From assembly GCA_934167445.1 (NCBI GenBank), contig CAKPKJ010000005.1, positions 3,071-67,070 on the forward strand: a DNA stretch of 64,000 bases, read 5' to 3'. The translations under genes were made by a program, and so were the position numbers. The notes under the pieces were generated by a model. The model did not search any database. It saw only the letters and a list, made by a program, of their open reading frames with translations, and was not told the DNA's origin. This document shows, piece by piece, positions 1-64,000 of this stretch; positions within the stretch are counted from its first letter, which is position 1; each line of letters starts with the position of its first letter. Source of the DNA: an uncultured Clostridia bacterium. GTDB taxonomy: Bacteria; Bacillota; Clostridia; TANB77; CAG-508.

Positions 1-499
1 TCGTTTATTCTTATTTCTATTTTGTATGTTATGTCTTTAGTGTTAAATTTTCTTTTTATAAATTTAAATGTAATTATTATAAATGTAAATACTATTATCC
101 CTCCAAGTAACGTACTTTTTAATGGATATGTACCTAAAAATAGCCCATTTTTCATAATTATGTCTTGTGGTTTCACAATATATATTAGTGCATATGCTGC
201 TCCGCCAAATGCAAATGATATCAGATAAAATATCACTAATGTTTTCCACATTTTTTTCTTATTCTGTGGATTAAAGGCAACATAAATAATTATTACTGAC
301 AGTAGTATTTTCATTACAATATTAGAATAGACTTTTAAAATTCCACTATATGCAAGTACACTATATACTGCTCCTAATAGACTCGCAAAAATAAGTCTGA
401 TTGATTTTATCGAGCTTTTGGTAACTACTCCTGTGGCTAATAATATAATATAATTCATTATTAAGTTCTCAATTATAACTATATCGATATAAATAGTCA
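1..499 (-). CDS. spoIIGA: Sigma-E processing peptidase SpoIIGA, N-terminal part; the gene runs off the left edge
   Basis: Own minus-strand translation from the ATG at 497-499: MTIYIDIVIIENLIMNYIILLATGVVTKSSIKSIRLIFASLLGAVY... This is a polytopic membrane N-terminus typical of SpoIIGA. An AGGTGA SD lies 4-5 nt upstream. The position directly after ftsA-ftsZ matches Bacillus and Clostridium. It is missing from the ORF track because there is no stop in the window. Confidence 0.7.
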
Positions 500-517
500 T
501 TTCATCACCTGCCAAAT

Positions 518-566
518 AATTGTACTCTATTTTTACTAAAAAAGTTGTCTTTTCTTATTGGCGAAA
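518..566 (-). promoter_or_regulatory. Candidate spoIIG promoter region: TACAAT -10 element plus a TGGCGAA (TGNCGAA) Spo0A-box-like element
   Basis: Minus strand reads ...TTCGCCAATAAGAAAAGACAACTTTTTAGTAAAAATAGAGTACAATTATTTGGCAGGTGATGAAATG. TACAAT is at 518-523. TGGCGAA is on the plus strand at 559-565. Assignment is by analogy with the Spo0A-dependent spoIIG promoter of B. subtilis. Confidence 0.3.
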
Positions 567-599
567 AAAAGAAATAATCGATATCTTTCGATTATTTCT
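564..599 (-). terminator. Rho-independent terminator after ftsZ
   Basis: Perfect 11-bp stem GAAATAATCGA / TCGATTATTTC (571-599), followed on the minus strand by a T7 run (564-570). Confidence 0.7.
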
Positions 600-626
600 T
601 CACTTTTTCTGAATTTCTATATCTTT

Positions 627-1754
627 TTAGTTTTTATTTCTATTTTTTCTTAAAAAAGAAGGAATGTCTAAATCATTTTGTGATGAGCTACTTTCTGAGC
701 TTGCAGGAATTGAATTTATTTTTTGTTCCCATTTTTTAGCTCCAAGAGCTTCCCCTATTCCTTGCATTGGTGAATCTTTATCTTCAAATCCAGTTGCAAT
801 TACTGTTATTTGGATTTCATCTCCCATTGATTCATCTGTTACTGTACCAAATATGATATTTGCTTCTGGGTCTACACTGCGTTGAACTAATTCAGCTGCT
901 GTATTTACTTCATGTAATCCTAAATTGTCTCCACCTGTAATATTAATGATAACTCCTTTAGCTCCTTCAATTGATGTTTCTAGTAATGGACTTTGTATAG
1001 CTTCTTTAGCTGCATCTTCTGCTCTGTTTTCTCCTGATGCTCTACCAACACCCATATGTGCCATACCTTGATTTAACATTACTGTTTTAACATCAGCAAA
1101 GTCTAAGTTTACAAGACCTGGTATAGCAATTAAATCAGATATACCTTGTACACCTTGTCTTAAAACATCATCAGCCATTTTGAAAGCATCTATTATTGAT
1201 GTTTTTCTATCTACTATTTGTAATAATTTATCATTTGGTATCACTACCAATGTATCTACTTTGCCTTTTAAGCTTTCAATTCCACGTTCTGCTTGTGATA
1301 ATCTTTTTTTACCTTCAAATGTAAATGGTTTTGTAACAACACCTATTGTTAATATTCCCATTTCTTTTGCAGCAGCTGCTACAACTGGTGCAGCACCTGT
1401 TCCTGTTCCTCCACCCATTCCGGCTGTTACGAACACCATATCTGCTCCTCTTAATGCTTCTGCTACTTCTGATTTTGTTTCTTCAGCTGCTTGTGCTCCG
1501 ATATCAGGGTTTGCTCCTGCACCTAATCCACGTGTTATTTTTTCTCCTATTTGAATTTTTGTTTTTGCTTTAGAAATTTGTAGGGCTTGTTTGTCTGTAT
1601 TTACAGCTATAAAATCTACACCTTTAATTTCGGCTTCTATCATTCTGTTTACTGCATTGTTTCCAGCTCCTCCTACTCCTATAACTTTTATTGTAGCTGT
1701 TCCATCTACCATTGACATATTGTTATTATCTTCATTATTATTGTAATCTAACAT
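627..1754 (-). CDS. ftsZ: Cell division GTPase FtsZ
   Basis: [17 protein letters not shown] and [10 protein letters not shown] tubulin-signature motifs. C-terminal DIPSFLRK peptide. GGAGG SD 9 nt upstream. Confidence 0.97.
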
Positions 1755-1832
1755 TTAGATTTTCCTCCCTTTCATATATAAATGTTTAATTTCCCCTATT
1801 TTATATTTTTATAAAATTAATACCTTATTTAT

Positions 1833-3062
1833 CTAAGAATAAAAAAATTCTTTTATTCTTTCAAATATTGTTTTTAAAATACTTTCATTGTTTTGTGTAT
1901 CTATATTACTAGATACTGTTTTTGCAAATGGTCTTGCTGCAATATATCTAACTAATGCATAACTTGTTCTATATGCTGGTTTTACTGTGCTTATTGCTCG
2001 TCCGGTTGATATTTTCACTGGAATATTTAAATTGATTTTTCCAGCAACGTCACTTTTGTTTATATTTACTATACCTTGACCTGTTAATATAACATTGTTT
2101 ATTTTTTGTTTTAGTCCTTGATTTGTTATGTCTTTATTTATAATTGAAAACATCTCTTCAATTCTTGCTTCTATTATTTCAATTAATTCAGAACTTTTTA
2201 TTATTTTATTTTTATTATTATCTCTTCTTGTATTTAAAATAATGTCATTATCATTGTCTATAAAAGATTTTAGTGCTAAACCATATTGTCTTTTTAATTT
2301 ATCAGCTTCTTCTTCAGAGATATTTAAAACCAAAGCTATATCATTTGTTATTGTATCTCCTCCTAGCGGAATAGAATTAGTGTATAAAAATGTTGAGCCT
2401 TCAAATACTCCTATATCTGTGTTTCCAGCTCCAATATCTAGAAGCATTATATTATCATGTAATTCATTTGTGTCTAACACTAAATTTCTTTCAGCTAATG
2501 TTATTGGCACTATTCCGTCTATTTCTAGTCCTGCTTTTTTGAATATTGTACTTAATTGTCTAACATAATCTCTATCTGCTAATATTACCTGAGCACTTAT
2601 TGTAAAATTAGAACTTAATTTTCCTACGGGATCTGTAATTATGGTTCCATTTTCCAAAGTTATTTTATCTGGTACGATATCTATTAAGTTTTGTCCTTCT
2701 GGCACTTCTATGTCTTTTACTTGCATTATTGCATTTTGTACATCTCTTACTGATATTCCAGCATATTTGTCTTTCACTTCTTTTGTTATGCTATTTTGTA
2801 CTATTGTTACATATTTGCCAGGAATTGTTACATAGGCAGAGTTTATTTTTAAATTTGTTTCTTCTTCAGCATCTTTTATGGTTTTTGCAAGACTTAATAT
2901 TATTTCATCTTCGTTTATTATTTTACCCTTCTTTAGTCCGCTACATTTATATGAGGTGTTGCATATAATTTCTACTTGACTGAAATTGTTTACTTCTCCA
3001 ACAACAGTACTTACTTTACTTGTTCCTATGTCGACACCTACTATGATATCTCCTATTGCCAA
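1833..3062 (-). CDS. ftsA: Cell division protein FtsA (actin-like ATPase)
   Basis: VGVDIGTSKV phosphate-1 motif and DIGAGNTDI motif. 409 aa. Lies immediately upstream of ftsZ. TTG start with a GGAGG SD 7 nt upstream. Confidence 0.95.
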   Translation of the reverse strand: MAIGDIIVGVDIGTSKVSTVVGEVNNFSQVEIICNTSYKCSGLKKGKIINEDEIILSLAKTIKDAEEETNLKINSAYVTIPGKYVTIVQNSITKEVKDKYAGISVRDVQNAIMQVKDIEVPEGQNLIDIVPDKITLENGTIITDPVGKLSSNFTISAQVILADRDYVRQLSTIFKKAGLEIDGIVPITLAERNLVLDTNELHDNIMLLDIGAGNTDIGVFEGSTFLYTNSIPLGGDTITNDIALVLNISEEEADKLKRQYGLALKSFIDNDNDIILNTRRDNNKNKIIKSSELIEIIEARIEEMFSIINKDITNQGLKQKINNVILTGQGIVNINKSDVAGKINLNIPVKISTGRAISTVKPAYRTSYALVRYIAARPFAKTVSSNIDTQNNESILKTIFERIKEFFYS

Positions 3063-3210
3063 GTTAATTCCTCCATTTTTTTGTTTAAATTTCTCAAATG
3101 TATATATATTACATTTTTAGACAAATGTCAATAGGATTTGTTATATTTTTGTAATGTTTTCGTAACGTTTCTGTAACAAATCCTATTGATCTAATTTTCC
3201 ATTATTTATA

Positions 3211-3600
3211 TTATTCTTTTATATCAGTGGTTTCAGCTTTTTTGCTTTTACTTTTTAACATTTTTGACCACTTATCTACATAGTATCTTCTAATTATAGC
3301 TAGATTTACAAACATTCTTCCAACAAAAACTACTATTGCGGCTAAATAAATATCCACATTTAATTTTTGTCCTAATATTGTTAGTAAAATTGCTAATATT
3401 GCATTTCCAAAAAAACCTGTTATAAATATTTTTAAGTCAAACTTTTTGTTTATAACTGATGTTATTCCTCCAAATACAGAATCTAAAGCTGCTACTACTG
3501 CAATTGCTAAATAACTTGAATATGTATATGAAATCATTGGAGCATTTATTCCTATTAAGGCTCCTACTATACATCCGATTAAAATTGCTATAAATACCAT
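3211..3600 (-). CDS. Small basic membrane protein (Sbp/YlxX-like, DUF1290)
   Basis: 129 aa with four hydrophobic segments and a basic C-terminal tail. Conserved position between the DUF881 genes and ftsA, as in the B. subtilis ylxW-ylxX(sbp)-ftsA arrangement. Confidence 0.7.
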   Translation of the reverse strand: MVFIAILIGCIVGALIGINAPMISYTYSSYLAIAVVAALDSVFGGITSVINKKFDLKIFITGFFGNAILAILLTILGQKLNVDIYLAAIVVFVGRMFVNLAIIRRYYVDKWSKMLKSKSKKAETTDIKE

Positions 3601-3611
3601 TTTTTTCTCTC

Positions 3612-4361
3612 CTATTCTATATACTTAGTTTTCAATTCTCCACTATATTTTAATATCTTTATGTTGTTTGGTTTATCTATTGTAATATCTTGTCCTGTCT
3701 TTTTTAAAGTATCAACTGCCCCACCATTTCCTATTAAAGAACTTTCCATATATGTAGGGTCTCCTATTGCTTTTATTGTATATGGGGCTAAAATTCTTTG
3801 CCCATTTATTTTGATAAAGCTCGAATAGTCTGAATTAATATCTACAATGTCGCTCATGTTTACAATTCTTTGATCATTTATTGATATTGCTTCTGCTCCT
3901 GCTAACTTTAAGGCATTAACAACTACTAATAAATTAGAAGCTGAAATTTTATTTGTGTCATCACTTGTTGAATCTTTTAGTGTTATTATTATTCCTTTTC
4001 CTTCAACATCAGTTTTACCTAAACTCATATTTACCTGGTCTAGTTCATTATTCATTACTGCACTTGTTTCTTCATTTGATTCTTTTGTTTTTTGGTATTC
4101 TTCTATCTTAGCCATTGTTTCTTGATATTGTTTTTCCGCTTCTTCATACTTTGTTTTCCAGTTTGCTAATTCAGTTTGAAGTTCTGACTCCCTCATATTT
4201 TCTATTGAAGTGATATCTGTTTCATTTACTATTTTAAATTGCATTGTCATTACCAATGTTAATGCAAAACACGCAATCATTATAGTAATTATCATTGCTA
4301 TTTTGCCCTTTTTAAAATTTTTTATTGTTTCTATTATATTCTTTTTAGGCTTATCTTTCAT
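3612..4361 (-). CDS. DUF881-family division/sporulation-associated protein (YlxW-like)
   Basis: N-terminal TM segment, a coiled-coil stretch, then the ...GAEAISINDQRIV...INGQRILAPYTIKAIGDP motif characteristic of DUF881. Paralogous to the next gene. Confidence 0.7.
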   Translation of the reverse strand: MKDKPKKNIIETIKNFKKGKIAMIITIMIACFALTLVMTMQFKIVNETDITSIENMRESELQTELANWKTKYEEAEKQYQETMAKIEEYQKTKESNEETSAVMNNELDQVNMSLGKTDVEGKGIIITLKDSTSDDTNKISASNLLVVVNALKLAGAEAISINDQRIVNMSDIVDINSDYSSFIKINGQRILAPYTIKAIGDPTYMESSLIGNGGAVDTLKKTGQDITIDKPNNIKILKYSGELKTKYIE

Positions 4362-4386
4362 TTTTTCAAATTCTCACTCCTTCTTT

Positions 4387-5112
4387 CTATTTTGATGTAT
4401 TTGCATATTTATACGTAATTGTTCCTGTATATTTTGGAATTGTTATATTATTTGATTTTTTAAATTCTACTCCAATATTGTATTCTTTAAGTGTTGCTAA
4501 GTAACCACCTGGTCTGTTTAATGCTGCCAATTGTTCAGGCAAACCTATTGCTTTTATTATAAATGGTGCTCCAACTTTTTCTCCATTTATATCAATTATA
4601 TTTCCTCCACATATTATTCCACTATTAGGTGTTAGCCTTTGATCATTTATTGATATTGCTTCTGCTCCTGCATTTTTAAGTTCATTTATAACACTTAATA
4701 CATCTAGGTCATGTACCACTAGATCACTTGGGTTTAAACTACTACTAATATCTTTTTTACTATCAGTTAATGTAACAGTTACTCCCGGCCCATTTACTTC
4801 TGTAAGCCCTATCATTTTATTGCCTTCTGTTATACTTTCTTCTGTTTCTTTTAAATTGTCATCATTTTGCGTTGAATTCTCTCTTTCCTGCTCAAGTGTT
4901 TGCTCTGCTTTTTCTAATTCTTTATATTTGTTGTCATATTTTTCTTTATATTTTAACACTTCTGCTCTTAAGCTATTTTCTTCGTAATTGTTACTAACAG
5001 TTGAATTACTATTTTTTACTGTTTTTATTTGTACACATATTCCTAATGTTAATAGGAAACACATTATTCCTAATACAAGTGAAATTTTTATCTTGTTTGT
5101 CAATCGGTTCAC
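4387..5112 (-). CDS. DUF881-family protein (second paralog)
   Basis: Same architecture, with GAEAISINDQRL...INGEKVGAPFIIKAIG. The start is uncertain: either the GTG at 5112 or the TTG 9 nt downstream. Confidence 0.7.
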   Translation of the reverse strand: MNRLTNKIKISLVLGIMCFLLTLGICVQIKTVKNSNSTVSNNYEENSLRAEVLKYKEKYDNKYKELEKAEQTLEQERENSTQNDDNLKETEESITEGNKMIGLTEVNGPGVTVTLTDSKKDISSSLNPSDLVVHDLDVLSVINELKNAGAEAISINDQRLTPNSGIICGGNIIDINGEKVGAPFIIKAIGLPEQLAALNRPGGYLATLKEYNIGVEFKKSNNITIPKYTGTITYKYANTSK

Positions 5113-5117
5113 CTTCC

Positions 5118-6008
5118 TTATACTTTATCTCTAAAATATGGATTAAATCCATTATTTAAATCTCCATTTACAAATATATCTCCTTCTGTGCCTTTTTCTT
5201 GTTCAATTATAGCTTGTACATATAATATTTTATTACTTAAATTTGAAGTATCTCCTATATGTACTTTTTTCTTTTCATCTGCTAAATATATAATATATTC
5301 GTTTTTGTTGCTTATGTCAATACTTGTGACCTTTTCGTTTAATTTATATTGTTTCATAACATCCATTATGGCAATAACATCTTCTAATTTATTTAAGTCT
5401 TCATTATTTAATCTGTTTCCTAATTGAAATTCCTCTTCATTTGTTGAGGCTCCTTGTATTATTGGCATATCTTGATTGTTTTCAGCTAATTCTAAAATAT
5501 AACCTTGTGTATTTATATACGCATATTTTCCCATATAATCAACTGCATATTGTGCTACTCTTTCTGTTACTTTTATTTCAACTGTGCTTGGTAATTTCCT
5601 GTGTATTGTAACTTTTTCTATATATGGATTTTCTTTTATCTTATTTTCTATGTTTTTATTATAAAATTTGAATATATTTTGCTCTAACTGCAAGGTTGAC
5701 AAGCTTATTATGGTATCATTTGGTACCTTGTTATTATCAGTTACTATTATGTCCTTTATGTTAAAAATTGGTGACACTAATGCAAAAGTAGTTCCTCCTG
5801 CTATAATTCCTATTATTACAACTAATTTTAAGATAAACTTTACTCTTTTTATTCTTTTTTGCCTTTTTCTTTCTTTTTTTGATATTTTCTTCTTTTTAGT
5901 TTGCATTTGTTTTTTATGATTTTGATTAGCCATATTTATTACAGTTTCTTCTTCTCTTTGTTTTTCTAAATAATACAAATCATTTTCTTCTTTTCTTCTT
6001 TTTGCCAA
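5118..6008 (-). CDS. ftsQ: Cell division protein FtsQ/DivIB (POTRA domain) with a K-rich N-terminal tail
   Basis: Single TM segment followed by a POTRA-like segment (FNIKDIIVTDNNKVPNDTIISLS...). Position upstream of ftsA. I prefer the TTG start at 6006-6008 because GGGAGGA lies 6 nt upstream. The ORF track extends to 6053. Confidence 0.75.
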   Translation of the reverse strand: MAKRRKEENDLYYLEKQREEETVINMANQNHKKQMQTKKKKISKKERKRQKRIKRVKFILKLVVIIGIIAGGTTFALVSPIFNIKDIIVTDNNKVPNDTIISLSTLQLEQNIFKFYNKNIENKIKENPYIEKVTIHRKLPSTVEIKVTERVAQYAVDYMGKYAYINTQGYILELAENNQDMPIIQGASTNEEEFQLGNRLNNEDLNKLEDVIAIMDVMKQYKLNEKVTSIDISNKNEYIIYLADEKKKVHIGDTSNLSNKILYVQAIIEQEKGTEGDIFVNGDLNNGFNPYFRDKV

Positions 6009-6062
6009 TTTTATTCCTCCCTTTTGGACAAGCTCTGTTTTTATTAAGAGCATTATCTGCCC

Positions 6063-7317
6063 TTAATTTATTAATTTTATAATATTTACGTTGATTTTTT
6101 TTAATTTATTATCAAAATTTTCATATCCTCTTAGAATATATTCTATGTTTTCTACTTTTGTTGTTCCTTTTGCTACAGTTGCAGCTAATACTAATGCCGC
6201 TCCACCTCGTAAATCGGTTGCTTTTACATTTGCTCCATATAGTTTTTTTACTCCTTTTATAACAGCTGTTCGGCTTTCTAGTGTTGCCTTTGCCCCCATT
6301 CTTACTAACTCTGGTATGAATTTGTACCTGTTTTCAAATATATTTTCAACTATTATTGAAGTTCCTTTCACTGTTGTTAAAACTGCTGCAAAAACAGATT
6401 GCATATCTGTTGGAAATCCTGGATATGGCATTGTTTTTATGTCTATAGGTCTTAATTTTTTTGGTGTCCATATTTCTATTTCATTTTTTTGAATATTAAA
6501 TTTACATCCCATCTCTTCTAATTTGTCTATAGCAGGAATTATATGTTCTGGGTTTACATTTTTTATTAAAATATTACTTCTGTTTATTGCTGCTAAACAT
6601 AAAAATGTACCGGCCTCTATTCTATCTGGCATAATATTGTAGCTTGCATCTCTTAATTGTTTTACACCTTCTATTTCTATATTACTTGAACCTGCACCTT
6701 TTATTTTTGCTCCCATTTTATTCAAAAAATTTTGTAAGTCTATTATTTCTGGTTCTCTTGCAGCATTGTTTATTTCTGTCTTGCCGTTCTGCTAAGCAAC
6801 TTGCAAGTATTGCATTCTCCGTTGCTCCAACACTTGGAAAATCTAAATCTATTTTTTCTCCGACTATTTTATCACAACTACACTCTATATTTCCATAGTT
6901 TTTTGTAATATTTATTCCTAATTTTTCAAATGCTTTTAAGTGTAATTCTATAGGTCTACTCCCTATTTCGCATCCTCCTGGATATGAAAATACTGCTTTT
7001 TTATTTCTTCCAAGTAATCCACCTGCCAAAATAACTGATGATCTCATTTGCCTCATTAACTTTTCTGGAATTTCATTTTTATTTATATTTGTATTATCTA
7101 TTATTACTTTATTATTTTTTTTTACTACTTTTGCTCCTAATTCTTCCAATATTTTAAACATTATTTTTGTGTCATGAATGTTAGGTACATTATACAATGT
7201 TGTTTTTCCTTTATGTAATATGGTTGCTGCTATTATAGGTAAAGATGCATTTTTAGAGCCTGAGATTTCTACTACACCTTCTATTCTGTTTCCTCCTTTT
7301 ATGATGTATTCTGACAT
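6063..7317 (-). pseudogene. murA: UDP-N-acetylglucosamine 1-carboxyvinyltransferase MurA, split by a +1 frameshift near 6785
   Basis: ORFs 6718-7317 (N-terminal part, MSEYIIKGGNRIEGVVEISGSKNASLP...) and 6063-6725 (C-terminal part) are two pieces of one MurA. Removing one base from minus-strand GAACGGCAAG (plus 6781-6790) restores ...[36 protein letters not shown]... This could be a true pseudogene or an assembly error. Confidence 0.85.
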
Positions 7318-7377
7318 TTTCTATCCACCTTTCGCTTTTTATTTTGCTATATATTATGTCTTATTTACGTAAAAGGT

Positions 7378-7415
7378 GAAATAAAGAAAAGGAACCCTAT
7401 ATTAGAGTCCCTTTC
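7378..7415 (-). terminator. Probable terminator of the GC-richer gene at 7426-8112
   Basis: Minus strand GAAAGGGAC-(loop)-GUUCCUUUUC with one G-U pair, followed by a T-rich run (TTTCTTTATTT). Confidence 0.5.
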
Positions 7416-7425
7416 TGCAAGGTAA

Positions 7426-8112
7426 TTATTGAACTACAGCTGGATGCGAAATATCCAAATGGCTTTTTAATTTTTCGACTCGATTGCACAATATAAGTCT
7501 TGGTTTATCACCTCTAACAATATCGCCAATATTCCACGCACCTTTTGCTATTCCAAGAGCGTCTAAGAGTTGCAGTTCATACCGATCAGCTGTATGTAAA
7601 GAATCATCACCACTCTGATACGCTATATACAGCCCATCTTTATAATCCAAGTCCTGACGAATAACTCGCCTCATTCCTTTTCGGAACTGATCATTATATC
7701 TATCAAGCCAATCTCGATAATTAATCCAAATTGTCTTGTCAATAATGGGAAGTCCATTCTCCCTGTTTATGATTTCTCTATTGTTTACAATTGAGATAGC
7801 CATACTAACATTACGGTAAAATTCTATAATTCCTGGGCATTTATTTTCTGCTGTATCCAAGAATCTTTGGCGTTCTTCCAATTTCTGGTGGTTATCTTTT
7901 TTCAACGGTTGCCTTTCTGCCAGAGACATATAATTAGGATTATTGTCCTCGAATTCTGCAATCTCACTTGCCATTTGACCGGTATCTCGGAATACGCCAT
8001 TCTCATTAAGTAGCTCTGTGCTATTGCAAATATCTTTAATCTGCTTTGATCCAATCTCTATTCCTGTATCACGGAAATATTCGAGTGCGCTCTTTACCTT
8101 GCTAGCTTCCAT
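7426..8112 (-). CDS. Hypothetical protein (228 aa), compositionally atypical; no family recognised
   Basis: Intact ORF. I prefer the ATG at 8110-8112 (MEASKVKSALEYFRDTG...) because AAGGAGGA lies 5 nt upstream; the ORF track starts 18 nt earlier. Clearly higher GC than its neighbours by eye (roughly 40 % against under 30 %). Confidence 0.7.
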   Translation of the reverse strand: MEASKVKSALEYFRDTGIEIGSKQIKDICNSTELLNENGVFRDTGQMASEIAEFEDNNPNYMSLAERQPLKKDNHQKLEERQRFLDTAENKCPGIIEFYRNVSMAISIVNNREIINRENGLPIIDKTIWINYRDWLDRYNDQFRKGMRRVIRQDLDYKDGLYIAYQSGDDSLHTADRYELQLLDALGIAKGAWNIGDIVRGDKPRLILCNRVEKLKSHLDISHPAVVQ

Positions 8113-8169
8113 TTTGTCCTCCTTAGACATCGAAGCTTTCTACTTACGGTCATCTTAGCCGTATACTTT

Positions 8170-8197
8170 ATTATAGCACATTTTTAGCCCTTTTCAA
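8170..8197 (-). promoter_or_regulatory. Near-consensus sigma-A promoter for 7426-8112
   Basis: Minus strand TTGAAA (8192-8197), a 16-nt spacer, then TGcTATAAT (extended -10; TATAAT at 8170-8175). Confidence 0.5.
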
Positions 8198-8338
8198 ATG
8201 TTTTTAGGTGAATTTTATGTATATCTTTAAAGTAAAATAAATAATATATTGAAATTAAGAGAATAATATCTTATAATATCTCTTGTAAATAATCTAGAAA
8301 GGGGGACATGATTAAAAGATTTTAATCATATATTTATA

Positions 8339-9730
8339 ATGAAAGCACTTACTGTAAAAAAATTATTTAGTAATACTAGTGAATACACTAATAGAACAAT
8401 TGAACTTGAAGGTTGGGTAAAGTCCTTAAGAGATTCAAAAACATTTGGCTTTATTGAATTAAATGATGGAACTTTTTTTAAAAATGTTCAAATTGTATTT
8501 AATAATGAATTATCTAATTTTGATGATATTTGTAAATTAACTCTTAGTTCATCTATAAAAGTTACTGGTAAAATGGTTGAAACACCAAATGCAAAACAAC
8601 CTTTTGAAATTCAAGCAACAAAAATTGAAATTGAAAGTTTAGCAGATAATGATTATCCATTACAGAAAAAGAAACATTCTTTTGAATATTTAAGAACAAT
8701 TGCACACCTTAGACCTAGAACAAATACTTTTAATGCTGTATTTAGAGTTAGAAGTGTTTTTGCATATGCAATTCACAAATTCTTCCAAGAGCAAGGATTT
8801 GTTTATGTTCATACACCTCTTATAACTGGTAGTGACGCTGAAGGTGCAGGAGAAATGTTTAATGTTAATTCATTTAACTTAGAAAATTTACCTAAAACAG
8901 ATGATGGAAAAGTTGATTATTCTAAAGATTTTTTTGGTAAACCTGCTCACTTAACAGTTAGTGGTCAATTAAATGCAGAAACATATGCAGAGAGTTTTTG
9001 TAATGTATATACATTTGGACCAACTTTTAGAGCTGAAAATTCAAACACTGTAAAACACGCAGCAGAATTTTGGATGGTTGAACCAGAAATTTGTTTTGCA
9101 GATTTAAAAGATGATATGGATTTAGCAGAAGCTATGATTAAATATACATTTAAATATGTTTTAGATAATTGCCCAGAAGAAATGGAATTTTTTAATAAAT
9201 TTATTGACAAAGATTTACTAGAAAGGTTAAATCATGTAATTAATTCTGATTTTGCTCGAGTTACTTATACAGACGCTGTAAAAGAACTTGAAAAACATAA
9301 TAATGAATTTGAGTATAAAGTATCTTGGGGTGTTGATTTACAAACAGAACATGAAAGATATTTGTGTGAAAAAATTTATAAAAAACCTGTTTTTGTTATG
9401 GATTACCCAAAAGATATTAAAGCATTTTATATGAAGCAAAATCCAGACGGTAAAACAGTTGCAGCTTCTGACCTTTTAGTTCCTGGTATTGGTGAAATAA
9501 TTGGTGGAAGTCAAAGGGAAGAAAACTATGATAAATTATTAACTAGAATGAAAGAATTAAATATGCCAATTGAAAACTATAATTGGTATTTAGATTTAAG
9601 AAAATATGGTAGTTGTGTTCATTCTGGTTTTGGTCTTGGTTTTGAAAGAGGAATTATGTATTTAACAGGTATGCAAAATATTCGAGATGTTATTCCTTTC
9701 CCAAGGACACCAAAAAATTGTGATTATTAA
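8339..9730 (+). CDS. asnS: Asparagine--tRNA ligase
   Basis: 463 aa. N-terminal OB-fold segment ([22 protein letters not shown]) and class IIb catalytic core ([34 protein letters not shown]). Confidence 0.95.
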
Positions 9731-9746
9731 TTTAAAATTTATTCAT

Positions 9747-9783
9747 AAAAAACAAGGGGCTGTAAAAAGTCCCTTGTTTTTTT
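9747..9783. terminator. Bidirectional terminator between asnS and the convergent M23 peptidase gene
   Basis: AACAAGGG (9751-9758) pairs with CCCTTGTT (9771-9778). An A-run lies on the left and a T-run on the right. Confidence 0.75.
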
Positions 9784-10867
9784 AATTATATAAATATTTT
9801 TGTGGATTTACATGTGTTCCATTAATACGTATTTCTAAATGTAAATGTGGCCCTGTTGAATTACCCGTAGAACCAACAGCAGCAATTACATCTCCTGCTT
9901 TTACTTCTTGACCTACTTTAACATACATTTTGCTTGTATGTCCATACCAAGTTTCAACACCATTTCCATGATCTATTTTTACTAGATTGCCATATGAACC
10001 ACTATATTTTGCACATATAACTGTACCACTTGCAACAGCTTTTATCTCTGTACCTGTTGTTGCAGATATATCTAATCCTGTATGTGTAGATTGTCTTAAT
10101 CTACTGCTTTCTCCATATCTTGATGTAATCGTCCCTGAAATTGGCTTTGTTGCAATTTTTACACCATTAATTTCTGGCATTGCGTCTAGTTCCTCTTGAG
10201 CTTTTTTAGCTGCTTCTTCAGCTTGTTTTTCTGCCTCTTGCTTTTCAATAGTTTCTGCTATTTTATTGTTTATATCTGTTTTAGCAATTTCTTCCTCGTT
10301 TATTTTTACTGAATCTTTATCTTGTGTATATTTTTCTAAAATACTTAAATCAAGTTCTTTTTCTGCATTTTCGCTTTTTGCTTGATTAACAATTTCTTCC
10401 GCTTCTTCTATGGTGTTAACAGTTTCTATTGTTTCATCATTAAGAGCTATATCATAATATTTATATGTTATAATTGCATCTTCTTCTATTTTGCTAGCAA
10501 TTTGCTCTTCATTTGTTTTTGTTTCTCTATTTACAAGTTTTAACTCATATTCAGGATTTGATTTTAGTTCAATATTGTCAACGTTTTTATTTTCTTCAGT
10601 TAAATTTTCTTTTAAGTTTTCACTAAAATTAATTTTATTTTTTATATAACCTAATTCTTCTCCTGATATTGTTACTTTATAAATTGGTTTATACTTAATT
10701 AAAATTATCGCGATTATAAATCCAATTCCTATTATACCTATGTTAAAATACTTTAAAATTTCTTTTGTGTAGTATTTCAGTTTCGGGTTTAAAATAAGCT
10801 TCACTCTCCTTTTTATTGTCTTTTTTAAACGCGACCATCTTTTATTATACACTATATTCTCTCCCAA
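9782..10867 (-). CDS. Membrane-anchored M23 (LytM-type) metallopeptidase
   Basis: N-terminal TM segment, an acidic coiled linker, and C-terminal HTGLDISA...GHTSK...GSTGNSTGPHLHLEIRING (HxxxD and HxH motifs). TTG start. Confidence 0.85.
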   Translation of the reverse strand: MGENIVYNKRWSRLKKTIKRRVKLILNPKLKYYTKEILKYFNIGIIGIGFIIAIILIKYKPIYKVTISGEELGYIKNKINFSENLKENLTEENKNVDNIELKSNPEYELKLVNRETKTNEEQIASKIEEDAIITYKYYDIALNDETIETVNTIEEAEEIVNQAKSENAEKELDLSILEKYTQDKDSVKINEEEIAKTDINNKIAETIEKQEAEKQAEEAAKKAQEELDAMPEINGVKIATKPISGTITSRYGESSRLRQSTHTGLDISATTGTEIKAVASGTVICAKYSGSYGNLVKIDHGNGVETWYGHTSKMYVKVGQEVKAGDVIAAVGSTGNSTGPHLHLEIRINGTHVNPQKYLYN

Positions 10868-11168
10868 ATCAAATTATGTATACCTTTTTTATCGTTATTT
10901 GTCAAATTTAGCGAATTATTTTAGCCATTTTTAGCCTTTTTTGTATATTTTTCTCTGTTTTACTCTTATTTACTCACTTTTTCTCTTTTTTTCTTAATAA
11001 TTGATTTTTTTATTATTCAATTTCTTATATACAAAATATAGAAATTAGCTCATTATACTAAAAGGCCTTTATTAACTTATAGGTTCCATCTGTATATTTT
11101 AGTTTCTGTAAATTTAAACCATAAAATGCTATTATTCTTTTGTAAGATATAATAGGAAGGTGATTTTA

Positions 11169-11513
11169 ATGGCTTTAGATTATAATATTATTGGTCAAAG
11201 AATTAGACAAGCTAGATTAAACAAAAATTTAACACAAGAAGATTTGGCTGAACAAATAGATATCTCAGTTGCTTTTTTAAGTAGAATAGAAAGAGGAAAC
11301 TCTCATGTAAATTTAAAAAGACTTAATCAATTATGTGGTTTATTAGATGTATCTGAAGGATATATTTTAAATGGTGTTTCTAGCAAATCAACAAATTATT
11401 TAAATAAAGAATTTGCTGATTTATTAAGAGATTGTTCGCCTGAAACACAAAGATTAATATATGATGTAGCAAAAGTAATTGCTGAACAAGAAAAAGATTT
11501 AATGGAAGAGTAA
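11169..11513 (+). CDS. XRE-family helix-turn-helix transcriptional regulator
   Basis: IGQRIRQARLNKNLTQEDLAEQIDISVAFLSRIERG is a classic Cro/C1 HTH. I prefer the ATG at 11169, with a GGAAGGTGA SD upstream. Confidence 0.8.
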   Translation: MALDYNIIGQRIRQARLNKNLTQEDLAEQIDISVAFLSRIERGNSHVNLKRLNQLCGLLDVSEGYILNGVSSKSTNYLNKEFADLLRDCSPETQRLIYDVAKVIAEQEKDLMEE

Positions 11514-11523
11514 TTTTTAATAT

Positions 11524-11565
11524 AAAGTATATGATATTTTTAATATTATATACTTTTATTTTGTG
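11524..11565 (+). terminator. Weak candidate terminator after the XRE regulator
   Basis: AAAGTATAT (11524-11532) pairs with ATATACTTT (11548-11556), followed by a T-rich tail. The stem is all A/T, so confidence is low. Confidence 0.35.
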
Positions 11566-11714
11566 CTTTTTATATTCTATTGTGAACATTTTGTAAATAT
11601 CGACAAAATTTGCTTATTTAAATTGCTTATATTTTTTTCTTGTGGTATTATAATAATTGCTTAAATGTTTATACTAATATAATGATAAAAAAATTAATTT
11701 TTAGGAGGTATACA

Positions 11715-13952
11715 ATGGATTTTGAACAATGGAAAGGTTTTAAAAAAGGTGATTGGAAAGATGAAATAAACGTAAGAGATTTTATTCAACACAATTATAC
11801 ACCTTATGAAGGTGATAGTAGCTTTTTAACTAAACCAACAGAAAAAACAAAAAAATTATGGGATGAAGTTTTAGAATTATACAAAAAAGAGCATAACTCT
11901 AAAGGTGGAGTATTAGATATAGATACAAAAACACCATCAACAATTACAGCACATGAAGCTGGATATATTGATAAAGATTTAGAAGATATCGTAGGTTTAC
12001 AAACAGATGCTCCTTTAAAAAGGTCTATTATGCCATTTGGTGGTATTAGAATTGTAGAAAAAGCTTGTGCTGCTTATGATAAAAAAGTTGATGACAAAGT
12101 TGAAGAAATTTTCCACAATTATAGAAAAACTCATAATGATGGAGTATTTGATGCATATACACCAGATATTAGAGCTGCAAGAAGTTCTCATTTAATTACA
12201 GGTCTTCCTGATGGATATGGACGTGGTAGAATTATAGGAGATTATCGTAGAGTAGCTTTGTATGGTATAGATGTTTTAATTGAAGAAAAAAATCAAGAAT
12301 TAGATGTTTTAAATACTGATAATATGACAGAGGAAGTTATTCGCAGTCGTGAAGAAACAAGAGAACAAATAAAAGCTTTAAATGAATTAAAAGAAATGGC
12401 TGCAAAATATGGTTTTGATATTTCTAAACCTGCTACAAATGCTAAAGAAGCTGTTCAATGGTTATATTTTGGCTACTTAGGAGCAATTAAATCACAAGAT
12501 GGTGCTGCAATGAGTTTAGGTAGAACATCTACTTTCTTAGATATTTATTTTGAAAGAGATTTAGAAAATGGTGTTATTACTGAAGAGGAAGCACAAGAAA
12601 TTATGGACCATTTTGTTATGAAATTAAGACTTGTTCGTTTCTTAAGAACACCTGAATATAATGAATTATTTAGTGGAGACCCTGTATGGGTTACAGAAAG
12701 TATTGGTGGTATGGGAATTGATGGTAGAACTTTAGTTACCAAAAACTCTTTCCGTCTACTTCATACACTTGAAAATTTAGGACCAGCTCCTGAGCCTAAT
12801 ATGACTGTATTATGGTCAACAAGACTTCCTGAAGGATTTAAAAAATTTACAACAAATTTATCTATAAAAACATCTTCAATTCAATATGAAAATGATGATT
12901 TAATGAGAATTACTTTAGGAGATGATTATGGAATTGCTTGTTGTGTTTCTCCAATGAAAATTGGTAAACAAATGCAATTCTTTGGAGCTAGAGCAAACTT
13001 GGCTAAAACTCTTTTATATGCAATTAATGGTGGTAAAGATGAAAAAACTGGAAAACAAGTTACACCTTTATTCCAACCAATTACTTCTGAATATTTAAAT
13101 TATGATGAAGTTATGCAAAAATTTGACCAAATGATGGATTATGTTGCAAAAATTTATATTAAAGCTTTAAATGCTATCCATTATATGCATGATAAGTATT
13201 GTTATGAAGCTATTGAAATGGCTTTACATGATAAAGATATTGTTCGTACAATGGCTTGTGGTATTGCAGGTTTATCAGTTGTAGCAGATTCTTTATCAGC
13301 TATAAAATATGCAAAAGTTAAGGTTATTCGTGACGAAACAGGTTTAGCTATTGATTATGAAATTGAAGGTGACTTCCCTAAATTCGGTAATGATGATGAT
13401 AGAGTTGACCAGATTGCTGTTGATGTTACAAAAGCATTCCTTAACAAATTGCGTAAACATCAAACTTACAGAAATTCAAAACATACATTGTCAATTTTAA
13501 CAATTACTTCAAATGTAGTTTATGGAAAAGCTACAGGAAATACACCTGATGGTAGACGTGCTGGTGCTCCATTTGGACCTGGTGCAAACCCACTTCACGG
13601 TAGAGATGTAAATGGTGCTATTGCTGTTATGAACTCAATTGCAAAACTTCCATTTGATTCAGCAGAAGATGGAATATCTTTCACATTTTCTATTACACCA
13701 AATACACTTGGTAAATCAGATGAAGAAAAAATTGATAATTTAGTTAATATGTTAGACGGATATTTTACACAAACAGGACATCATATAAATGTAAATGTTT
13801 TTGATAGAGCATTACTTTTAGACGCTATGGATCATCCTGAAAAATATCCTCAACTTACAATACGTGTTTCTGGATATGCAGTTAACTTTACTAAATTAAC
13901 TAGAGAACAACAACTTGATGTTGTTAACAGAACTATTCATGAAAAAATTTAG
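11715..13952 (+). CDS. pflB: Formate C-acetyltransferase (pyruvate formate-lyase)
   Basis: ATG at 11715 with an AGGAGG SD. Active-site CCVSP motif and C-terminal glycyl-radical motif [11 protein letters not shown]. Confidence 0.95.
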
Positions 13953-13985
13953 TAGCTTAAAATAAACTAATAAGGACGATATATT

Positions 13986-14717
13986 ATGGAAAACGAAAAA
14001 GACTTAAAACATTATGCACGAGTTCATTCTTTTGAAAGCTTTGGAACTGTTGACGGGCCTGGTATTAGATTTGTATTATTTTTACAAGGTTGCCATTTAA
14101 AATGTAAATATTGTCATAACCGTGATACGTGGAGTATCCATTCAGGAGAGTATAAAACTTTAGACGAAATTTTTGATAAAATTATGCGTTGTAAAAATTA
14201 TATTTATCCACGTGGCGGTGTTACTATAAGTGGTGGTGAACCTCTTTTACAACCTCAATTTATAATAGAATTATTTAAAAAATTGAAGAAAGAAGGTATC
14301 CACACTTGTATTGACACCTCCGGGAATTTGCCATTAAGTGAAAATATCAAAAAAGTTCTTGAATTAACTGACCTAGTATTACTAGATATTAAACATATTG
14401 ATGATGAAAAGTGCAAAGAACTTGTTGGAAAGGGAAATAAACTTGAATTAGAATTTGCTAGATATTTAAGTGATAATGGTATCCATATGTGGATTAGACA
14501 AGTCCTTGTTCCAGGAATGACTGACGATGAAAATGATTTACTAAAATTAAAAGATTTTATTTCTTCTTTAGACACTGTTGATAGAGTTGAACTTTTACCT
14601 TATCACAATTTAGGTGAATATAAGTGGAAAGAACTCGGTTTAAAATATCCTTTAGAAGGTGTTAGAGAAGCTAATGAGGATGATATTAATAGAGCTAAAG
14701 AAATTTTAGGAATCTAG
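13986..14717 (+). CDS. pflA: Pyruvate formate-lyase activating enzyme (radical SAM)
   Basis: CHLKCKYCHN (CxxxCxxC) cluster motif. 243 aa. Lies immediately after pflB. Confidence 0.95.
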   Translation: MENEKDLKHYARVHSFESFGTVDGPGIRFVLFLQGCHLKCKYCHNRDTWSIHSGEYKTLDEIFDKIMRCKNYIYPRGGVTISGGEPLLQPQFIIELFKKLKKEGIHTCIDTSGNLPLSENIKKVLELTDLVLLDIKHIDDEKCKELVGKGNKLELEFARYLSDNGIHMWIRQVLVPGMTDDENDLLKLKDFISSLDTVDRVELLPYHNLGEYKWKELGLKYPLEGVREANEDDINRAKEILGI

Positions 14718-14766
14718 GATTTAATTATAAGAAACGAATTAAAAAATAATGTTTTTATTATAGTTT

Positions 14767-14811
14767 AAAAAACAGGCAAAGTATATTATAAAAAATACTT
14801 TACCTGTTTTT
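14767..14811. terminator. Bidirectional terminator between pflA and the convergent ATPase gene
   Basis: ACAGGCAAAGTAT (14772-14784) pairs with ATACTTTACCTGT (14794-14806) with one mismatch. Flanked by an A-run and a T-run. Confidence 0.7.
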
Positions 14812-14857
14812 TATCCTATTGCCTCTACATTTTATTATTTTGTATATTATATTTAAA

Positions 14858-16702
14858 TTATGCTTTTTTTATTCCTAATGCTCTTAGTGAATTTAGTATT
14901 GCTATAAAGGAAACACCTACATCTGCAAAAACGGCCTCCCACATTGTAGCTATTCCACAAGCTCCTAATATTAATACTAATATTTTTACACTTATAGCAA
15001 ATATTATATTTTGTTTTACTATTCTCATTGTTTTGTTTGAAATTTTAATTGCTTCTAAAATTTTTGATGGTTTATCATTCATAATTACAATGTCTGCTGC
15101 CTCTATTGCTGCATCTGAACCTAGTCCTCCCATTGCAATTCCTATGTCTGATATTGCAAGTACAGGTGCATCATTTATTCCATCACCTACAAAGGCTAGT
15201 TTTCCTTTTTCTGTTTTTTGTTTTATTAATTCTTCTACTTTTTCAACTTTTTGGTCTGGTAATAAATCTGTATAAACTTCGTCTATTTCTATTTGTTTAG
15301 CAACTTTTTCTGCTATTTCTTTTTTGTCTCCTGTAAGCATTACAGTTTTGCTTACATTATTTCGTTTTAATCCTTGTATTGTTTGTTTTGCATCTTCTTT
15401 TATTTTATCAGCAATTACAATTGAACCTTCAAATTTATTGTTTATAGCAACATATAATATTGTTCCTATATCATTACATTTTTTATATTCTATTCCTTTT
15501 TCTTGCATTATTTTATTGTTGCCTATTACTACAGTTTTATTTTCTATTTGACTTATAATGCCTTTTCCTGATATTTCTTCGGTTTTTTCTATAATTTCTT
15601 GATTAATTTCTTTTTGATATGCCTTTTTTATTGATGCTGAAATTGGGTGGTTTGAATAACTCTCAGCATATGCTGCTATTTTTAATAGTTCTTCTTCACT
15701 AATATCTACTGGGTTTATTTTTTGTACTTCAAATACACCTTCTGTTAAAGTTCCTGTTTTGTCAAAAACAAATATATCTGTTTTTGATAATAGTTCTAGG
15801 TAATTACTTCCTTTTATTAAAACACCTTTTCTTGATGCACCTCCAATTCCTCCAAAAAATCCTAGAGGTATTGAAATTACTAAAGCACATGGACATGATA
15901 CAACTAAGAATGTTAGTGCTCTTTCTAACCATTCACTAAAACTTCCCCATTTTAATAAAACTGGTGGAATAATTGCTAATAATATTGCTATTCCAACAAC
16001 TGTTGGTGTATATATTTTTGCAAATTTTGTTATAAAATTTTCTGATTTTGATTTTTTATTACTTGCATTTTCTACTAGGTCTAATATTTTACTTACTGTC
16101 GATTCTCCAAATTCTTTTTCAACTTTTATTGTTAAAACTCCACTTTGATTTATACATCCACTTAACACTTTTTCTCCTATTTTTGCACTTCTAGGTACTG
16201 ATTCTCCTGTTAATGCTGATGTATCTAGCATTGAACTCCCATCAATTATAGTTCCATCTAGTGGAATTTTTTCACCTGGTTTTACAACTATTTCTTCTCC
16301 AATTTTTACTGTTTCAGGTTTTAATGTTTCTAATTTTCCATTTCTTTTTACAACTGCTACATCTGGTCTTATATCCATTAAATTTGTTATTGATTCTTTT
16401 GATTTATCAACTGCATAGTCTTGGAATAATTCTCCTATTTGATAAAATAACATAACAGCAACAGCTTCTGGAAATTCACCTATTGCAAATGCTCCTATTG
16501 TGGCAACTGCCATTAGAAAATGCTCGTCAAAAACTTCTCCTTTGAATATATTTTTTATGGCCTTTATAATAATTTCTAATCCTACAATTAAATATGCTCC
16601 TATGTATATCCCTTTTGTTATCCATCCATTTGAAAATGGTACTAATAAACCTATTACAAATAAAATTGCAGATATAATAATTTGTATTAAATTTTTTTTC
16701 AT
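14858..16702 (-). CDS. Heavy-metal translocating P1B-type ATPase (Cd/Zn/Co type) without an N-terminal HMA domain
   Basis: SCPCALVISIP (CPC), DKTGTLT and GDGINDAP motifs. 614 aa. Paired with an upstream ArsR/SmtB regulator. Confidence 0.9.
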   Translation of the reverse strand: MKKNLIQIIISAILFVIGLLVPFSNGWITKGIYIGAYLIVGLEIIIKAIKNIFKGEVFDEHFLMAVATIGAFAIGEFPEAVAVMLFYQIGELFQDYAVDKSKESITNLMDIRPDVAVVKRNGKLETLKPETVKIGEEIVVKPGEKIPLDGTIIDGSSMLDTSALTGESVPRSAKIGEKVLSGCINQSGVLTIKVEKEFGESTVSKILDLVENASNKKSKSENFITKFAKIYTPTVVGIAILLAIIPPVLLKWGSFSEWLERALTFLVVSCPCALVISIPLGFFGGIGGASRKGVLIKGSNYLELLSKTDIFVFDKTGTLTEGVFEVQKINPVDISEEELLKIAAYAESYSNHPISASIKKAYQKEINQEIIEKTEEISGKGIISQIENKTVVIGNNKIMQEKGIEYKKCNDIGTILYVAINNKFEGSIVIADKIKEDAKQTIQGLKRNNVSKTVMLTGDKKEIAEKVAKQIEIDEVYTDLLPDQKVEKVEELIKQKTEKGKLAFVGDGINDAPVLAISDIGIAMGGLGSDAAIEAADIVIMNDKPSKILEAIKISNKTMRIVKQNIIFAISVKILVLILGACGIATMWEAVFADVGVSFIAILNSLRALGIKKA

Positions 16703-16719
16703 AAAATTTTCATCCTTTC

Positions 16720-17088
16720 TTACTTATGTTCAATATGCTCAATTCCTAATTCAAATAATTTTTGCACATGGTCATCATCTATTGTGTAATATACTTCTTT
16801 CCCCTGTTTACGGCATTTTACTATATTCATTCTTCTTAGAGTTCCTAATTGATGTGATATTGAAGATTTACTCATTCTCAAAACATTTGCAATGTCACAT
16901 ACACACATTTCGTTCTGGTCCAAGGCAAATAAAATCTTAGCTCTTGTTGTATCTCCTAATATTTTAAAGAACTCTGCTAATTTATTAAATAAGTCGTCTT
17001 CTGGCATTTTGCTTAAAGTGTCTTTTACTATATTTTCATGTATTATATTACAGTCACATATAAATTCATTTTTTGACATTTTTTTCAT
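16720..17088 (-). CDS. ArsR/SmtB-family metalloregulator (CadC-like)
   Basis: ELCVCDIA-type motif (EMCVCDIANVL) and a wHTH (SKSSISHQLGTLRRMNIV). An N-terminal CDC pair is also present. Confidence 0.85.
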   Translation of the reverse strand: MKKMSKNEFICDCNIIHENIVKDTLSKMPEDDLFNKLAEFFKILGDTTRAKILFALDQNEMCVCDIANVLRMSKSSISHQLGTLRRMNIVKCRKQGKEVYYTIDDDHVQKLFELGIEHIEHK

Positions 17089-17162
17089 CTCCTCTTATAT
17101 TCTTTTTATTTAAGAATTCACTTCTGCCGTATTATTTTAACAAAAAAACTTATTCGTCTTTT

Positions 17163-17182
17163 AGTTGAATGTGGATTCAACT
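17163..17182. promoter_or_regulatory. Candidate ArsR/SmtB operator 1
   Basis: AGTTGAATGTGGATTCAACT is an imperfect palindrome (TTGAAT-N4-ATTCAA) about 75 nt upstream of the arsR-like start. Confidence 0.5.
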
Positions 17183-17200
17183 TTTTTCTTTTTATATTAT

Positions 17201-17220
17201 AGTTGAATGTTTATTCAATT
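17201..17220. promoter_or_regulatory. Candidate ArsR/SmtB operator 2
   Basis: AGTTGAATGTTTATTCAATT is a second copy of the same TTGAAT-N4-ATTCAA palindrome, 38 nt from the first. Confidence 0.5.
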
Positions 17221-17399
17221 GTCAATGATTTATGATAATTTTTAATAATTTAGAAAACCTTTATATAATATAAAAAGCCAGAAAAGAAAATTTTGTAAAT
17301 TTTCCTCTCCAACTTTCGTCATATCATAATAGAACTTTCTATGTCTATTATTTCTTATTGGGTTAAATTACTTTTTACATATATAAACTACACGATTTT

Positions 17400-18236
17400 T
17401 TATCTTTCAGCTTCGTCTTCTTCGATTTCTTTGTCATAAGTTATAAAACTTTTTTGATCATCATTTTCTTTTATCGCTTTTGTACTTTTTGCTATAATAT
17501 TTTTTTCTATTCTTTCCAAATCCATTGAACTTTCTTCTCTTCTTAATTTAGCCATTCTTGCTATTTCATTATGATTTCTTTCATATTGTCCTTCACGGTT
17601 ATAGCCTAACCTACTGTATCCAGCTTTATTATATCCATCTTTGTCATAACCTTCATAATCGTATTTTTTCCAGGTATATCTATTAATTCCATTCTGGTCA
17701 AACCCATGTTTATCATAACCTTTTTTATCATACTTAGTTCCGGTTTCTTTATTTATTGCGACTCTATTAAATCCATTTTTATCATATCCGTCCTTATTAT
17801 ATCCATCTACATCATAACCTTTTTCGTCATATTGTGTTTTAGTCTTGTAATGTTTTCCGCTACGGTCAAATCCATTAATATCATACCCTAATTTGTCATA
17901 CCCATATTTGTCATAAAAGTTAGCATCATATCCTTCTCTGTCATATCCTTGGCGGTTATATCCGTATTTATCATAGCCTTCTTCATCATATGCTGTACCG
18001 GTTTTTCTATTTAAACCATTTTCATCAAATCCATTTTTATTCCATTCTTCCTTATCAAATTCTGTTGGAGTACTTCCACATACATCCATACCGTTTACCT
18101 TATAAGCTCCAGCATCATAAATAGTTCCAGTAACACGGTTTATTCCTTTTTTATTAAAACCATTAATGTCATAACCATCTATATCATATCCATCTTGGTC
18201 AAATCCGTGTTCATCATATATTTTTTTCTTAGTCAT
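17400..18236 (-). CDS. Hypothetical protein built from G-[YF]-[DN]-x-x pentapeptide repeats with an acidic helical C-terminal tail
   Basis: Translation is almost entirely ...GYDIDGYDINGFNKKG...GYDKYGYNRQGYDREGYDANFYDKYGYDKLGYDINGFDRSG... No family recognised. Separated by 15 nt from the upstream gene, so likely co-transcribed. Confidence 0.6.
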   Translation of the reverse strand: MTKKKIYDEHGFDQDGYDIDGYDINGFNKKGINRVTGTIYDAGAYKVNGMDVCGSTPTEFDKEEWNKNGFDENGLNRKTGTAYDEEGYDKYGYNRQGYDREGYDANFYDKYGYDKLGYDINGFDRSGKHYKTKTQYDEKGYDVDGYNKDGYDKNGFNRVAINKETGTKYDKKGYDKHGFDQNGINRYTWKKYDYEGYDKDGYNKAGYSRLGYNREGQYERNHNEIARMAKLRREESSMDLERIEKNIIAKSTKAIKENDDQKSFITYDKEIEEDEAER

Positions 18237-18251
18237 AATTATTTCCTCTTT

Positions 18252-19187
18252 TTACATTTCTAACAACTTTAATTCTACATTTACCATTTTATATTTTCCG
18301 TCAATTAACTTAAATTCAACTAATGCATTTTCAAGTGTTTCTTCGTTTTGTCTTAAATCTGTTGTAAAATATAATTTTATTTTTGATATTTCTAATTGGT
18401 TTGTAACTATTTCTTTAAATACTTCTGCCATATGTTTTTCGTCTTCACAAACAATTATTAATTGTGGAATTCCACTAAATCCACTGTCACCTGTAACATA
18501 GTTATCATAAAAATCTTTATATAATCTCATTTTATCAGTTAGTTTTTTCTTCCACTCTTCTTCTCTTCTTATTACTTCAAAGATAAATTGTATTGATTTA
18601 CTGTTTTTGGTTAATTTTACGCTTCCACCTGTTGCTTTAAATATTTTTCCTGCCATTTTTGCTGTTAATGATGGTTTTACTACATAACTATCAAATGCTT
18701 TTACTTTTCTTAGATATGCAATTAATACTTGATTCCCAGCTAATCTTTTTTTTATCATTGCAACTGGTTTTATGTTGTCTGAAGGCTGCCATTTACATTC
18801 TACTTCCTTAGATGTTAATAAATATTTTCCCATTTTGTCTAAACAGTATATGCGATATACTCCTTTTCCTTCATCAGAATTAAAATAATATCTAGTTAAT
18901 ATTTTATATTTTACCAATTGCTCTAATTTATTATTCAATTTTTCTTGTGATTTTACTTCAATATTTTTTATTTCTAGCATTTGAAGTAATTGTCTTGATG
19001 TTATGAATTCAAATTCATTTACTAATTCCATAATAGCAAAATGAACTTCATTTATTTGTCCAATATTTATTTTGTGAATAATTTGGTTCATTGACACATA
19101 TCCATCTTTTCCGTCAAATACTTTTATTTCCCCTTCTCTTATTGCAAATGGTGATACTTGCGCTTTTATTTGATTATCTTCTATCAT
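18252..19187 (-). CDS. Replication-relaxation (Replic_Relax, PF13814)-like winged-helix protein
   Basis: The N-terminal pattern ...VHFAIMELVNEFEFITSRQLLQMLE...LNNKLEQLVKYKILTRYYF......GVYRIYCLDKMGKYLL matches the family logic (wHTH, then an Lt..G..lL segment). The call is by eye only. Confidence 0.45.
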   Translation of the reverse strand: MIEDNQIKAQVSPFAIREGEIKVFDGKDGYVSMNQIIHKINIGQINEVHFAIMELVNEFEFITSRQLLQMLEIKNIEVKSQEKLNNKLEQLVKYKILTRYYFNSDEGKGVYRIYCLDKMGKYLLTSKEVECKWQPSDNIKPVAMIKKRLAGNQVLIAYLRKVKAFDSYVVKPSLTAKMAGKIFKATGGSVKLTKNSKSIQFIFEVIRREEEWKKKLTDKMRLYKDFYDNYVTGDSGFSGIPQLIIVCEDEKHMAEVFKEIVTNQLEISKIKLYFTTDLRQNEETLENALVEFKLIDGKYKMVNVELKLLEM

Positions 19188-19240
19188 TTTAATTCCTCCT
19201 CGAATTTTTCTTACAGAATTCTATTTTGCACTGATTTAAA

Positions 19241-20047
19241 TTATTTTATCAATGATAATTTTACTTTTTTCTTACTGTAATCAATCTTTTTTACATATAC
19301 ATTTACTTCTTGCCCATATTCTAATCCCTCTTCATATTCTGTCATTCCTACTAGGTTTGGGGCAAGCTCTATAAATATACCGTTTTGATGTTTTTCTGTT
19401 TCTCTTACAATTCCTTTTACTTTCATTCCTGTACTAAATTTTTGTGCGTTTTCTTCCCAAGTTCCAAGTAATTCCTTATATGATAATGTAACTTTTCCTC
19501 GTTCACGATTTATTGCTTTTATTACAACTTGTGCTTTTTGACCAATCTTTAGTCTTTCATATGGTGTTTGTATTCTTGCGACTGATAAATCTTCTATATG
19601 AGCTAAACCTACAATTCCTCCTCCAATTTCTATAAAGGCTCCATATGGTTTGATATTTTTTACTATTCCTTCAACTTTTTGACCTTCTTGTAAGTCTTGT
19701 TTTACCCAATCAATAGCCTCATTTTGTACTTGTTTTCTAGATAAAATTAATTCATTTTTTTCATCTATATCTTTTATTTTAAATTGTACAAATTTATGAA
19801 CTTTTCCTACACACAAATTTTCTTTTGGAATACCTTGTTCATTTATCTTTATTGCTTCCACTTCTTCTCTTGGAATTTTCCCTTGTAATCCATTTTCAAA
19901 TTTTATATATAAATTACAATTATCGTCACAACTGTTTACAATTCCTTGCAAAGTAGCATCTTGATTTTTATATTGTTTCCAATTGTCTTTTGTTAATTTT
20001 GTTGTTTCATTGTTCCAACCTTCAGGTACAAATTTTAAGTTATTCAT
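19241..20047 (-). CDS. S1 RNA-binding domain protein (several S1/OB repeats)
   Basis: GQKVEGIVKNIKPYGAFIEIGGGIVGLAHIEDLS and GMKVKGIVRE...GIFIELAPNLVGM are S1 motifs. Confidence 0.8.
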   Translation of the reverse strand: MNNLKFVPEGWNNETTKLTKDNWKQYKNQDATLQGIVNSCDDNCNLYIKFENGLQGKIPREEVEAIKINEQGIPKENLCVGKVHKFVQFKIKDIDEKNELILSRKQVQNEAIDWVKQDLQEGQKVEGIVKNIKPYGAFIEIGGGIVGLAHIEDLSVARIQTPYERLKIGQKAQVVIKAINRERGKVTLSYKELLGTWEENAQKFSTGMKVKGIVRETEKHQNGIFIELAPNLVGMTEYEEGLEYGQEVNVYVKKIDYSKKKVKLSLIK

Positions 20048-20208
20048 TTGTTTTTTCTCCTTTTATCTTAAGTTCGTTTTATAATTGTTTATAATTTCTA
20101 TAAATTTTATCTTTAATAAAATTTGTTTTGTCAAAATTACTAGTATTGCTTTTGACTTATTAATTTTAACTTTTTATATTATATATTTTTAGTGATTCTT
20201 TTTCAACG

Positions 20209-20922
20209 CTATTTTAGTATTTTTTCTATTTCTTTTTTAGTTAGATATCTCCACTTTCCAAGTTCTATGTCTTTTACTCCAATACCGGCTATTTTGCTTC
20301 TATGTAGTGCAACTACCTTATGGCCAACTGCTTCACACATTTTTCTTATTTGCCTATTTTTTCCTTCATGTATTGTTATTTCTAGTCTTGACCTATTTTT
20401 TTCTGTGTCAGTTTTTAAGATTTTCACTTTTGCAGGCCTAGTTGTGTAATCATCTATTTTCACACCTTTTCTCAATTTTTCGACATTCTCATTACTAATT
20501 ATTCCCGCTATTGTTGCAGTATATGTTTTTTCAATTTCATGTTTTGGATGTGTTACTTTATATACAAAATCTCCATCATTTGTTAATATAAGTGCCCCTG
20601 AAGTATACATATCTAGCCTTCCAACCGGTACCACTCTTTGTTTTACCTTTACTAGGTCTAATACTGATTGTCTATTAAATTGATCTTTGGCTGTTGTTAC
20701 ATAGTCTATCGGCTTATTTAATAATATATACACATATTCTTGTGTTTCTTTTACTTCTCTACCATTATATATTACCTTATCTTTACTTGGGTCGACTTTA
20801 GTTCCTAATTCTGTAATAACCTTTCCATTTACTTGTACTTTTCCTTGCTTAATTAGTTCTTCTGATTTTCTTCTTGAAGCTACTCCACAATTAGCTAAAT
20901 ATTTTTGTAATCTTTCTTCCAT
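20209..20922 (-). CDS. rluB: RsuA/RluB-family rRNA pseudouridine synthase
   Basis: N-terminal S4 domain (RLQKYLANCGVASRRKSEELIKQGKVQVNG) and catalytic GRLDMYTSG motif. Confidence 0.85.
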   Translation of the reverse strand: MEERLQKYLANCGVASRRKSEELIKQGKVQVNGKVITELGTKVDPSKDKVIYNGREVKETQEYVYILLNKPIDYVTTAKDQFNRQSVLDLVKVKQRVVPVGRLDMYTSGALILTNDGDFVYKVTHPKHEIEKTYTATIAGIISNENVEKLRKGVKIDDYTTRPAKVKILKTDTEKNRSRLEITIHEGKNRQIRKMCEAVGHKVVALHRSKIAGIGVKDIELGKWRYLTKKEIEKILK

Positions 20923-21021
20923 TACGAATTATTTTCCTTCCTTGCTATCTTTTTTATTATATAAATTGATTCTAATAGTATTTTTTTACGTACATTAGGT
21001 TTATTAAAGCCTATAAAATTT

Positions 21022-21939
21022 TTAGTTATTTTCTTTTAATTCTTTTACAACCTTTTCAAAATATTCTGGCAATTTAGCCTCTAAGAACATTTTTTCTCCA
21101 GTTATTGGATGTTCAAATTTTAGGCTTTTAGAATGCAAGCATTGTCCTTTTATTCCCCATTTATTTTTACCATTTGAATATACACAATCTCCTATTACAG
21201 GATATCCTATTTGTGCTAAATGAACTCTTATTTGATGTGTTCTCCCGGTTTCTATTTTTACTTCTAATAGTGTACAATTGTCTTTTGGATACCTTTCCAA
21301 TACTTTAAAATTTGTAATAGCATTTTTTCCATTTTGAACAACCGCCATTTTCTTTCTATCTTTTTGGCTTCTTCCTATTGGCATATTTATAACCGCTTCA
21401 TTTTCTTTTACTAATCCTCTAACTAGTGCTATATATGTTTTTTCCACCTTATGATTTTTTATTTGTTCACTTAAATTTATATGTGATTTGTCATTTTTAG
21501 CAACCACTAAGATTCCTGATGTGTCTTTATCAAGTCTATGAACAATACCTGGTCTTATCTCCCCACCAATTCCTGATAATGAATCTTTACATATGTTCAT
21601 TAAGCTATTTACTAATGTTCCATCTGGATTACCACTTCCTGGATGTACAACTAATCCTTTAGGCTTATTTACCACAATTATATCTTTATCTTCATATATT
21701 ATTTCAACAGGGATATTTTGTGCTTTTAGTTCAATTTCTTTTGCTTGCTCTTCTTCTACTGTTATGCTATCTCCTTCTTGTACTTTATATGATGCTTTTA
21801 CTTTTTTGCCATTTACTAATATTTTTTCTTCTTTAATTAATCTTTGTACAGCTACTCTTGAAATATCTTCATCTTTTCCTGCTAAATAAGCATCTATTCT
21901 TTTCCCGGTTTCTTCATTTTCTACTATAAAAGTTTTCAA
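21022..21939 (-). CDS. rluD: RluA/RluD-family 23S rRNA pseudouridine synthase
   Basis: S4 domain, HRLDKDTSG catalytic motif and GRTHQIRVH motif. TTG start with an AGGAAGGA SD. Confidence 0.9.
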   Translation of the reverse strand: MKTFIVENEETGKRIDAYLAGKDEDISRVAVQRLIKEEKILVNGKKVKASYKVQEGDSITVEEEQAKEIELKAQNIPVEIIYEDKDIIVVNKPKGLVVHPGSGNPDGTLVNSLMNICKDSLSGIGGEIRPGIVHRLDKDTSGILVVAKNDKSHINLSEQIKNHKVEKTYIALVRGLVKENEAVINMPIGRSQKDRKKMAVVQNGKNAITNFKVLERYPKDNCTLLEVKIETGRTHQIRVHLAQIGYPVIGDCVYSNGKNKWGIKGQCLHSKSLKFEHPITGEKMFLEAKLPEYFEKVVKELKENN

Positions 21940-21988
21940 TTTTATTATCCTTCCTTTCCTAAAGCAACTATCGAGATTATAAAAATTA

Positions 21989-23764
21989 TTATTGTGTTAC
22001 ATCTTCTGTTTGTCTTTCATATACCACAAAATAGTTATCACTATATAATTCTTTTAATTTTGTATCATGCGTTTTTGTTATTATCATATTCATTTTTGAA
22101 TTTTTATAGCATATAATATGTGTTATTCCATATTTTTTGAATGTATCTTCATAAAATGTTCCTATATTTGAAGTATTTATAAAGTCCATAAATATATCTT
22201 CATCTTTCCCGCTAAATTCTGGAGCATATAAATCAGCTCTTGAGTCTATAAATACTGGTATTCCTCTAAATATCATATAACTTCCATAATTATATTCGTT
22301 ATAAAACTTTGCTTTTCCTAAATCTATATTTTCTAATATATAATCGCAAGCTTGTACAGGATATGCGCTTTCGTCAACATATTTTGCATCAAATTTATCT
22401 TCTGCCATATGATAGCTAAAACCTACCATTACAGCTGTAATTATTACCATAACTGGTACATTGACTACTTTAATAAATTGATCTTTTAGTTCTGATAGGC
22501 TTTCTTCTGTTCCTATTTGTAACAGTTCTGTAATTAGCCTATTTAAAATAAATGTTCCTATAAGTACAAACATTGTTACTTGTCTTTTGGTCATAAGCAT
22601 TAGGTAACATAAACCACCTAGCATAAATAAATCACATAATCTTATTTTAGTTTTTGTAAATATTAATATTGCTAAAAAGATTATAAGTACACATATTACT
22701 TCTGTTTCATTCGCTAATGTCATAGGTAAATGTTCATTTATATTTTGTGTGGTATTTCCTTGCATTGTTTTTTCAAGATACGTATATGGTGTATCTCCTA
22801 ATGGTGTTAAGAAACCTGTAAATGCACATATTACCATAATTAGTATTAGCCATTTTACATTATCTTTTTTTACTAATCTTATCTTATATGGATTTTGTAA
22901 TTCTTTTGTTCTTTTTATTTTTACTTTATCAATTGACTCTTCTAATTTCTTTAATTCTTCTTGTAATTGTTTGATTTTTTCCGGTTTTTCATTTTTCTTT
23001 GTTGCTGTTTTTATTTTAAACTTTAATCTTGTAACTGCAAATTTTCTGTATATTATTGTTTCTGCTAAAACTGCAATTATATATTCTCCTATATATGGTA
23101 AATATAATATAAAATAAAATGGAAATACTGCTAAGTGGAAATTTGCTAGTAATATTGGTATAATTATTAGTCCAACTGCATACCTTTTTTTCTTGGTCTC
23201 TAAGAATTTTTCTATAAAAAATACTGTTAACACAAATAATGTAAATGTTAGTAATTGTGCTCTTGCTGCTATATACCCTCTAATTAAATACATTGCTGCA
23301 ATTGTAATTACAAAAGAAACTCCCTGATTTTTCACAAGTTTTTTATTTGTAAAAAATATTGTTAGACCTAGTATTATTGATAGTGTGCAAGTCGTTATAT
23401 ATATTCCATTCATTCCAAATGAATTATAAATTAAATATGTTACAACATCATATAACCAATGTGGATATGTGTATGCTAAGTCTTGATGCCAAGAAAATGG
23501 GTCTTGCATATCAATTCCATTTTGCAATATATGTTCACCTATTTTTATTGTGTAAAATGTATCATTTTGTAATGTTACAGGTGTTAGTGCAACACAAAAA
23601 ATTGCTATTAAAACTACTACCATTATAGTGAATTTTATTCCACTTTTTACTTTTGATTTTTCTGGTAAATTTTCTTTATTCTCATTTGATTTTTCTTTTA
23701 CTTTTCCATTCTTTTTTGTTCTTTCTTTAAAGATTCCTATCATTATATTTATCAATCCTTTCAT
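21989..23764 (-). CDS. Large polytopic membrane protein; possibly a GT-C-type glycosyltransferase-like protein, function unknown
   Basis: 591 aa with more than 10 predicted TM segments, a K-rich cytoplasmic loop and a soluble C-terminal domain. No catalytic motif securely recognised. Confidence 0.55.
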   Translation of the reverse strand: MKGLINIMIGIFKERTKKNGKVKEKSNENKENLPEKSKVKSGIKFTIMVVVLIAIFCVALTPVTLQNDTFYTIKIGEHILQNGIDMQDPFSWHQDLAYTYPHWLYDVVTYLIYNSFGMNGIYITTCTLSIILGLTIFFTNKKLVKNQGVSFVITIAAMYLIRGYIAARAQLLTFTLFVLTVFFIEKFLETKKKRYAVGLIIIPILLANFHLAVFPFYFILYLPYIGEYIIAVLAETIIYRKFAVTRLKFKIKTATKKNEKPEKIKQLQEELKKLEESIDKVKIKRTKELQNPYKIRLVKKDNVKWLILIMVICAFTGFLTPLGDTPYTYLEKTMQGNTTQNINEHLPMTLANETEVICVLIIFLAILIFTKTKIRLCDLFMLGGLCYLMLMTKRQVTMFVLIGTFILNRLITELLQIGTEESLSELKDQFIKVVNVPVMVIITAVMVGFSYHMAEDKFDAKYVDESAYPVQACDYILENIDLGKAKFYNEYNYGSYMIFRGIPVFIDSRADLYAPEFSGKDEDIFMDFINTSNIGTFYEDTFKKYGITHIICYKNSKMNMIITKTHDTKLKELYSDNYFVVYERQTEDVTQ

Positions 23765-23790
23765 TGCATATAAATCTTTATTATTATATC

Positions 23791-23828
23791 AAAAAAAGTT
23801 TCAAAAGACTAGCTTTTTGAAACTTTTT
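23791..23828. terminator. Palindromic terminator between the SSB-like gene and the membrane-protein gene
   Basis: AAAAGTTTCAAAA (23794-23806) pairs with TTTTGAAACTTTT (23815-23827). Confidence 0.6.
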
Positions 23829-23853
23829 ATATAATAGAAACTTTTAACTTTTA

Positions 23854-24555
23854 CTATACAGCTTCTTGATTTTCTGTTGACACTTCTTGCTCATTATTAT
23901 GTTCTTCTATAACTTCTAAACTTCCTACTGAAACTTCATATGCAACCCTTACTTCAACTGTTCCATCATCATGTTTTTTCTCATATTGTCTTGATTGAAC
24001 TCTTCCTACTACCTTTACTTGAGTTCCAACTTCTATATCTTGGCAGAATCTTGCATTTCTTCCCCAAGCTATACAAGGTATATAATCTGATTTATTATAT
24101 GCTCTGTTCACTGCTAATAATAAATCTGATATTTCTCTTCCGAATGGTGTTTGTCTATAAATTGGTTTTTTACATATGTAACCAACTAATACAACTTCGT
24201 TTGTTATTGTATCTTTTTTTACCATTTCATTTTCTTCGTCTTCTTCTTTTTCTTCTACTTCAACGATATCTTTAGCAAATACTGTTAATATTAATCTATT
24301 TTTTTCGTTTTCATAGCTGTTGTAAGATCTAAATTGTCCCTTTACTAATAATTGATGTCCTTCTTGTAATGTTTCTTCTTTTATTAATCTTTCTGAAACA
24401 GTAATTGGTATAATATCACTATTTCCGCTTAAACGTGGTATTTCTAGATTAAATACATAAAATCTTTCTCCATAAATTTCGTGGCTAAATCTTTTTTCTC
24501 CTGTAACTTTTCCAACTAATGTTAAATAGTTGTTTTCTAAATAATTTGTATTCAA
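23854..24555 (-). CDS. SSB-family protein with two OB folds and an acidic C-terminal tail
   Basis: Two SSB-like segments (LTLVGKVTGEKRFSH...LLVKGQFRSYN and VVLVGYICKKPIYRQT...VKVVGRVQSRQYEKK). TTG start with a GGAGGAG SD. Confidence 0.6.
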   Translation of the reverse strand: MNTNYLENNYLTLVGKVTGEKRFSHEIYGERFYVFNLEIPRLSGNSDIIPITVSERLIKEETLQEGHQLLVKGQFRSYNSYENEKNRLILTVFAKDIVEVEEKEEDEENEMVKKDTITNEVVLVGYICKKPIYRQTPFGREISDLLLAVNRAYNKSDYIPCIAWGRNARFCQDIEVGTQVKVVGRVQSRQYEKKHDDGTVEVRVAYEVSVGSLEVIEEHNNEQEVSTENQEAV

Positions 24556-24665
24556 CTTAAACTCCTCCTATATTTTATATTTATCAATTGTACTTTTTTC
24601 TTTACGCTCTCGTTAACTACAATTCTTATTATACAACACTTTTTCGGTTTTGTCTACATAAAAAG

Positions 24666-25205
24666 TTAATTTTCTTCAAAAAAGTTAGTTTTTTCCAGTG
24701 TTTGCTCCATTATGGGTATTTGTTTTATTAAAAATATACTGTATATTATTAATACTTCATATATTTTTGGATTACCTTCTTCTCTTACTCTTACAACCTC
24801 TTCCCCGATTTCTTTTGTCTTTCCATTTAAACATTTTAGGTTTCTTTGCAAATATATTAAAATACTACTTTCAGTTATACTAGAAATTGTTATTGTTGCC
24901 CTTCTATTTAATCCATATGTTATTACTGTTGATTTAAAATTATAAATATTGAAGTCTGTATTTATATCTGTATTTATTACTACATATTTTGCTACATCAC
25001 ACATATGTTTTATCGTACACAATTCATTTATAAAATCATTTAAACTTAAATCTATTATTATCGTTTCAAATTTTATATTTTTTATGTTTCCTATACTCTT
25101 TTTGCTTATATGAATTAATTTAGTATCTTTAACAAGATTCTTTTCTAACACATTTTTTATATTTTCAAAAGTGTTGTTTTCTGAAATTATCCCAATAAAA
25201 GTCAT
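24666..25205 (-). CDS. Hypothetical protein (179 aa)
   Basis: Intact ORF with host-like composition. No motif recognised. Confidence 0.45.
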   Translation of the reverse strand: MTFIGIISENNTFENIKNVLEKNLVKDTKLIHISKKSIGNIKNIKFETIIIDLSLNDFINELCTIKHMCDVAKYVVINTDINTDFNIYNFKSTVITYGLNRRATITISSITESSILIYLQRNLKCLNGKTKEIGEEVVRVREEGNPKIYEVLIIYSIFLIKQIPIMEQTLEKTNFFEEN

Positions 25206-25263
25206 TTTATAATCCCCTTAAAACTTGTATAAATATTTTTCCCTCATATTCCATATTTATACA

Positions 25264-26031
25264 TTAATTTTTTATTTGTGTTCCATTAAAATTAATTTCA
25301 TAATTTTCTTTGTAAATTAAGTCAGATACCTTTACAATTTCTAAACCTTTTTGTTTGATGTTTTTTATAATCATATCTAAACTATCTGCTGTATGCTCAG
25401 TTCCATTATGACTTAATATAATATCCCCAGCTTTTGCTTTTTCTATTCTTTTCCACATTTTATCCCCTGTTAGTCCAGTATAATCTAATGTATCTAAATT
25501 CCATTGAATTACCTTGTATCCATTATCTTGAGCAGCACTAATTACCGTGTTATTATATTCTCCATATGGTGGCCTATATAATGTTGTTTTTTGACCTGTT
25601 ATTTTTTCAATTTTTTCTACAGATTCTTTTATTTCCTTTACATTTTCTTCATATGATAAATTCGCAACTTTGGGGTGTGTGTTACTATGGCTTGCAATTT
25701 CATTTCCCGCTTCTGCTATCTTTTTGGCAGCCTCTGGATATTTGTCTAACCAGTCTCCTACTACAAAAAATGTTATTTTTACATTGTTATTTTTTAGAGT
25801 TTCTAATATTGAATCTACATCATCTGCATTCCATGCACAATTCATTGTTAATGCTACTTTGCTTTCTTCTGTTTTTACATTGTATATTGGAAGTAATTTC
25901 CCGGTGTTTGCTGATGTTTCCATTGTTTCATTGTTTCCATTCATTCCGCTTGCTACGCAGAATAAAAAAATAACTGTAAAAACAGATACTCCATATGCTA
26001 TTATTTTTTGTTTGTTAAGTACAAAAAACAT
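25264..26031 (-). CDS. Polysaccharide deacetylase (NodB homology domain; PdaA/PdaB-like)
   Basis: Signal/TM segment, then TMNCAWN..D, TFFVVGDW and HSNTHP motifs. I prefer the ATG at 26029-26031, with GGAGG 8 nt upstream. Confidence 0.85.
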   Translation of the reverse strand: MFFVLNKQKIIAYGVSVFTVIFLFCVASGMNGNNETMETSANTGKLLPIYNVKTEESKVALTMNCAWNADDVDSILETLKNNNVKITFFVVGDWLDKYPEAAKKIAEAGNEIASHSNTHPKVANLSYEENVKEIKESVEKIEKITGQKTTLYRPPYGEYNNTVISAAQDNGYKVIQWNLDTLDYTGLTGDKMWKRIEKAKAGDIILSHNGTEHTADSLDMIIKNIKQKGLEIVKVSDLIYKENYEINFNGTQIKN

Positions 26032-26097
26032 ATATATAACCTCCATATTTTATGTTTCTTTTTAATATATATGTTTTTATATGGATTTTATTCTTGT

Positions 26098-26133
26098 ATT
26101 TCGCAAAATGAAAAAAATTACTTTTTGCGAAAT
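26098..26133. promoter_or_regulatory. Perfect 11-bp inverted repeat in a divergent promoter region (candidate operator)
   Basis: ATTTCGCAAAA (26098-26108) and TTTTGCGAAAT (26123-26133) are separated by 14 nt. They lie between the deacetylase gene and the Cys-rich gene. Confidence 0.4.
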
Positions 26134-26217
26134 GGCTTTACTGTTATTCAACTTTTTATTTATTTTTCATATGATATATAAACAGCATATATGTTGTTTA
26201 TAGAAAGGATGAGATAT

Positions 26218-26691
26218 ATGGAAATGGATAATAAAGGTCGTTGCCCAATTCTTGATATTGATGGTGTTATTTCTGGCGGAAAACAATTTGACTTAGATAT
26301 AACTTTACCAGAAGATAACCGTGATGTTATGTATGGTGTTGTTAGAAATTGTTTTAAAGAACCAGTAGAAAATGCAGTAGTTAAATTAGTTGAAGTTGTT
26401 TGTGATAAAGGAAAAGATGAAAGAAGACCAATAGGTCATACTTTTACAGACAAAGAAGGCGAGTTTGTTTTTGGCCCTTTATGCCCTGGAAAACAATATG
26501 CTCTTCAAATTTGGGTAAACAATACTAAAAAAATTAAAGTTTGTGCAAAATGCCACCACGAAGGAACTTGCTTAAAAGGCGATAAATGTGATAAGTGTGA
26601 CTGTTATTTAGAGGATAAAAGAGACGATTGTGATTGTAAAAAAGATGAGCATTTTCTAAAAGAAGCTGATTTTAAGGATTTGAATTTCTAG
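26218..26691 (+). CDS. Small protein with a carboxypeptidase-regulatory-like (prealbumin-type) beta domain and a Cys/Asp/Lys-rich tail; possible spore-surface protein
   Basis: YGVVRNCFKEPVENAVVKLVE...FTDKEGEFVFGPLCPGKQYALQIW resembles CarboxypepD_reg-type domains. The tail is CAKCHHEGTCLKGDKCDKCDCYLEDKRDDCDCKK. A CATATGATA element upstream resembles a sigma-K -10. The functional guess is weak. Confidence 0.5.
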   Translation: MEMDNKGRCPILDIDGVISGGKQFDLDITLPEDNRDVMYGVVRNCFKEPVENAVVKLVEVVCDKGKDERRPIGHTFTDKEGEFVFGPLCPGKQYALQIWVNNTKKIKVCAKCHHEGTCLKGDKCDKCDCYLEDKRDDCDCKKDEHFLKEADFKDLNF

Positions 26692-26741
26692 TTATTTTTA
26701 TTTTTTTAACTTTATAATACAAATATAAACAAAGTAAGATT

Positions 26742-26786
26742 AAACCTTCTTGTGTAGAACGAATTGCATAAGAAGGTTTGTTTTAT
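26742..26786 (+). terminator. Terminator after the Cys-rich gene
   Basis: AAACCTTCTT (26742-26751) pairs with AAGAAGGTTT (26770-26779), followed by GTTTTAT. Confidence 0.5.
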
Positions 26787-26808
26787 ACATTTGATCGAAA
26801 CTATAATT

Positions 26809-27867
26809 TTAAATTTTAGATTTTAATTTTTCTAATTCTTCGTCTGTTAAGCCTGTTGCTTTTTTTATTTGTTCAGATGATATTTTCATATTTATTAAAT
26901 TTTGTGCTACTTGTATTATTCCATTTTTTCTGCCAAGCTCTTTGCCTCGTCTTTCACCTCGTCTTTCACCAATTTTTTCACTGTTTTTTCTCTTTATTCT
27001 GTTTTCTCTTGCTAACATATCACATACTGCTAATCCATACATTTGACCATCTCCTTCTTTCCTTGTTTTTTCTACCTTTTCTAATTGTTCTTTCATCTCT
27101 TTAATGCTTATCTTCGGTAATAGTATTTTTATAATGTTATTTTCAAATTCTTCTTTTGCTTCTTTTGTTATTTTCCCTTGTTTTTCTTCTTCCTGTAATT
27201 TTTCTACTATTTTTATAAAGTTTTCTTTTACTTCTTCTTCGTTCTTAGATTTTTCTAATAAAAATATTTTTTCTAAAAAGTTGTTACTTTCTAATAGTTC
27301 TTGGTTTGAGTATTTATTTACATCTTCTAAGGCATAAAAACTATTGATTCCTAACTGTTCTTTTAGGTACGTTTCGCATTGTTCTTGTACTTGTAATAAA
27401 TTTTGTGTTACTTTCCATTTTCCTGAACCTGTATAGATTACTACTGCTATTATTAATGGAACTTTGTAACTCTTTTGTTTTATTCCTTCCCTGTCTACAT
27501 TGCTTTTTAATATTTCACTTTTATATTCAAATATTCTATATGGCATTGAGTAATCTACTTTTCGTTGATGTTCAATTAGGAAAAATACATTATTATTCTT
27601 AAATTTATAGACCACATCTGCTTCTCTTATTTCAAAAAAGTCTGTTATATATTCTTTATTGTAATTTATTAAATCATCTGGTTTTATTGGTTCACACAGC
27701 TTTATTGCTCTATTTATAAATTCTGCTGCTTCCTTCTTATTTTCTAATATTTTCTTTACCATTTTATCGTGTTCGTGATGTATTTTGCTATGAGTATGAA
27801 TAAATGCTTGAGCAAGATTTATATCATCTTGAAGCTTTTCTTTTAATCCTTTTGGTAGATTATGCAT
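26809..27867 (-). CDS. Rpn/YhgA-like PD-(D/E)XK recombination-promoting nuclease (transposase_31 family)
   Basis: N-terminal HDKMVKKIL motif, core ...ADVVYKFKNNNVFFLIEHQRKVDYSMPYRIFEY, and a C-terminal helical repeat (GERRGERRGKELG...IKKATGLTDEELEKL) typical of this family. Confidence 0.75.
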   Translation of the reverse strand: MHNLPKGLKEKLQDDINLAQAFIHTHSKIHHEHDKMVKKILENKKEAAEFINRAIKLCEPIKPDDLINYNKEYITDFFEIREADVVYKFKNNNVFFLIEHQRKVDYSMPYRIFEYKSEILKSNVDREGIKQKSYKVPLIIAVVIYTGSGKWKVTQNLLQVQEQCETYLKEQLGINSFYALEDVNKYSNQELLESNNFLEKIFLLEKSKNEEEVKENFIKIVEKLQEEEKQGKITKEAKEEFENNIIKILLPKISIKEMKEQLEKVEKTRKEGDGQMYGLAVCDMLARENRIKRKNSEKIGERRGERRGKELGRKNGIIQVAQNLINMKISSEQIKKATGLTDEELEKLKSKI

Positions 27868-28215
27868 AATATTTCTATTTATATATGTTATTTTTTCTCT
27901 ATTTTCTATAGCTTTTACCTCCTTCTATTATAATTAAATTTTATTATATGAGCAATTTTTATCTTTTTGTCTAATTTAGCAATTTCATATAAAAAGCTCA
28001 TATTTTCTTTCTTTTATTTGCTTTTTCTTTTGTTTACTATGTTATTTGAATTTTGAATATTTAGATAAAATTTGAGTTGAACTTTTGAATATTAATTAAT
28101 CCTAAAAATAAATTTTACAATATAACTAATAAACGACTTTTAAAATTTGAATAAATATTTGAATATAAGTTACAAATATTGTAACCGGCAATAAACAAGT
28201 TGTCAACAAAAATCG

Positions 28216-28232
28216 TTCGACATTGTTCGACA
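28216..28232. promoter_or_regulatory. Two tandem perfect Spo0A boxes (TTCGACA is the reverse complement of TGTCGAA), 10 bp apart centre to centre
   Basis: cgTTCGACAttgTTCGACAttt: box 1 at 28216-28222 and box 2 at 28226-28232. They lie in the 735-bp AT-rich gap between the Rpn gene and the pilin-signal gene. spo0A itself is in this window. Confidence 0.5.
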
Positions 28233-28368
28233 TTTAAAACTCAAAAATGCTTGATATTGCTGTTTTTTAGTTGCATTTATTTTCGTAATCTCTTATTTTT
28301 TATTAATTTTCAATTCATTTTGCGTTAAAAAATTTATGCTAAAAGATGACTTTTTTGTCGTGAAACCA

Positions 28369-28397
28369 TTGACTAAAAATAAATTTATTTATAAAAT
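28369..28397 (+). promoter_or_regulatory. Candidate sigma-A promoter upstream of 28603-29733
   Basis: TTGACT (28369-28374), a 17-nt spacer, then TAAAAT (28392-28397). AT-rich DNA gives many chance matches. Confidence 0.3.
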
Positions 28398-28602
28398 ATA
28401 TGCTGTAATAAATACTTCAATTGGCCAAACTATCTACTTAATTTAATAATATTTTTTCATTCAGAAAAGCTAATAATACCAAAGAAAACTGTAAATAATA
28501 ATGTTGAAAGATTTTCTACAAATAAGAAAATATTATTATATTAAAATGTTAAATGAAAAACTAAGTGAAGTAGGAAATCAAAAGAAAAAAGGAGAATTTT
28601 AA

Positions 28603-29733
28603 ATGCACAAAAATTCATTTTTTAATAAGTTAAATTTAAATATTAATAACCAAAATATTAGAGGAATTACATTAATTGCATTGGTTATAACAATTGTAGT
28701 GTTGCTTATCTTGGCTGGTGTTTCAATTGCAATGCTATCAGGACAGAATGGAATATTAACGCAGGCTCAAAATGTAAAACAGGTAACAGAAGAATCAAGT
28801 GAACACGAAAAAAGACAATTATCACAAGTAGAAGCAAGTACACATTTAGAAAATTATGATTATACAGACTCAGAAGGAAATACAGCAAAAATTCCAGCAG
28901 GATTTGCAGTATCAAATGTAGAAGGAGAAAACTTAGTAAGTAAAGGGCTTGTAATAATAGGAAAAACTGGAAATGAATATGTATGGATACCCTGTACAAA
29001 AGACACTTATAAAAGAGAAGAAACAGCTTGGGGCATCGAAAATGATCCAACAGATAATCCAACAAAAGCACTAAAAGATGAATTAACTTTAACAGGACTA
29101 ACACCATCTAAAGTGGAGTCAGATAATGGAATAACAACAACAGTTTTAAATGAAATAGTAGCACAAGTAAATAGTGAAATAGCAAGTGTAAATGCAAATG
29201 GAGGATATTATATCGGAAGATATGAAACTGGAAAAGAAAATAATATAGCAGTAGTAAAACAAAAACAAGTCCCCTATACAAATATAAAATGGAGTCAAGC
29301 TTATATACTAGCAAAAGGAATAGATGTAGGAAGTAAGGCAACGTCATATTTATGTTCAAGTTATGCTTGGGATACAGCAATAAAGTTTATACAAACACAT
29401 AGCACTGCAACAAATTATGCTACAACAAGAAAAAACTTTAATGAAAACTGGCAAGATAGAGAAGTAAAAGACAAAAATGGGAATGCAATTAAAAAATCTG
29501 ATACCGCAACAAGATTAAATACAGGATTAACTACAGCAAAATCAAATATTTATGACCTGGGAGGAAATGTAACAGAATTTACTACGGAATTGAATCCTAA
29601 TACATCCGAAGCCGTGGTGTTGCGTGGAGGTGCCTACAACACCTTCGGAAGTCCAGCTGGATTCCGTTGGGACGATATTTCCGGTGATGTGTGGGATGGC
29701 TACGGTTTCCGTTCTACTTTATTCTTGAAATAG
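28603..29733 (+). CDS. Secreted or anchored protein: prepilin-like N-terminal helix (no Glu5) fused to an FGE-sulfatase / C-type-lectin-fold domain
   Basis: AAGGAGA SD. N-terminus ...RGITLIALVITIVVLLILAGVSIAMLSGQNGILTQAQ. C-terminal half GGYYIGRYETG...CSSYAWDTAIKFIQ...YDLGGNVTEFTTE...VLRGGAYN...GFRWD...GYGFRS follows the FGE/SUMF1 pattern (RGGxx...GFR). Confidence 0.8.
   Translation: MHKNSFFNKLNLNINNQNIRGITLIALVITIVVLLILAGVSIAMLSGQNGILTQAQNVKQVTEESSEHEKRQLSQVEASTHLENYDYTDSEGNTAKIPAGFAVSNVEGENLVSKGLVIIGKTGNEYVWIPCTKDTYKREETAWGIENDPTDNPTKALKDELTLTGLTPSKVESDNGITTTVLNEIVAQVNSEIASVNANGGYYIGRYETGKENNIAVVKQKQVPYTNIKWSQAYILAKGIDVGSKATSYLCSSYAWDTAIKFIQTHSTATNYATTRKNFNENWQDREVKDKNGNAIKKSDTATRLNTGLTTAKSNIYDLGGNVTEFTTELNPNTSEAVVLRGGAYNTFGSPAGFRWDDISGDVWDGYGFRSTLFLK
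29600..29720 (+). other. Adenine-depleted, GC-rich segment at the gene's 3' end; candidate DGR variable region (VR)
   Basis: Hand count over 29611-29715 gives about 14 % A and about 56 % G+C in a genome that is mostly under 30 % GC. Scaffold codons avoid A entirely (GCC GTG GTG TTG CGT GG.; TTC CGT TGG; GGT TTC CGT TCT). Arg is CGT three times here, whereas the Arg codons I checked further upstream in the same gene are AGA. Confidence 0.5.
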
Positions 29734-29761
29734 CTTCTGTGTTATTTCTTTTAACTTTAAT

Positions 29762-29821
29762 ATTTCAATTGCAATGCTGACTGGATGGAACAGAATCTTA
29801 ACCCATACTCAAAAACATTAA
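29762..29821 (+). pseudogene. Remnant of a second pilin-signal gene (N-terminal helix fragment only)
   Basis: 16-nt identity TTTCAATTGCAATGCT (29763-29778 and 28721-28736). Translation SIAMLTGWNRILTHTQKH* parallels SIAMLSGQNGILTQAQN of the intact gene. Stops lie upstream and there is no start or SD. Confidence 0.5.
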
Positions 29822-29965
29822 ATCAGCTTTGAAGATTGCAAATATAAAAAAATAAAACAGATATAAAACATAACAATGGAAAATATGGAGTTTCAACTTC
29901 AACAAATCTCAGATAGTGAATATAATATAAAATAGCTAGATATTTTGAACTTAACCTATACAAGC

Positions 29966-30008
29966 AAAAACAAATCCCCTTCTTATGTAACTTTTATCAT
30001 AAGAAGGG
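29966..30008 (-). terminator. Terminator after dusB (palindromic; may also stop plus-strand transcripts)
   Basis: CCCTTCTTATG (29977-29987) pairs with CATAAGAAGGG (29998-30008), a perfect 11-bp stem. On the minus strand it is followed by ATTTGTTTTT. Confidence 0.7.
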
Positions 30009-30052
30009 AGCTTCATTTTTATCTGGCACAAAAGGAACAATATTCCAAGCTA

Positions 30053-31030
30053 CTAATCCAAGGTTTTAAAATACTCCTCTATAGTGCTTATTAATTCGTC
30101 CTTTTTCTCTATTTTATTTATTGAATTTCTAAATTCACTTGAGTTTTTCAAGTTTTTAGTATACCAAGAAATGTGTTTTCTAAGCTCTTTTATTGCGACG
30201 TCTTCTCCTTTTTCTTCTACGGCTAATTGTATATGTTTTTCCATAATTTGCAATCTTTCTTGGTTAGTCGGTTGTGGTAGTTTTTCTCCTGTTTGTAAAT
30301 AGTGTTTTATATTTCTAAAAATCCAAGGATTTCCAAAACTTCCTCTTCCAATCATTATTCCGTCTACACCTGTTTGTTCAAACATTGCTAATGCTGATTC
30401 TTCGTCAGTTACGTCTCCATTTCCTATTACCGGTATATGTACACTTTGTTTTACTTTTTTTATTATATCCCAATCTGCTTTTCCTGTATAAAATTCGCTT
30501 TTGGTTCTTCCGTGAATTGTTACAGCAGATGCTCCTGCTTGTTCTGCTATTTGTGCGATTTCTACTGCTACAATATTTTCTTTATCCCAACCTTTTCTAA
30601 ATTTTACTGTTACTGGTACTTTAGAGTTTTGCACTGCTGTTTCAATTATTTGTTTAGCTTTTTCAAGGTCTAGTAGTAATTTACTTCCATCTCCATTTTT
30701 TACTACTTTAGGAGCAGGGCACCCCATATTTATATCTATTATGTCTGCAAAGTCACTCATATATTTTACTGCATATGCAATACTTTCTAATTCACTACCA
30801 AATACTTGAAAACTTATTGGTCTTTTCTCTCCTTCTGTATTAAATAGTCTTTTTGTTTTTTGGTCATTATGAAACATTGCTTTTGCACTTGCCATTTCTG
30901 TGCATACCATTCCAGCTCCATAATCTTTACATATAATTCTAAAAGGCAGGTTAGTAACACCTGCCATTGGAGCTAATATTAAGTTATTTTCTAATTCTAC
31001 ATTTCCTATTTTTAATTTATGTAAGTACAT
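30053..31030 (-). CDS. dusB: tRNA-dihydrouridine synthase
   Basis: LAPMAGVTNLPFR, DINMGCP and HGRT motifs. 325 aa. Confidence 0.9.
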   Translation of the reverse strand: MYLHKLKIGNVELENNLILAPMAGVTNLPFRIICKDYGAGMVCTEMASAKAMFHNDQKTKRLFNTEGEKRPISFQVFGSELESIAYAVKYMSDFADIIDINMGCPAPKVVKNGDGSKLLLDLEKAKQIIETAVQNSKVPVTVKFRKGWDKENIVAVEIAQIAEQAGASAVTIHGRTKSEFYTGKADWDIIKKVKQSVHIPVIGNGDVTDEESALAMFEQTGVDGIMIGRGSFGNPWIFRNIKHYLQTGEKLPQPTNQERLQIMEKHIQLAVEEKGEDVAIKELRKHISWYTKNLKNSSEFRNSINKIEKKDELISTIEEYFKTLD

Positions 31031-31092
31031 ATAATCTCCTTATAATATAGATATTATACTAGTATAATTTTAGATTTTTATATATTATTTTT

Positions 31093-32199
31093 TTATTTCA
31101 CAAATATAGTTTTTTGCCTTTTACTGCTTATGTTTAAAATTAATCCTATACATATAAAGTTTGTTATTAATGAACTTCCTCCATAACTGATAAATGGTAG
31201 TGGTACACCTGTAATAGGTAATAGCCCCATTACCATACCGATATTTTCTATCATATGGAAAATAAAAATTCCTGTTATCCCTGATACTATTAATGAGCCA
31301 GTTTCATCTTTAGCTGTTTTAGCTACATATAGACATTTAGTTATCATCAACACATATATTATTATTATTGCTCCGGCAACAATAAATCCCATTTCTTCTC
31401 CAATTACAGCATATATAAAGTCTGTTGTCTTGGGATATAAAAAGCCAAGTTGTGTTTGGTTTCCTTTTAATAATCCCATTCCTGTTAGTCCACCAGCACC
31501 TATTGCTAACTTAGATTGAATAATATTATACCCTGCACCTCTTGGGTCAGATTCTGGATTTAAAAATATATCTATTCTGCTTTTAGCATGGTCTGGTAAT
31601 ACAAATTGATATATTAATGGTGCTGCTATGCATATTAAAGCGATAGTTCCTATAATATATTTTTTATCTAATCCGGCTGTAATTAACATTAATGCCGTAG
31701 CTACTATAAATGCCATACCTGTTCCAAAGTCTGGTTGTTTTATTATTAATAGTAACGGAACACCCAAAATAGCCATTAATATTAATAATTTCGTAGGTCT
31801 ATTTATTTCTGATTTTCCTCTTTCTTGTATTCTATTTATTGCCATCGCTAAAAATAATATTACAAATACTTTAGCAAATTCTCCCGGTTGAAATGAAAAG
31901 AAACCTATATCAAACCAGCTTCTTGCACCGTTTATTTCTGGAGTAAATAATACTCCTATTAATAAAATAATAAATAATCCATAAAATATTGGCGACATTT
32001 TTACTAAGGTTTGATAGTCAATAAACATTACTACTATCATTATAACCAGGCTTACCCCAAGCCAGATACATTGTTTATTAAATTCATCATGATTTGTACT
32101 TTGTGTTGCAGAAAATAATGCGACTAATCCTATTATACTTAATAATATCGCAAAAATTAATATACTCCACTCTATATTTTTTAATTCTCTTTTTCTCAT
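31093..32199 (-). CDS. rodA: SEDS-family peptidoglycan polymerase (RodA/FtsW/SpoVE family), RodA by context
   Basis: 10-TM SEDS pattern with QPSEFAK-like QPGEFAKV and a C-terminal GVPLPFISYGGSS motif. Lies directly after minDE. Confidence 0.85.
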   Translation of the reverse strand: MRKRELKNIEWSILIFAILLSIIGLVALFSATQSTNHDEFNKQCIWLGVSLVIMIVVMFIDYQTLVKMSPIFYGLFIILLIGVLFTPEINGARSWFDIGFFSFQPGEFAKVFVILFLAMAINRIQERGKSEINRPTKLLILMAILGVPLLLIIKQPDFGTGMAFIVATALMLITAGLDKKYIIGTIALICIAAPLIYQFVLPDHAKSRIDIFLNPESDPRGAGYNIIQSKLAIGAGGLTGMGLLKGNQTQLGFLYPKTTDFIYAVIGEEMGFIVAGAIIIIYVLMITKCLYVAKTAKDETGSLIVSGITGIFIFHMIENIGMVMGLLPITGVPLPFISYGGSSLITNFICIGLILNISSKRQKTIFVK

Positions 32200-32215
32200 T
32201 AAACCACTCTTTTTC

Positions 32216-32755
32216 CTATTTATTTTCTGATTTAACTTCCTCTTTTACTTTTGTTTTTTCTTTTTTGTCTTCAGTTTTGTTTTCTTCGTTTTTGGTTTTT
32301 TTATCTGTTTTTTCTGTTTTTACTTCTTCAATTATTTCTTCTGCTTGTTCTACCTTTTCTTCTGCCTTTTTATCTTTTTCAGAATTATTTTTTTCTTCTT
32401 TTACTGTTTCCTTTTTTTCTTCCTTTTTAGTGTCTTCTGGTCCTACTTTTCTTGCTTCATTTTTAATATTTAAAATTGGAATGTTTGCATATAAGGCAGG
32501 TGCGCCATTTGTTCCATCGCCATTTTCTTTATTTGTTAATCTTACATCTATTGCACTTTCATCTACATCTATATATTTTTTTATTACTTCAATTATTTCT
32601 TGTTTCATTAATTCTAAGAAATCTGCTGATACATTAGCTCTATCTTGCATTAAAACTAAATGTAGTCTTTCTTTTGCCGCATCTTTTGAACTTGATAATG
32701 TATTATCATTTTTTTTATTCCAGTTTTTAAAAAAATTCATTATGTTTTCAAACAT
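32216..32755 (-). CDS. minE: Cell division topological specificity factor MinE with a ~85-aa K/E-rich C-terminal extension
   Basis: N-terminus ...SSKDAAKERLHLVLMQDRANVSADFLELMKQEIIEVIKKYIDVDESAIDVRL is canonical MinE. The rest (about 85 aa) is low-complexity K/E/T repeat. Confidence 0.85.
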   Translation of the reverse strand: MFENIMNFFKNWNKKNDNTLSSSKDAAKERLHLVLMQDRANVSADFLELMKQEIIEVIKKYIDVDESAIDVRLTNKENGDGTNGAPALYANIPILNIKNEARKVGPEDTKKEEKKETVKEEKNNSEKDKKAEEKVEQAEEIIEEVKTEKTDKKTKNEENKTEDKKEKTKVKEEVKSENK

Positions 32756-32779
32756 TATTTCTACCTACTCCTTACATTT

Positions 32780-33574
32780 TTATTGTTTTCCGAATAGTCT
32801 TTTTAGTCTTGCAAAAAATCCTTTTTCCCTACCTGGAATAGTTACTTCTATTTTTTCTCCTAATACTCTTTTTGCTATTTCTAAATATGCTTTTCCTGAT
32901 GGTGCTTTCTTGTTTTGAATAACTGGTTCTCCTTTATTTGTTTGTGTAATAATATATTCATCATCTGGAACCACACCAATTAAATCAATTGATAGTAAGT
33001 CAACAATGTCGTCAACATCCATCATTTCACCTTTTTTTACCATATTAGGTCTAATTCTATTTATAACTAATTCTGGATTTTTAATTTCTGATGATTCTAA
33101 AAGTCCTATAATTCTATCTGCATCTCTAATAGCTGATATTTCTGCAGTTGTTACCACAATTGCTCTATCAGCTCCCGCAATAGCATTTTTAAATCCTTGC
33201 TCAATTCCCGCTGGACAGTCTATTAGTATATAATCAAATTCTTGTTTTAATTTTTCAACTAATGTTCTCATTTGTTCTTCATTTACTGCGCTTTTATCTC
33301 TTGTTTGAGCTGCTGGTAATAGGTATAATTCTTTAAATCTTTTATCTTTTATTAAAGCTTGTCTTAATTTACATTTTTCTTCTACAACATCTACAATGTC
33401 ATAGACAATTCTATTTTCTAGTCCCATTACAACATCTAGGTTACGAAGTCCAATATCTGTATCTATTAATGCTACTTTTTTTCCTTCTAAAGCTAGACTT
33501 GAACCTAAATTTGCTGTTGTTGTTGTTTTACCTACTCCACCTTTTCCTGATGTAATAACAATTACTTCTCCCAT
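32780..33574 (-). CDS. minD: Septum site-determining ATPase MinD
   Basis: ITSGKGGVGKTTTTANLG deviant Walker A. 264 aa. C-terminal amphipathic helix (GFFARLKRLFGKQ). Confidence 0.95.
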   Translation of the reverse strand: MGEVIVITSGKGGVGKTTTTANLGSSLALEGKKVALIDTDIGLRNLDVVMGLENRIVYDIVDVVEEKCKLRQALIKDKRFKELYLLPAAQTRDKSAVNEEQMRTLVEKLKQEFDYILIDCPAGIEQGFKNAIAGADRAIVVTTAEISAIRDADRIIGLLESSEIKNPELVINRIRPNMVKKGEMMDVDDIVDLLSIDLIGVVPDDEYIITQTNKGEPVIQNKKAPSGKAYLEIAKRVLGEKIEVTIPGREKGFFARLKRLFGKQ

Positions 33575-33716
33575 AATTTTCCTCCTTAGGATTTTAAAAA
33601 CACATTTTCAATAGCTATATGATATAACGAAAATGGCAAAAAGTCAATTGATTTTGAGCTAAAATAACAAAAATATTTCTAAAATATTACAAAATGTTTA
33701 CAATAATATAATAAGT

Positions 33717-33751
33717 CAAAAAAATATAGGGATTTGCCACTTTCCCTATAT
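33717..33751 (-). terminator. Terminator after the 688-aa pilin-signal paralog
   Basis: ATATAGGGA (33724-33732) pairs with TCCCTATAT (33743-33751), followed on the minus strand by a T-run. Confidence 0.65.
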
Positions 33752-33823
33752 TTTGCTTTAGCATTATTTTTATTTTTTATAAAACCTAATTGTCTAATTA
33801 TAATAACATTCAATATTTCAGTA

Positions 33824-35890
33824 TTAATTTATATATATTGATAATCTTGTATTGTTTCCTTTTGCAGTTTGGTCTGGTTCTTTGCTATAACGATTCGCTG
33901 GTGCATATAAGTCATCATAAATTCCACCTCTAGTTGAACGTTGATTGTTATATGTTCCTTCCAAAGTCCATTCTTTATGTCCTCCGTATAAGTCATATAT
34001 ATTATTTAGTATATCCGCACTATTTTTTCCTGTTATTTCTGTTGTGTTTGTTTTGCTTTCATTTTTATCGCCAACATTTTTTCCTTGTTTAACCATCCAA
34101 TTCATTACTGCATCATATTGACTTCCCCACAACATTGTACTTGTATTCTCGTTGGCATTATATGTTTTACAAGTTTTATACAATCCATACCATCTATATG
34201 TACTATTGTTGCTTGCATTTGCAGTTAGCACATTAGAATTTTTACTAGCATTTTTGCTTACAGGATTATTATTTTCTAATCCTAATTCATATCTTCCAAT
34301 ATAAAATCCTTTGTATTTTGCAACACTTTCTACCATTTTATTATATTGATTTTGTAAGTCTTTTCCAAAGTTTACTGCACTAGTATAACCTAATATTGTA
34401 TTATAATACCCTGCACTTGCATCATATATGTTGCCAGAAACACTACTTACATCTGCACTTGTATCAGAATTATTCCCTGTAATTAATGTTGGTTCTCTAT
34501 AATTCGTTGTTCCTGTTTTGTAAGTATTTTTATATGTTGAAGTATATCCGCTAAATTCATATAACATTCCTTGATAATTCACTGTAGAATTTGTTTGTAA
34601 TTCAGCCATCGGGGTGTATTCTGTTCCTATTTCTTTGTTTGTATTGTCATATATGGCATTAGGAACTGGAACCCAAACAAATTCGCTTCCATCTGGTGCT
34701 TGAACAACTAACCCTGTTGATATTGTTGATTCATTTACTTTTCTGCTTACTTTAAATCCTTTAGGTATTATTGCTGTGTCTTTATTTTTATCTATATATG
34801 TTGCTGTTTTATCATACTCTGCTGACCAACTTTCTCGTGGTTCTACATATAATACCATTCTATAATTATTTCCAGTTGAGCTTAAATTAAGTATATTTGC
34901 TGCAATGTCCCATTGTGTTGATGAGCATAATGCACTTTTAACTGCATCATCATTTTTAAATGTTTTTGCACTAGCTTTTGCATTTTCTAATGAAGTTGTA
35001 TTAGTTAATATTGTTGCATTTTTCTTACTAACAATATTACTATTTTCTGTTCCTATTTCATATCTTGAAATAAAATATCCTTTTGCCTTCATGACAAGCT
35101 GTTTTTCAATTTCTGCATTACTTTCTGCTTTGTCTGATTGAACTACATCTGTTGGTAAATATGATGTATTATCTGAAATCCCTGTGCTATTTATCTTATT
35201 ATTTTTTGCATAATCGATTTCATTTTCTACTGGTATCCATACAAATTGATTTCCATTTTTAGAATTTTCTATGTCATCTCCTTGTACATCTGAGATTATC
35301 AAACCTGTATCCTTTTTGCCACACACATAATAAAATCCATTTGGAATTTCCACATTGTCATAATATTTTAATTCAACAGCCTTTGTGTCTATATCTTCAG
35401 CAGTATAATTAGTATAATATACTTTATCATTTAAGTTTATTCCTGCTACATAGAAAACATTATGGCTTGTTTCATTTATTATATATATGTCTGTTAATTC
35501 ATTTATCTGTTCAGATGTTGTTGTTTCTCCATTTTTTATTTTTTCATATTCTTCACCATAATTTAAAGTTAAATTTTCAATTTTAGATAAATCAATAACG
35601 TAAAATTTTCCAGTATCTACAAAACTACTTATTACTCCTGAATTCTTTATCCTATTTATATTTGTGTATTCAATATTTTTGTTTACTGGCAACTCTCCAT
35701 ACTGTGAATAATAGCTTGAAACTTTATCACTTAAATTTTCGATATCTGCTTGCATAGCTTTTAATTTTGAAATTTTAATATTTTCTGTAGCATTATATAA
35801 TGTAATACTTGTAAGAATTAAAATAACTGTAACTGCTACTGACAGTGAGATCAAGTTTATACCTTTTTGTTCTTTTAAAAATTTGCTCAT
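33824..35890 (-). CDS. Large paralog of 28603-29733: pilin-like N-terminal helix plus two FGE/C-lectin-like modules
   Basis: N-terminus KGINLISLSVAVTVILILTSITL. Repeated modules PNGFYYVCGKKDTGLIISD...NQFVWIPV and PKGFKVSRK...TGLVVQAPDGSEFVWVPV. KGYFISRYEIG.. and KGFYIGRYELG.. parallel GGYYIGRYETG of the smaller gene. The C-terminal tail is AT-rich, unlike the smaller gene. Confidence 0.75.
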   Translation of the reverse strand: MSKFLKEQKGINLISLSVAVTVILILTSITLYNATENIKISKLKAMQADIENLSDKVSSYYSQYGELPVNKNIEYTNINRIKNSGVISSFVDTGKFYVIDLSKIENLTLNYGEEYEKIKNGETTTSEQINELTDIYIINETSHNVFYVAGINLNDKVYYTNYTAEDIDTKAVELKYYDNVEIPNGFYYVCGKKDTGLIISDVQGDDIENSKNGNQFVWIPVENEIDYAKNNKINSTGISDNTSYLPTDVVQSDKAESNAEIEKQLVMKAKGYFISRYEIGTENSNIVSKKNATILTNTTSLENAKASAKTFKNDDAVKSALCSSTQWDIAANILNLSSTGNNYRMVLYVEPRESWSAEYDKTATYIDKNKDTAIIPKGFKVSRKVNESTISTGLVVQAPDGSEFVWVPVPNAIYDNTNKEIGTEYTPMAELQTNSTVNYQGMLYEFSGYTSTYKNTYKTGTTNYREPTLITGNNSDTSADVSSVSGNIYDASAGYYNTILGYTSAVNFGKDLQNQYNKMVESVAKYKGFYIGRYELGLENNNPVSKNASKNSNVLTANASNNSTYRWYGLYKTCKTYNANENTSTMLWGSQYDAVMNWMVKQGKNVGDKNESKTNTTEITGKNSADILNNIYDLYGGHKEWTLEGTYNNQRSTRGGIYDDLYAPANRYSKEPDQTAKGNNTRLSIYIN

Positions 35891-35990
35891 CTTTGGTTTT
35901 ATCCTTTCTAAAGGTACTTAATAGGTCTTATAAAATTCGTATGTATTTTACCTATAGTTCCTTATGTTTTTCGTTAAAATAAGTTTACTA

Positions 35991-36656
35991 TTAATTAGCT
36001 GAATTTTCAATAGCTTTTTTCATTAATTTATAAATTTTCTTTTTATTTTTATAGTATACATATTCTTTAATATACATTATCCATAAAATTATTATAATAA
36101 ATATTATTGCAATATTTTGTGATTTAAAAGTTAATCCCACTCCGATTACACTTATTCCTAATAATGTGCAAAAAGATATTATATTGATATATATTTCTGA
36201 CTTCTTTTTTCCTGTAAATATGTATAATAGACTTTTTAAAATTCTTCCACCATCTAATGGGTATATCGGCAATAAATTAAATATTATAAGTATCAGATTA
36301 GCGTACATTATTGTTATTTCTGTAAAAATGCCTAAATTTAATTTGTCGGTTATTAATATTATTATTAAGTTTGTTATTGGGCCTACACTTGCTACAATAA
36401 TTTTTTTTATTTCTAACAAGTTTGCTTTTAATATTTTTTTATTATAATCATTTGCATTTATTGAAAACGATATACTTACTCCATATGGATTTAGTTCCAT
36501 TTTAGTTGGTTTCATCCCAACTAAAATTCCAGTAACCAAGTGTCCTAATTCGTGTATAACCGCAAAACTCAATATTATTGCATATAACCACAATTGGCCT
36601 GTTATGTAAAATACAATTAAAAATATAAATATTTTTATATCTATTTTAAATTGCAT
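35991..36656 (-). CDS. Site-2 (M50) membrane metalloprotease, SpoIVFB-like
   Basis: HELGHLV (HExxH) lies in a TM helix, with a later LLPIYPLDGGRIL (xDG) motif. 221 aa. Follows an M23 gene, as in the spoIVFA-spoIVFB arrangement. Confidence 0.75.
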   Translation of the reverse strand: MQFKIDIKIFIFLIVFYITGQLWLYAIILSFAVIHELGHLVTGILVGMKPTKMELNPYGVSISFSINANDYNKKILKANLLEIKKIIVASVGPITNLIIILITDKLNLGIFTEITIMYANLILIIFNLLPIYPLDGGRILKSLLYIFTGKKKSEIYINIISFCTLLGISVIGVGLTFKSQNIAIIFIIIILWIMYIKEYVYYKNKKKIYKLMKKAIENSAN

Positions 36657-36670
36657 ATATTTCCCCCCTA

Positions 36671-37565
36671 TTATAATTCTAAAATACTTTGTGGGTCTAA
36701 TATTCTTTCTGAATATCTTATTTCAAAGTGCAAATGTGGTCCGTGTTGAATTTCCTGTTGTGCCTACTTCTGCAATTTCTTGACCTTGAGTTACTTTATC
36801 TCCTTGTTTTACATATAAGTTGTTACAATGTGCATAAATTATACTTACTTTCCCTATTTGAATTTTCAAGTGTTTTCCATAATCTCCTTCTTCAGAGGCT
36901 AGTACTACTTCTCCCTCTGTAGCTGCTTTTATTTTAGTTCCTATGTTAGCAGCTATATCTGTTCCTGTGTGATGTTTAGGAACCTTGCCTGTTGCTGTAT
37001 CCCTTTGTCCAAATTTTGAAGTTATTGTCCCTTCTATTGGTTTTACAAATGTTGTTGTTTCTTTAGTTTTTAATATATCTTGTTCTGTTTGTGATAATTC
37101 CGCATTTTCTGCTTTTTCTTCTGTTGCTCCTCCGATTCCATTTTGCACGTTTTCGTTTTGTTCTTGCGTTTGTTCCTGATGTTCACTTGCTTTTTGTTCT
37201 TGATTTGATTCTTGATTTTTAGTTTCTTTAGTTTTAAATATCGATTTATATATATCCCTAATTTTGTTTTTTCCAATATTATATAACTCGATAAAATTTG
37301 TATCGTATGATAAAATTTCTTTAATTTTATTTATACAATCATCTGAAAATGGATAACTATGGTTTTGTATAACATATATTGGAACAGCAATTAATATACA
37401 TATAATTATTTGTATGACCATTTTTTTTAACAGTTTAATATCTTTTTTCTCCTGCTTATTTTTGTTTCTATTTATTGTAATTTCTTTGCTCTCTAGTCCT
37501 TGTCTTCTTGCATATATTTGTTCTGCTCTTCGTATTCTTTCTTCTACAGTAGCGGTTCTTTCCAT
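36671..37565 (-). pseudogene. M23 metallopeptidase (in the SpoIVFA position) with a +1 frameshift that removes the HxH motif
   Basis: The annotated frame ends ...GTTGNSTRTTFAL*. Deleting one base in minus-strand ACACGGACC (plus 36739-36747; extra G at 36743) restores ...GTTGNSTGPHLHFEIRYSERILDPQSILEL*, with the stop at 36671-36673. This could be real or an assembly error. I prefer the ATG start at 37563-37565. Confidence 0.7.
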
Positions 37566-37629
37566 AAAAAAATACACCTCTTCCTTAGTTTTCTTTTTAA
37601 CTATATGTTAGGATTTGGTGTTTTATACA

Positions 37630-37998
37630 TTATTTCACAATGACAAATGTTATAGTTTCTAATAAAAACAACGCTGTTGTTGCAATTGAATATATTTTCA
37701 ATCTTTTATATTTTTTGTTTACTCTATTATTTCGTAAATTTATATTTTTTCTTTTTTCTTCTATTCCTGAAACATAGTCTATTATGACCATCTCCGCTTC
37801 TTTAATTGCATAACTTTGTCTTTTTCCTTCTTTGTTCTTGACTGGTATTATCGTACTTTCTTGTTTTTTTCTCTCTTTTTCTGCTTTTTCAATTTCTCTT
37901 ACAGTTTTTTTATTCTTAAATACAATGGTTGCTTCTTCTATTAAATTTGATGGTAAATTTCTCAATACTATTGTATTTTGTTTTTTTATTTCTCCCAT
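37630..37998 (-). CDS. Hypothetical basic protein with a C-terminal TM anchor
   Basis: 122 aa, K/R-rich, with the C-terminal hydrophobic helix IYSIATTALFLLETITFVIV. GGAGG SD upstream. Confidence 0.5.
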   Translation of the reverse strand: MGEIKKQNTIVLRNLPSNLIEEATIVFKNKKTVREIEKAEKERKKQESTIIPVKNKEGKRQSYAIKEAEMVIIDYVSGIEEKRKNINLRNNRVNKKYKRLKIYSIATTALFLLETITFVIVK

Positions 37999-38093
37999 AT
38001 ATACCTCCTAAAATATGTATTTATTATTATTTTTTCCATATTTTAGAATTATATACAATTATAAATTCAAAATTTGTTCCTGTGTAAAAATTC

Positions 38094-38130
38094 AAAAAAA
38101 TCCTGACCTTACTAAAATGTAAAGCCAGGA
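38094..38130 (-). terminator. Terminator of the GC-richer 61-aa gene
   Basis: Minus strand UCCUGGC-(16 nt)-GUCAGGA followed by U7. The single non-Watson-Crick pair is G-U on the minus strand but A-C on the plus strand, which fits minus-sense function. Confidence 0.6.
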
Positions 38131-38146
38131 TTTAGAGAAATTGGCA

Positions 38147-38332
38147 TCAAGCTGCTGATACCTTGCCATAGACTTCATCTGCCAGAATCTGAGTCTCACC
38201 CCTCACATCACAGTACCCGTCCTTACTCATCTCTTTCTCAATCTGCTCGATTTCTGCATTAACTTCCGCGATTGCATTTATCATTGAGCCACACTTTTGG
38301 GGATTGTACGTCTTAGTCTTTTTTACAGGCAT
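38147..38332 (-). CDS. Hypothetical small protein (61 aa), compositionally atypical
   Basis: MPVKKTKTYNPQKCGSMINAIAEVNAEIEQIEKEMSKDGYCDVRGETQILADEVYGKVSAA. AAGGAGAG SD 4 nt upstream. Much higher GC than its flanks by eye. Has its own promoter and terminator. Confidence 0.55.
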   Translation of the reverse strand: MPVKKTKTYNPQKCGSMINAIAEVNAEIEQIEKEMSKDGYCDVRGETQILADEVYGKVSAA

Positions 38333-38351
38333 TTTTCTCTCCTTACGTCTG

Positions 38352-38373
38352 GGACCTGATAATTATCAAGTCC
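38352..38373. promoter_or_regulatory. 22-bp near-perfect palindrome in the 5' leader of the 61-aa gene (operator or leader hairpin)
   Basis: GGACCTGATAATTATCAAGTCC has 10 of 11 positions self-complementary, with a perfect core TGATAATTATCA. It lies between the predicted -10 and the SD. Confidence 0.4.
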
Positions 38374-38394
38374 ATTTATACAAAAGCTATTTAT

Positions 38395-38423
38395 ATTATA
38401 ACACTAACTGGAAAAAATTGCAA
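38395..38423 (-). promoter_or_regulatory. Near-consensus sigma-A promoter for the 61-aa gene
   Basis: Minus strand TTGCAA (38418-38423), a 17-nt spacer, then TGtTATAAT (TATAAT at 38395-38400). Confidence 0.5.
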
Positions 38424-38509
38424 ATTTAGTTGTCATAATTCAGTGTCGTTTAAAATTCTCCTTATATTTATTATTTCTAGTAAATATAAAGAGGAAAATC
38501 TTTTATTTT

Positions 38510-39328
38510 CTATGCAATTTTTAATTCCAATCTTAATTTGTCTGCAATCATTGCAATAAATTCTGAATTAGTTGGCTTTCCCTTAGCAGCTGAAATTGTA
38601 TATCCAAATATTTTTTCAACAGTTTTTTGGTCTCCACGTCCCCAAGCCACTTCTATTGCATGACGTATTGCACGTTCTACTCTACTTGGTGTTGTGTTAA
38701 ATCTGTCTGCAATTTGAGGATATAAACTTTTTGTTATTTGATTTATAACTTCTATATCATTTATCACCATTATTATAGCTTCACGTAGATATTGGTAGCC
38801 TTTTATGTGTGCCGGAACTCCAACTTCATGTATTAAATTAGTTACTAATGCTTCTATATTTTGGTCTGTGCCTACTTTGGTTGGGTCAACATCAATGTAT
38901 AATTTGTTGTTATCTTTTGCTATAAAATTATTTCTAACTGGTTCTGGTTTATAAAATTTTATTTCTCTAATTCTTTTTATTAATAATTCAATGTCAAAAG
39001 GTTTCACTACATAGTATTCTGCACCTAATTCTATTGCTTTTTGTGTTATTTTGTCTTGTCCAACTGCTGATAACATTATAAATGTTGAAGGTATTAAACC
39101 TGATCTAGAATTTATTTTTTCTAGAACTCCTAATCCATCTAAATGAGGCATTATTACATCTAATAAAACTATATCAGGTCTTACCGTTGATATTAAATTT
39201 ACGGCTTCGTTTCCATCTTTTGTGATTCCTATTACCTCCATATCATCTTGCTCATTTATATAATTTGATAATGTGTGAGCAAATTCTTGGTTATCATCTG
39301 CTATTAATACTGAAATTTTTTCTTTCAT
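38510..39328 (-). CDS. spo0A: Sporulation master regulator Spo0A
   Basis: Receiver domain (VLIADDN..., DVIMPHLDG) and the diagnostic Spo0A C-terminal domain ([39 protein letters not shown]). Confidence 0.97.
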
Positions 39329-39447
39329 TTTTTTCCCCTCCTAATTTTCATTTGTAAATTTTTTACAATTCAAATTATATTACTAGGGGGATTATTTTTC
39401 AATATTTTTTGGAAATTTTTTCCATTTATTATATGAAAGTGCCAAAA

Positions 39448-40092
39448 TCATATACATTTCGTTATATATTTTTTACAAATATCTTGGTATTCTAGTATTT
39501 TTATTTTTTTTGTTTTAAAGTCTTCTGTTATTTTTTCTTTTTTATCTTTTTCCAACTCAATTTTACATACGATTTTTTCTTCATATTTTGTTTCTACTAT
39601 ATTTATCTCATTATTTTTACAATAATATTTAAAATTTTCCAATTCACTATATTCTAATTTTACTTCTAGTTGTGCTCCTAATTTTTTTTGTATTTTTATA
39701 CTTTTTTCAATTGCTAATAATAAACTATCTGAATATGCTCTTACTAATCCACCTGTACCTAGCAAAATTCCGCCAAAATATCTTGTTACTATAATTAATA
39801 TATTTACATATTCATTTTTTTGTAATATGTTAAGCATTGGTGCTCCTGCAGTTCCTGATGGTTCTCCATCATCACTAAATCTTTCTAATATTTGATTATT
39901 TTCAATTACCCTATATGCGATACAATTATGTCGTGCATCAAAATATCTCTTTTTAGTTTTTTTTATTATTTCTTCGGCTTCTTCTATGCTTTCTATATAA
40001 AATAAATTTGCAATAAATTTTGATTTTTTTTCTACTATTTCAGCTTGTACATTATTTTGTATTGTAAAAAAGCTTTTTATCTCATTTGCCAT
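39448..40092 (-). CDS. YigZ/IMPACT-family protein (UPF0029)
   Basis: EIVEKKSKFIANLFYIES...ARHNCIAYRV...DDGEPSGTAGAPML...VTRYFGGILLGTGGLVRAY matches the YigZ pattern. I prefer the ATG at 40092 (MANEIKS...). Confidence 0.8.
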   Translation of the reverse strand: MANEIKSFFTIQNNVQAEIVEKKSKFIANLFYIESIEEAEEIIKKTKKRYFDARHNCIAYRVIENNQILERFSDDGEPSGTAGAPMLNILQKNEYVNILIIVTRYFGGILLGTGGLVRAYSDSLLLAIEKSIKIQKKLGAQLEVKLEYSELENFKYYCKNNEINIVETKYEEKIVCKIELEKDKKEKITEDFKTKKIKILEYQDICKKYITKCI

Positions 40093-40170
40093 TATTTTTG
40101 CATCGCTCCTTTGCTTGTTTTTTACACATATGCAAATCTCAAAATGATTTATAAACATCTATTTCAAAAT

Positions 40171-41562
40171 CTACTTTGTTTGAGTTTTTTTGCTTCCTGC
40201 GTTTTTACCTGCAACATATCCTGTAGAATATGCTATTTGCAAATTAAATCCTCCTGTATAACTGTCTACATCTATTATTTCTCCTGCTAGATATAAGTTC
40301 TCTACAAGTTTTGATTCCATTGTTTTAGGGTTAATTTCTTTTACTTTAATTCCACCACTTGTAATTATAGCTTCATCTATAGGTCTAGTATTTTTTATAT
40401 GTATCTTAAAATTTTTTAATATTTGTACTAGATTTTTTCTCTCTTCTTTTGTTATTTCATTAACTTTTTTATCTGGGTTTATTTTACTTTTTTCTATTAT
40501 TACTGGTATTAATTTTTGTGGTAATAGTTTATCCAAACTATTTTTATATTGTTTATTTTTAAATTCTGTAAAATCCCTTAATATTCTTGCTTCTAATTTT
40601 TGTTCTGAAAGGGCAGGTTTAAAATCTATAATTAATTCTATAGTTTTATTTTTGCACTTTTCTTTGGCATTTTTATATCTTACTAAATGTGCTGAACTAC
40701 TTAATATTATAGGTCCTGATATTCCAAAATGTGTGAACATCATTTCTCCAAAGTCTTCATATATAATCTTATCTTTTTCTGTATCTAATAATTTTATTGA
40801 TACATTTCTTAAGCTTAGTCCTTGCAATTCTTTACACATATTTCGTTCATATGTTTCTAATGGTACTAGAGATGGTTTTATTTGACTTAGTGTATGTCCT
40901 AAATTTTCAGCCATTTTGTATCCATCACCGGTTGAACCTGTTAATGGATAGCTTTTTCCACCTGTTGCAAGTATTACACAATCAGCTAAAATTTTTTCTT
41001 TTTCTGTTTTTATACCTATTACCTTATATTTTCTATTATCTGTTTTATTTTCTTTATTAGTAACTTTTTTTGATAATTGGCTCACATTTTCTTCTGATTT
41101 GTCAGTACTTTCATTGGATTTATTGTCTTTCGTTTCTGTATTTATTTCGTCTACTAAAATTTCTTTGACTTTAGTATTGTATAAAATTTCAACTTTATTT
41201 TCTTTTAATTTCTTGGTAAAACATTTTAATACATCTTGTGAATGGTCTGTTATTGGGAATATTCTGTTCCCTCTTTCTTCTTTTACTTCTAATCCTTGTT
41301 CTTTTAAAAATTTTATTATATTATTATTATCAAATTGTTGATAACTACTATATAAAAATCTTCCATTTCCTGGTGTATTTTTTATAAACTCATCAATAGG
41401 CAAAGAGGAGGTTATATTACACCTCCCTTTGCCTGTTATTAATAATTTTCGTCCTAATGACTGCATTTTTTCAATCAGTAAGACTTCATTTTCTTTATCT
41501 TGGCTAGCTGTTATCGCTGCCATCATTCCTGCGGGTCCTCCACCAATTACTACTATTTTCAT
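40171..41562 (-). CDS. BaiN/HI0933-family NAD(FAD)-utilising flavoprotein with a low-complexity insertion
   Basis: MKIVVIGGGPAGMMAAI dinucleotide-binding N-terminus, GKGRCNIT, and a C-terminal YLAGEIIDVDSYTGGFNLQ motif. Carries a ~45-aa K/N/E-rich insert. Confidence 0.8.
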   Translation of the reverse strand: MKIVVIGGGPAGMMAAITASQDKENEVLLIEKMQSLGRKLLITGKGRCNITSSLPIDEFIKNTPGNGRFLYSSYQQFDNNNIIKFLKEQGLEVKEERGNRIFPITDHSQDVLKCFTKKLKENKVEILYNTKVKEILVDEINTETKDNKSNESTDKSEENVSQLSKKVTNKENKTDNRKYKVIGIKTEKEKILADCVILATGGKSYPLTGSTGDGYKMAENLGHTLSQIKPSLVPLETYERNMCKELQGLSLRNVSIKLLDTEKDKIIYEDFGEMMFTHFGISGPIILSSSAHLVRYKNAKEKCKNKTIELIIDFKPALSEQKLEARILRDFTEFKNKQYKNSLDKLLPQKLIPVIIEKSKINPDKKVNEITKEERKNLVQILKNFKIHIKNTRPIDEAIITSGGIKVKEINPKTMESKLVENLYLAGEIIDVDSYTGGFNLQIAYSTGYVAGKNAGSKKTQTK

Positions 41563-41593
41563 TTAATTACCTCTTGGTTATAACTTTTTGTTT

Positions 41594-42175
41594 TTAGTCA
41601 TCATTTAAATATTTTTTATGCTTATTTTTTTCTTCTGCCTCTTCTTCAGGCTCTGGCATCAACCATTCTATTCCATCTTCATTTAAATTTGTTTTTTCAG
41701 GTTTACTCTCTTTTTTTGTTTCTGTCTTTTCCTTTTTCATAGGTTCATCTTTCTTAGTTTCTACCTTTTCCTTTTTCATAGGTTCATCTTTCTTAGTTTT
41801 TGCCTTTTCCTTTTTCATAGGGGCATCTTTTTTAGTTTCTGTTTTTGTTTTATTTGTTTTTTCTTCTTTTTCTTCTTTTATTGATATGTCTAAATCATTT
41901 GTATTATCCACAATTGGTTCGTTTTCTGTTGATAATTTTTCTTCATTTGAGGTGTCTTCTACCATTTTGAATAAATCAACATATTGTGAATTTGATTTTT
42001 TTACTTCTGATTTTTTGTTGTTAATTTCTTTTTTTACTCTTTTTTGTGCTTCTTTTTTGTCTTTTTCAATTTTTCTTTCTCTTTTTCTTTCTCTTTTTCT
42101 TTCTGACATTCCTCCAAATATTAGTACTCCTGTTACTAGTATAATTAATATTAATAAAATAACTACAACTAACAT
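41594..42175 (-). CDS. Membrane-anchored K/E-rich repeat protein, hypothetical
   Basis: N-terminal TM segment (MLVVVILLILIILVTGVLIFGG), then a highly charged sequence containing three 13-aa repeats TKKD(E/A)PMKKEK.. Confidence 0.55.
   Translation of the reverse strand: MLVVVILLILIILVTGVLIFGGMSERKRERKRERKIEKDKKEAQKRVKKEINNKKSEVKKSNSQYVDLFKMVEDTSNEEKLSTENEPIVDNTNDLDISIKEEKEEKTNKTKTETKKDAPMKKEKAKTKKDEPMKKEKVETKKDEPMKKEKTETKKESKPEKTNLNEDGIEWLMPEPEEEAEEKNKHKKYLNDD
41726..41842. repeat. 39-bp tandem repeat, three copies, inside the K/E-rich gene
   Basis: CTTTTCCTTTTTCATAGG(T/G)(T/G)CATCTTT... begins at 41726, 41765 and 41804. Confidence 0.8.
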
Positions 42176-42210
42176 ATTTTTTCCTCCTCGTATCTTTTAA
42201 TTAAATTATC

Positions 42211-43449
42211 TTAATCTTTTTCCATAAATTCTATTGCTTTTAGTATTCCTAATTTACCATATTCGTATGTAAGTCCTCCTTGCATATATGCTATATATGG
42301 TTCTCTTATTGGACCGTCACAGCTAAGTTCTATTGTTGAACCTTGTGTAAATGTTCCTGCTGCCATTATTACTTTGTCTTCATACCCTCCCATATCTCCT
42401 GGGTATGGCAAAACATTTGAATCTATTGGTGATCCTTTTTGTATTCCTTGACAGAATTTAACTAGTTTTTCTTCTGAGCCTAATATTAAAGTTTGAACTA
42501 TATCTGCTCTTTTAGCATCTGAAGTTGGTTCTACATTATATCCTAGTTTTTCTAGCATTTTACTTGCAAATATTGCAGTTTTTACACTACTTTTAACTAC
42601 TGATGGTGCAAAAAATAGTCCTTTTAATAATAATGGATTTTGATTTAATGATGGTCCTATTTCTTTTCCTATTCCTGGTGATGTTAATCTTTCTGCACAT
42701 AATTCAACTAAATCTTTTTTTCCTACTATATATGCTCCAGATGTTGCAATTCCTGCTCCTAAATTTTTCATAAGTGAGCCAACTGCTATATCTGCTCCCG
42801 CTTCTATCGGTTCTTTTTCTTCAACAAATTCTCCATAACAATTGTCTACCATAATTATTACTTCATTATTTACTTTTCTAATCTCTTTTATTATTTTTTC
42901 AATTTTTTCTATATTTATACTTTCTCTTGTTGAATATCCTCTAGATTTTTGAATTTCTACCAATTTTACATCTTTTTTGGCTAATCTTTCTTTTATTTTT
43001 TCTGCGTCAAATTCATTGTTAATTAACTCTATTTGCTCGTATTTTACTCCAAATGCTTTCAATGAACTGTTGCTTTCTTCTGAACTTATTCCAATTACTG
43101 TTTGTAATGTGTCATATGGCTCTCCTGAAATACTTATCATCGTATCTCCTGGACGTAATAAGCCAAATAATGTAACTGTTAGTGCGTGTGTTCCTGAAAT
43201 TAATTGAGTCCTTACTAATGCATCTTCTGCTTTAAACACTTTGGCATAAATTTCTTCTATTTTGTTTCTTCCTGGTTCATCAATTCCATAACCTGTTGAA
43301 GAATTCATATGTGCTTCTTGCAAATCACATTCTTGAAATGCTTCCAACACTTTTTTACTATTTTTTTCACATAATTTATCTAATTTTTTAAATTGTGGTT
43401 CTAATTCTTTTTCTACTTCTTCTGCTAGCTTTTCTAATTCTCGTTGCAT
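42211..43449 (-). CDS. YnbB-type PLP-dependent enzyme (Met_gamma_lyase family, aluminium-resistance-protein-like)
   Basis: 412 aa. The N-terminal ...NSKKVLEAFQECDLQEAHMNSSTGYGIDEPGR..IEEIYAKVFKAEDALVRTQLISGTHAL pattern is typical of this family. Confidence 0.75.
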   Translation of the reverse strand: MQRELEKLAEEVEKELEPQFKKLDKLCEKNSKKVLEAFQECDLQEAHMNSSTGYGIDEPGRNKIEEIYAKVFKAEDALVRTQLISGTHALTVTLFGLLRPGDTMISISGEPYDTLQTVIGISSEESNSSLKAFGVKYEQIELINNEFDAEKIKERLAKKDVKLVEIQKSRGYSTRESINIEKIEKIIKEIRKVNNEVIIMVDNCYGEFVEEKEPIEAGADIAVGSLMKNLGAGIATSGAYIVGKKDLVELCAERLTSPGIGKEIGPSLNQNPLLLKGLFFAPSVVKSSVKTAIFASKMLEKLGYNVEPTSDAKRADIVQTLILGSEEKLVKFCQGIQKGSPIDSNVLPYPGDMGGYEDKVIMAAGTFTQGSTIELSCDGPIREPYIAYMQGGLTYEYGKLGILKAIEFMEKD

Positions 43450-43570
43450 TTTTATTCCTCCTCAAATTTTAACATCTACATTTTACTACAATAAGCTACT
43501 TTTTTCAAGCCAAACTGCTAACAATTAAGGTTATAATATTTTTAGATTTATTAATCAAGACTTTAACTAT

Positions 43571-43610
43571 AAAACTAAAAGAGATAGGAATTTAAAAATC
43601 TCCTACCTCT
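43571..43610 (-). terminator. Terminator after the adhesin gene
   Basis: Minus strand AGAGGUAGGA-(11 nt)-UCCUAUCUCU with one G-U pair (A-C on the plus strand), followed by TTTAGTTTTAT. Confidence 0.6.
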
Positions 43611-43646
43611 TTTATCATATTAACAATATTAATGTAATCTATTTAA

Positions 43647-46600
43647 TTATAATATATATTTCTTAATTAGGAATATACCACCTGCTAATGTTACTAATAC
43701 AATTCCACCTAATGTAAAATATGTTCTAGCAGCACCTGTACTTACAGATAGCATAACTGGTGCATCATCTATATCATCTTCTCCTGGTTTTTGGTTGTCT
43801 GGAGTAGAATCTTTATCTGGTATATTGTAGTCATTATAATCTTTAGATATTTCTGCTGTATTTACTTTTAATCCCATATTGTCTGCATTGTTAATCCATG
43901 TTAGTATTACTTCTACATCTGCATATTCTCCTGGTTGTAGTAATGTATTTGCTAATGCATCTGTTGTAATTATATTATCACTTACTTGTGTCCATTGTGG
44001 ATTATCTTCAGCTAAGAATTTTAATCCTTCTGGAATATAATCTTTTACTTCTTTTGCATATCCTGCAATTTCACCTTCATTTACTACACGGATTGAGTAT
44101 CTAAATTTAACTGTTACATCATTTATATGTTTTCTATGTAAATCTACTTTTACAATTTCTTCTGGGTCATCATATGGTTGATGTCCTGTTTCTGTAATAG
44201 TTGTTCCATTTTTGTCTGTTACTATTGCTTGTGTTACCCATTTTCTTAAAGCTAAGTCGAATGTTTTTACTATTACTTTTTCAAAATCGTCATCATCTTG
44301 TTGCCCTGGTACATAATCTCCTTTTTCATCGCCTTTATATCCTGGCAAATCGCTATCTGCTGGTAATTTTACATTATTAGCTTGAGAATCTCTGTCTGTT
44401 ACTTTATTTTTATTTTCGTCTTTATATTCTGTTATATCTGCAATATTTGTAATGTTTTCGCTTGTTTTTGCATTTTCAGATACCTTACACATAATTGGAA
44501 CTTCTACATATGACAATACATATTTTCCACTCTCATCTTTTTCAGCTTTATTAATTAGGCTGTTTGATAAATATGTAGTTGTAACTGTTCTACCATCGTC
44601 TGAAATTGTCCAGCCATATTTTTTGTTGTAATCATTATCTACAAATTCTAAATATGGAGGTAAATGGTCTTTAATTTCTGAAGCATATCCATTGATATCA
44701 CCTTCATTATATACTCTTAACATATATACAACCATATCATTTTGTTTAACTATTATTGGTTCTTTTGTATGATTATATGTAGCTGTTGTAATTAATTTTC
44801 CATTATCGCCATTTGTATTTAATTTTGATGTATCTACAACTGGTGCTCTTTTATATGAACCATCTGCATTTTTTAAATATTCATTATCATCAATTTGCTC
44901 ATCTTCGCTTACTGCTGCTATGAATTTTCTTAGAGCTAAGTCAAATGATTGTAATTTTATGTTATCATAATCCTCATCGTCTTCATATTTTTTCCAAATA
45001 TTTGTATCTGAGTCTCTATCGTCTACCTCGTTTCCACCTTTATCTGTATCCTTAGAAATACAAGCTTCGTTTCTTATTATTGTTCCAACATTTTCTGATG
45101 TTACTCTAAATTTAACTGGAACTTCTTTATATGATAAATCTTTTTCTGTTTTTGTTCCATCATTACTTCCAAATGCTTTTATTAAATTTGCTCCTGGAGT
45201 TGTTTCATTGTCCTTTGATAAATATGATGTAGATATTTGTGTTATTTTGTCCTTGTTGTCATTATATTTAAAATTACTCCATAAATATTTTTGGTTAAAT
45301 TCAATTGCTTCTTTTTCGTCGGCTGATAAAGTTGTATCTGCTTTTAAGTCTTCTCCTTCTTTTTCTGACCATAAAAATTCTAGTCCGTCTGGAATGTCTT
45401 CTGTTAGTTCAGAAGCATATCCATCTATTGTTCCTTCGTTGTATACTCTAAATGTATATGTAACTATGTCACCTTTTTTTACCCCGACTGGTTCTTTGTT
45501 TAGTGTATAATCAGCTGTTGTTATTAAATTACCATCAGCACCTATTGTATTTAATTTACTAGCATCTATTTTTTCAATTCTTTCAGGTACATTTTGATTA
45601 TTTACAGCTGTGATTCTCTTGATTAGTTTTAAGTCAAATGATTCTGGCATTAAAATTAACTTTTCAAAGTCATCATCATCTTGTTGTCCTTTATAATAAT
45701 AGTCTTTATCTGTTAAGTCCTCTTTATTTCCATTTCCTCTATAATTTGACATATTGTCTTTGTTTGCATCTGGTTTTGTACTTGGTTCAGAGTCTCTATC
45801 AGCACCTTTTTGATTAGTTATTGTTACTCCTGTTTCTCCATTTATTTCTTCTGAAATATATGCTATATTTGTTAAAACTGTATTTTTTACTGCATCAGGT
45901 GTAGCTTCTACTGTACATTCAATTTCTATTGTTTCTGATGATAAGTTGCCTGTTGTATATCCAGATAAATCTGTTGTATTTCCAACTTTTCTTGTTAAAT
46001 TTAATGTGTTTGATTCTTCATTATAAGCATTTGCTTCAAAATTACCACTAACTACTTTACTAAACTTTAATCCTGTTGGTAATTGATCTACTACTTTAGT
46101 AGCTCTTCCTGCTGAATTTCCTTCGTTATATATTGTCATCTTATATGTTACAACATCACCTGTTTTTACTAATACAGGATCTTTTTTGTGTTTATAAGTT
46201 GCTGTTGTTGCTGTTGTTAATGCAGATTCATCAACATTTGGTACTCTTGAATTAGCTCCTGTTAATTCTTCTCCGTTTATTTTTGTTATGTATTTTCTTA
46301 ATGCTAAATCAAATGTTTTATTACTTAATGTTATCTCTTCAGATTTTGGTTCTTCTGTTGGAATCATAACAGGTTGTTCTTGATTATTTTTTGTTGAAGC
46401 CCATAATTTAAGTGATGTATTATTATAATTTATTCTTATTGAAACAGAAAGATTATCTGAATTAGCTTGTGGTACAGAAATATAAAAGTCTTGTCCAACT
46501 AAATCTTTTACAGTTGTGCCTTGAACAACTTCTGATTTATTATTATTTAATAATTTATAATCATTTATAACTGTATCACCATTTTTTACAGTAATGTCAA

Positions 46601-47546
46601 TTGTATATGGCAACGTGTTTCCTGTTGTCTCTTCAATATGTATTGGACCAGCTATACAATTTGAATTTGAAATTTCACAGCTTAATGTATTTGTTATTAC
46701 TCTAGCAGGTGCTCCTGTTTGTACTTCTGCATTTGTATAATTATTTGCATTTGCTATTGCAGTTTTTATCAAATATTTATATAAAATTTCAGCTTGTTCT
46801 TGTCTTTGTCTACCTTCATTTGTTGACAAATTATAATCTCCTAAGCTTGTATATGCTACACCATCTGTTGTATAGTTTAGCCATCCTGTGTCTTGTGTTT
46901 TATCATATTTTCCGTTTTCTTCACCATAATTTGTAAAATACCATATTGCTGCTTGTTGAACTGCTGTAATATCATCTCTTGTTAAAAGCACATTGTACGC
47001 ATCTGATGTTATTCCAGCCAATTTTAGATATTCTGTTTTTGCTGTTTCATTGTTTTCCTCATCAATTAGATATAATCTGTCTGCTAATGCAAGTAATGCA
47101 TCATATTTACTAACTGTTGTATTTCCTGATGTAACGTTTCCTTCTACAATACTCTTTAATGTTTCATTTTGTGCTTTTATTTGTTCTCTTTCAGTTTTCA
47201 TATCATAAAAAACATTATATTCTGCCCTTTTATGAGTATTACTAAAACCTACACCTGCTTTTACGCAATAGATATTTTTAGCTCCATTGGCTTTTTCTTG
47301 TGCACCGTCATCTGCACTTGTATATTCTAAAATATTCCATATTTTAGCAGCATTTCCTGTTGCTCCATTTGTGTTTGGATCACCTATTGCATAACCAAAA
47401 TTTGGTGTGTCATTTTTTCTCAATTCTGTGACTCCCAAATATAAAGGTGTTGATGTTGTTGCTGCTTGTACTTCTGGTGTTACTATTCCTAATAAAAGTG
47501 TAATGACTAAAATCATTACAGAAAACAAGATTCCTTTCTGTCTCAT
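43647..47546 (-). CDS. Large cell-surface adhesin: signal peptide, thioester (TED-like) domain, four DUF11/Cna-B-like repeats and a C-terminal sorting-signal-like TM tail
   Basis: ATG at 47544-47546 (MRQKGILFSVMILVITLLLGIVTPEVQA) with an AAAGGAG SD. NIYCVKAGVGF and VQQAAIWYFTN resemble the Cys and Gln motifs of thioester domains. Repeats FDLALRK[YFW].. / FDLKLIKR.. are each followed by D.DS.. motifs. The tail is ...LSVSTGAARTYFTLGGIVLVTLAGGIFLIKKYIL. Confidence 0.8.
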   Translation of the reverse strand: MRQKGILFSVMILVITLLLGIVTPEVQAATTSTPLYLGVTELRKNDTPNFGYAIGDPNTNGATGNAAKIWNILEYTSADDGAQEKANGAKNIYCVKAGVGFSNTHKRAEYNVFYDMKTEREQIKAQNETLKSIVEGNVTSGNTTVSKYDALLALADRLYLIDEENNETAKTEYLKLAGITSDAYNVLLTRDDITAVQQAAIWYFTNYGEENGKYDKTQDTGWLNYTTDGVAYTSLGDYNLSTNEGRQRQEQAEILYKYLIKTAIANANNYTNAEVQTGAPARVITNTLSCEISNSNCIAGPIHIEETTGNTLPYTIDITVKNGDTVINDYKLLNNNKSEVVQGTTVKDLVGQDFYISVPQANSDNLSVSIRINYNNTSLKLWASTKNNQEQPVMIPTEEPKSEEITLSNKTFDLALRKYITKINGEELTGANSRVPNVDESALTTATTATYKHKKDPVLVKTGDVVTYKMTIYNEGNSAGRATKVVDQLPTGLKFSKVVSGNFEANAYNEESNTLNLTRKVGNTTDLSGYTTGNLSSETIEIECTVEATPDAVKNTVLTNIAYISEEINGETGVTITNQKGADRDSEPSTKPDANKDNMSNYRGNGNKEDLTDKDYYYKGQQDDDDFEKLILMPESFDLKLIKRITAVNNQNVPERIEKIDASKLNTIGADGNLITTADYTLNKEPVGVKKGDIVTYTFRVYNEGTIDGYASELTEDIPDGLEFLWSEKEGEDLKADTTLSADEKEAIEFNQKYLWSNFKYNDNKDKITQISTSYLSKDNETTPGANLIKAFGSNDGTKTEKDLSYKEVPVKFRVTSENVGTIIRNEACISKDTDKGGNEVDDRDSDTNIWKKYEDDEDYDNIKLQSFDLALRKFIAAVSEDEQIDDNEYLKNADGSYKRAPVVDTSKLNTNGDNGKLITTATYNHTKEPIIVKQNDMVVYMLRVYNEGDINGYASEIKDHLPPYLEFVDNDYNKKYGWTISDDGRTVTTTYLSNSLINKAEKDESGKYVLSYVEVPIMCKVSENAKTSENITNIADITEYKDENKNKVTDRDSQANNVKLPADSDLPGYKGDEKGDYVPGQQDDDDFEKVIVKTFDLALRKWVTQAIVTDKNGTTITETGHQPYDDPEEIVKVDLHRKHINDVTVKFRYSIRVVNEGEIAGYAKEVKDYIPEGLKFLAEDNPQWTQVSDNIITTDALANTLLQPGEYADVEVILTWINNADNMGLKVNTAEISKDYNDYNIPDKDSTPDNQKPGEDDIDDAPVMLSVSTGAARTYFTLGGIVLVTLAGGIFLIKKYIL

Positions 47547-47847
47547 TTTTTTATCTCCTTTACATATTAAAATATAATCTTTCTGTCTATATTTTACTAT
47601 ATTTTTGCCGTTAGTCAATAGGGTATTTTTTCTATATTTTTCTTATACTTTTTATTCTCTGTATTAACTTACGGAACCAAGAATTTTAAAATATGCTCTT
47701 AAAAATGCTCTTACATTACAATTATATTACATTTTTCTTGCAAAATCAATATTTTATGTGAATTTAATTCTATATTTCGCTTGTCCGTAAGTATATGGTT
47801 GTTTTCATATTTTGATATTATTTTTCATATACTTAAATGGTGATATT

Positions 47848-49053
47848 ATGTCTTTAAAAAAATATTTTAAAAAATTTGTATTTTCTTTTATTTTGCTATT
47901 ATTTTTTTGTAATACATCTTCGTTATTTAAGAGTTATTCATTAGCTAATAGCTTAGATATAAATGCTCGTTCTTACATTGTTTTAGATAGAAAAAGCAAG
48001 CAAGTTATCATTGGAAAAAATGAATATTCCAAAGTAAAAATGGCTTCTACAACAAAAATTATGACAGCAACAATCATTATTGAAAACTGTAATCTTAACG
48101 ATATTGTAACTATCTCTAAAAAAGCTTCCAGAACAGGTGGCTCTCGACTTGGCTTGAAAGCAAATGATAAAATAAGCGTTTTAAATTTGCTATATGGTTT
48201 ATTACTTTGTTCTGGGAATGATGCCGCTGTTGCACTTGCTGAACATTGTTCAGGCTCTGTTACAGAATTTTGTAATTTAATGAATCAAAAAGCTTATGAA
48301 TTAGGCTTAGCTAATTCTCATTTTGAGAGTCCTCACGGGTTAGATTCAGACAATCATTATACAACTGCATATGAACTTGCTTTACTTACAAATTACGCAC
48401 TTCATAATAAGATTTTTTCTAATATAGTTGGAACACAAAGATATACTGTGACTATTAATAATTATTCTAAGGAACTCCATAATTCTAATGAATTACTAGG
48501 CAGTACAAATGGTGTTTATGGAGTAAAAACGGGATTTACAAATGGTGCTAATCGATGTTTGGTAACTGCTTGCAAAAGAAATGATATGGATATTATTTGT
48601 GTGGTTCTTGGTTGTGACACTAAAAAGCTTAGAGGTCAAGATAGTATAAAATTAATTAACTATTGTTTTGATAATTTTAGATATATAAATGTGGAAGAAT
48701 TTTTATCTAAAAAATTAGATGATTGGCGTTCAAACAATATTAATTACTTTAATATTTCAAAAGGTTATTCTAATAATCTATGTATTACTTATGAAAATTT
48801 GAAAACTCCTGTTATTCCAATTAATAAGGAATATTTTGATAATTTAGATGTAAAATTTTCTATAACATCACAATTGTTTGCTCCTGTTTGGGCTAATTCT
48901 ATCATTGGTCAATATGAAATCAGTTCTCCAAATGGAGTAGTTGCAAATGGAAATATTATTGCAACAAATACTGTTCATAAGAAGAAGGCTTTTTTCTATT
49001 TTTTCAACTTTTTTAAGTATTATTCTAAAATTTTGAACTCTATAAATTTTTAA
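47848..49053 (+). CDS. Serine-type D-Ala-D-Ala carboxypeptidase (S11, PBP5/DacB-like)
   Basis: Signal peptide, SxxK (MASTTKIMTA), SGN (CSGNDAA) and KTG (VKTGFT) motifs. I prefer the ATG at 47848. Confidence 0.85.
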   Translation: MSLKKYFKKFVFSFILLLFFCNTSSLFKSYSLANSLDINARSYIVLDRKSKQVIIGKNEYSKVKMASTTKIMTATIIIENCNLNDIVTISKKASRTGGSRLGLKANDKISVLNLLYGLLLCSGNDAAVALAEHCSGSVTEFCNLMNQKAYELGLANSHFESPHGLDSDNHYTTAYELALLTNYALHNKIFSNIVGTQRYTVTINNYSKELHNSNELLGSTNGVYGVKTGFTNGANRCLVTACKRNDMDIICVVLGCDTKKLRGQDSIKLINYCFDNFRYINVEEFLSKKLDDWRSNNINYFNISKGYSNNLCITYENLKTPVIPINKEYFDNLDVKFSITSQLFAPVWANSIIGQYEISSPNGVVANGNIIATNTVHKKKAFFYFFNFFKYYSKILNSINF

Positions 49054-49092
49054 CAAATCACTAAATTTGTAAAAAATATTTTTTCCCAATAT

Positions 49093-49129
49093 AAAAACCT
49101 ATGTATATTTTAATTACATAGGCTTTTAT
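49093..49129. terminator. Bidirectional terminator between the carboxypeptidase gene and acpP
   Basis: CCTATGTA (49098-49105) pairs with TACATAGG (49115-49122). Flanked by an A-run and a T-run. Confidence 0.65.
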
Positions 49130-49130
49130 A

Positions 49131-49373
49131 TTATTTTACGTTTTCTTTAATGTAGTCAACTACATCTCCAACTGTTACAACTTTTTCAGCATCACTATCT
49201 GGAATTTCTATATCAAATTCTTCTTCTAATGCCATAACTAATTCAACTATGTCTAATGAATCAGCTCCTAAATCATCTATAAAAGATGCTTCCATTGTAA
49301 CTGCGCTTTCTGAAACGCCTAATTGTTCAACAATAATTCCTTTTACTTTTTCTAAAACTTCTTCTGAACTCAT
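49131..49373 (-). CDS. acpP: Acyl carrier protein
   Basis: [21 protein letters not shown] phosphopantetheine-attachment motif. The start is uncertain: I prefer the ATG at 49373, and the ORF track starts at 49388. Confidence 0.9.
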
Positions 49374-49575
49374 AATTCTTGAGTTCACCTCCTCTCAAGT
49401 TTGCAAATAATAAATGATATATTTGATACAACATTTATATTATATGTTTTTACTTTTGTCAAGTATATATTATATTTTTTTATAAATTTATACTACCAAG
49501 TCAGCCAATATATTAGTTTATTACGCATTTGAATATCTTTTAATATATTTTTATTTTTTGAATATGGTGAATTTT

Positions 49576-50607
49576 TTAATTTTCTTTAGAGCGTTGATTC
49601 TCAAATGCTTCTTTCATTTTGTCCACAGCTTTATTCTCAACAAATTTTTCGGCTTGGATAATTGTATATTCGAACAATAACGCATCACTGCTTCCATGTG
49701 CCTTTACAACTGGTTTTTTGACACCTAAAAATAATGCTCCACCATATGATTTGTAATCCATTGCTTTTGATAAATCTTTTATTGGTTTGTGTGCTATTAA
49801 ATATGATATCTTAGCAAATATATTTTTTGTAAAACTTTCAACCAAACTTTTCTTTACGAATTTTCCTAAACCTTCTGTTGTCTTTAAAAATACATTTCCT
49901 GTAAATCCGTCTGTTACAATAGCATCTATTTTACCAGAGAAAGCATCTCTTCCTTCTACATTTCCAACAAAGTTTAAATCTAGTTCTTCTGATTTGTCTT
50001 TTAATAAATGATAGCTTTCACGAACTAATTCATTTCCTTTTGTTTCTTCTGTTCCAATGTTTAACAGCCCAATTGCTGGTTTTTCTATACCATATGTATT
50101 TTTCAAATAAATACTAGACATTTGTGCAAATTGTAATAGATTTATTGGTTTACAGTTTGTATTAGATCCTGCATCTATTAAAAGTAATTGGCTTTTATAT
50201 GCAGGCAATATTCCAGCTAAGGCTGGTCTGTCTATTCCTTTTATTCTTCCTACAATTAAAGTTGCTCCTGTTAATAATGCTCCTGAATTTCCAGCAGATA
50301 TAAATACATCTCCTTCATCTTTTTTTAGCATATTAAATCCCACTACCATTGAAGAATCTTTTTTATGTCTAATTGCTACTGTTGGTTGATCTTCCATCTC
50401 TATTGTTTCTGTAGCATTTTGAATTTTTAATCTGTTTGAAATTTCTTCAATTTCTTTTCCGTAAAATTCTTTTACTTTTTTCCTAATTACTTCTTCTTTT
50501 CCGACTAATATTACTTCTGCCTTTACTTTATTTATTGCATTTACAGCTCCTTTTATATTGGCATCTGGTGCATTATCTCCGCCCATTGCATCTAGTATAA
50601 TTTTCAT
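49576..50607 (-). CDS. plsX: Phosphate acyltransferase PlsX
   Basis: MKIILDAMGGDNAP N-terminus. 343 aa. Lies upstream of acpP. Confidence 0.95.
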   Translation of the reverse strand: MKIILDAMGGDNAPDANIKGAVNAINKVKAEVILVGKEEVIRKKVKEFYGKEIEEISNRLKIQNATETIEMEDQPTVAIRHKKDSSMVVGFNMLKKDEGDVFISAGNSGALLTGATLIVGRIKGIDRPALAGILPAYKSQLLLIDAGSNTNCKPINLLQFAQMSSIYLKNTYGIEKPAIGLLNIGTEETKGNELVRESYHLLKDKSEELDLNFVGNVEGRDAFSGKIDAIVTDGFTGNVFLKTTEGLGKFVKKSLVESFTKNIFAKISYLIAHKPIKDLSKAMDYKSYGGALFLGVKKPVVKAHGSSDALLFEYTIIQAEKFVENKAVDKMKEAFENQRSKEN

Positions 50608-50706
50608 TTTGTTTCCCCCATTTTCTAGTCTTATTTCATTTTATTTATAACATACATATTTTATTATTCTTTTGGCAAAAAAGCAATAGTTTTACCGTAA
50701 TAAATA

Positions 50707-50736
50707 TAAAAAATAACAAGAGCTTAAGCTCTTGTT
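50707..50736 (-). terminator. Terminator after tuf
   Basis: AACAAGAGC-TTAA-GCTCTTGTT perfect stem (50715-50736), followed on the minus strand by ATTTTTT. Confidence 0.7.
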
Positions 50737-50749
50737 ATTTTTATGTTTA

Positions 50750-51952
50750 TTATTCGATTATATCAGCTACAACTCCTGAACCAACTGTTCTACCACCTTC
50801 ACGAATAGCAAATCTTAATCCTTTTTCTATAGCGATAGGTGTAATTAATTCGATTGTCATAGATACGTTATCACCTGGCATAACCATTTCTGTTCCAGCA
50901 GGTAGGTCAATAACACCTGTAACGTCTGTTGTTCTGAAATAGAATTGTGGTCTATATCCATTGAAGAATGGTGTATGACGTCCACCTTCTTCTTTAGTTA
51001 ATACGTAAACTTCTGAAGTGAATTTTGTGTGTGGATGGATTGTTCCTGGTTTACAAAGAACTTGTCCTCTTTCAATTTCTTTTCTATCAATACCACGTAA
51101 TAGAACACCGATGTTGTCACCAGCTTCTGCTTGGTCTAATAGTTTTCTGAACATTTCAACACCTGTTACAACAGTTTTCTTTCTTTCTGTTGTTAAACCA
51201 ATGATTTCAACTTCGTCTTGTAATTTAACTTCTCCTCTTTCTACTCTACCTGTAGCAACTGTACCACGACCTGTGATTGTGAATACGTCTTCAACTGGCA
51301 TTAAGAATGGTTGATCGATTGGTCTTTCTGGTGTTGGGATGTAGCTGTCTACTGCATCCATTAATTCTTTAATTGGTTGGTAAACAGGATCATTAGGATC
51401 TGTTGATGTAGATTCTAGAACTTTTAATGAAGATCCTTTGATAATTGGAATTTCGTCTCCTGGGAAACCATATTCTGTTAATAGATCTCTAACTTCCATT
51501 TCTACTAATTCTAATAATTCTGGATCATCTACCATATCACATTTGTTTAAATATACAACAATATATTTAACACCAACTTGTCTAGCAAGTAATATATGCT
51601 CTCTTGTTTGAGGCATTGGTCCATCAGCTGCAGAAACAACTAAGATAGCACCATCCATTTGAGCAGCACCTGTGATCATGTTTTTAACATAGTCAGCGTG
51701 ACCTGGACAGTCAACGTGTGCATAGTGTCTGTTATCTGTTTCATATTCTACGTGAGCTGTATTAATTGTAATACCTCTAGCTTTTTCTTCTGGAGCACCA
51801 TCAATTTGATCATATGCTTCATATTGAGCTTTTCCTAATAATGATAAGTATTTTGTAATAGCAGCTGTTGTTGTTGTTTTACCGTGGTCTACGTGACCGA
51901 TTGTACCGATATTAACGTGTGGCTTTGTTCTTTCAAATTTTGCTTTTGCCAT
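50750..51952 (-). CDS. tuf: Elongation factor Tu
   Basis: [14 protein letters not shown] and NKCD motifs. 400 aa. Confidence 0.98.
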
Positions 51953-52133
51953 TTTAAAATTCCTCCTTTTTTTGCTATTAAACCGAAATTTAATTAGCTT
52001 TTTATATAAATTAAATTTAATAACTTTGTTGCATAAGCATTTTATAACATTTCTGTAAAAAATGCAAGCCTTTACAGTGAAAATCCTGTAACTTAACTAA
52101 TTTTATATAATAATTTTATATTTTCATTATAAA

Positions 52134-54212
52134 TTAGTCTTTTTTTCTTGAAGCAACAATTGCTTCTAATACTGATTTTGGAACTTCATCATAATGAGAT
52201 GGTTCCATTGAATATGTTCCTCTACCTTGTGTTCTAGAACGAAGTTCAGTTGCATAACCAAACATTTCTGATAATGGTATAAATGAGTGAATTTCTTGTA
52301 CTCCATCAACATTATCCATTCCTTCTAATCTACCACGTCTAGAGTTTACATCACCAATAACATCTCCCATGTATTCTTCTGGAACTGTTATTTCAACTTT
52401 CATAATTGGTTCTAATATAACTGCTCCACCTTGTTTCATACCTTCTTTGAAGGCCATAGCTGCAGCTATTTTGAATGCCATTTCTGAAGAGTCAACTTCA
52501 TGATATGAACCATCAACTAATGAAACTTTGAAGTCTGTAACTGGGTAACCAGCTAAGATACCAGTTTCAGCAGCTTCTCTCATACCTTGTTCAATAGGTT
52601 TAATATACTCTTTTGGAACAGCTCCTCCAACAATTTTGCTTTCGAATTCTATTCCTTTACCTGGTTCTAATGGTTCCATTTCAAACCAAACGTCACCATA
52701 TTGTCCTTTACCACCAGATTGACGAATAAATTTACCTTGAACTCTTACACTCTTTCTAATTGTTTCTTTGTAAGCAACTTGTGGTTTACCTACATTACAT
52801 TCAACTTTAAATTCTCTTTTTAAACGGTCAACTATAATATCTAAGTGTAATTCACCCATACCAGCTATAATTGTTTGACCAGTTTCATGGTTTGTATGAA
52901 CTTTAAATGTTGGATCTTCCTCTGCTAATTTTCCTAATGCAATACCCATTTTTTCTTGAGCTACTTTATCTTTTGGCTCAATAGCAATATCTATAACTGG
53001 GTCTGGGAATTCCATTTGTTCTAATATAACTGGATGATTTTCATCACATAAAGTATCTCCTGTAGTAACATTTTTTATACCAACAGCTGCTGCTATATCT
53101 CCAGCATATACTTTTTCGATATCTTGTCTGTGATTTGAATGCATTTGAAGAATTCTTCCGATTCTTTCTTTTTTATCTTTATTAGAGTTTAATACTGTAG
53201 AACCTGCTTCTAGTGTTCCTGAGTATACTCTAAAGAAACATAATTTTCCAACAAATGGGTCTGTTGCGATTTTGAATGCTAAAGCTGCAAATGGTTCTTT
53301 GTCAGAAGTTTTAACTTCTACTTCGTTTCCATCTGGATCTGTACCTTTAATATGAGGTATATCTATTGGTGATGGCATATAATCAACTATAGCATCTAAT
53401 AATTCTTGAACACCTTTATTTTTATATGAAGAACCACATGTTACAGGTACTATTGTATTAGCGATAGTTCCTTTACGTAATCCTTTTTTGATTTCTTCTT
53501 CTGTTAGCTCTTCACCTTCAAGGTATTTCATCATTAAATCTTCATCTTGATCAGCAACAGCTTCAAGCATAGTTGCTCTCCATTTTTCAGCATCTTCTTT
53601 CATATCGTCTGGAATTTCTTTTTCAACAATATGTTCTCCTAATTTATCATCTTGGATAAATGCTTTCATTTTAATTAAGTCAACTATTCCTTGGAAATTG
53701 TCTTCAGCTCCAACTGGTAATTGAATTGGAACAGCATTTGCGTGTAATCTGTTCTTTAATTGATCAACACAAAGCATAAAGTTAGCTCCTGTGATATCCA
53801 TTTTATTTACATATACCATTCTTGGAACATTGTATTTATCAGCTTGTCTCCAAACTGTTTCTGTTTGTGGTTGAACTCCACCTCTTGCGGCTAAAACTGT
53901 AACAGAACCATCTAAAACTCTTAGAGATCTTTGAACTTCTACTGTAAAGTCAACGTGACCTGGTGTGTCTATAATATTTATTCTATTATTTTTCCAGAAA
54001 CATGTTGTAGCAGCAGATGTAATTGTTATACCTCTTTCTTGTTCTTGTTCCATCCAGTCCATTGTTGCAGCACCTTCGTGAACTTCTCCTATTTTATGAG
54101 TTTTACCTGTGTAAAATAGAATTCTTTCAGTTGTAGTTGTTTTACCTGCATCTATATGGGCCATAATTCCTATATTTCTAGTTCTTTCTAGTGGGTATTC
54201 TCTACCTGCCAT
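52134..54212 (-). CDS. fusA: Elongation factor G
   Basis: [17 protein letters not shown] and NKMD motifs. 692 aa. Confidence 0.98.
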
Positions 54213-54280
54213 TTAAAAATCCCCCTTTCTAGGTTTTTTATAAAATTTAAATAATATTTAATTTATTATGTGTAAATTTT

Positions 54281-54393
54281 GATTAAAATTTATAAGATGT
54301 GCGTTTTATGAAATTATTGCAAGCTGATGGCGTACGTTGGTACGTCGAAGTTTGCAATAGTTGAATAAAACACGCATATTATTGATTTTAATC
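54281..54393. repeat. Extended imperfect hairpin repeat, copy 1 (rpsG-fusA spacer); possible structured RNA
   Basis: Nested stems around the apex CGTAC-GTTG-GTACG (54331-54344). Middle stem ATTATTGCAAGCT / AGTTTGCAATAGT, outer stem GCGTTTTAT / ATAAAAC(A)CGC, and a further GATTAAAAT / ATTTTAATC. The 26-nt core GGCGTACGTTGGTACGTCGAAGTTTG (54329-54354) is identical to copy 2. Confidence 0.6.
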
Positions 54394-54399
54394 GAATTT

Positions 54400-54870
54400 T
54401 TACCATTTGTAATGAGCAAAAGCCTTATTAGCTTCAGCCATTCTATGTGTATCTTCTTTCTTCTTAAATGCTCCACCGTTTCCAGCTACAGCGTCTACGA
54501 TTTCACCAGCTAATTTTTCAGCCATTGTTTTTTCATGTCTGTTTCTAGCATATGTTACTAACCATCTTAACCCTAAAGTTTGTCTTCTTTCAGGTCTGAT
54601 TTCTAATGGAACTTGGTATGTAGCTCCACCAACTCTTCTAGCTTTAACTTCTAGAACTGGCATGATATTTTCTAAAGCTGCTTCAAAAATTTCTAAAGGA
54701 TCTTTTCCTTCTTTTTCTTTAATAATGTCAAATGCATCATAAACTATTTTTTGAGCAACTGATTTTTTACCATCTAGCATTATGTTGTTTACTAATTTTG
54801 TAACAACTTTACTGTTATACATTGGATCTGGTAATACATCTCTTTTTGCTATATATCCTTTTCTTGGCAC
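54400..54870 (-). CDS. rpsG: 30S ribosomal protein S7
   Basis: [16 protein letters not shown]... 156 aa. Confidence 0.98.
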
Positions 54871-55070
54871 TATTCTTCCCTCCTTAAAATTTTTTCTGAT
54901 GTTTTATTCGGAAAACATCTCGGTACTCTGAAAAGCTTATGCTTTTCCGTATAGTGCTAATAAATCTATTCTAAATTTAAGTACCTTAAGTTTAGTAAGA
55001 ATTACAAGCACTAAAATTGCTAAAACCTAAAAATGAAATTAAAGTTAATTCGCTAATTTTAAAAATGAAA

Positions 55071-55177
55071 TTAATTAGGTATATTGTGCATTTTACGAAT
55101 TTATTACAAGTTGAAGGCGTACGTTGGTACGTCGAAGTTTGTGATAAAAGAGTAAAATGTGCAAGATGCCTGATTTA
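55071..55177. repeat. Extended imperfect hairpin repeat, copy 2 (rpsL-rpsG spacer)
   Basis: Same architecture as copy 1. Apex identical (core at 55116-55141). Middle stem TTTATTACAAGTT / AGTTTGTGATAAA with three G-T wobbles. Outer stem TGCATTTTAC / GTAAAATG(T)GCA with a bulge at the same position as in copy 1. Confidence 0.6.
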
Positions 55178-55187
55178 GTTCATTTTT

Positions 55188-55601
55188 TTATTTTTTAGGT
55201 TTCTTAGCTCCATATTTAGAACGAGCTTGCATTCTGTCCTTAACACCTGCTGTATCTAATGTTCCTCTGATGATATGATATCTAACACCTGGAAGGTCTT
55301 TTACCCTACCACCTCTGATTAATACAACACTATGTTCTTGTAAATTATGTCCAATACCTGGAATGTAAGATATAACTTCGTAACCGTTTGAAAGTCTAAC
55401 TCTGGCAACTTTTCTTAAAGCTGAGTTTGGTTTTTTAGGTGTTACTGTTTTTACAACTGTACATACGCCTCTTTTTTGTGGTGCTCTATTGTTTGTTAAT
55501 TTTTTGTTTTTTGAGTTGTAACCATGGCGAAGTGCTGGAGCTGTAACTTTACTAACTTTATCTTTTCTTCCTTTTCTTACTAATTGGTTAATTGTTGGCA
55601 C
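55188..55601 (-). CDS. rpsL: 30S ribosomal protein S12
   Basis: [11 protein letters not shown]... and ...[13 protein letters not shown] start with an AGGAGGTGA SD 6 nt upstream. Confidence 0.98.
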
Positions 55602-55744
55602 TTAAATTCACCTCCTATTTTTATTTTGTAATTTCTAAGCATAAAATCTCTGTGCTTACAAATTCTATTTTGTTACGGAATTGCATATTACACGCAATTT
55701 ACTATAACAACTTATATTCTACCACGGAATAACTTATAAGTCAA

Positions 55745-55771
55745 GAAAAAACTTGGAATTTCTTCCAAGTT
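55745..55771 (-). terminator. Terminator between the 262-aa repeat-protein gene and the rpsL promoter region
   Basis: AACTTGGAA (55750-55758) pairs with TTCCAAGTT (55763-55771), followed on the minus strand by TTTTTCTT. Confidence 0.65.
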
Positions 55772-55809
55772 TTCTTATAGTTTTCTTGATTTTCAACAAT
55801 TTAAATCTT

Positions 55810-56598
55810 TTATCTTTCCTCATTGTCGTCTTTTTCATAATTGGGGTATTCTTGTTCTTTTTCGTTTTTATTACCTATTGAACTTTTTTCTAGGCCATCA
55901 ACTTTAAATTTTTCTTTATATTTTTGTTTTGCCTCTTCTTTATCATAATATCCAATTTCAGTTTTTTCCTCAATATTTTTATGATTTTTTCTCGCTCTCT
56001 TAAGTCTCAATTTAAATTTTAAAAGGCTTACTCCAAACCTGCTAATTGATAATCTTGGGAATATTCTTGATAATCTTGGAAACTCTTTTTCAAAAGTGTT
56101 TGGTCTTGGCAAATATATTTTTTCTGCTAGCTCTAGTGTTTCTTCGCTCATATCCTTTTCCAATATTATTTTTTCTTCTCCAACTATCATTTCTGGTTCC
56201 TCTTCTTCAACTGTCATTTCTGTTTTTTCTTCTCCAGCTGTCATTTCTGGTTTTTCTTTTCCAGCTACCATTTCTGTTTTTTCTTCTTCAGCTACCATTT
56301 CTGGTTTTTCTTCTCCAGCTGTCGTTTCTGGTTTTTCTTTTTCGGCTACTATTTCTGGTTTTTCTTCTTCAGCTGTCATTTCTGGTTTTTCTTCATTCAT
56401 TTCGGAAATAGAACTGTTTAAGTTCTGTTCTTGATATTTTTGTTTTTCTACATATTCTTTAAAATGACATCCTTCACGCTTTCTATTGTTTCTTACAAAA
56501 CCTCTGCTTTTTTTATAGTGTTTCGCCTTGTATGTTTCTGGCTTTTTGCCTAATATCTCTCTTAAATTCTTTATACTTCTTCTTTTATTATTTTCCAT
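55810..56598 (-). CDS. Hypothetical acidic protein with about eight 9-aa (E/K)EKPEM(T/V)A(E/G) repeats
   Basis: Intact ORF. The central region is ...EEKPEMTAEEEKPEIVAEKEKPETTAGEEKPEMVAEEEKTEMVAGKEKPEMTAGEEKTEMTVEEEEPEMIVGEEK... Confidence 0.55.
   Translation of the reverse strand: MENNKRRSIKNLREILGKKPETYKAKHYKKSRGFVRNNRKREGCHFKEYVEKQKYQEQNLNSSISEMNEEKPEMTAEEEKPEIVAEKEKPETTAGEEKPEMVAEEEKTEMVAGKEKPEMTAGEEKTEMTVEEEEPEMIVGEEKIILEKDMSEETLELAEKIYLPRPNTFEKEFPRLSRIFPRLSISRFGVSLLKFKLRLKRARKNHKNIEEKTEIGYYDKEEAKQKYKEKFKVDGLEKSSIGNKNEKEQEYPNYEKDDNEER
56172..56396. repeat. 27-bp tandem repeat array (about 8 copies) inside 55810-56598
   Basis: Repeating unit ...CATTTCTGGTTTTTCTTCTCCAGCTGT... with minor variants. 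The boundaries are approximate. Confidence 0.7.
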
Positions 56599-56634
56599 TT
56601 TAATTTATATTCCTTTTTTTATTTTTCCTACCGA

Positions 56635-58485
56635 TTATCTTTCTACATCATCTTGTTTTTCATTACTCTTTTTATTTTCTATATCACGAGTTGGTTTCCA
56701 TCTAGTTGTTCCTTGTAATACTTGTGTTTTGTCTATTTCACTTTCTACTTTAATTTTCTCTTTAAATTCTTTTGCCTGTGTTTTTTTCTTGTCGTAAAAT
56801 TTTGATGCATTTTCTGAAGTTTGCTTAATCTTATTTGCAACACCATCTGCTCCATCTCCTAATAGTTGAACTGGTTTTAAAGCAGTTAACCATTGCTTAA
56901 ATGTTCTTTTTGGCTTGTCTTCAATAATTTTAGCAAATTCTCTAGCTTCTTCCTTATACTCATTTAATTTTTCAAACCATTTTGCATTTCTGATTTTCCC
57001 AAAAAAGCTAGATGGTCTCCATACATCCATTTTTGTTCTATCATATGTGATAAAATCTTTCATTTTTTCTTGTTCCTGTTTATCTCCACTTAAGGATTTT
57101 ATATAAGAAGTTACAATATTATCTGCATCAAATTGTGATACTCCATAATCTTCAGTTGCCTTTTGTAATGCAAAAAGCACATTAGGGTCTATCTTTTTTC
57201 CTAGTTTTTCAGTAATTAATGATGTTGAATAATTAGGCGAAATTTTTTTGATTGCCTCTTGTATTCCGATTAGATTTCTTTCTTCAACCGTTTTTAAATT
57301 TTTTCTTATTGTTTTAAATTTAAATTTTTCTTGTTGTCCGTTTTTATTTTCTATTGTAATTCCATTACCTATTATAATTCTTTTTATTTTTTCTTGAGCA
57401 TAATGTTTTCCTTCTGGTTTTGTTTCGTTTTGTTCTGATTTTTTTGCTGATTCATTATTCATCGTATTTATAGTTTTATGTTCTTTTTCGTAGTTTTCTT
57501 CAATTCTAACTTGCTCTTCTGGGCTTACAATAATTTCAAATGGATCTTCTTGTTTAGTATTATAATTTTCTTCATTGTCTTTAGTCTCTTCATTTTCATC
57601 TGCTACATATTCAGCTTCTTCTGCTACCTGTTTCGCTTCGTTATTAATTTTTTCAGAGTTTTGTTTTTCTTCAGCTTTTTCGTTTTCATCTACGGTAACA
57701 TCTTCAACTGTTTTTTCTTCTTCCTCAGGAACACTTTTTGCATCCCTTTCTTCATCCTCTAGAACACTTTCTACGTCTTCTTCCTCCGGAATATCTTCTA
57801 CATTTTTTTCTTCTTCTTTTGCTTTTTTATCAGTTAGTTCTTTATAAAAAGGATCTTGAGCTATTTTTTCTATGTCATCTACATCATATCCGTTTACTCT
57901 CATTTTCAAATATTCTATATCTCGAATTTCTTGTATATTATCTTCTATTAATTTATAATCTTTTATTGCATTTTCTTTGTCTTCAAGTTCTGCAACTTTT
58001 GCCTCAGCCATTTTTATCTTTTGAGTAAGGCTGTCTAAATTATTATCTACAAAGCCTGTATTCTTTATTTTTTCAATAACATCATTTCTTTTTTGGCTTG
58101 TCTCTTTTATTAGTTTATTCCATTTTTCTTTTTCTTGTCTTATATCTTCTAGGCTTGCTAAAGCTTCGTCTATTTCTTCTTGTGATGATTTATATTGATC
58201 TAATTTTCTACTTATTAGGTTTAATAGCTCTTCTTTTTCCTTTTTAAATTTTTCACTTTTATCTTTTTTGCTTGCTTGTTTTTCGTTTTTTAATTCAGTT
58301 AATTTATTTTCTAATTCATTTTTATTTCTTTCTAATATCGGTCTTGTTAAAGAGCTTTGCGTAATTTCCAATTGATTGTTTACTTGTTCCAATTCTGTTT
58401 CAGTGTCAACTATTTGTTTACTTAATTCTTCTTGATTTTTTCCTAATTCAATCATTTCGTTCATTTTATTATAAATTTCTTCCAT
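56635..58485 (-). CDS. Large coiled-coil / acidic hypothetical protein
   Basis: I prefer the ATG at 58483-58485 (MEEIYNKMNEMIELGK...) with an AAAGGAGA SD. Long heptad-like E/K/L-rich N-terminal third, an acidic middle, and a more ordinary C-terminal domain. No family recognised. Confidence 0.6.
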   Translation of the reverse strand: MEEIYNKMNEMIELGKNQEELSKQIVDTETELEQVNNQLEITQSSLTRPILERNKNELENKLTELKNEKQASKKDKSEKFKKEKEELLNLISRKLDQYKSSQEEIDEALASLEDIRQEKEKWNKLIKETSQKRNDVIEKIKNTGFVDNNLDSLTQKIKMAEAKVAELEDKENAIKDYKLIEDNIQEIRDIEYLKMRVNGYDVDDIEKIAQDPFYKELTDKKAKEEEKNVEDIPEEEDVESVLEDEERDAKSVPEEEEKTVEDVTVDENEKAEEKQNSEKINNEAKQVAEEAEYVADENEETKDNEENYNTKQEDPFEIIVSPEEQVRIEENYEKEHKTINTMNNESAKKSEQNETKPEGKHYAQEKIKRIIIGNGITIENKNGQQEKFKFKTIRKNLKTVEERNLIGIQEAIKKISPNYSTSLITEKLGKKIDPNVLFALQKATEDYGVSQFDADNIVTSYIKSLSGDKQEQEKMKDFITYDRTKMDVWRPSSFFGKIRNAKWFEKLNEYKEEAREFAKIIEDKPKRTFKQWLTALKPVQLLGDGADGVANKIKQTSENASKFYDKKKTQAKEFKEKIKVESEIDKTQVLQGTTRWKPTRDIENKKSNEKQDDVER

Positions 58486-58617
58486 AGTATTCTCCTTTTT
58501 ATTACTATAATACTCTTTTATTATACAATATATATTATTTTGTTGCAATAGTTTTATGTAAATTAACTTTTCTTTAACAGAATTGTAATATTTTGGTAAT
58601 ATTTGTAACACTTATAG

Positions 58618-58646
58618 TTGAATATTCTCATTTTATATGCTATACT
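58618..58646 (+). promoter_or_regulatory. Candidate sigma-A promoter for 58724-59080
   Basis: TTGAAT (58618-58623), a 17-nt spacer, then TGcTATACT (TATACT at 58641-58646). Followed by a small GGGCA/TGCCC hairpin plus T-run (58658-58679) and the palindrome GCATACA-N5-TGTATGC (58684-58702) before the SD. Confidence 0.4.
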
Positions 58647-58723
58647 TATTATAAGTTGGGCATTTGCCCTTGTTTTATTAAACGCATACAGTGTATGTAT
58701 GCACAAGACTAAGGAGTATTCAA

Positions 58724-59080
58724 ATGTTTAGTTCTATTTTTTTAAAGAGAACCAACAGAAGAAAGTCCTCAAAACAAAAAGTAGCAACCTCTGATCCTAA
58801 TACATCTAATGCAATTTTAGCTCTGCTAGAAGAACTGTATCCAGAAGAGCATTTCGTTATGAGACTAGATTTGGATGAGGATCCAGTCATTTTTGGAAGT
58901 GTTCCATTTTTCGAATTGGTCCTACCATATTTTTTTCTCAGCGTTTTGTATTATCGTATAGACTGCTGCGAGAGTGGGCACGGTGTTTTCTATTATACAT
59001 CTGAGGCTGAGTTTAAAGAAGCGCGTAGGTTGCGTCTTCTTTTTAACCGCCTGATGCGTTATGTTGAAAATGATTACTAA
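58724..59080 (+). CDS. Hypothetical protein (118 aa), compositionally atypical
   Basis: I prefer the ATG at 58724 (MFSSIFLKRTNRRKSSKQKV...) with an AAGGAG SD 7 nt upstream. GC is visibly higher than in the flanks. No family recognised. Confidence 0.55.
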   Translation: MFSSIFLKRTNRRKSSKQKVATSDPNTSNAILALLEELYPEEHFVMRLDLDEDPVIFGSVPFFELVLPYFFLSVLYYRIDCCESGHGVFYYTSEAEFKEARRLRLLFNRLMRYVENDY

Positions 59081-59102
59081 ATCCACGAGGTTGTCTACTT
59101 TT

Positions 59103-59137
59103 AAAAAAGTCTCTGTTTTTATAACAGAGGCTTTTTT
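59103..59137. terminator. Bidirectional terminator between 58724-59080 and the convergent trmFO
   Basis: GTCTCTGTT (59109-59117) pairs with AACAGAGGC (59123-59131). An A6 run precedes it and a T6 run follows. Confidence 0.7.
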
Positions 59138-59173
59138 ATTTGCTTTATTTAGTTTTATTAATTCTGTTTTATA

Positions 59174-60619
59174 TTATTTAGCATCGAAATTTTCTAAACT
59201 TCTTTCAGCTAATTTCATATATCTTTCTTTTTTATCTTTTATTTTCTTACCTTCTAATTCTGGCAAAATCCCAAAATTAGCATTCATTGGTTGGAATTTT
59301 TTATTTGGCGTAGATATGTATTTAGCCAATGCTCCTATTACTGTATTTTCAGAAAAAGTAATTTTCGCATTTTTAGCTATTTGTAATATTTCTTTTAATT
59401 CCGCTTCTTTTGTAACACTTTGTATTTCTTTTTTATTATTTTCACCTTGAACATTTTTATATCTTGCACAAGCATTTAAAGCTGCAACTAATCCAGACGA
59501 AATTGATTCTACATAACCTTCTACACCTGTTATTTGTCCTGCAAAATATATATTGGTGTTTGATTTCAAATTATATGTTTCGTCTAACAAATTGCTTGAA
59601 TTTATATATGTATTTCTGTGCATTACACCATATTTCACAAATTCTGTATTTTCCAGACCCGGTATCATGCTAAACACTCTTTTTTGTTCTCCAAATTTTA
59701 AATTTGTTTGAAATCCTACCAAATTGTATATACTTGCTTGTTTGTCATCTTGACGCAATTGAACAAGTGCATATGGCCTTTTACCTGTTCTTGGGTCGTC
59801 AAAACCAACTGGTTTTAACGGTCCAAATCTTAATGTGTCAATTCCTCTTTTAGCCATTATTTCTACTGGCATACATCCTTCAAATATTTCTTTTTTCTCA
59901 AAATCATGTAATGTAACAACCTCTGCATTTACAAGTTCATTCCAAAATTTTTCGTATTCTTCTTGGTCCATTGGAAGGTTTATATAACTTTGTTCTTTTC
60001 CTTTTTGTTTTTCTAGTCTTTCTTTCCATTCTTCTATAGTTTCATCTTTTTTCTTTTCTTGACTATATCTATCACCATAAAAAGCAATATTAAAATCTAT
60101 ACTTTCTTTACTAACAATTGGAGCAGCTGCATCATAAAAATACAGCTTATCTTCACCTGTTAGTTCTGAAATTTGTTTCGCTAAACCATCAGAAGTTAAT
60201 GGCCCTGTAGCAATTATAACAATTCCATCTTCTGACATTTGTTTAATATCTGTAATTTCTTTATTTATTACTTCTATTAATGGATTTTTATTAATTATGT
60301 CTGTAACCTTTTGTGAAAAAATATCTCTATCAACTGCAAGAGCTTGGCCTGCAGCAACACTTGTTTCATCTGCTACTTTTATTAAAAGTGAGTCTAATCT
60401 TCTAAGTTCTTCTTTTAACAATCCACACGCATTTGTCAAAAGATTAGATTTAAAAGAATTGCTACAAACTATTTCAGCTAAATTTTTATTAGAATGTGCA
60501 GGTGAAAATTTTTCTGGTTTCATTTCATATAGTTTTACTTTTATTCCTTGTTTAGTTATTTGATATGCCGCTTCGCTTCCAGCTAGCCCTCCACCTATTA
60601 CAGTTATATAATCTTTCAT
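59174..60619 (-). CDS. trmFO: Methylenetetrahydrofolate--tRNA-(uracil-5)-methyltransferase TrmFO (Gid) with a K/E-rich insertion
   Basis: [24 protein letters not shown]-binding N-terminus (ATG at 60617-60619, GGAGG SD 5 nt upstream). ...[14 protein letters not shown] motif. A ~45-aa charged insert ([26 protein letters not shown]...). Confidence 0.9.
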
Positions 60620-60629
60620 TTCTTCCTCC

Positions 60630-60748
60630 AATGATTTTGGGGACGGAGCAAAAAATCATTTTTATTTTTTGCTTATTCACCCCCAAAAAATTTCACTTTC
60701 CTTACTTGCTTTTTTAAAATGATTTTTTGCTCCGTCCCCAAAATCATT
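60630..60748. repeat. 119-bp element: perfect 31-bp inverted repeats flanking a 57-bp spacer
   Basis: Left arm AATGATTTTGGGGACGGAGCAAAAAATCATT (60630-60660). The right arm at 60718-60748 is its exact reverse complement. The right arm contains the SNF2 stop codon (60744-60746). The left arm ends 1 nt from the trmFO SD. Confidence 0.85.
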
Positions 60749-63700
60749 CAAACAAGTTCATTATTTCGTCTTTAGATAATTGGTTTATAAATTTTGCTTT
60801 TGTATCTAGCATATTATTTGCTAATGTTGCCTTTCTTTCTTGTAATTCATATATTTTTTCTTCTATTGAATTTTTCGTTATTAATTTATATACTTGTACA
60901 TTGTTTTTTTGTCCTATTCTATATGCTCTGTCTGTTGCTTGATTTTCTGTTGATATATTCCACCAAGGGTCATAATGAATTACCATATCGGCTCCTGTTA
61001 AGTTTAGTCCTGTTCCTCCTGCTTTTAGTGATATTAAAAATACTTTTATTTCTGGATTTGCATTAAATTCGTCTACCAATTTTATCCTTTCGTCAACTTT
61101 CGTTGCACCTGTAAGTTTTTCATATTCTATGTTTCTTTCCTTTAATTCTTTTTCAATTATTTGGAACATTGATGTATATCCCGAAAATAATAATATTTTG
61201 TGTCCTCCATTTATTGCATCTTCAATAATTTCTATGCATTGCTCTAATTTACTGCTCCCATATTTGTAGTCACTTATAAATAGACTTGGGTGACAACATA
61301 TTTGTCTTAATCTTGTTAGTGCTGCAAGTATCTGCATATGTGAATGTTCATAACCATTTAGGTTTATTTGTTCTTGTATATCTTGTTTTGCTTGTGCTAA
61401 ATAATTCAAATAAATTTTTTGTTGTTCTTCATTCATTTCATTATTCAATACTGTGACTGTTTTATCTGGCAGTTCTGTCAAAACTTCTTTCTTATTTCTT
61501 CTTAGCACAAATGGTTCTATTAGCATTTTTAATTTTTGCATTGCTTTTTCATCATTTTTCTTTACTATTGGTATTTCATATATATTTTTGAATTTTCTAT
61601 ATGTAAATAAGTATCCTGGCATTATAAAGTCAAATATTGACCATAATTCTGATAGAGAATTTTCTATAGGCGTTCCTGTTAAGGCATATCTTGTATCTGA
61701 TTTTATTTGTTTTATTGCTTTTGCATTTTTTGTCGTACTGTTTTTCAAATACTGTGCCTCATCTGCAATTATATATCGAAACTTATAATCTTTTTCTTTG
61801 TATAAGTCTATATCCCTTTTTAATAAATCGTATGAAGTTATTACTAGCTCGTAACTTTCTATGTTTTTTATTTGATTTCTTCTTTCTGGTGCAGTTCCTC
61901 TTATAACGCAAGATTGCAAGTCTGGTGCAAACTTTTTTACCTCGCTTAACCAGTTTAATGTCAATGAGCTAGGTGATACAACTAAACTTGCTCTTCTACC
62001 TTCATTTTGTGCATAATCAACTATTACAGATAACATTTGTACTGTTTTACCTAGTCCCATATCATCTGCAAGAATTCCGCCAAAGCGATATTTATCAAGT
62101 GTTTTTAGCCACTTATATCCTGTTTTTTGGTAATATCTTAAATTAGCATTTAAGTTACTTGGTATTTCTACTGTTTCTTCTAGTTGCTCTTTATTTAAAT
62201 TATTTATTATATCCTTATATTCTTGATTTTTAAGTATTTCTGTTCCTTGTATTCCTTTTAAGAGTTGGTTTAAATATAATGTTCTATTTACTGGTAATTG
62301 TATTTCTCCATCTTGTAGTTCTTTATAATCAATTCCCATTCCGGTTGCTAGCTTGTCCAAAAATTCTATTTCCTTATTTTCTTGTAAATCAATAAAACTT
62401 CCATCTTTTAACCTATAAAATTTCTTTTTTAAAGAATATTTGGACATTATATCTTCTAATTCTTCCGGGTTGATATCTAACTTACTTAAATCTATTGAAA
62501 GTAAATCATTTTCAACTTTTACTCCTAATCCACTCATTTTAGGTATTCTAATTTGTTTTGCCTTAAAATTTTCTGTTACCATTACCTCGAATTTTTTCAT
62601 ATAATAGTTTATATCCTCTGTTAAAAATCTATAAATATCATCATCATTTGGTAATATAAATCTTGAGTTTTTAACATCTAACATAAATCCCGTTTTTCTT
62701 AACATATTTAGTGCTTTTGTTTCTTTTATTTTATTTCTTGAATATGGTATTTTTGCATTATTTTCTATCGGATTAAATTCATTTTGCTCATAACAAAATT
62801 TTATATCAGCTATTAAATAATTGTTTTTATTAAAATCTAAAAACATTTTTACAACTAATTCTTTTGGTTTGTATTTTTCAATTTCAGTTTCATTTATGTT
62901 TTGCATTACAATTGCATCTTTAACTTTGGGCATAATAATTGAAAAGAAATCAGATAATTCTGCTTTTCCAAATTCTATTTCTGCTAGATAATTCTGCTTG
63001 AACATTTTTAATAATTTTAGAGTTGTGTTTTCAAAATTTTTATCACATCTATATAATTTCTTTTCATCTAAAATATATTTATATTTTCTGCCATTTAATA
63101 TTATTTCTTCATATATTTTTACGTTGGGTATCAATACAAAATTTCCATTTTCTTGTTTTTTTAGAATAAACTTAATTGGTGGTTGTTCCTCTGTAAATTC
63201 TATTTTTGAATTTGCATAATCTCTTTTAAAATTAACGTCTTTTCCTTTTAGCACGTCAAACAAATCATCTATTCCACTATTTCCAATAGTTATACAGGTT
63301 TCGCTTAATGCTTTTCCGTAATATCTATAATTGCTGTTTGAATTCGAATTTGCATATTTAATTATTTCTGCATATTTCATTACAAATTCTAATAATCCTT
63401 GGCCTTCTTCTGCAAAAGCTTCTTTCGTATGTGTAAATTCTAATTTTTCTCCATATTTAAAATATTCTTTGTTAATCATTCTTGTATAAAATTCAGATAA
63501 GTTTTTTATTTTGTACATTATTTTTGATGTTCCTATTCTAAATTCTACTTTCATATCATTTAAAAATTTATCATAGTAAATTATAGGTTCTAGTTGAACA
63601 TCTCCATTTTTCTTTATTTCATCTTCGCTTTCTGATATATCTTCCATTTCTTCTTGATAAAATGTATTTACAATTTGTTTGAAATTTCTAAATTCTCTTT

Positions 63701-64000
63701 TATCTTTTTCTGTTTTTTCTAAGAAGTTATTCATTTTTTCTTTTACATTCTCTATTTCAATGTTGTTATCCACTTTTTGTCCTATATGTTGTGGATTATT
63801 AGCAATTTCTAAAACAGTTGCTAGTGTATGTTTACATACTCCATAATAATTATAATAATCTTGGCATGTACAAGTTACGTCTTCTACAACTCCATTTGCT
63901 ATATTTACATAGGTATTATAATTATCTGTTCCATATACTTTTGCAACCACTTCAAAGTTTTTGCTATCTGTATAATTTAGTTTTTTTATTTCAACTCTAC
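60744..64000 (-). CDS. SNF2-family helicase with an N-terminal SWIM zinc finger (YwqA-like); the 5' end runs off the right edge
   Basis: CTCQDYYNYYGVCKHTLA (SWIM CxCx..CxH), DMGLGKT (motif I), DEAQYLKN (motif II) and helicase-C motifs (GGTGLNLTGADMVIHYDPWWN, QATDRAYRIGQ). The reading frame stays open upstream of the GTG at 63950 to the window end (...RVEIKKLNYTDSKNFEVVAK...). Confidence 0.85.
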   Translation of the reverse strand, partial: RVEIKKLNYTDSKNFEVVAKVYGTDNYNTYVNIANGVVEDVTCTCQDYYNYYGVCKHTLATVLEIANNPQHIGQKVDNNIEIENVKEKMNNFLEKTEKDKREFRNFKQIVNTFYQEEMEDISESEDEIKKNGDVQLEPIIYYDKFLNDMKVEFRIGTSKIMYKIKNLSEFYTRMINKEYFKYGEKLEFTHTKEAFAEEGQGLLEFVMKYAEIIKYANSNSNSNYRYYGKALSETCITIGNSGIDDLFDVLKGKDVNFKRDYANSKIEFTEEQPPIKFILKKQENGNFVLIPNVKIYEEIILNGRKYKYILDEKKLYRCDKNFENTTLKLLKMFKQNYLAEIEFGKAELSDFFSIIMPKVKDAIVMQNINETEIEKYKPKELVVKMFLDFNKNNYLIADIKFCYEQNEFNPIENNAKIPYSRNKIKETKALNMLRKTGFMLDVKNSRFILPNDDDIYRFLTEDINYYMKKFEVMVTENFKAKQIRIPKMSGLGVKVENDLLSIDLSKLDINPEELEDIMSKYSLKKKFYRLKDGSFIDLQENKEIEFLDKLATGMGIDYKELQDGEIQLPVNRTLYLNQLLKGIQGTEILKNQEYKDIINNLNKEQLEETVEIPSNLNANLRYYQKTGYKWLKTLDKYRFGGILADDMGLGKTVQMLSVIVDYAQNEGRRASLVVSPSSLTLNWLSEVKKFAPDLQSCVIRGTAPERRNQIKNIESYELVITSYDLLKRDIDLYKEKDYKFRYIIADEAQYLKNSTTKNAKAIKQIKSDTRYALTGTPIENSLSELWSIFDFIMPGYLFTYRKFKNIYEIPIVKKNDEKAMQKLKMLIEPFVLRRNKKEVLTELPDKTVTVLNNEMNEEQQKIYLNYLAQAKQDIQEQINLNGYEHSHMQILAALTRLRQICCHPSLFISDYKYGSSKLEQCIEIIEDAINGGHKILLFSGYTSMFQIIEKELKERNIEYEKLTGATKVDERIKLVDEFNANPEIKVFLISLKAGGTGLNLTGADMVIHYDPWWNISTENQATDRAYRIGQKNNVQVYKLITKNSIEEKIYELQERKATLANNMLDTKAKFINQLSKDEIMNLFE

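Follow-up and report, generated by a model that had tools for sequence, protein, structure and literature searches.

A dispersed hairpin repeat, possibly MITE-like, lies antisense at gene ends within core operons of low-GC gut Clostridia

IS630-family transposases mobilise RUP (repeat unit of pneumococcus) and comparable MITEs, and ERIC/IRU elements and the Correia elements of Neisseria are imperfect palindromes of ~100-150 bp inserted in transcribed spacers. In the attC sites of integrons, it is the template (bottom) strand that folds; structure is conserved over sequence, the base is the conserved part, and the ends carry RYYYAAC/GTTRRRY boxes. We know of no integrons in the bacterial group considered here. 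In E. coli, REP sequences close to stop codons affect neighbouring cistrons. The small repeats of bacteria have been reviewed (PMC3184786). REP units, 20-40 nt in length, are palindromes that bear an unpaired tag, GTAG or CGTC, and occur in inverted pairs (PMC3733652), and compensatory maintenance of the hairpin has been reported for REPINs (PMC3733652, PMC3116915, PMC6006769). Frpo/ssi sequences of the conjugative leading region carry −35 and −10 elements within the stem that read towards the hairpin base (PMC11541004, PMC9849209). Our search of the literature returned only general papers on REP, MITE and Frpo elements and no described equivalent of the repeat reported here.

We analysed a 64,000-nt stretch of an uncultured Clostridia bacterium (contig CAKPKJ010000005.1; hereafter the window), in which the original prediction had placed two hairpins directly after the rpsL and rpsG stop codons. 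Both are real and extend further than first drawn, each region forming one single extended hairpin (Table 1) and matching the covariance model of the family (54267-54412 at 114.9 bits for copy 1, 55054-55199 at 126 bits for copy 2). Folding both strands, as had been proposed, showed the + strand to be far more stable in both copies: within the narrower limits first given, the + strand folds at −52.0 and −47.2 kcal/mol (z −11.5 and −10.1) and the − strand at −32.2 and −20.2 kcal/mol. This asymmetry persists with DNA as well as RNA parameters, and folding of the mRNA strand is still significant in both copies (z −5.4 to −8.0). The 26-nt core GGCGTACGTTGGTACGTCGAAGTTTG, reported as identical in the two copies, is an exact match that occurs exactly twice in the window, both times on the + strand, where shuffles expect no occurrence even with three mismatches. 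Folding also bore out that the flanking stems differ between copies and yet pair, but the single-nucleotide bulge described in the outer stem is a 1x1 C/A opposition in copy 1 and a tandem U-G/G-U in copy 2. The rpsL-rpsG gap is indeed long at 317 nt, although ~150 nt of it is taken up by a distinct conserved block that precedes rpsG on the mRNA strand.

Table 1. Positions in the window of the two hairpin repeats, their apex modules and the adjoining stop codons.
Feature	Position	Strand	Remarks
Copy 1 hairpin repeat, full extent	54268-54406	+	rpsG-fusA spacer; fold −60.6 kcal/mol versus −37.1 kcal/mol on − strand
Copy 2 hairpin repeat, full extent	55061-55187	+	rpsL-rpsG spacer; fold −55.3 kcal/mol versus −26.9 kcal/mol on − strand
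Copy 1 invariant apex module	54329-54354	+	exact 26-mer; CGUAC-GUUG-GUACG between GAAG/GAAG purine oppositions
Copy 2 invariant apex module	55116-55141	+	exact 26-mer
rpsG stop codon TAA	54400-54402	−	ORF 54400-54870; complement lies within basal helix of copy 1
rpsL stop codon TAA	55188-55190	−	ORF 55188-55601; immediately 3' of last paired + strand base of copy 2

Across the family the element measures 131-139 nt and forms one continuous stem of ~65 bp whose two arms pair end to end. Compensatory changes are present in 34 of 48 pairs, and the observed proportion of pairing cells is 95.3%, compared to 75.3% in shuffles and 35-46% in slid controls. Sequence in the middle of the stem is hypervariable with pairing kept; the stem pairs of the apex, one conserved G-U included, are invariant, with the consensus yUGAAG-GCGUAC-loop-GUACGuC-GAAG. 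Elements of the low-GC family end in TAAAAT...ATTTTA, with the terminal sequence TAAAATTGATT... The G-T character of the non-Watson-Crick pairs on the + strand, first noticed in the two window copies, holds family-wide: 33 members together show 192 G-T versus 10 A-C oppositions on the strand antisense to the genes (~19:1). On the mRNA strand there are essentially zero G-U pairs and ~12% A-C oppositions, and the internal loops turn pyrimidine-pyrimidine; the hairpin there is interrupted by an A-C or pyrimidine-pyrimidine mismatch every 7-8 bp and has roughly half the stability. We rejected mutational bias as the source of the wobble asymmetry because deamination of the exposed (coding) strand predicts the opposite pattern and because the G excess of the element opposes the local skew. 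The compensatory pairs and the 192:10 ratio support real selection on the fold, on the strand antisense to the str operon, as the original prediction had proposed. Sequence variation in the element takes the form of paired changes and is not codon-like; a possible 16-aa ORF of one copy ends after 7 codons in window copy 1. For the loops of the apex, K-turn, hammerhead and sarcin-ricin motifs were set aside because, when compared by eye with the consensus patterns, their registers do not fit; tandem G-A pairs with a single bulged base give the best reading of the loop.

The hairpins are members of a dispersed repeat, and the str operon is not alone in carrying it, so they do not form a control element of that operon in particular. 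Using the 22-nt core and the covariance model, we found ~80 copies in uncultured low-GC Clostridia at at least 20 different spacers in many operons and species, which is the distribution that had been set against str specificity. The exact 22-mer is identical in 33 genome loci, and the covariance model adds diverged copies, with 1-4 copies per 8-kb locus on a single strand within each locus. Pfam annotation places them in str and ribosomal spacers (rpsL-rpsG, rpsG-fusA, fusA-tuf, S13-S11, L6-L18, L18-S5, nusG-L11 and L23-L2) and in others (grpE-dnaK, pyrH-frr, NifU-like-GGGtGRT, murG, an AI-2E transporter and a T-box leader). Copy 2 has orthologues at the same site in six loci (L022, L026, L008, L013, L033 and L039); the element is missing from the two str sites in other related genomes, and both filled and empty orthologous sites exist. 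Copies have thus been gained and lost, and they have also multiplied in tandem, with arrays of 2-3 copies; the stop codon that an older copy abuts in L008 is separated from it in L026 by a new copy. Recombination is evident in L033, where the inner module is identical at two sites whose outer stems differ, as in a mosaic. Copies of the low-GC subfamily at different sites are at most 87% identical and show no sign of recent movement. Orthologous copies are conserved much better than the adjoining non-coding flank, a pattern that looks like purifying selection and would not be that of a neutral parasite.

Orientation in the low-GC subfamily is uniform, with ~80 of ~80 copies antisense to their operon; not one is in sense orientation, even at sites where a terminator could do no harm. 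These copies are positioned within transcription units, and in most of them the upstream TAA either adjoins the hairpin base or is part of it, the spacing from the stop being 0-5 nt. The distance from stop to core is 49 nt at rpsG (copy 1) and 50 nt at rpsL (copy 2), and it falls between 46 and 53 nt in 27 of the 30 genome-locus copies with an adjacent upstream ORF; among 29 metagenome copies, 23 have the stop codon at 11-21 nt from the start of the covariance model. No stop codon is near in some copies, which come after a T-box or cobalamin riboswitch or occupy a divergent spacer. At several sites only ~20-60 nt separate the hairpin base from the next start codon.

In the whole window Rfam gave zero matches at the gathering score, in agreement with the statement that this is no known ribosomal-protein leader, and at E up to 10 the window matched only plant microRNA-precursor models, which are generic long hairpins; GC-rich relatives of the element gave no Rfam matches. 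An intrinsic (Rho-independent) terminator is not supported in either direction: no terminator-like site is found on either strand in 54100-55700, and T runs reach a mean maximum length of 4.0 for the folding strand versus 3.4 for the mRNA strand. With 5 promoter-like sites against 6.0 expected there is no enrichment, neither a promoter nor the flank is conserved, and the next start codon can be as near as ~20 nt; a dedicated antisense promoter was therefore rejected, and a dedicated antisense RNA gene is not supported. The sole recurrent promoter-like match in the low-GC subfamily is found in the 5' arm and points to the apex; the −10-like TATATT/TAAGAT of this arm was dismissed as a start point because the outer helices lying upstream of it covary strongly. 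The element was not found in plasmid collections, and phage and viral collections held no genuine match: three 'phage' matches are bacterial chromosomal fragments with EutH, CorA, GatB and amidase genes, and one viral-contig match lies inside a coding region without the hairpin. Neither the window nor any of the loci (flanks up to ~15 kb) contained a transposase or a parent insertion sequence.

The same apex caps unrelated long hairpins in bacteria of 44-65% GC, and these GC-richer relatives behave as transposon-like elements. TA stands at both ends in L035, L044, L067, L074 and L076 (44-53% GC) and also in L064, L065 and L072; in the truncated copy of L075 it is checkable at the intact end only, and in the L073 group the hairpin base has no TA flanks. 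In L064, deleting the element together with one TA restores the TAG stop of groEL within CTAG. Terminal sequences of the 44-53% GC subfamily agree at ~24 of 30 bases with the end of an IS630-family element in L075, and copies of this subfamily at three sites, one of them within an IS630 transposase ORF, are 94-98% identical. Relatives of the element lie at stop codons in GC-richer hosts as well (groEL in L064, an M18 peptidase gene in L073). In the low-GC subfamily TA is common at both ends, but this is expected by chance in DNA of 28% GC.

We favour, with moderate confidence, the explanation that the hairpins constitute a new MITE-like family of hairpin repeats, non-coding, non-autonomous and mobile. 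The element is small (<300 bp), non-coding and bounded by terminal inverted repeats, as is expected of a MITE. Its two long arms would be the inverted terminal repeats of a foldback element of ~135-145 nt, for which a DDE transposase of the IS630/Tc1-mariner type would act in trans and insert the element at TA. TAA and TAG stop codons would supply the TA of the insertion site, and because this TA would survive insertion, new copies could land between the stop codon and an older copy and so build arrays. Insertion itself would be unoriented, and in essential, highly expressed operons only the orientation that leaves a weak hairpin in the mRNA would survive. The strong fold and the apex sequence would together form a module read single-stranded by some factor, either as antisense RNA or as template-strand DNA.

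The retention of the strong fold and of the apex sequence goes beyond what transposition alone can explain. Cut-and-paste by a DDE transposase needs neither hairpin nor strand, and therefore leaves unaccounted for the covariation of the whole stem, the 192:10 asymmetry and the stronger conservation of the apex than of the ends. An antisense orientation in ~80 of ~80 copies is stronger than simple tolerance of one orientation predicts, and since TA occurs everywhere in this genome, insertion at TA cannot account for a spacing of 0-5 nt from the stop codon. A tentative suggestion, in which we place low confidence, is that the apex and strand-specific fold may be a functional module read single-stranded by a conserved cellular factor, the low-GC elements having been domesticated into orientation-locked, stop-anchored boundary devices of core genes. 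Such devices might act, for example, as a one-way barrier to antisense transcription or to polymerase conflicts, and would if real be a kind of genome element not previously described.

A related explanation, somewhat improbable in our judgement, sees in the repeat a host-selected RNA element of the antisense strand, possibly a domesticated mobile repeat, that would serve as a one-way insulator protecting the upstream gene. A stray antisense RNA polymerase would make a hairpin of ~60 bp that halts it or marks its transcript for RNase III, and the mRNA copy, weakened by A-C mismatches, would stay transparent. Selection on the antisense strand only, an invariably antisense orientation, a location where the upstream ORF ends (its 3' boundary), the concentration in operons that are highly expressed, in a genome of 28% GC rich in promoter-like sequences, and the conservation of orthologous copies above the neighbouring spacer are all consistent with this. 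So is the want of space and signal for a dedicated promoter, since any + strand RNA must then stem from read-in transcription. However, no terminator-like signal is present, T runs of ~4 are nearly equal in both orientations, the GC-rich relatives have no U tract at all, and relatives at 44-53% GC also occur in sense orientation (L067, L074 and L076); moreover, insulation would require neither an invariant 26-nt apex nor a stop spacing of 0-5 nt.

The spacing from the stop codon could instead point to the sense mRNA, in which the weaker hairpin, starting at the stop codon, would be opened by the terminating ribosome and might govern how stable the neighbouring cistrons are, how they are processed or how their translation is coupled. 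Stop codons are 'seen' by the ribosome alone, and in most copies, as in distant GC-rich relatives, one adjoins or lies within the hairpin base; the element is always within a transcription unit, and the mRNA strand does fold significantly. Against this stand the near-zero G-U and ~12% A-C content of that strand, which is the reverse of what selection on it would leave, its pyrimidine-pyrimidine internal loops, and the copies that follow a T-box or cobalamin riboswitch or sit in a divergent spacer away from any stop. We therefore regard a role tied to translation termination as distinctly unlikely.

By analogy with the Frpo/ssi promoters of conjugative plasmids or the single-strand origins of rolling-circle plasmids, the hairpin might also be a signal in single-stranded DNA of the template strand, driving transcription or priming of the downstream gene. 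The geometry fits, since it is the template strand that forms the hairpin and the next ORF lies downstream; DNA hairpins tolerate G-T and G-A oppositions; the asymmetry persists under DNA parameters; and the 3' arm of the 44-53% GC relatives contains TTGCAT-N16-TGCTATAAT, directed at the hairpin base. The 3' arm of the low-GC subfamily has no such −35/−10 pair, however, its recurrent match being the apex-directed one of the 5' arm, and the elements are chromosomal and in core operons, not in plasmids or phages. For genes co-oriented with replication the template strand differs from the strand exposed at the fork, and the tandem U-G/G-U motif is typical of RNA and not of DNA, all of which makes such a signal very unlikely. 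An autoregulatory ribosomal-protein leader or other str-specific regulator, such as an S7 or S12 binding site, is suggested by the location of both window copies within the str operon and by the precedent of E. coli S7, which regulates through the rpsL-rpsG spacer, but its probability is negligible, as the distribution of copies (also by grpE/dnaK, pyrH/frr, NifU-like, murG, transporter and groEL genes, and missing at the two sites in related genomes) already contradicts it, the folding strand is the wrong one, and the separate conserved mRNA-strand block upstream of rpsG is the better leader candidate.

These data describe a repeat family, hitherto undescribed, that has colonised the most conserved operons of a widespread group of gut Clostridia. 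They show that a textbook signature of functional RNA, in which compensatory changes are dense and the wobble bias is one-sided, may be carried by a transposon-like repeat that is dispersed, which calls for caution in RNA-motif discovery in metagenome-assembled genomes. Three properties go beyond ordinary MITEs and REPs, namely absolute antisense orientation, anchoring at stop codons and an apex conserved across hosts of 27% to 65% GC. Were they to reflect function, they would help to show how antisense transcription is kept out of essential operons in very AT-rich genomes; if instead the mechanics of insertion lie behind them, they would reveal a transposition system with stop codons as landing sites.

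Compared to the systems introduced above, the hairpin repeat resembles Frpo/ssi in being a long template-strand hairpin upstream of the ORF it would serve, but the subfamily of the window has no base-directed −35/−10 pair and lies in chromosomal core operons instead of plasmid leading regions. Like attC, it folds on the template (bottom) strand directly after, or overlapping, the stop of the upstream ORF, conserves structure above sequence and has all copies oriented alike relative to genes. In contrast to attC, it ends in TAAAAT...ATTTTA without RYYYAAC/GTTRRRY boxes and conserves the apex instead of the base, and its neighbours (rpsL, rpsG, fusA, tuf and further genes) are core genes in conserved order and not cassettes. 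With REP, BIME and REPIN sequences it shares extragenic palindromes mostly 3' of ORFs and between co-directional genes, arrays, long-lived vertical inheritance and compensatory hairpin maintenance (PMC3733652, PMC3116915, PMC6006769). It differs from them in its single stem of ~65 bp without a terminal tag, CGTC occurring only inside the paired apex, and in its folding strand, which is opposite to the strand exposed as lagging-strand template and used by Y1 transposases; no RAYT gene was seen in the 64-kb window or in locus flanks of up to ~15 kb.

ERIC/IRU and Correia elements are likewise palindromes of ~100-150 bp co-transcribed with operons, with an RNA fold that differs by orientation, and some have outward promoters, as the 44-53% GC relatives have TGCTATAAT at the hairpin base. 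Those families, however, are proteobacterial and unrelated in sequence, and occur in both orientations at high copy number without anchoring at stop codons. RUP and the hairpin repeat are both non-coding, ~100-150 nt long and folded into one long hairpin, and multi-copy in intergenic DNA of Firmicutes. RUP has TA at both ends and ends similar to an IS630-family element; for the hairpin repeat, TA flanks beyond chance expectation were seen in GC-richer relatives, and the similar ends in those of 44-53% GC. The two have zero sequence similarity, and in contrast to RUP the low-GC subfamily is strictly antisense and anchored at stop codons, and the hairpin repeat keeps pairing over the whole stem by compensatory change with a 19:1 wobble asymmetry and conserves its interior (the apex), not its ends, across distant hosts.

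In the window, which has a G+C content of ~28%, the 26-nt core occurs exactly twice where chance predicts none, and each occurrence caps an extended hairpin antisense to the str operon at the rpsG (copy 1) or rpsL (copy 2) stop codon, as originally noted. Folding of the hairpins as first delimited gave -52.0 and -47.2 kcal/mol on the + strand (z ~ -11 and -10) compared to -32.2 and -20.2 kcal/mol on the mRNA strand, and inclusion of flanking sequence lengthened both helices, with -60.6 versus -37.1 kcal/mol for copy 1 and -55.3 versus -26.9 kcal/mol for copy 2. The + strand advantage persisted, though smaller, under DNA folding parameters. The complement of the rpsG TAA is paired within the copy 1 helix, and the rpsL TAA adjoins the end of copy 2. 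An ENA metagenome assembly holds a contig identical to that of the window.

Coordinates of features in the window and in loci (L-numbers) from other genomes or metagenome contigs
Sequence	Position	Strand	Feature
Window	55188-55601	-	rpsL
Window	54400-54870	-	rpsG
Window	52134-54212	-	fusA
Window	50750-51952	-	tuf
Window	54329-54354; 55116-55141		26-nt core
Window	54268-54406	+	copy 1 helix, rpsG-fusA spacer
Window	55061-55187	+	copy 2 helix, rpsL-rpsG spacer
Window	54880-55015	-	conserved block just upstream of rpsG
Window	55810-56598	-	ORF, 262 aa, immediately upstream of rpsL
Window	56133-56402	-	at least 7 tandem copies of a 27-nt unit (9 codons) within that ORF
Window	41709-41864		tandem repeat, 39-nt unit
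Window	17617-18220		repeat family in 15-nt register
Window	44225-46333		four units, spacing ~684 nt
L033	1050-1197; 1946-2092		copies in rpsG-fusA and rpsL-rpsG, inner module of ~85 nt identical
L025	7177-7572	antisense	element between T-box leader and regulated gene
L065	1880-2367	antisense	element between cobalamin riboswitch and cbi genes
L046	~6590-6720		GC-rich hairpin of the L073 type, broken just past apex
L074	22395-22428		TTGCAT-N16-TGCTATAAT
L076	605-640		TTGCAT-N16-TGCTATAAT
L067	10330-10345		TTGCAT-N16-TGCTATAAT
L075 (MT835881.1)	3249-3374		incomplete hairpin element inside IS630-family transposase gene, splitting helix-turn-helix part from DDE part
L075	~3850-3878		right end of insertion sequence

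No Rfam family reached its gathering score anywhere in the 64-kb window; tRNAs, riboswitches and, although the str operon is present, known ribosomal-protein leaders all went without a match, in agreement with the earlier reading of the hairpins; at permissive thresholds the sole matches were generic long-hairpin microRNA-precursor models. The conserved block upstream of rpsG makes up ~150 nt of the long rpsL-rpsG gap, reads AGTGCTTGT...AAGGTACTTAAATTTAGAATAGAT...AGCACTATACGG on the mRNA strand followed by two small covarying hairpins, and was found in 8/8 related loci, including those free of the hairpin repeat. It has no Rfam match and is a candidate S7 leader. Pfam records no family for the ORF upstream of rpsL or the longer ORF beyond it, and the four units at ~684-nt spacing look like tandem paralogous genes.

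Selection on a fold of the strand antisense to the genes, as first proposed, was upheld. Of the 48 pairs predicted by RNAalifold, 34 carry compensatory double changes, and pairing held in 95.3% of cells versus 75.3% in shuffles and 35-46% when partners were slid; none of 500 shuffles reached the observed value on any of the five measures. Pairing persists in the hypervariable middle stem, and the apex stem, which includes a fixed G-U, shows no variation. On the folding strand, wobbles over all pairs number 192 G-T versus 10 A-C, a ratio still ~44:10 at positions where the wobble is the minority state, and purine-purine versus pyrimidine-pyrimidine oppositions number 40:24. Mutational bias is ruled out as the source of this asymmetry because the element is G-rich where its strand is locally C-rich.

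The exact 22-nt core was found in 33 stretches of species-representative genomes, all from uncultured Clostridia of animal and human guts. A covariance model built from 33 copies recovered diverged extra copies, ~53 in those stretches plus 29 across low-GC metagenome contigs, and only two copies in the window. By Pfam assignment of flanking ORFs, copies occupy rpsL-rpsG, rpsG-fusA, fusA-tuf, S13-S11, L6-L18, L18-S5, nusG-L11 and L23-L2 spacers, and also lie in grpE-dnaK, pyrH-frr and NifU-like-GGGtGRT, upstream of murG and beside an AI-2E transporter gene; a divergent tRNA-Trp spacer holds one pair. We see a dispersed family rather than an element specific to the str operon, and this distribution excludes a str-specific S7/S12-type leader. 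The family was absent from plasmid and viral collections, and three matches to GenBank "Bacteriophage sp." records are bacterial chromosomal fragments. Two copies separate a T-box leader or cobalamin riboswitch from its regulated gene (L025 and L065), so regulated 5' untranslated regions can accommodate the element.

Low-GC copies, the window's own type, are antisense to flanking genes in every case, with no sense-oriented copy among ~80. Among genome-locus copies with an adjacent upstream ORF, the distance from stop codon to core was 46-53 nt in 27/30, and in 23/29 metagenome copies the stop codon lay 11-21 nt into the covariance model, placing the TAA at or within the outermost helix; at some sites, such as the NifU-like gene, the helix also takes in the last two codons. 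Distance to the downstream start codon is variable, at some sites only ~20-60 nt including the ribosome-binding site. No conserved promoter or terminator signal was found for low-GC copies.

Species differ in whether an orthologous spacer is occupied or empty: the rpsG-fusA copy is missing in L007 and L028, and the rpsL-rpsG copy in L028, L029 and L006. Single spacers hold three copies in L029 and two each in L026 and L002, and in L026 a different copy is wedged between the stop codon and the copy that in L008 abuts the stop directly. The shared inner module of the L033 copies is bounded by a GTGCA/TGTGCA motif, while the outer stems differ and are site-specific, a pattern suggesting that copies have recombined or that the inner unit is mobile. 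Between different sites, identity among low-GC copies is at most 87%; orthologous copies share 97-99% identity versus just 52-74% for the adjacent spacer.

A degenerate apex pattern, for which we estimate ~0.5 chance matches, also matched contigs at 48-65% G+C, where the motif in each case stands at the tip of a long hairpin whose stems are unrelated and whose strands show the same asymmetry (two examples gave -101.5 vs -72.2 and -96.1 vs -71.1 kcal/mol). In L064 the hairpin runs antisense to groEL, with TAA among its first bases, and in the L073 group to an M18 aminopeptidase gene, with TAA 3 nt away. The L046 break, past which sequence is unrelated, may reflect rearrangement or insertion into the hairpin. 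The 44-53% GC subfamily has mixed orientation, with antisense copies in L035 and L044, sense copies in L067 and L076, and a position between convergent genes in L074. A predicted near-consensus extended -10 promoter pointing outwards, TTGCAT-N16-TGCTATAAT, stands at the hairpin's 3' base in several of these copies; in L076 it is followed after 170 nt by an amidase gene of the same strand.

We hold a MITE-like foldback repeat, with roughly even confidence, to be the best-supported reading. If the element inserts at TA, TAA and TAG stops would be natural targets for it, most plainly in GC-rich hosts, and arrays would be expected to grow on the side of the stop codon; if strong hairpins were filtered out of essential mRNAs, the antisense orientation alone would survive within operons. 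Alternatively, the element is possibly a functional antisense-RNA or template-strand module, perhaps domesticated, and this explanation stays alive because of features that a MITE-like repeat leaves unexplained: a DDE transposase needs neither hairpin nor strand, yet the whole stem stays paired on one strand; the apex is better conserved than the ends; the element sits 0-5 nt from the stop codon though TA is ubiquitous in the window's genome; and sense copies are lacking.

For the MITE-like repeat, the GC-richer relatives, judged by sequence, point to a transposon. TA stands at both ends in L064, L065 and the 44-53% GC lineages L035, L044, L067, L074 and L076, and at the incomplete L075 copy is checkable only at the intact end. 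Removing the element and one TA from L064 restores ...GAC TAC TAG within CTAG. Copies of the 44-53% GC subfamily that are 94-98% identical occupy three sites, and the right end of the L075 insertion sequence resembles the hairpin element's ends. The terminal ~30 nt of this subfamily match the end of an IS630-family element, inside whose transposase ORF one of those copies lies.
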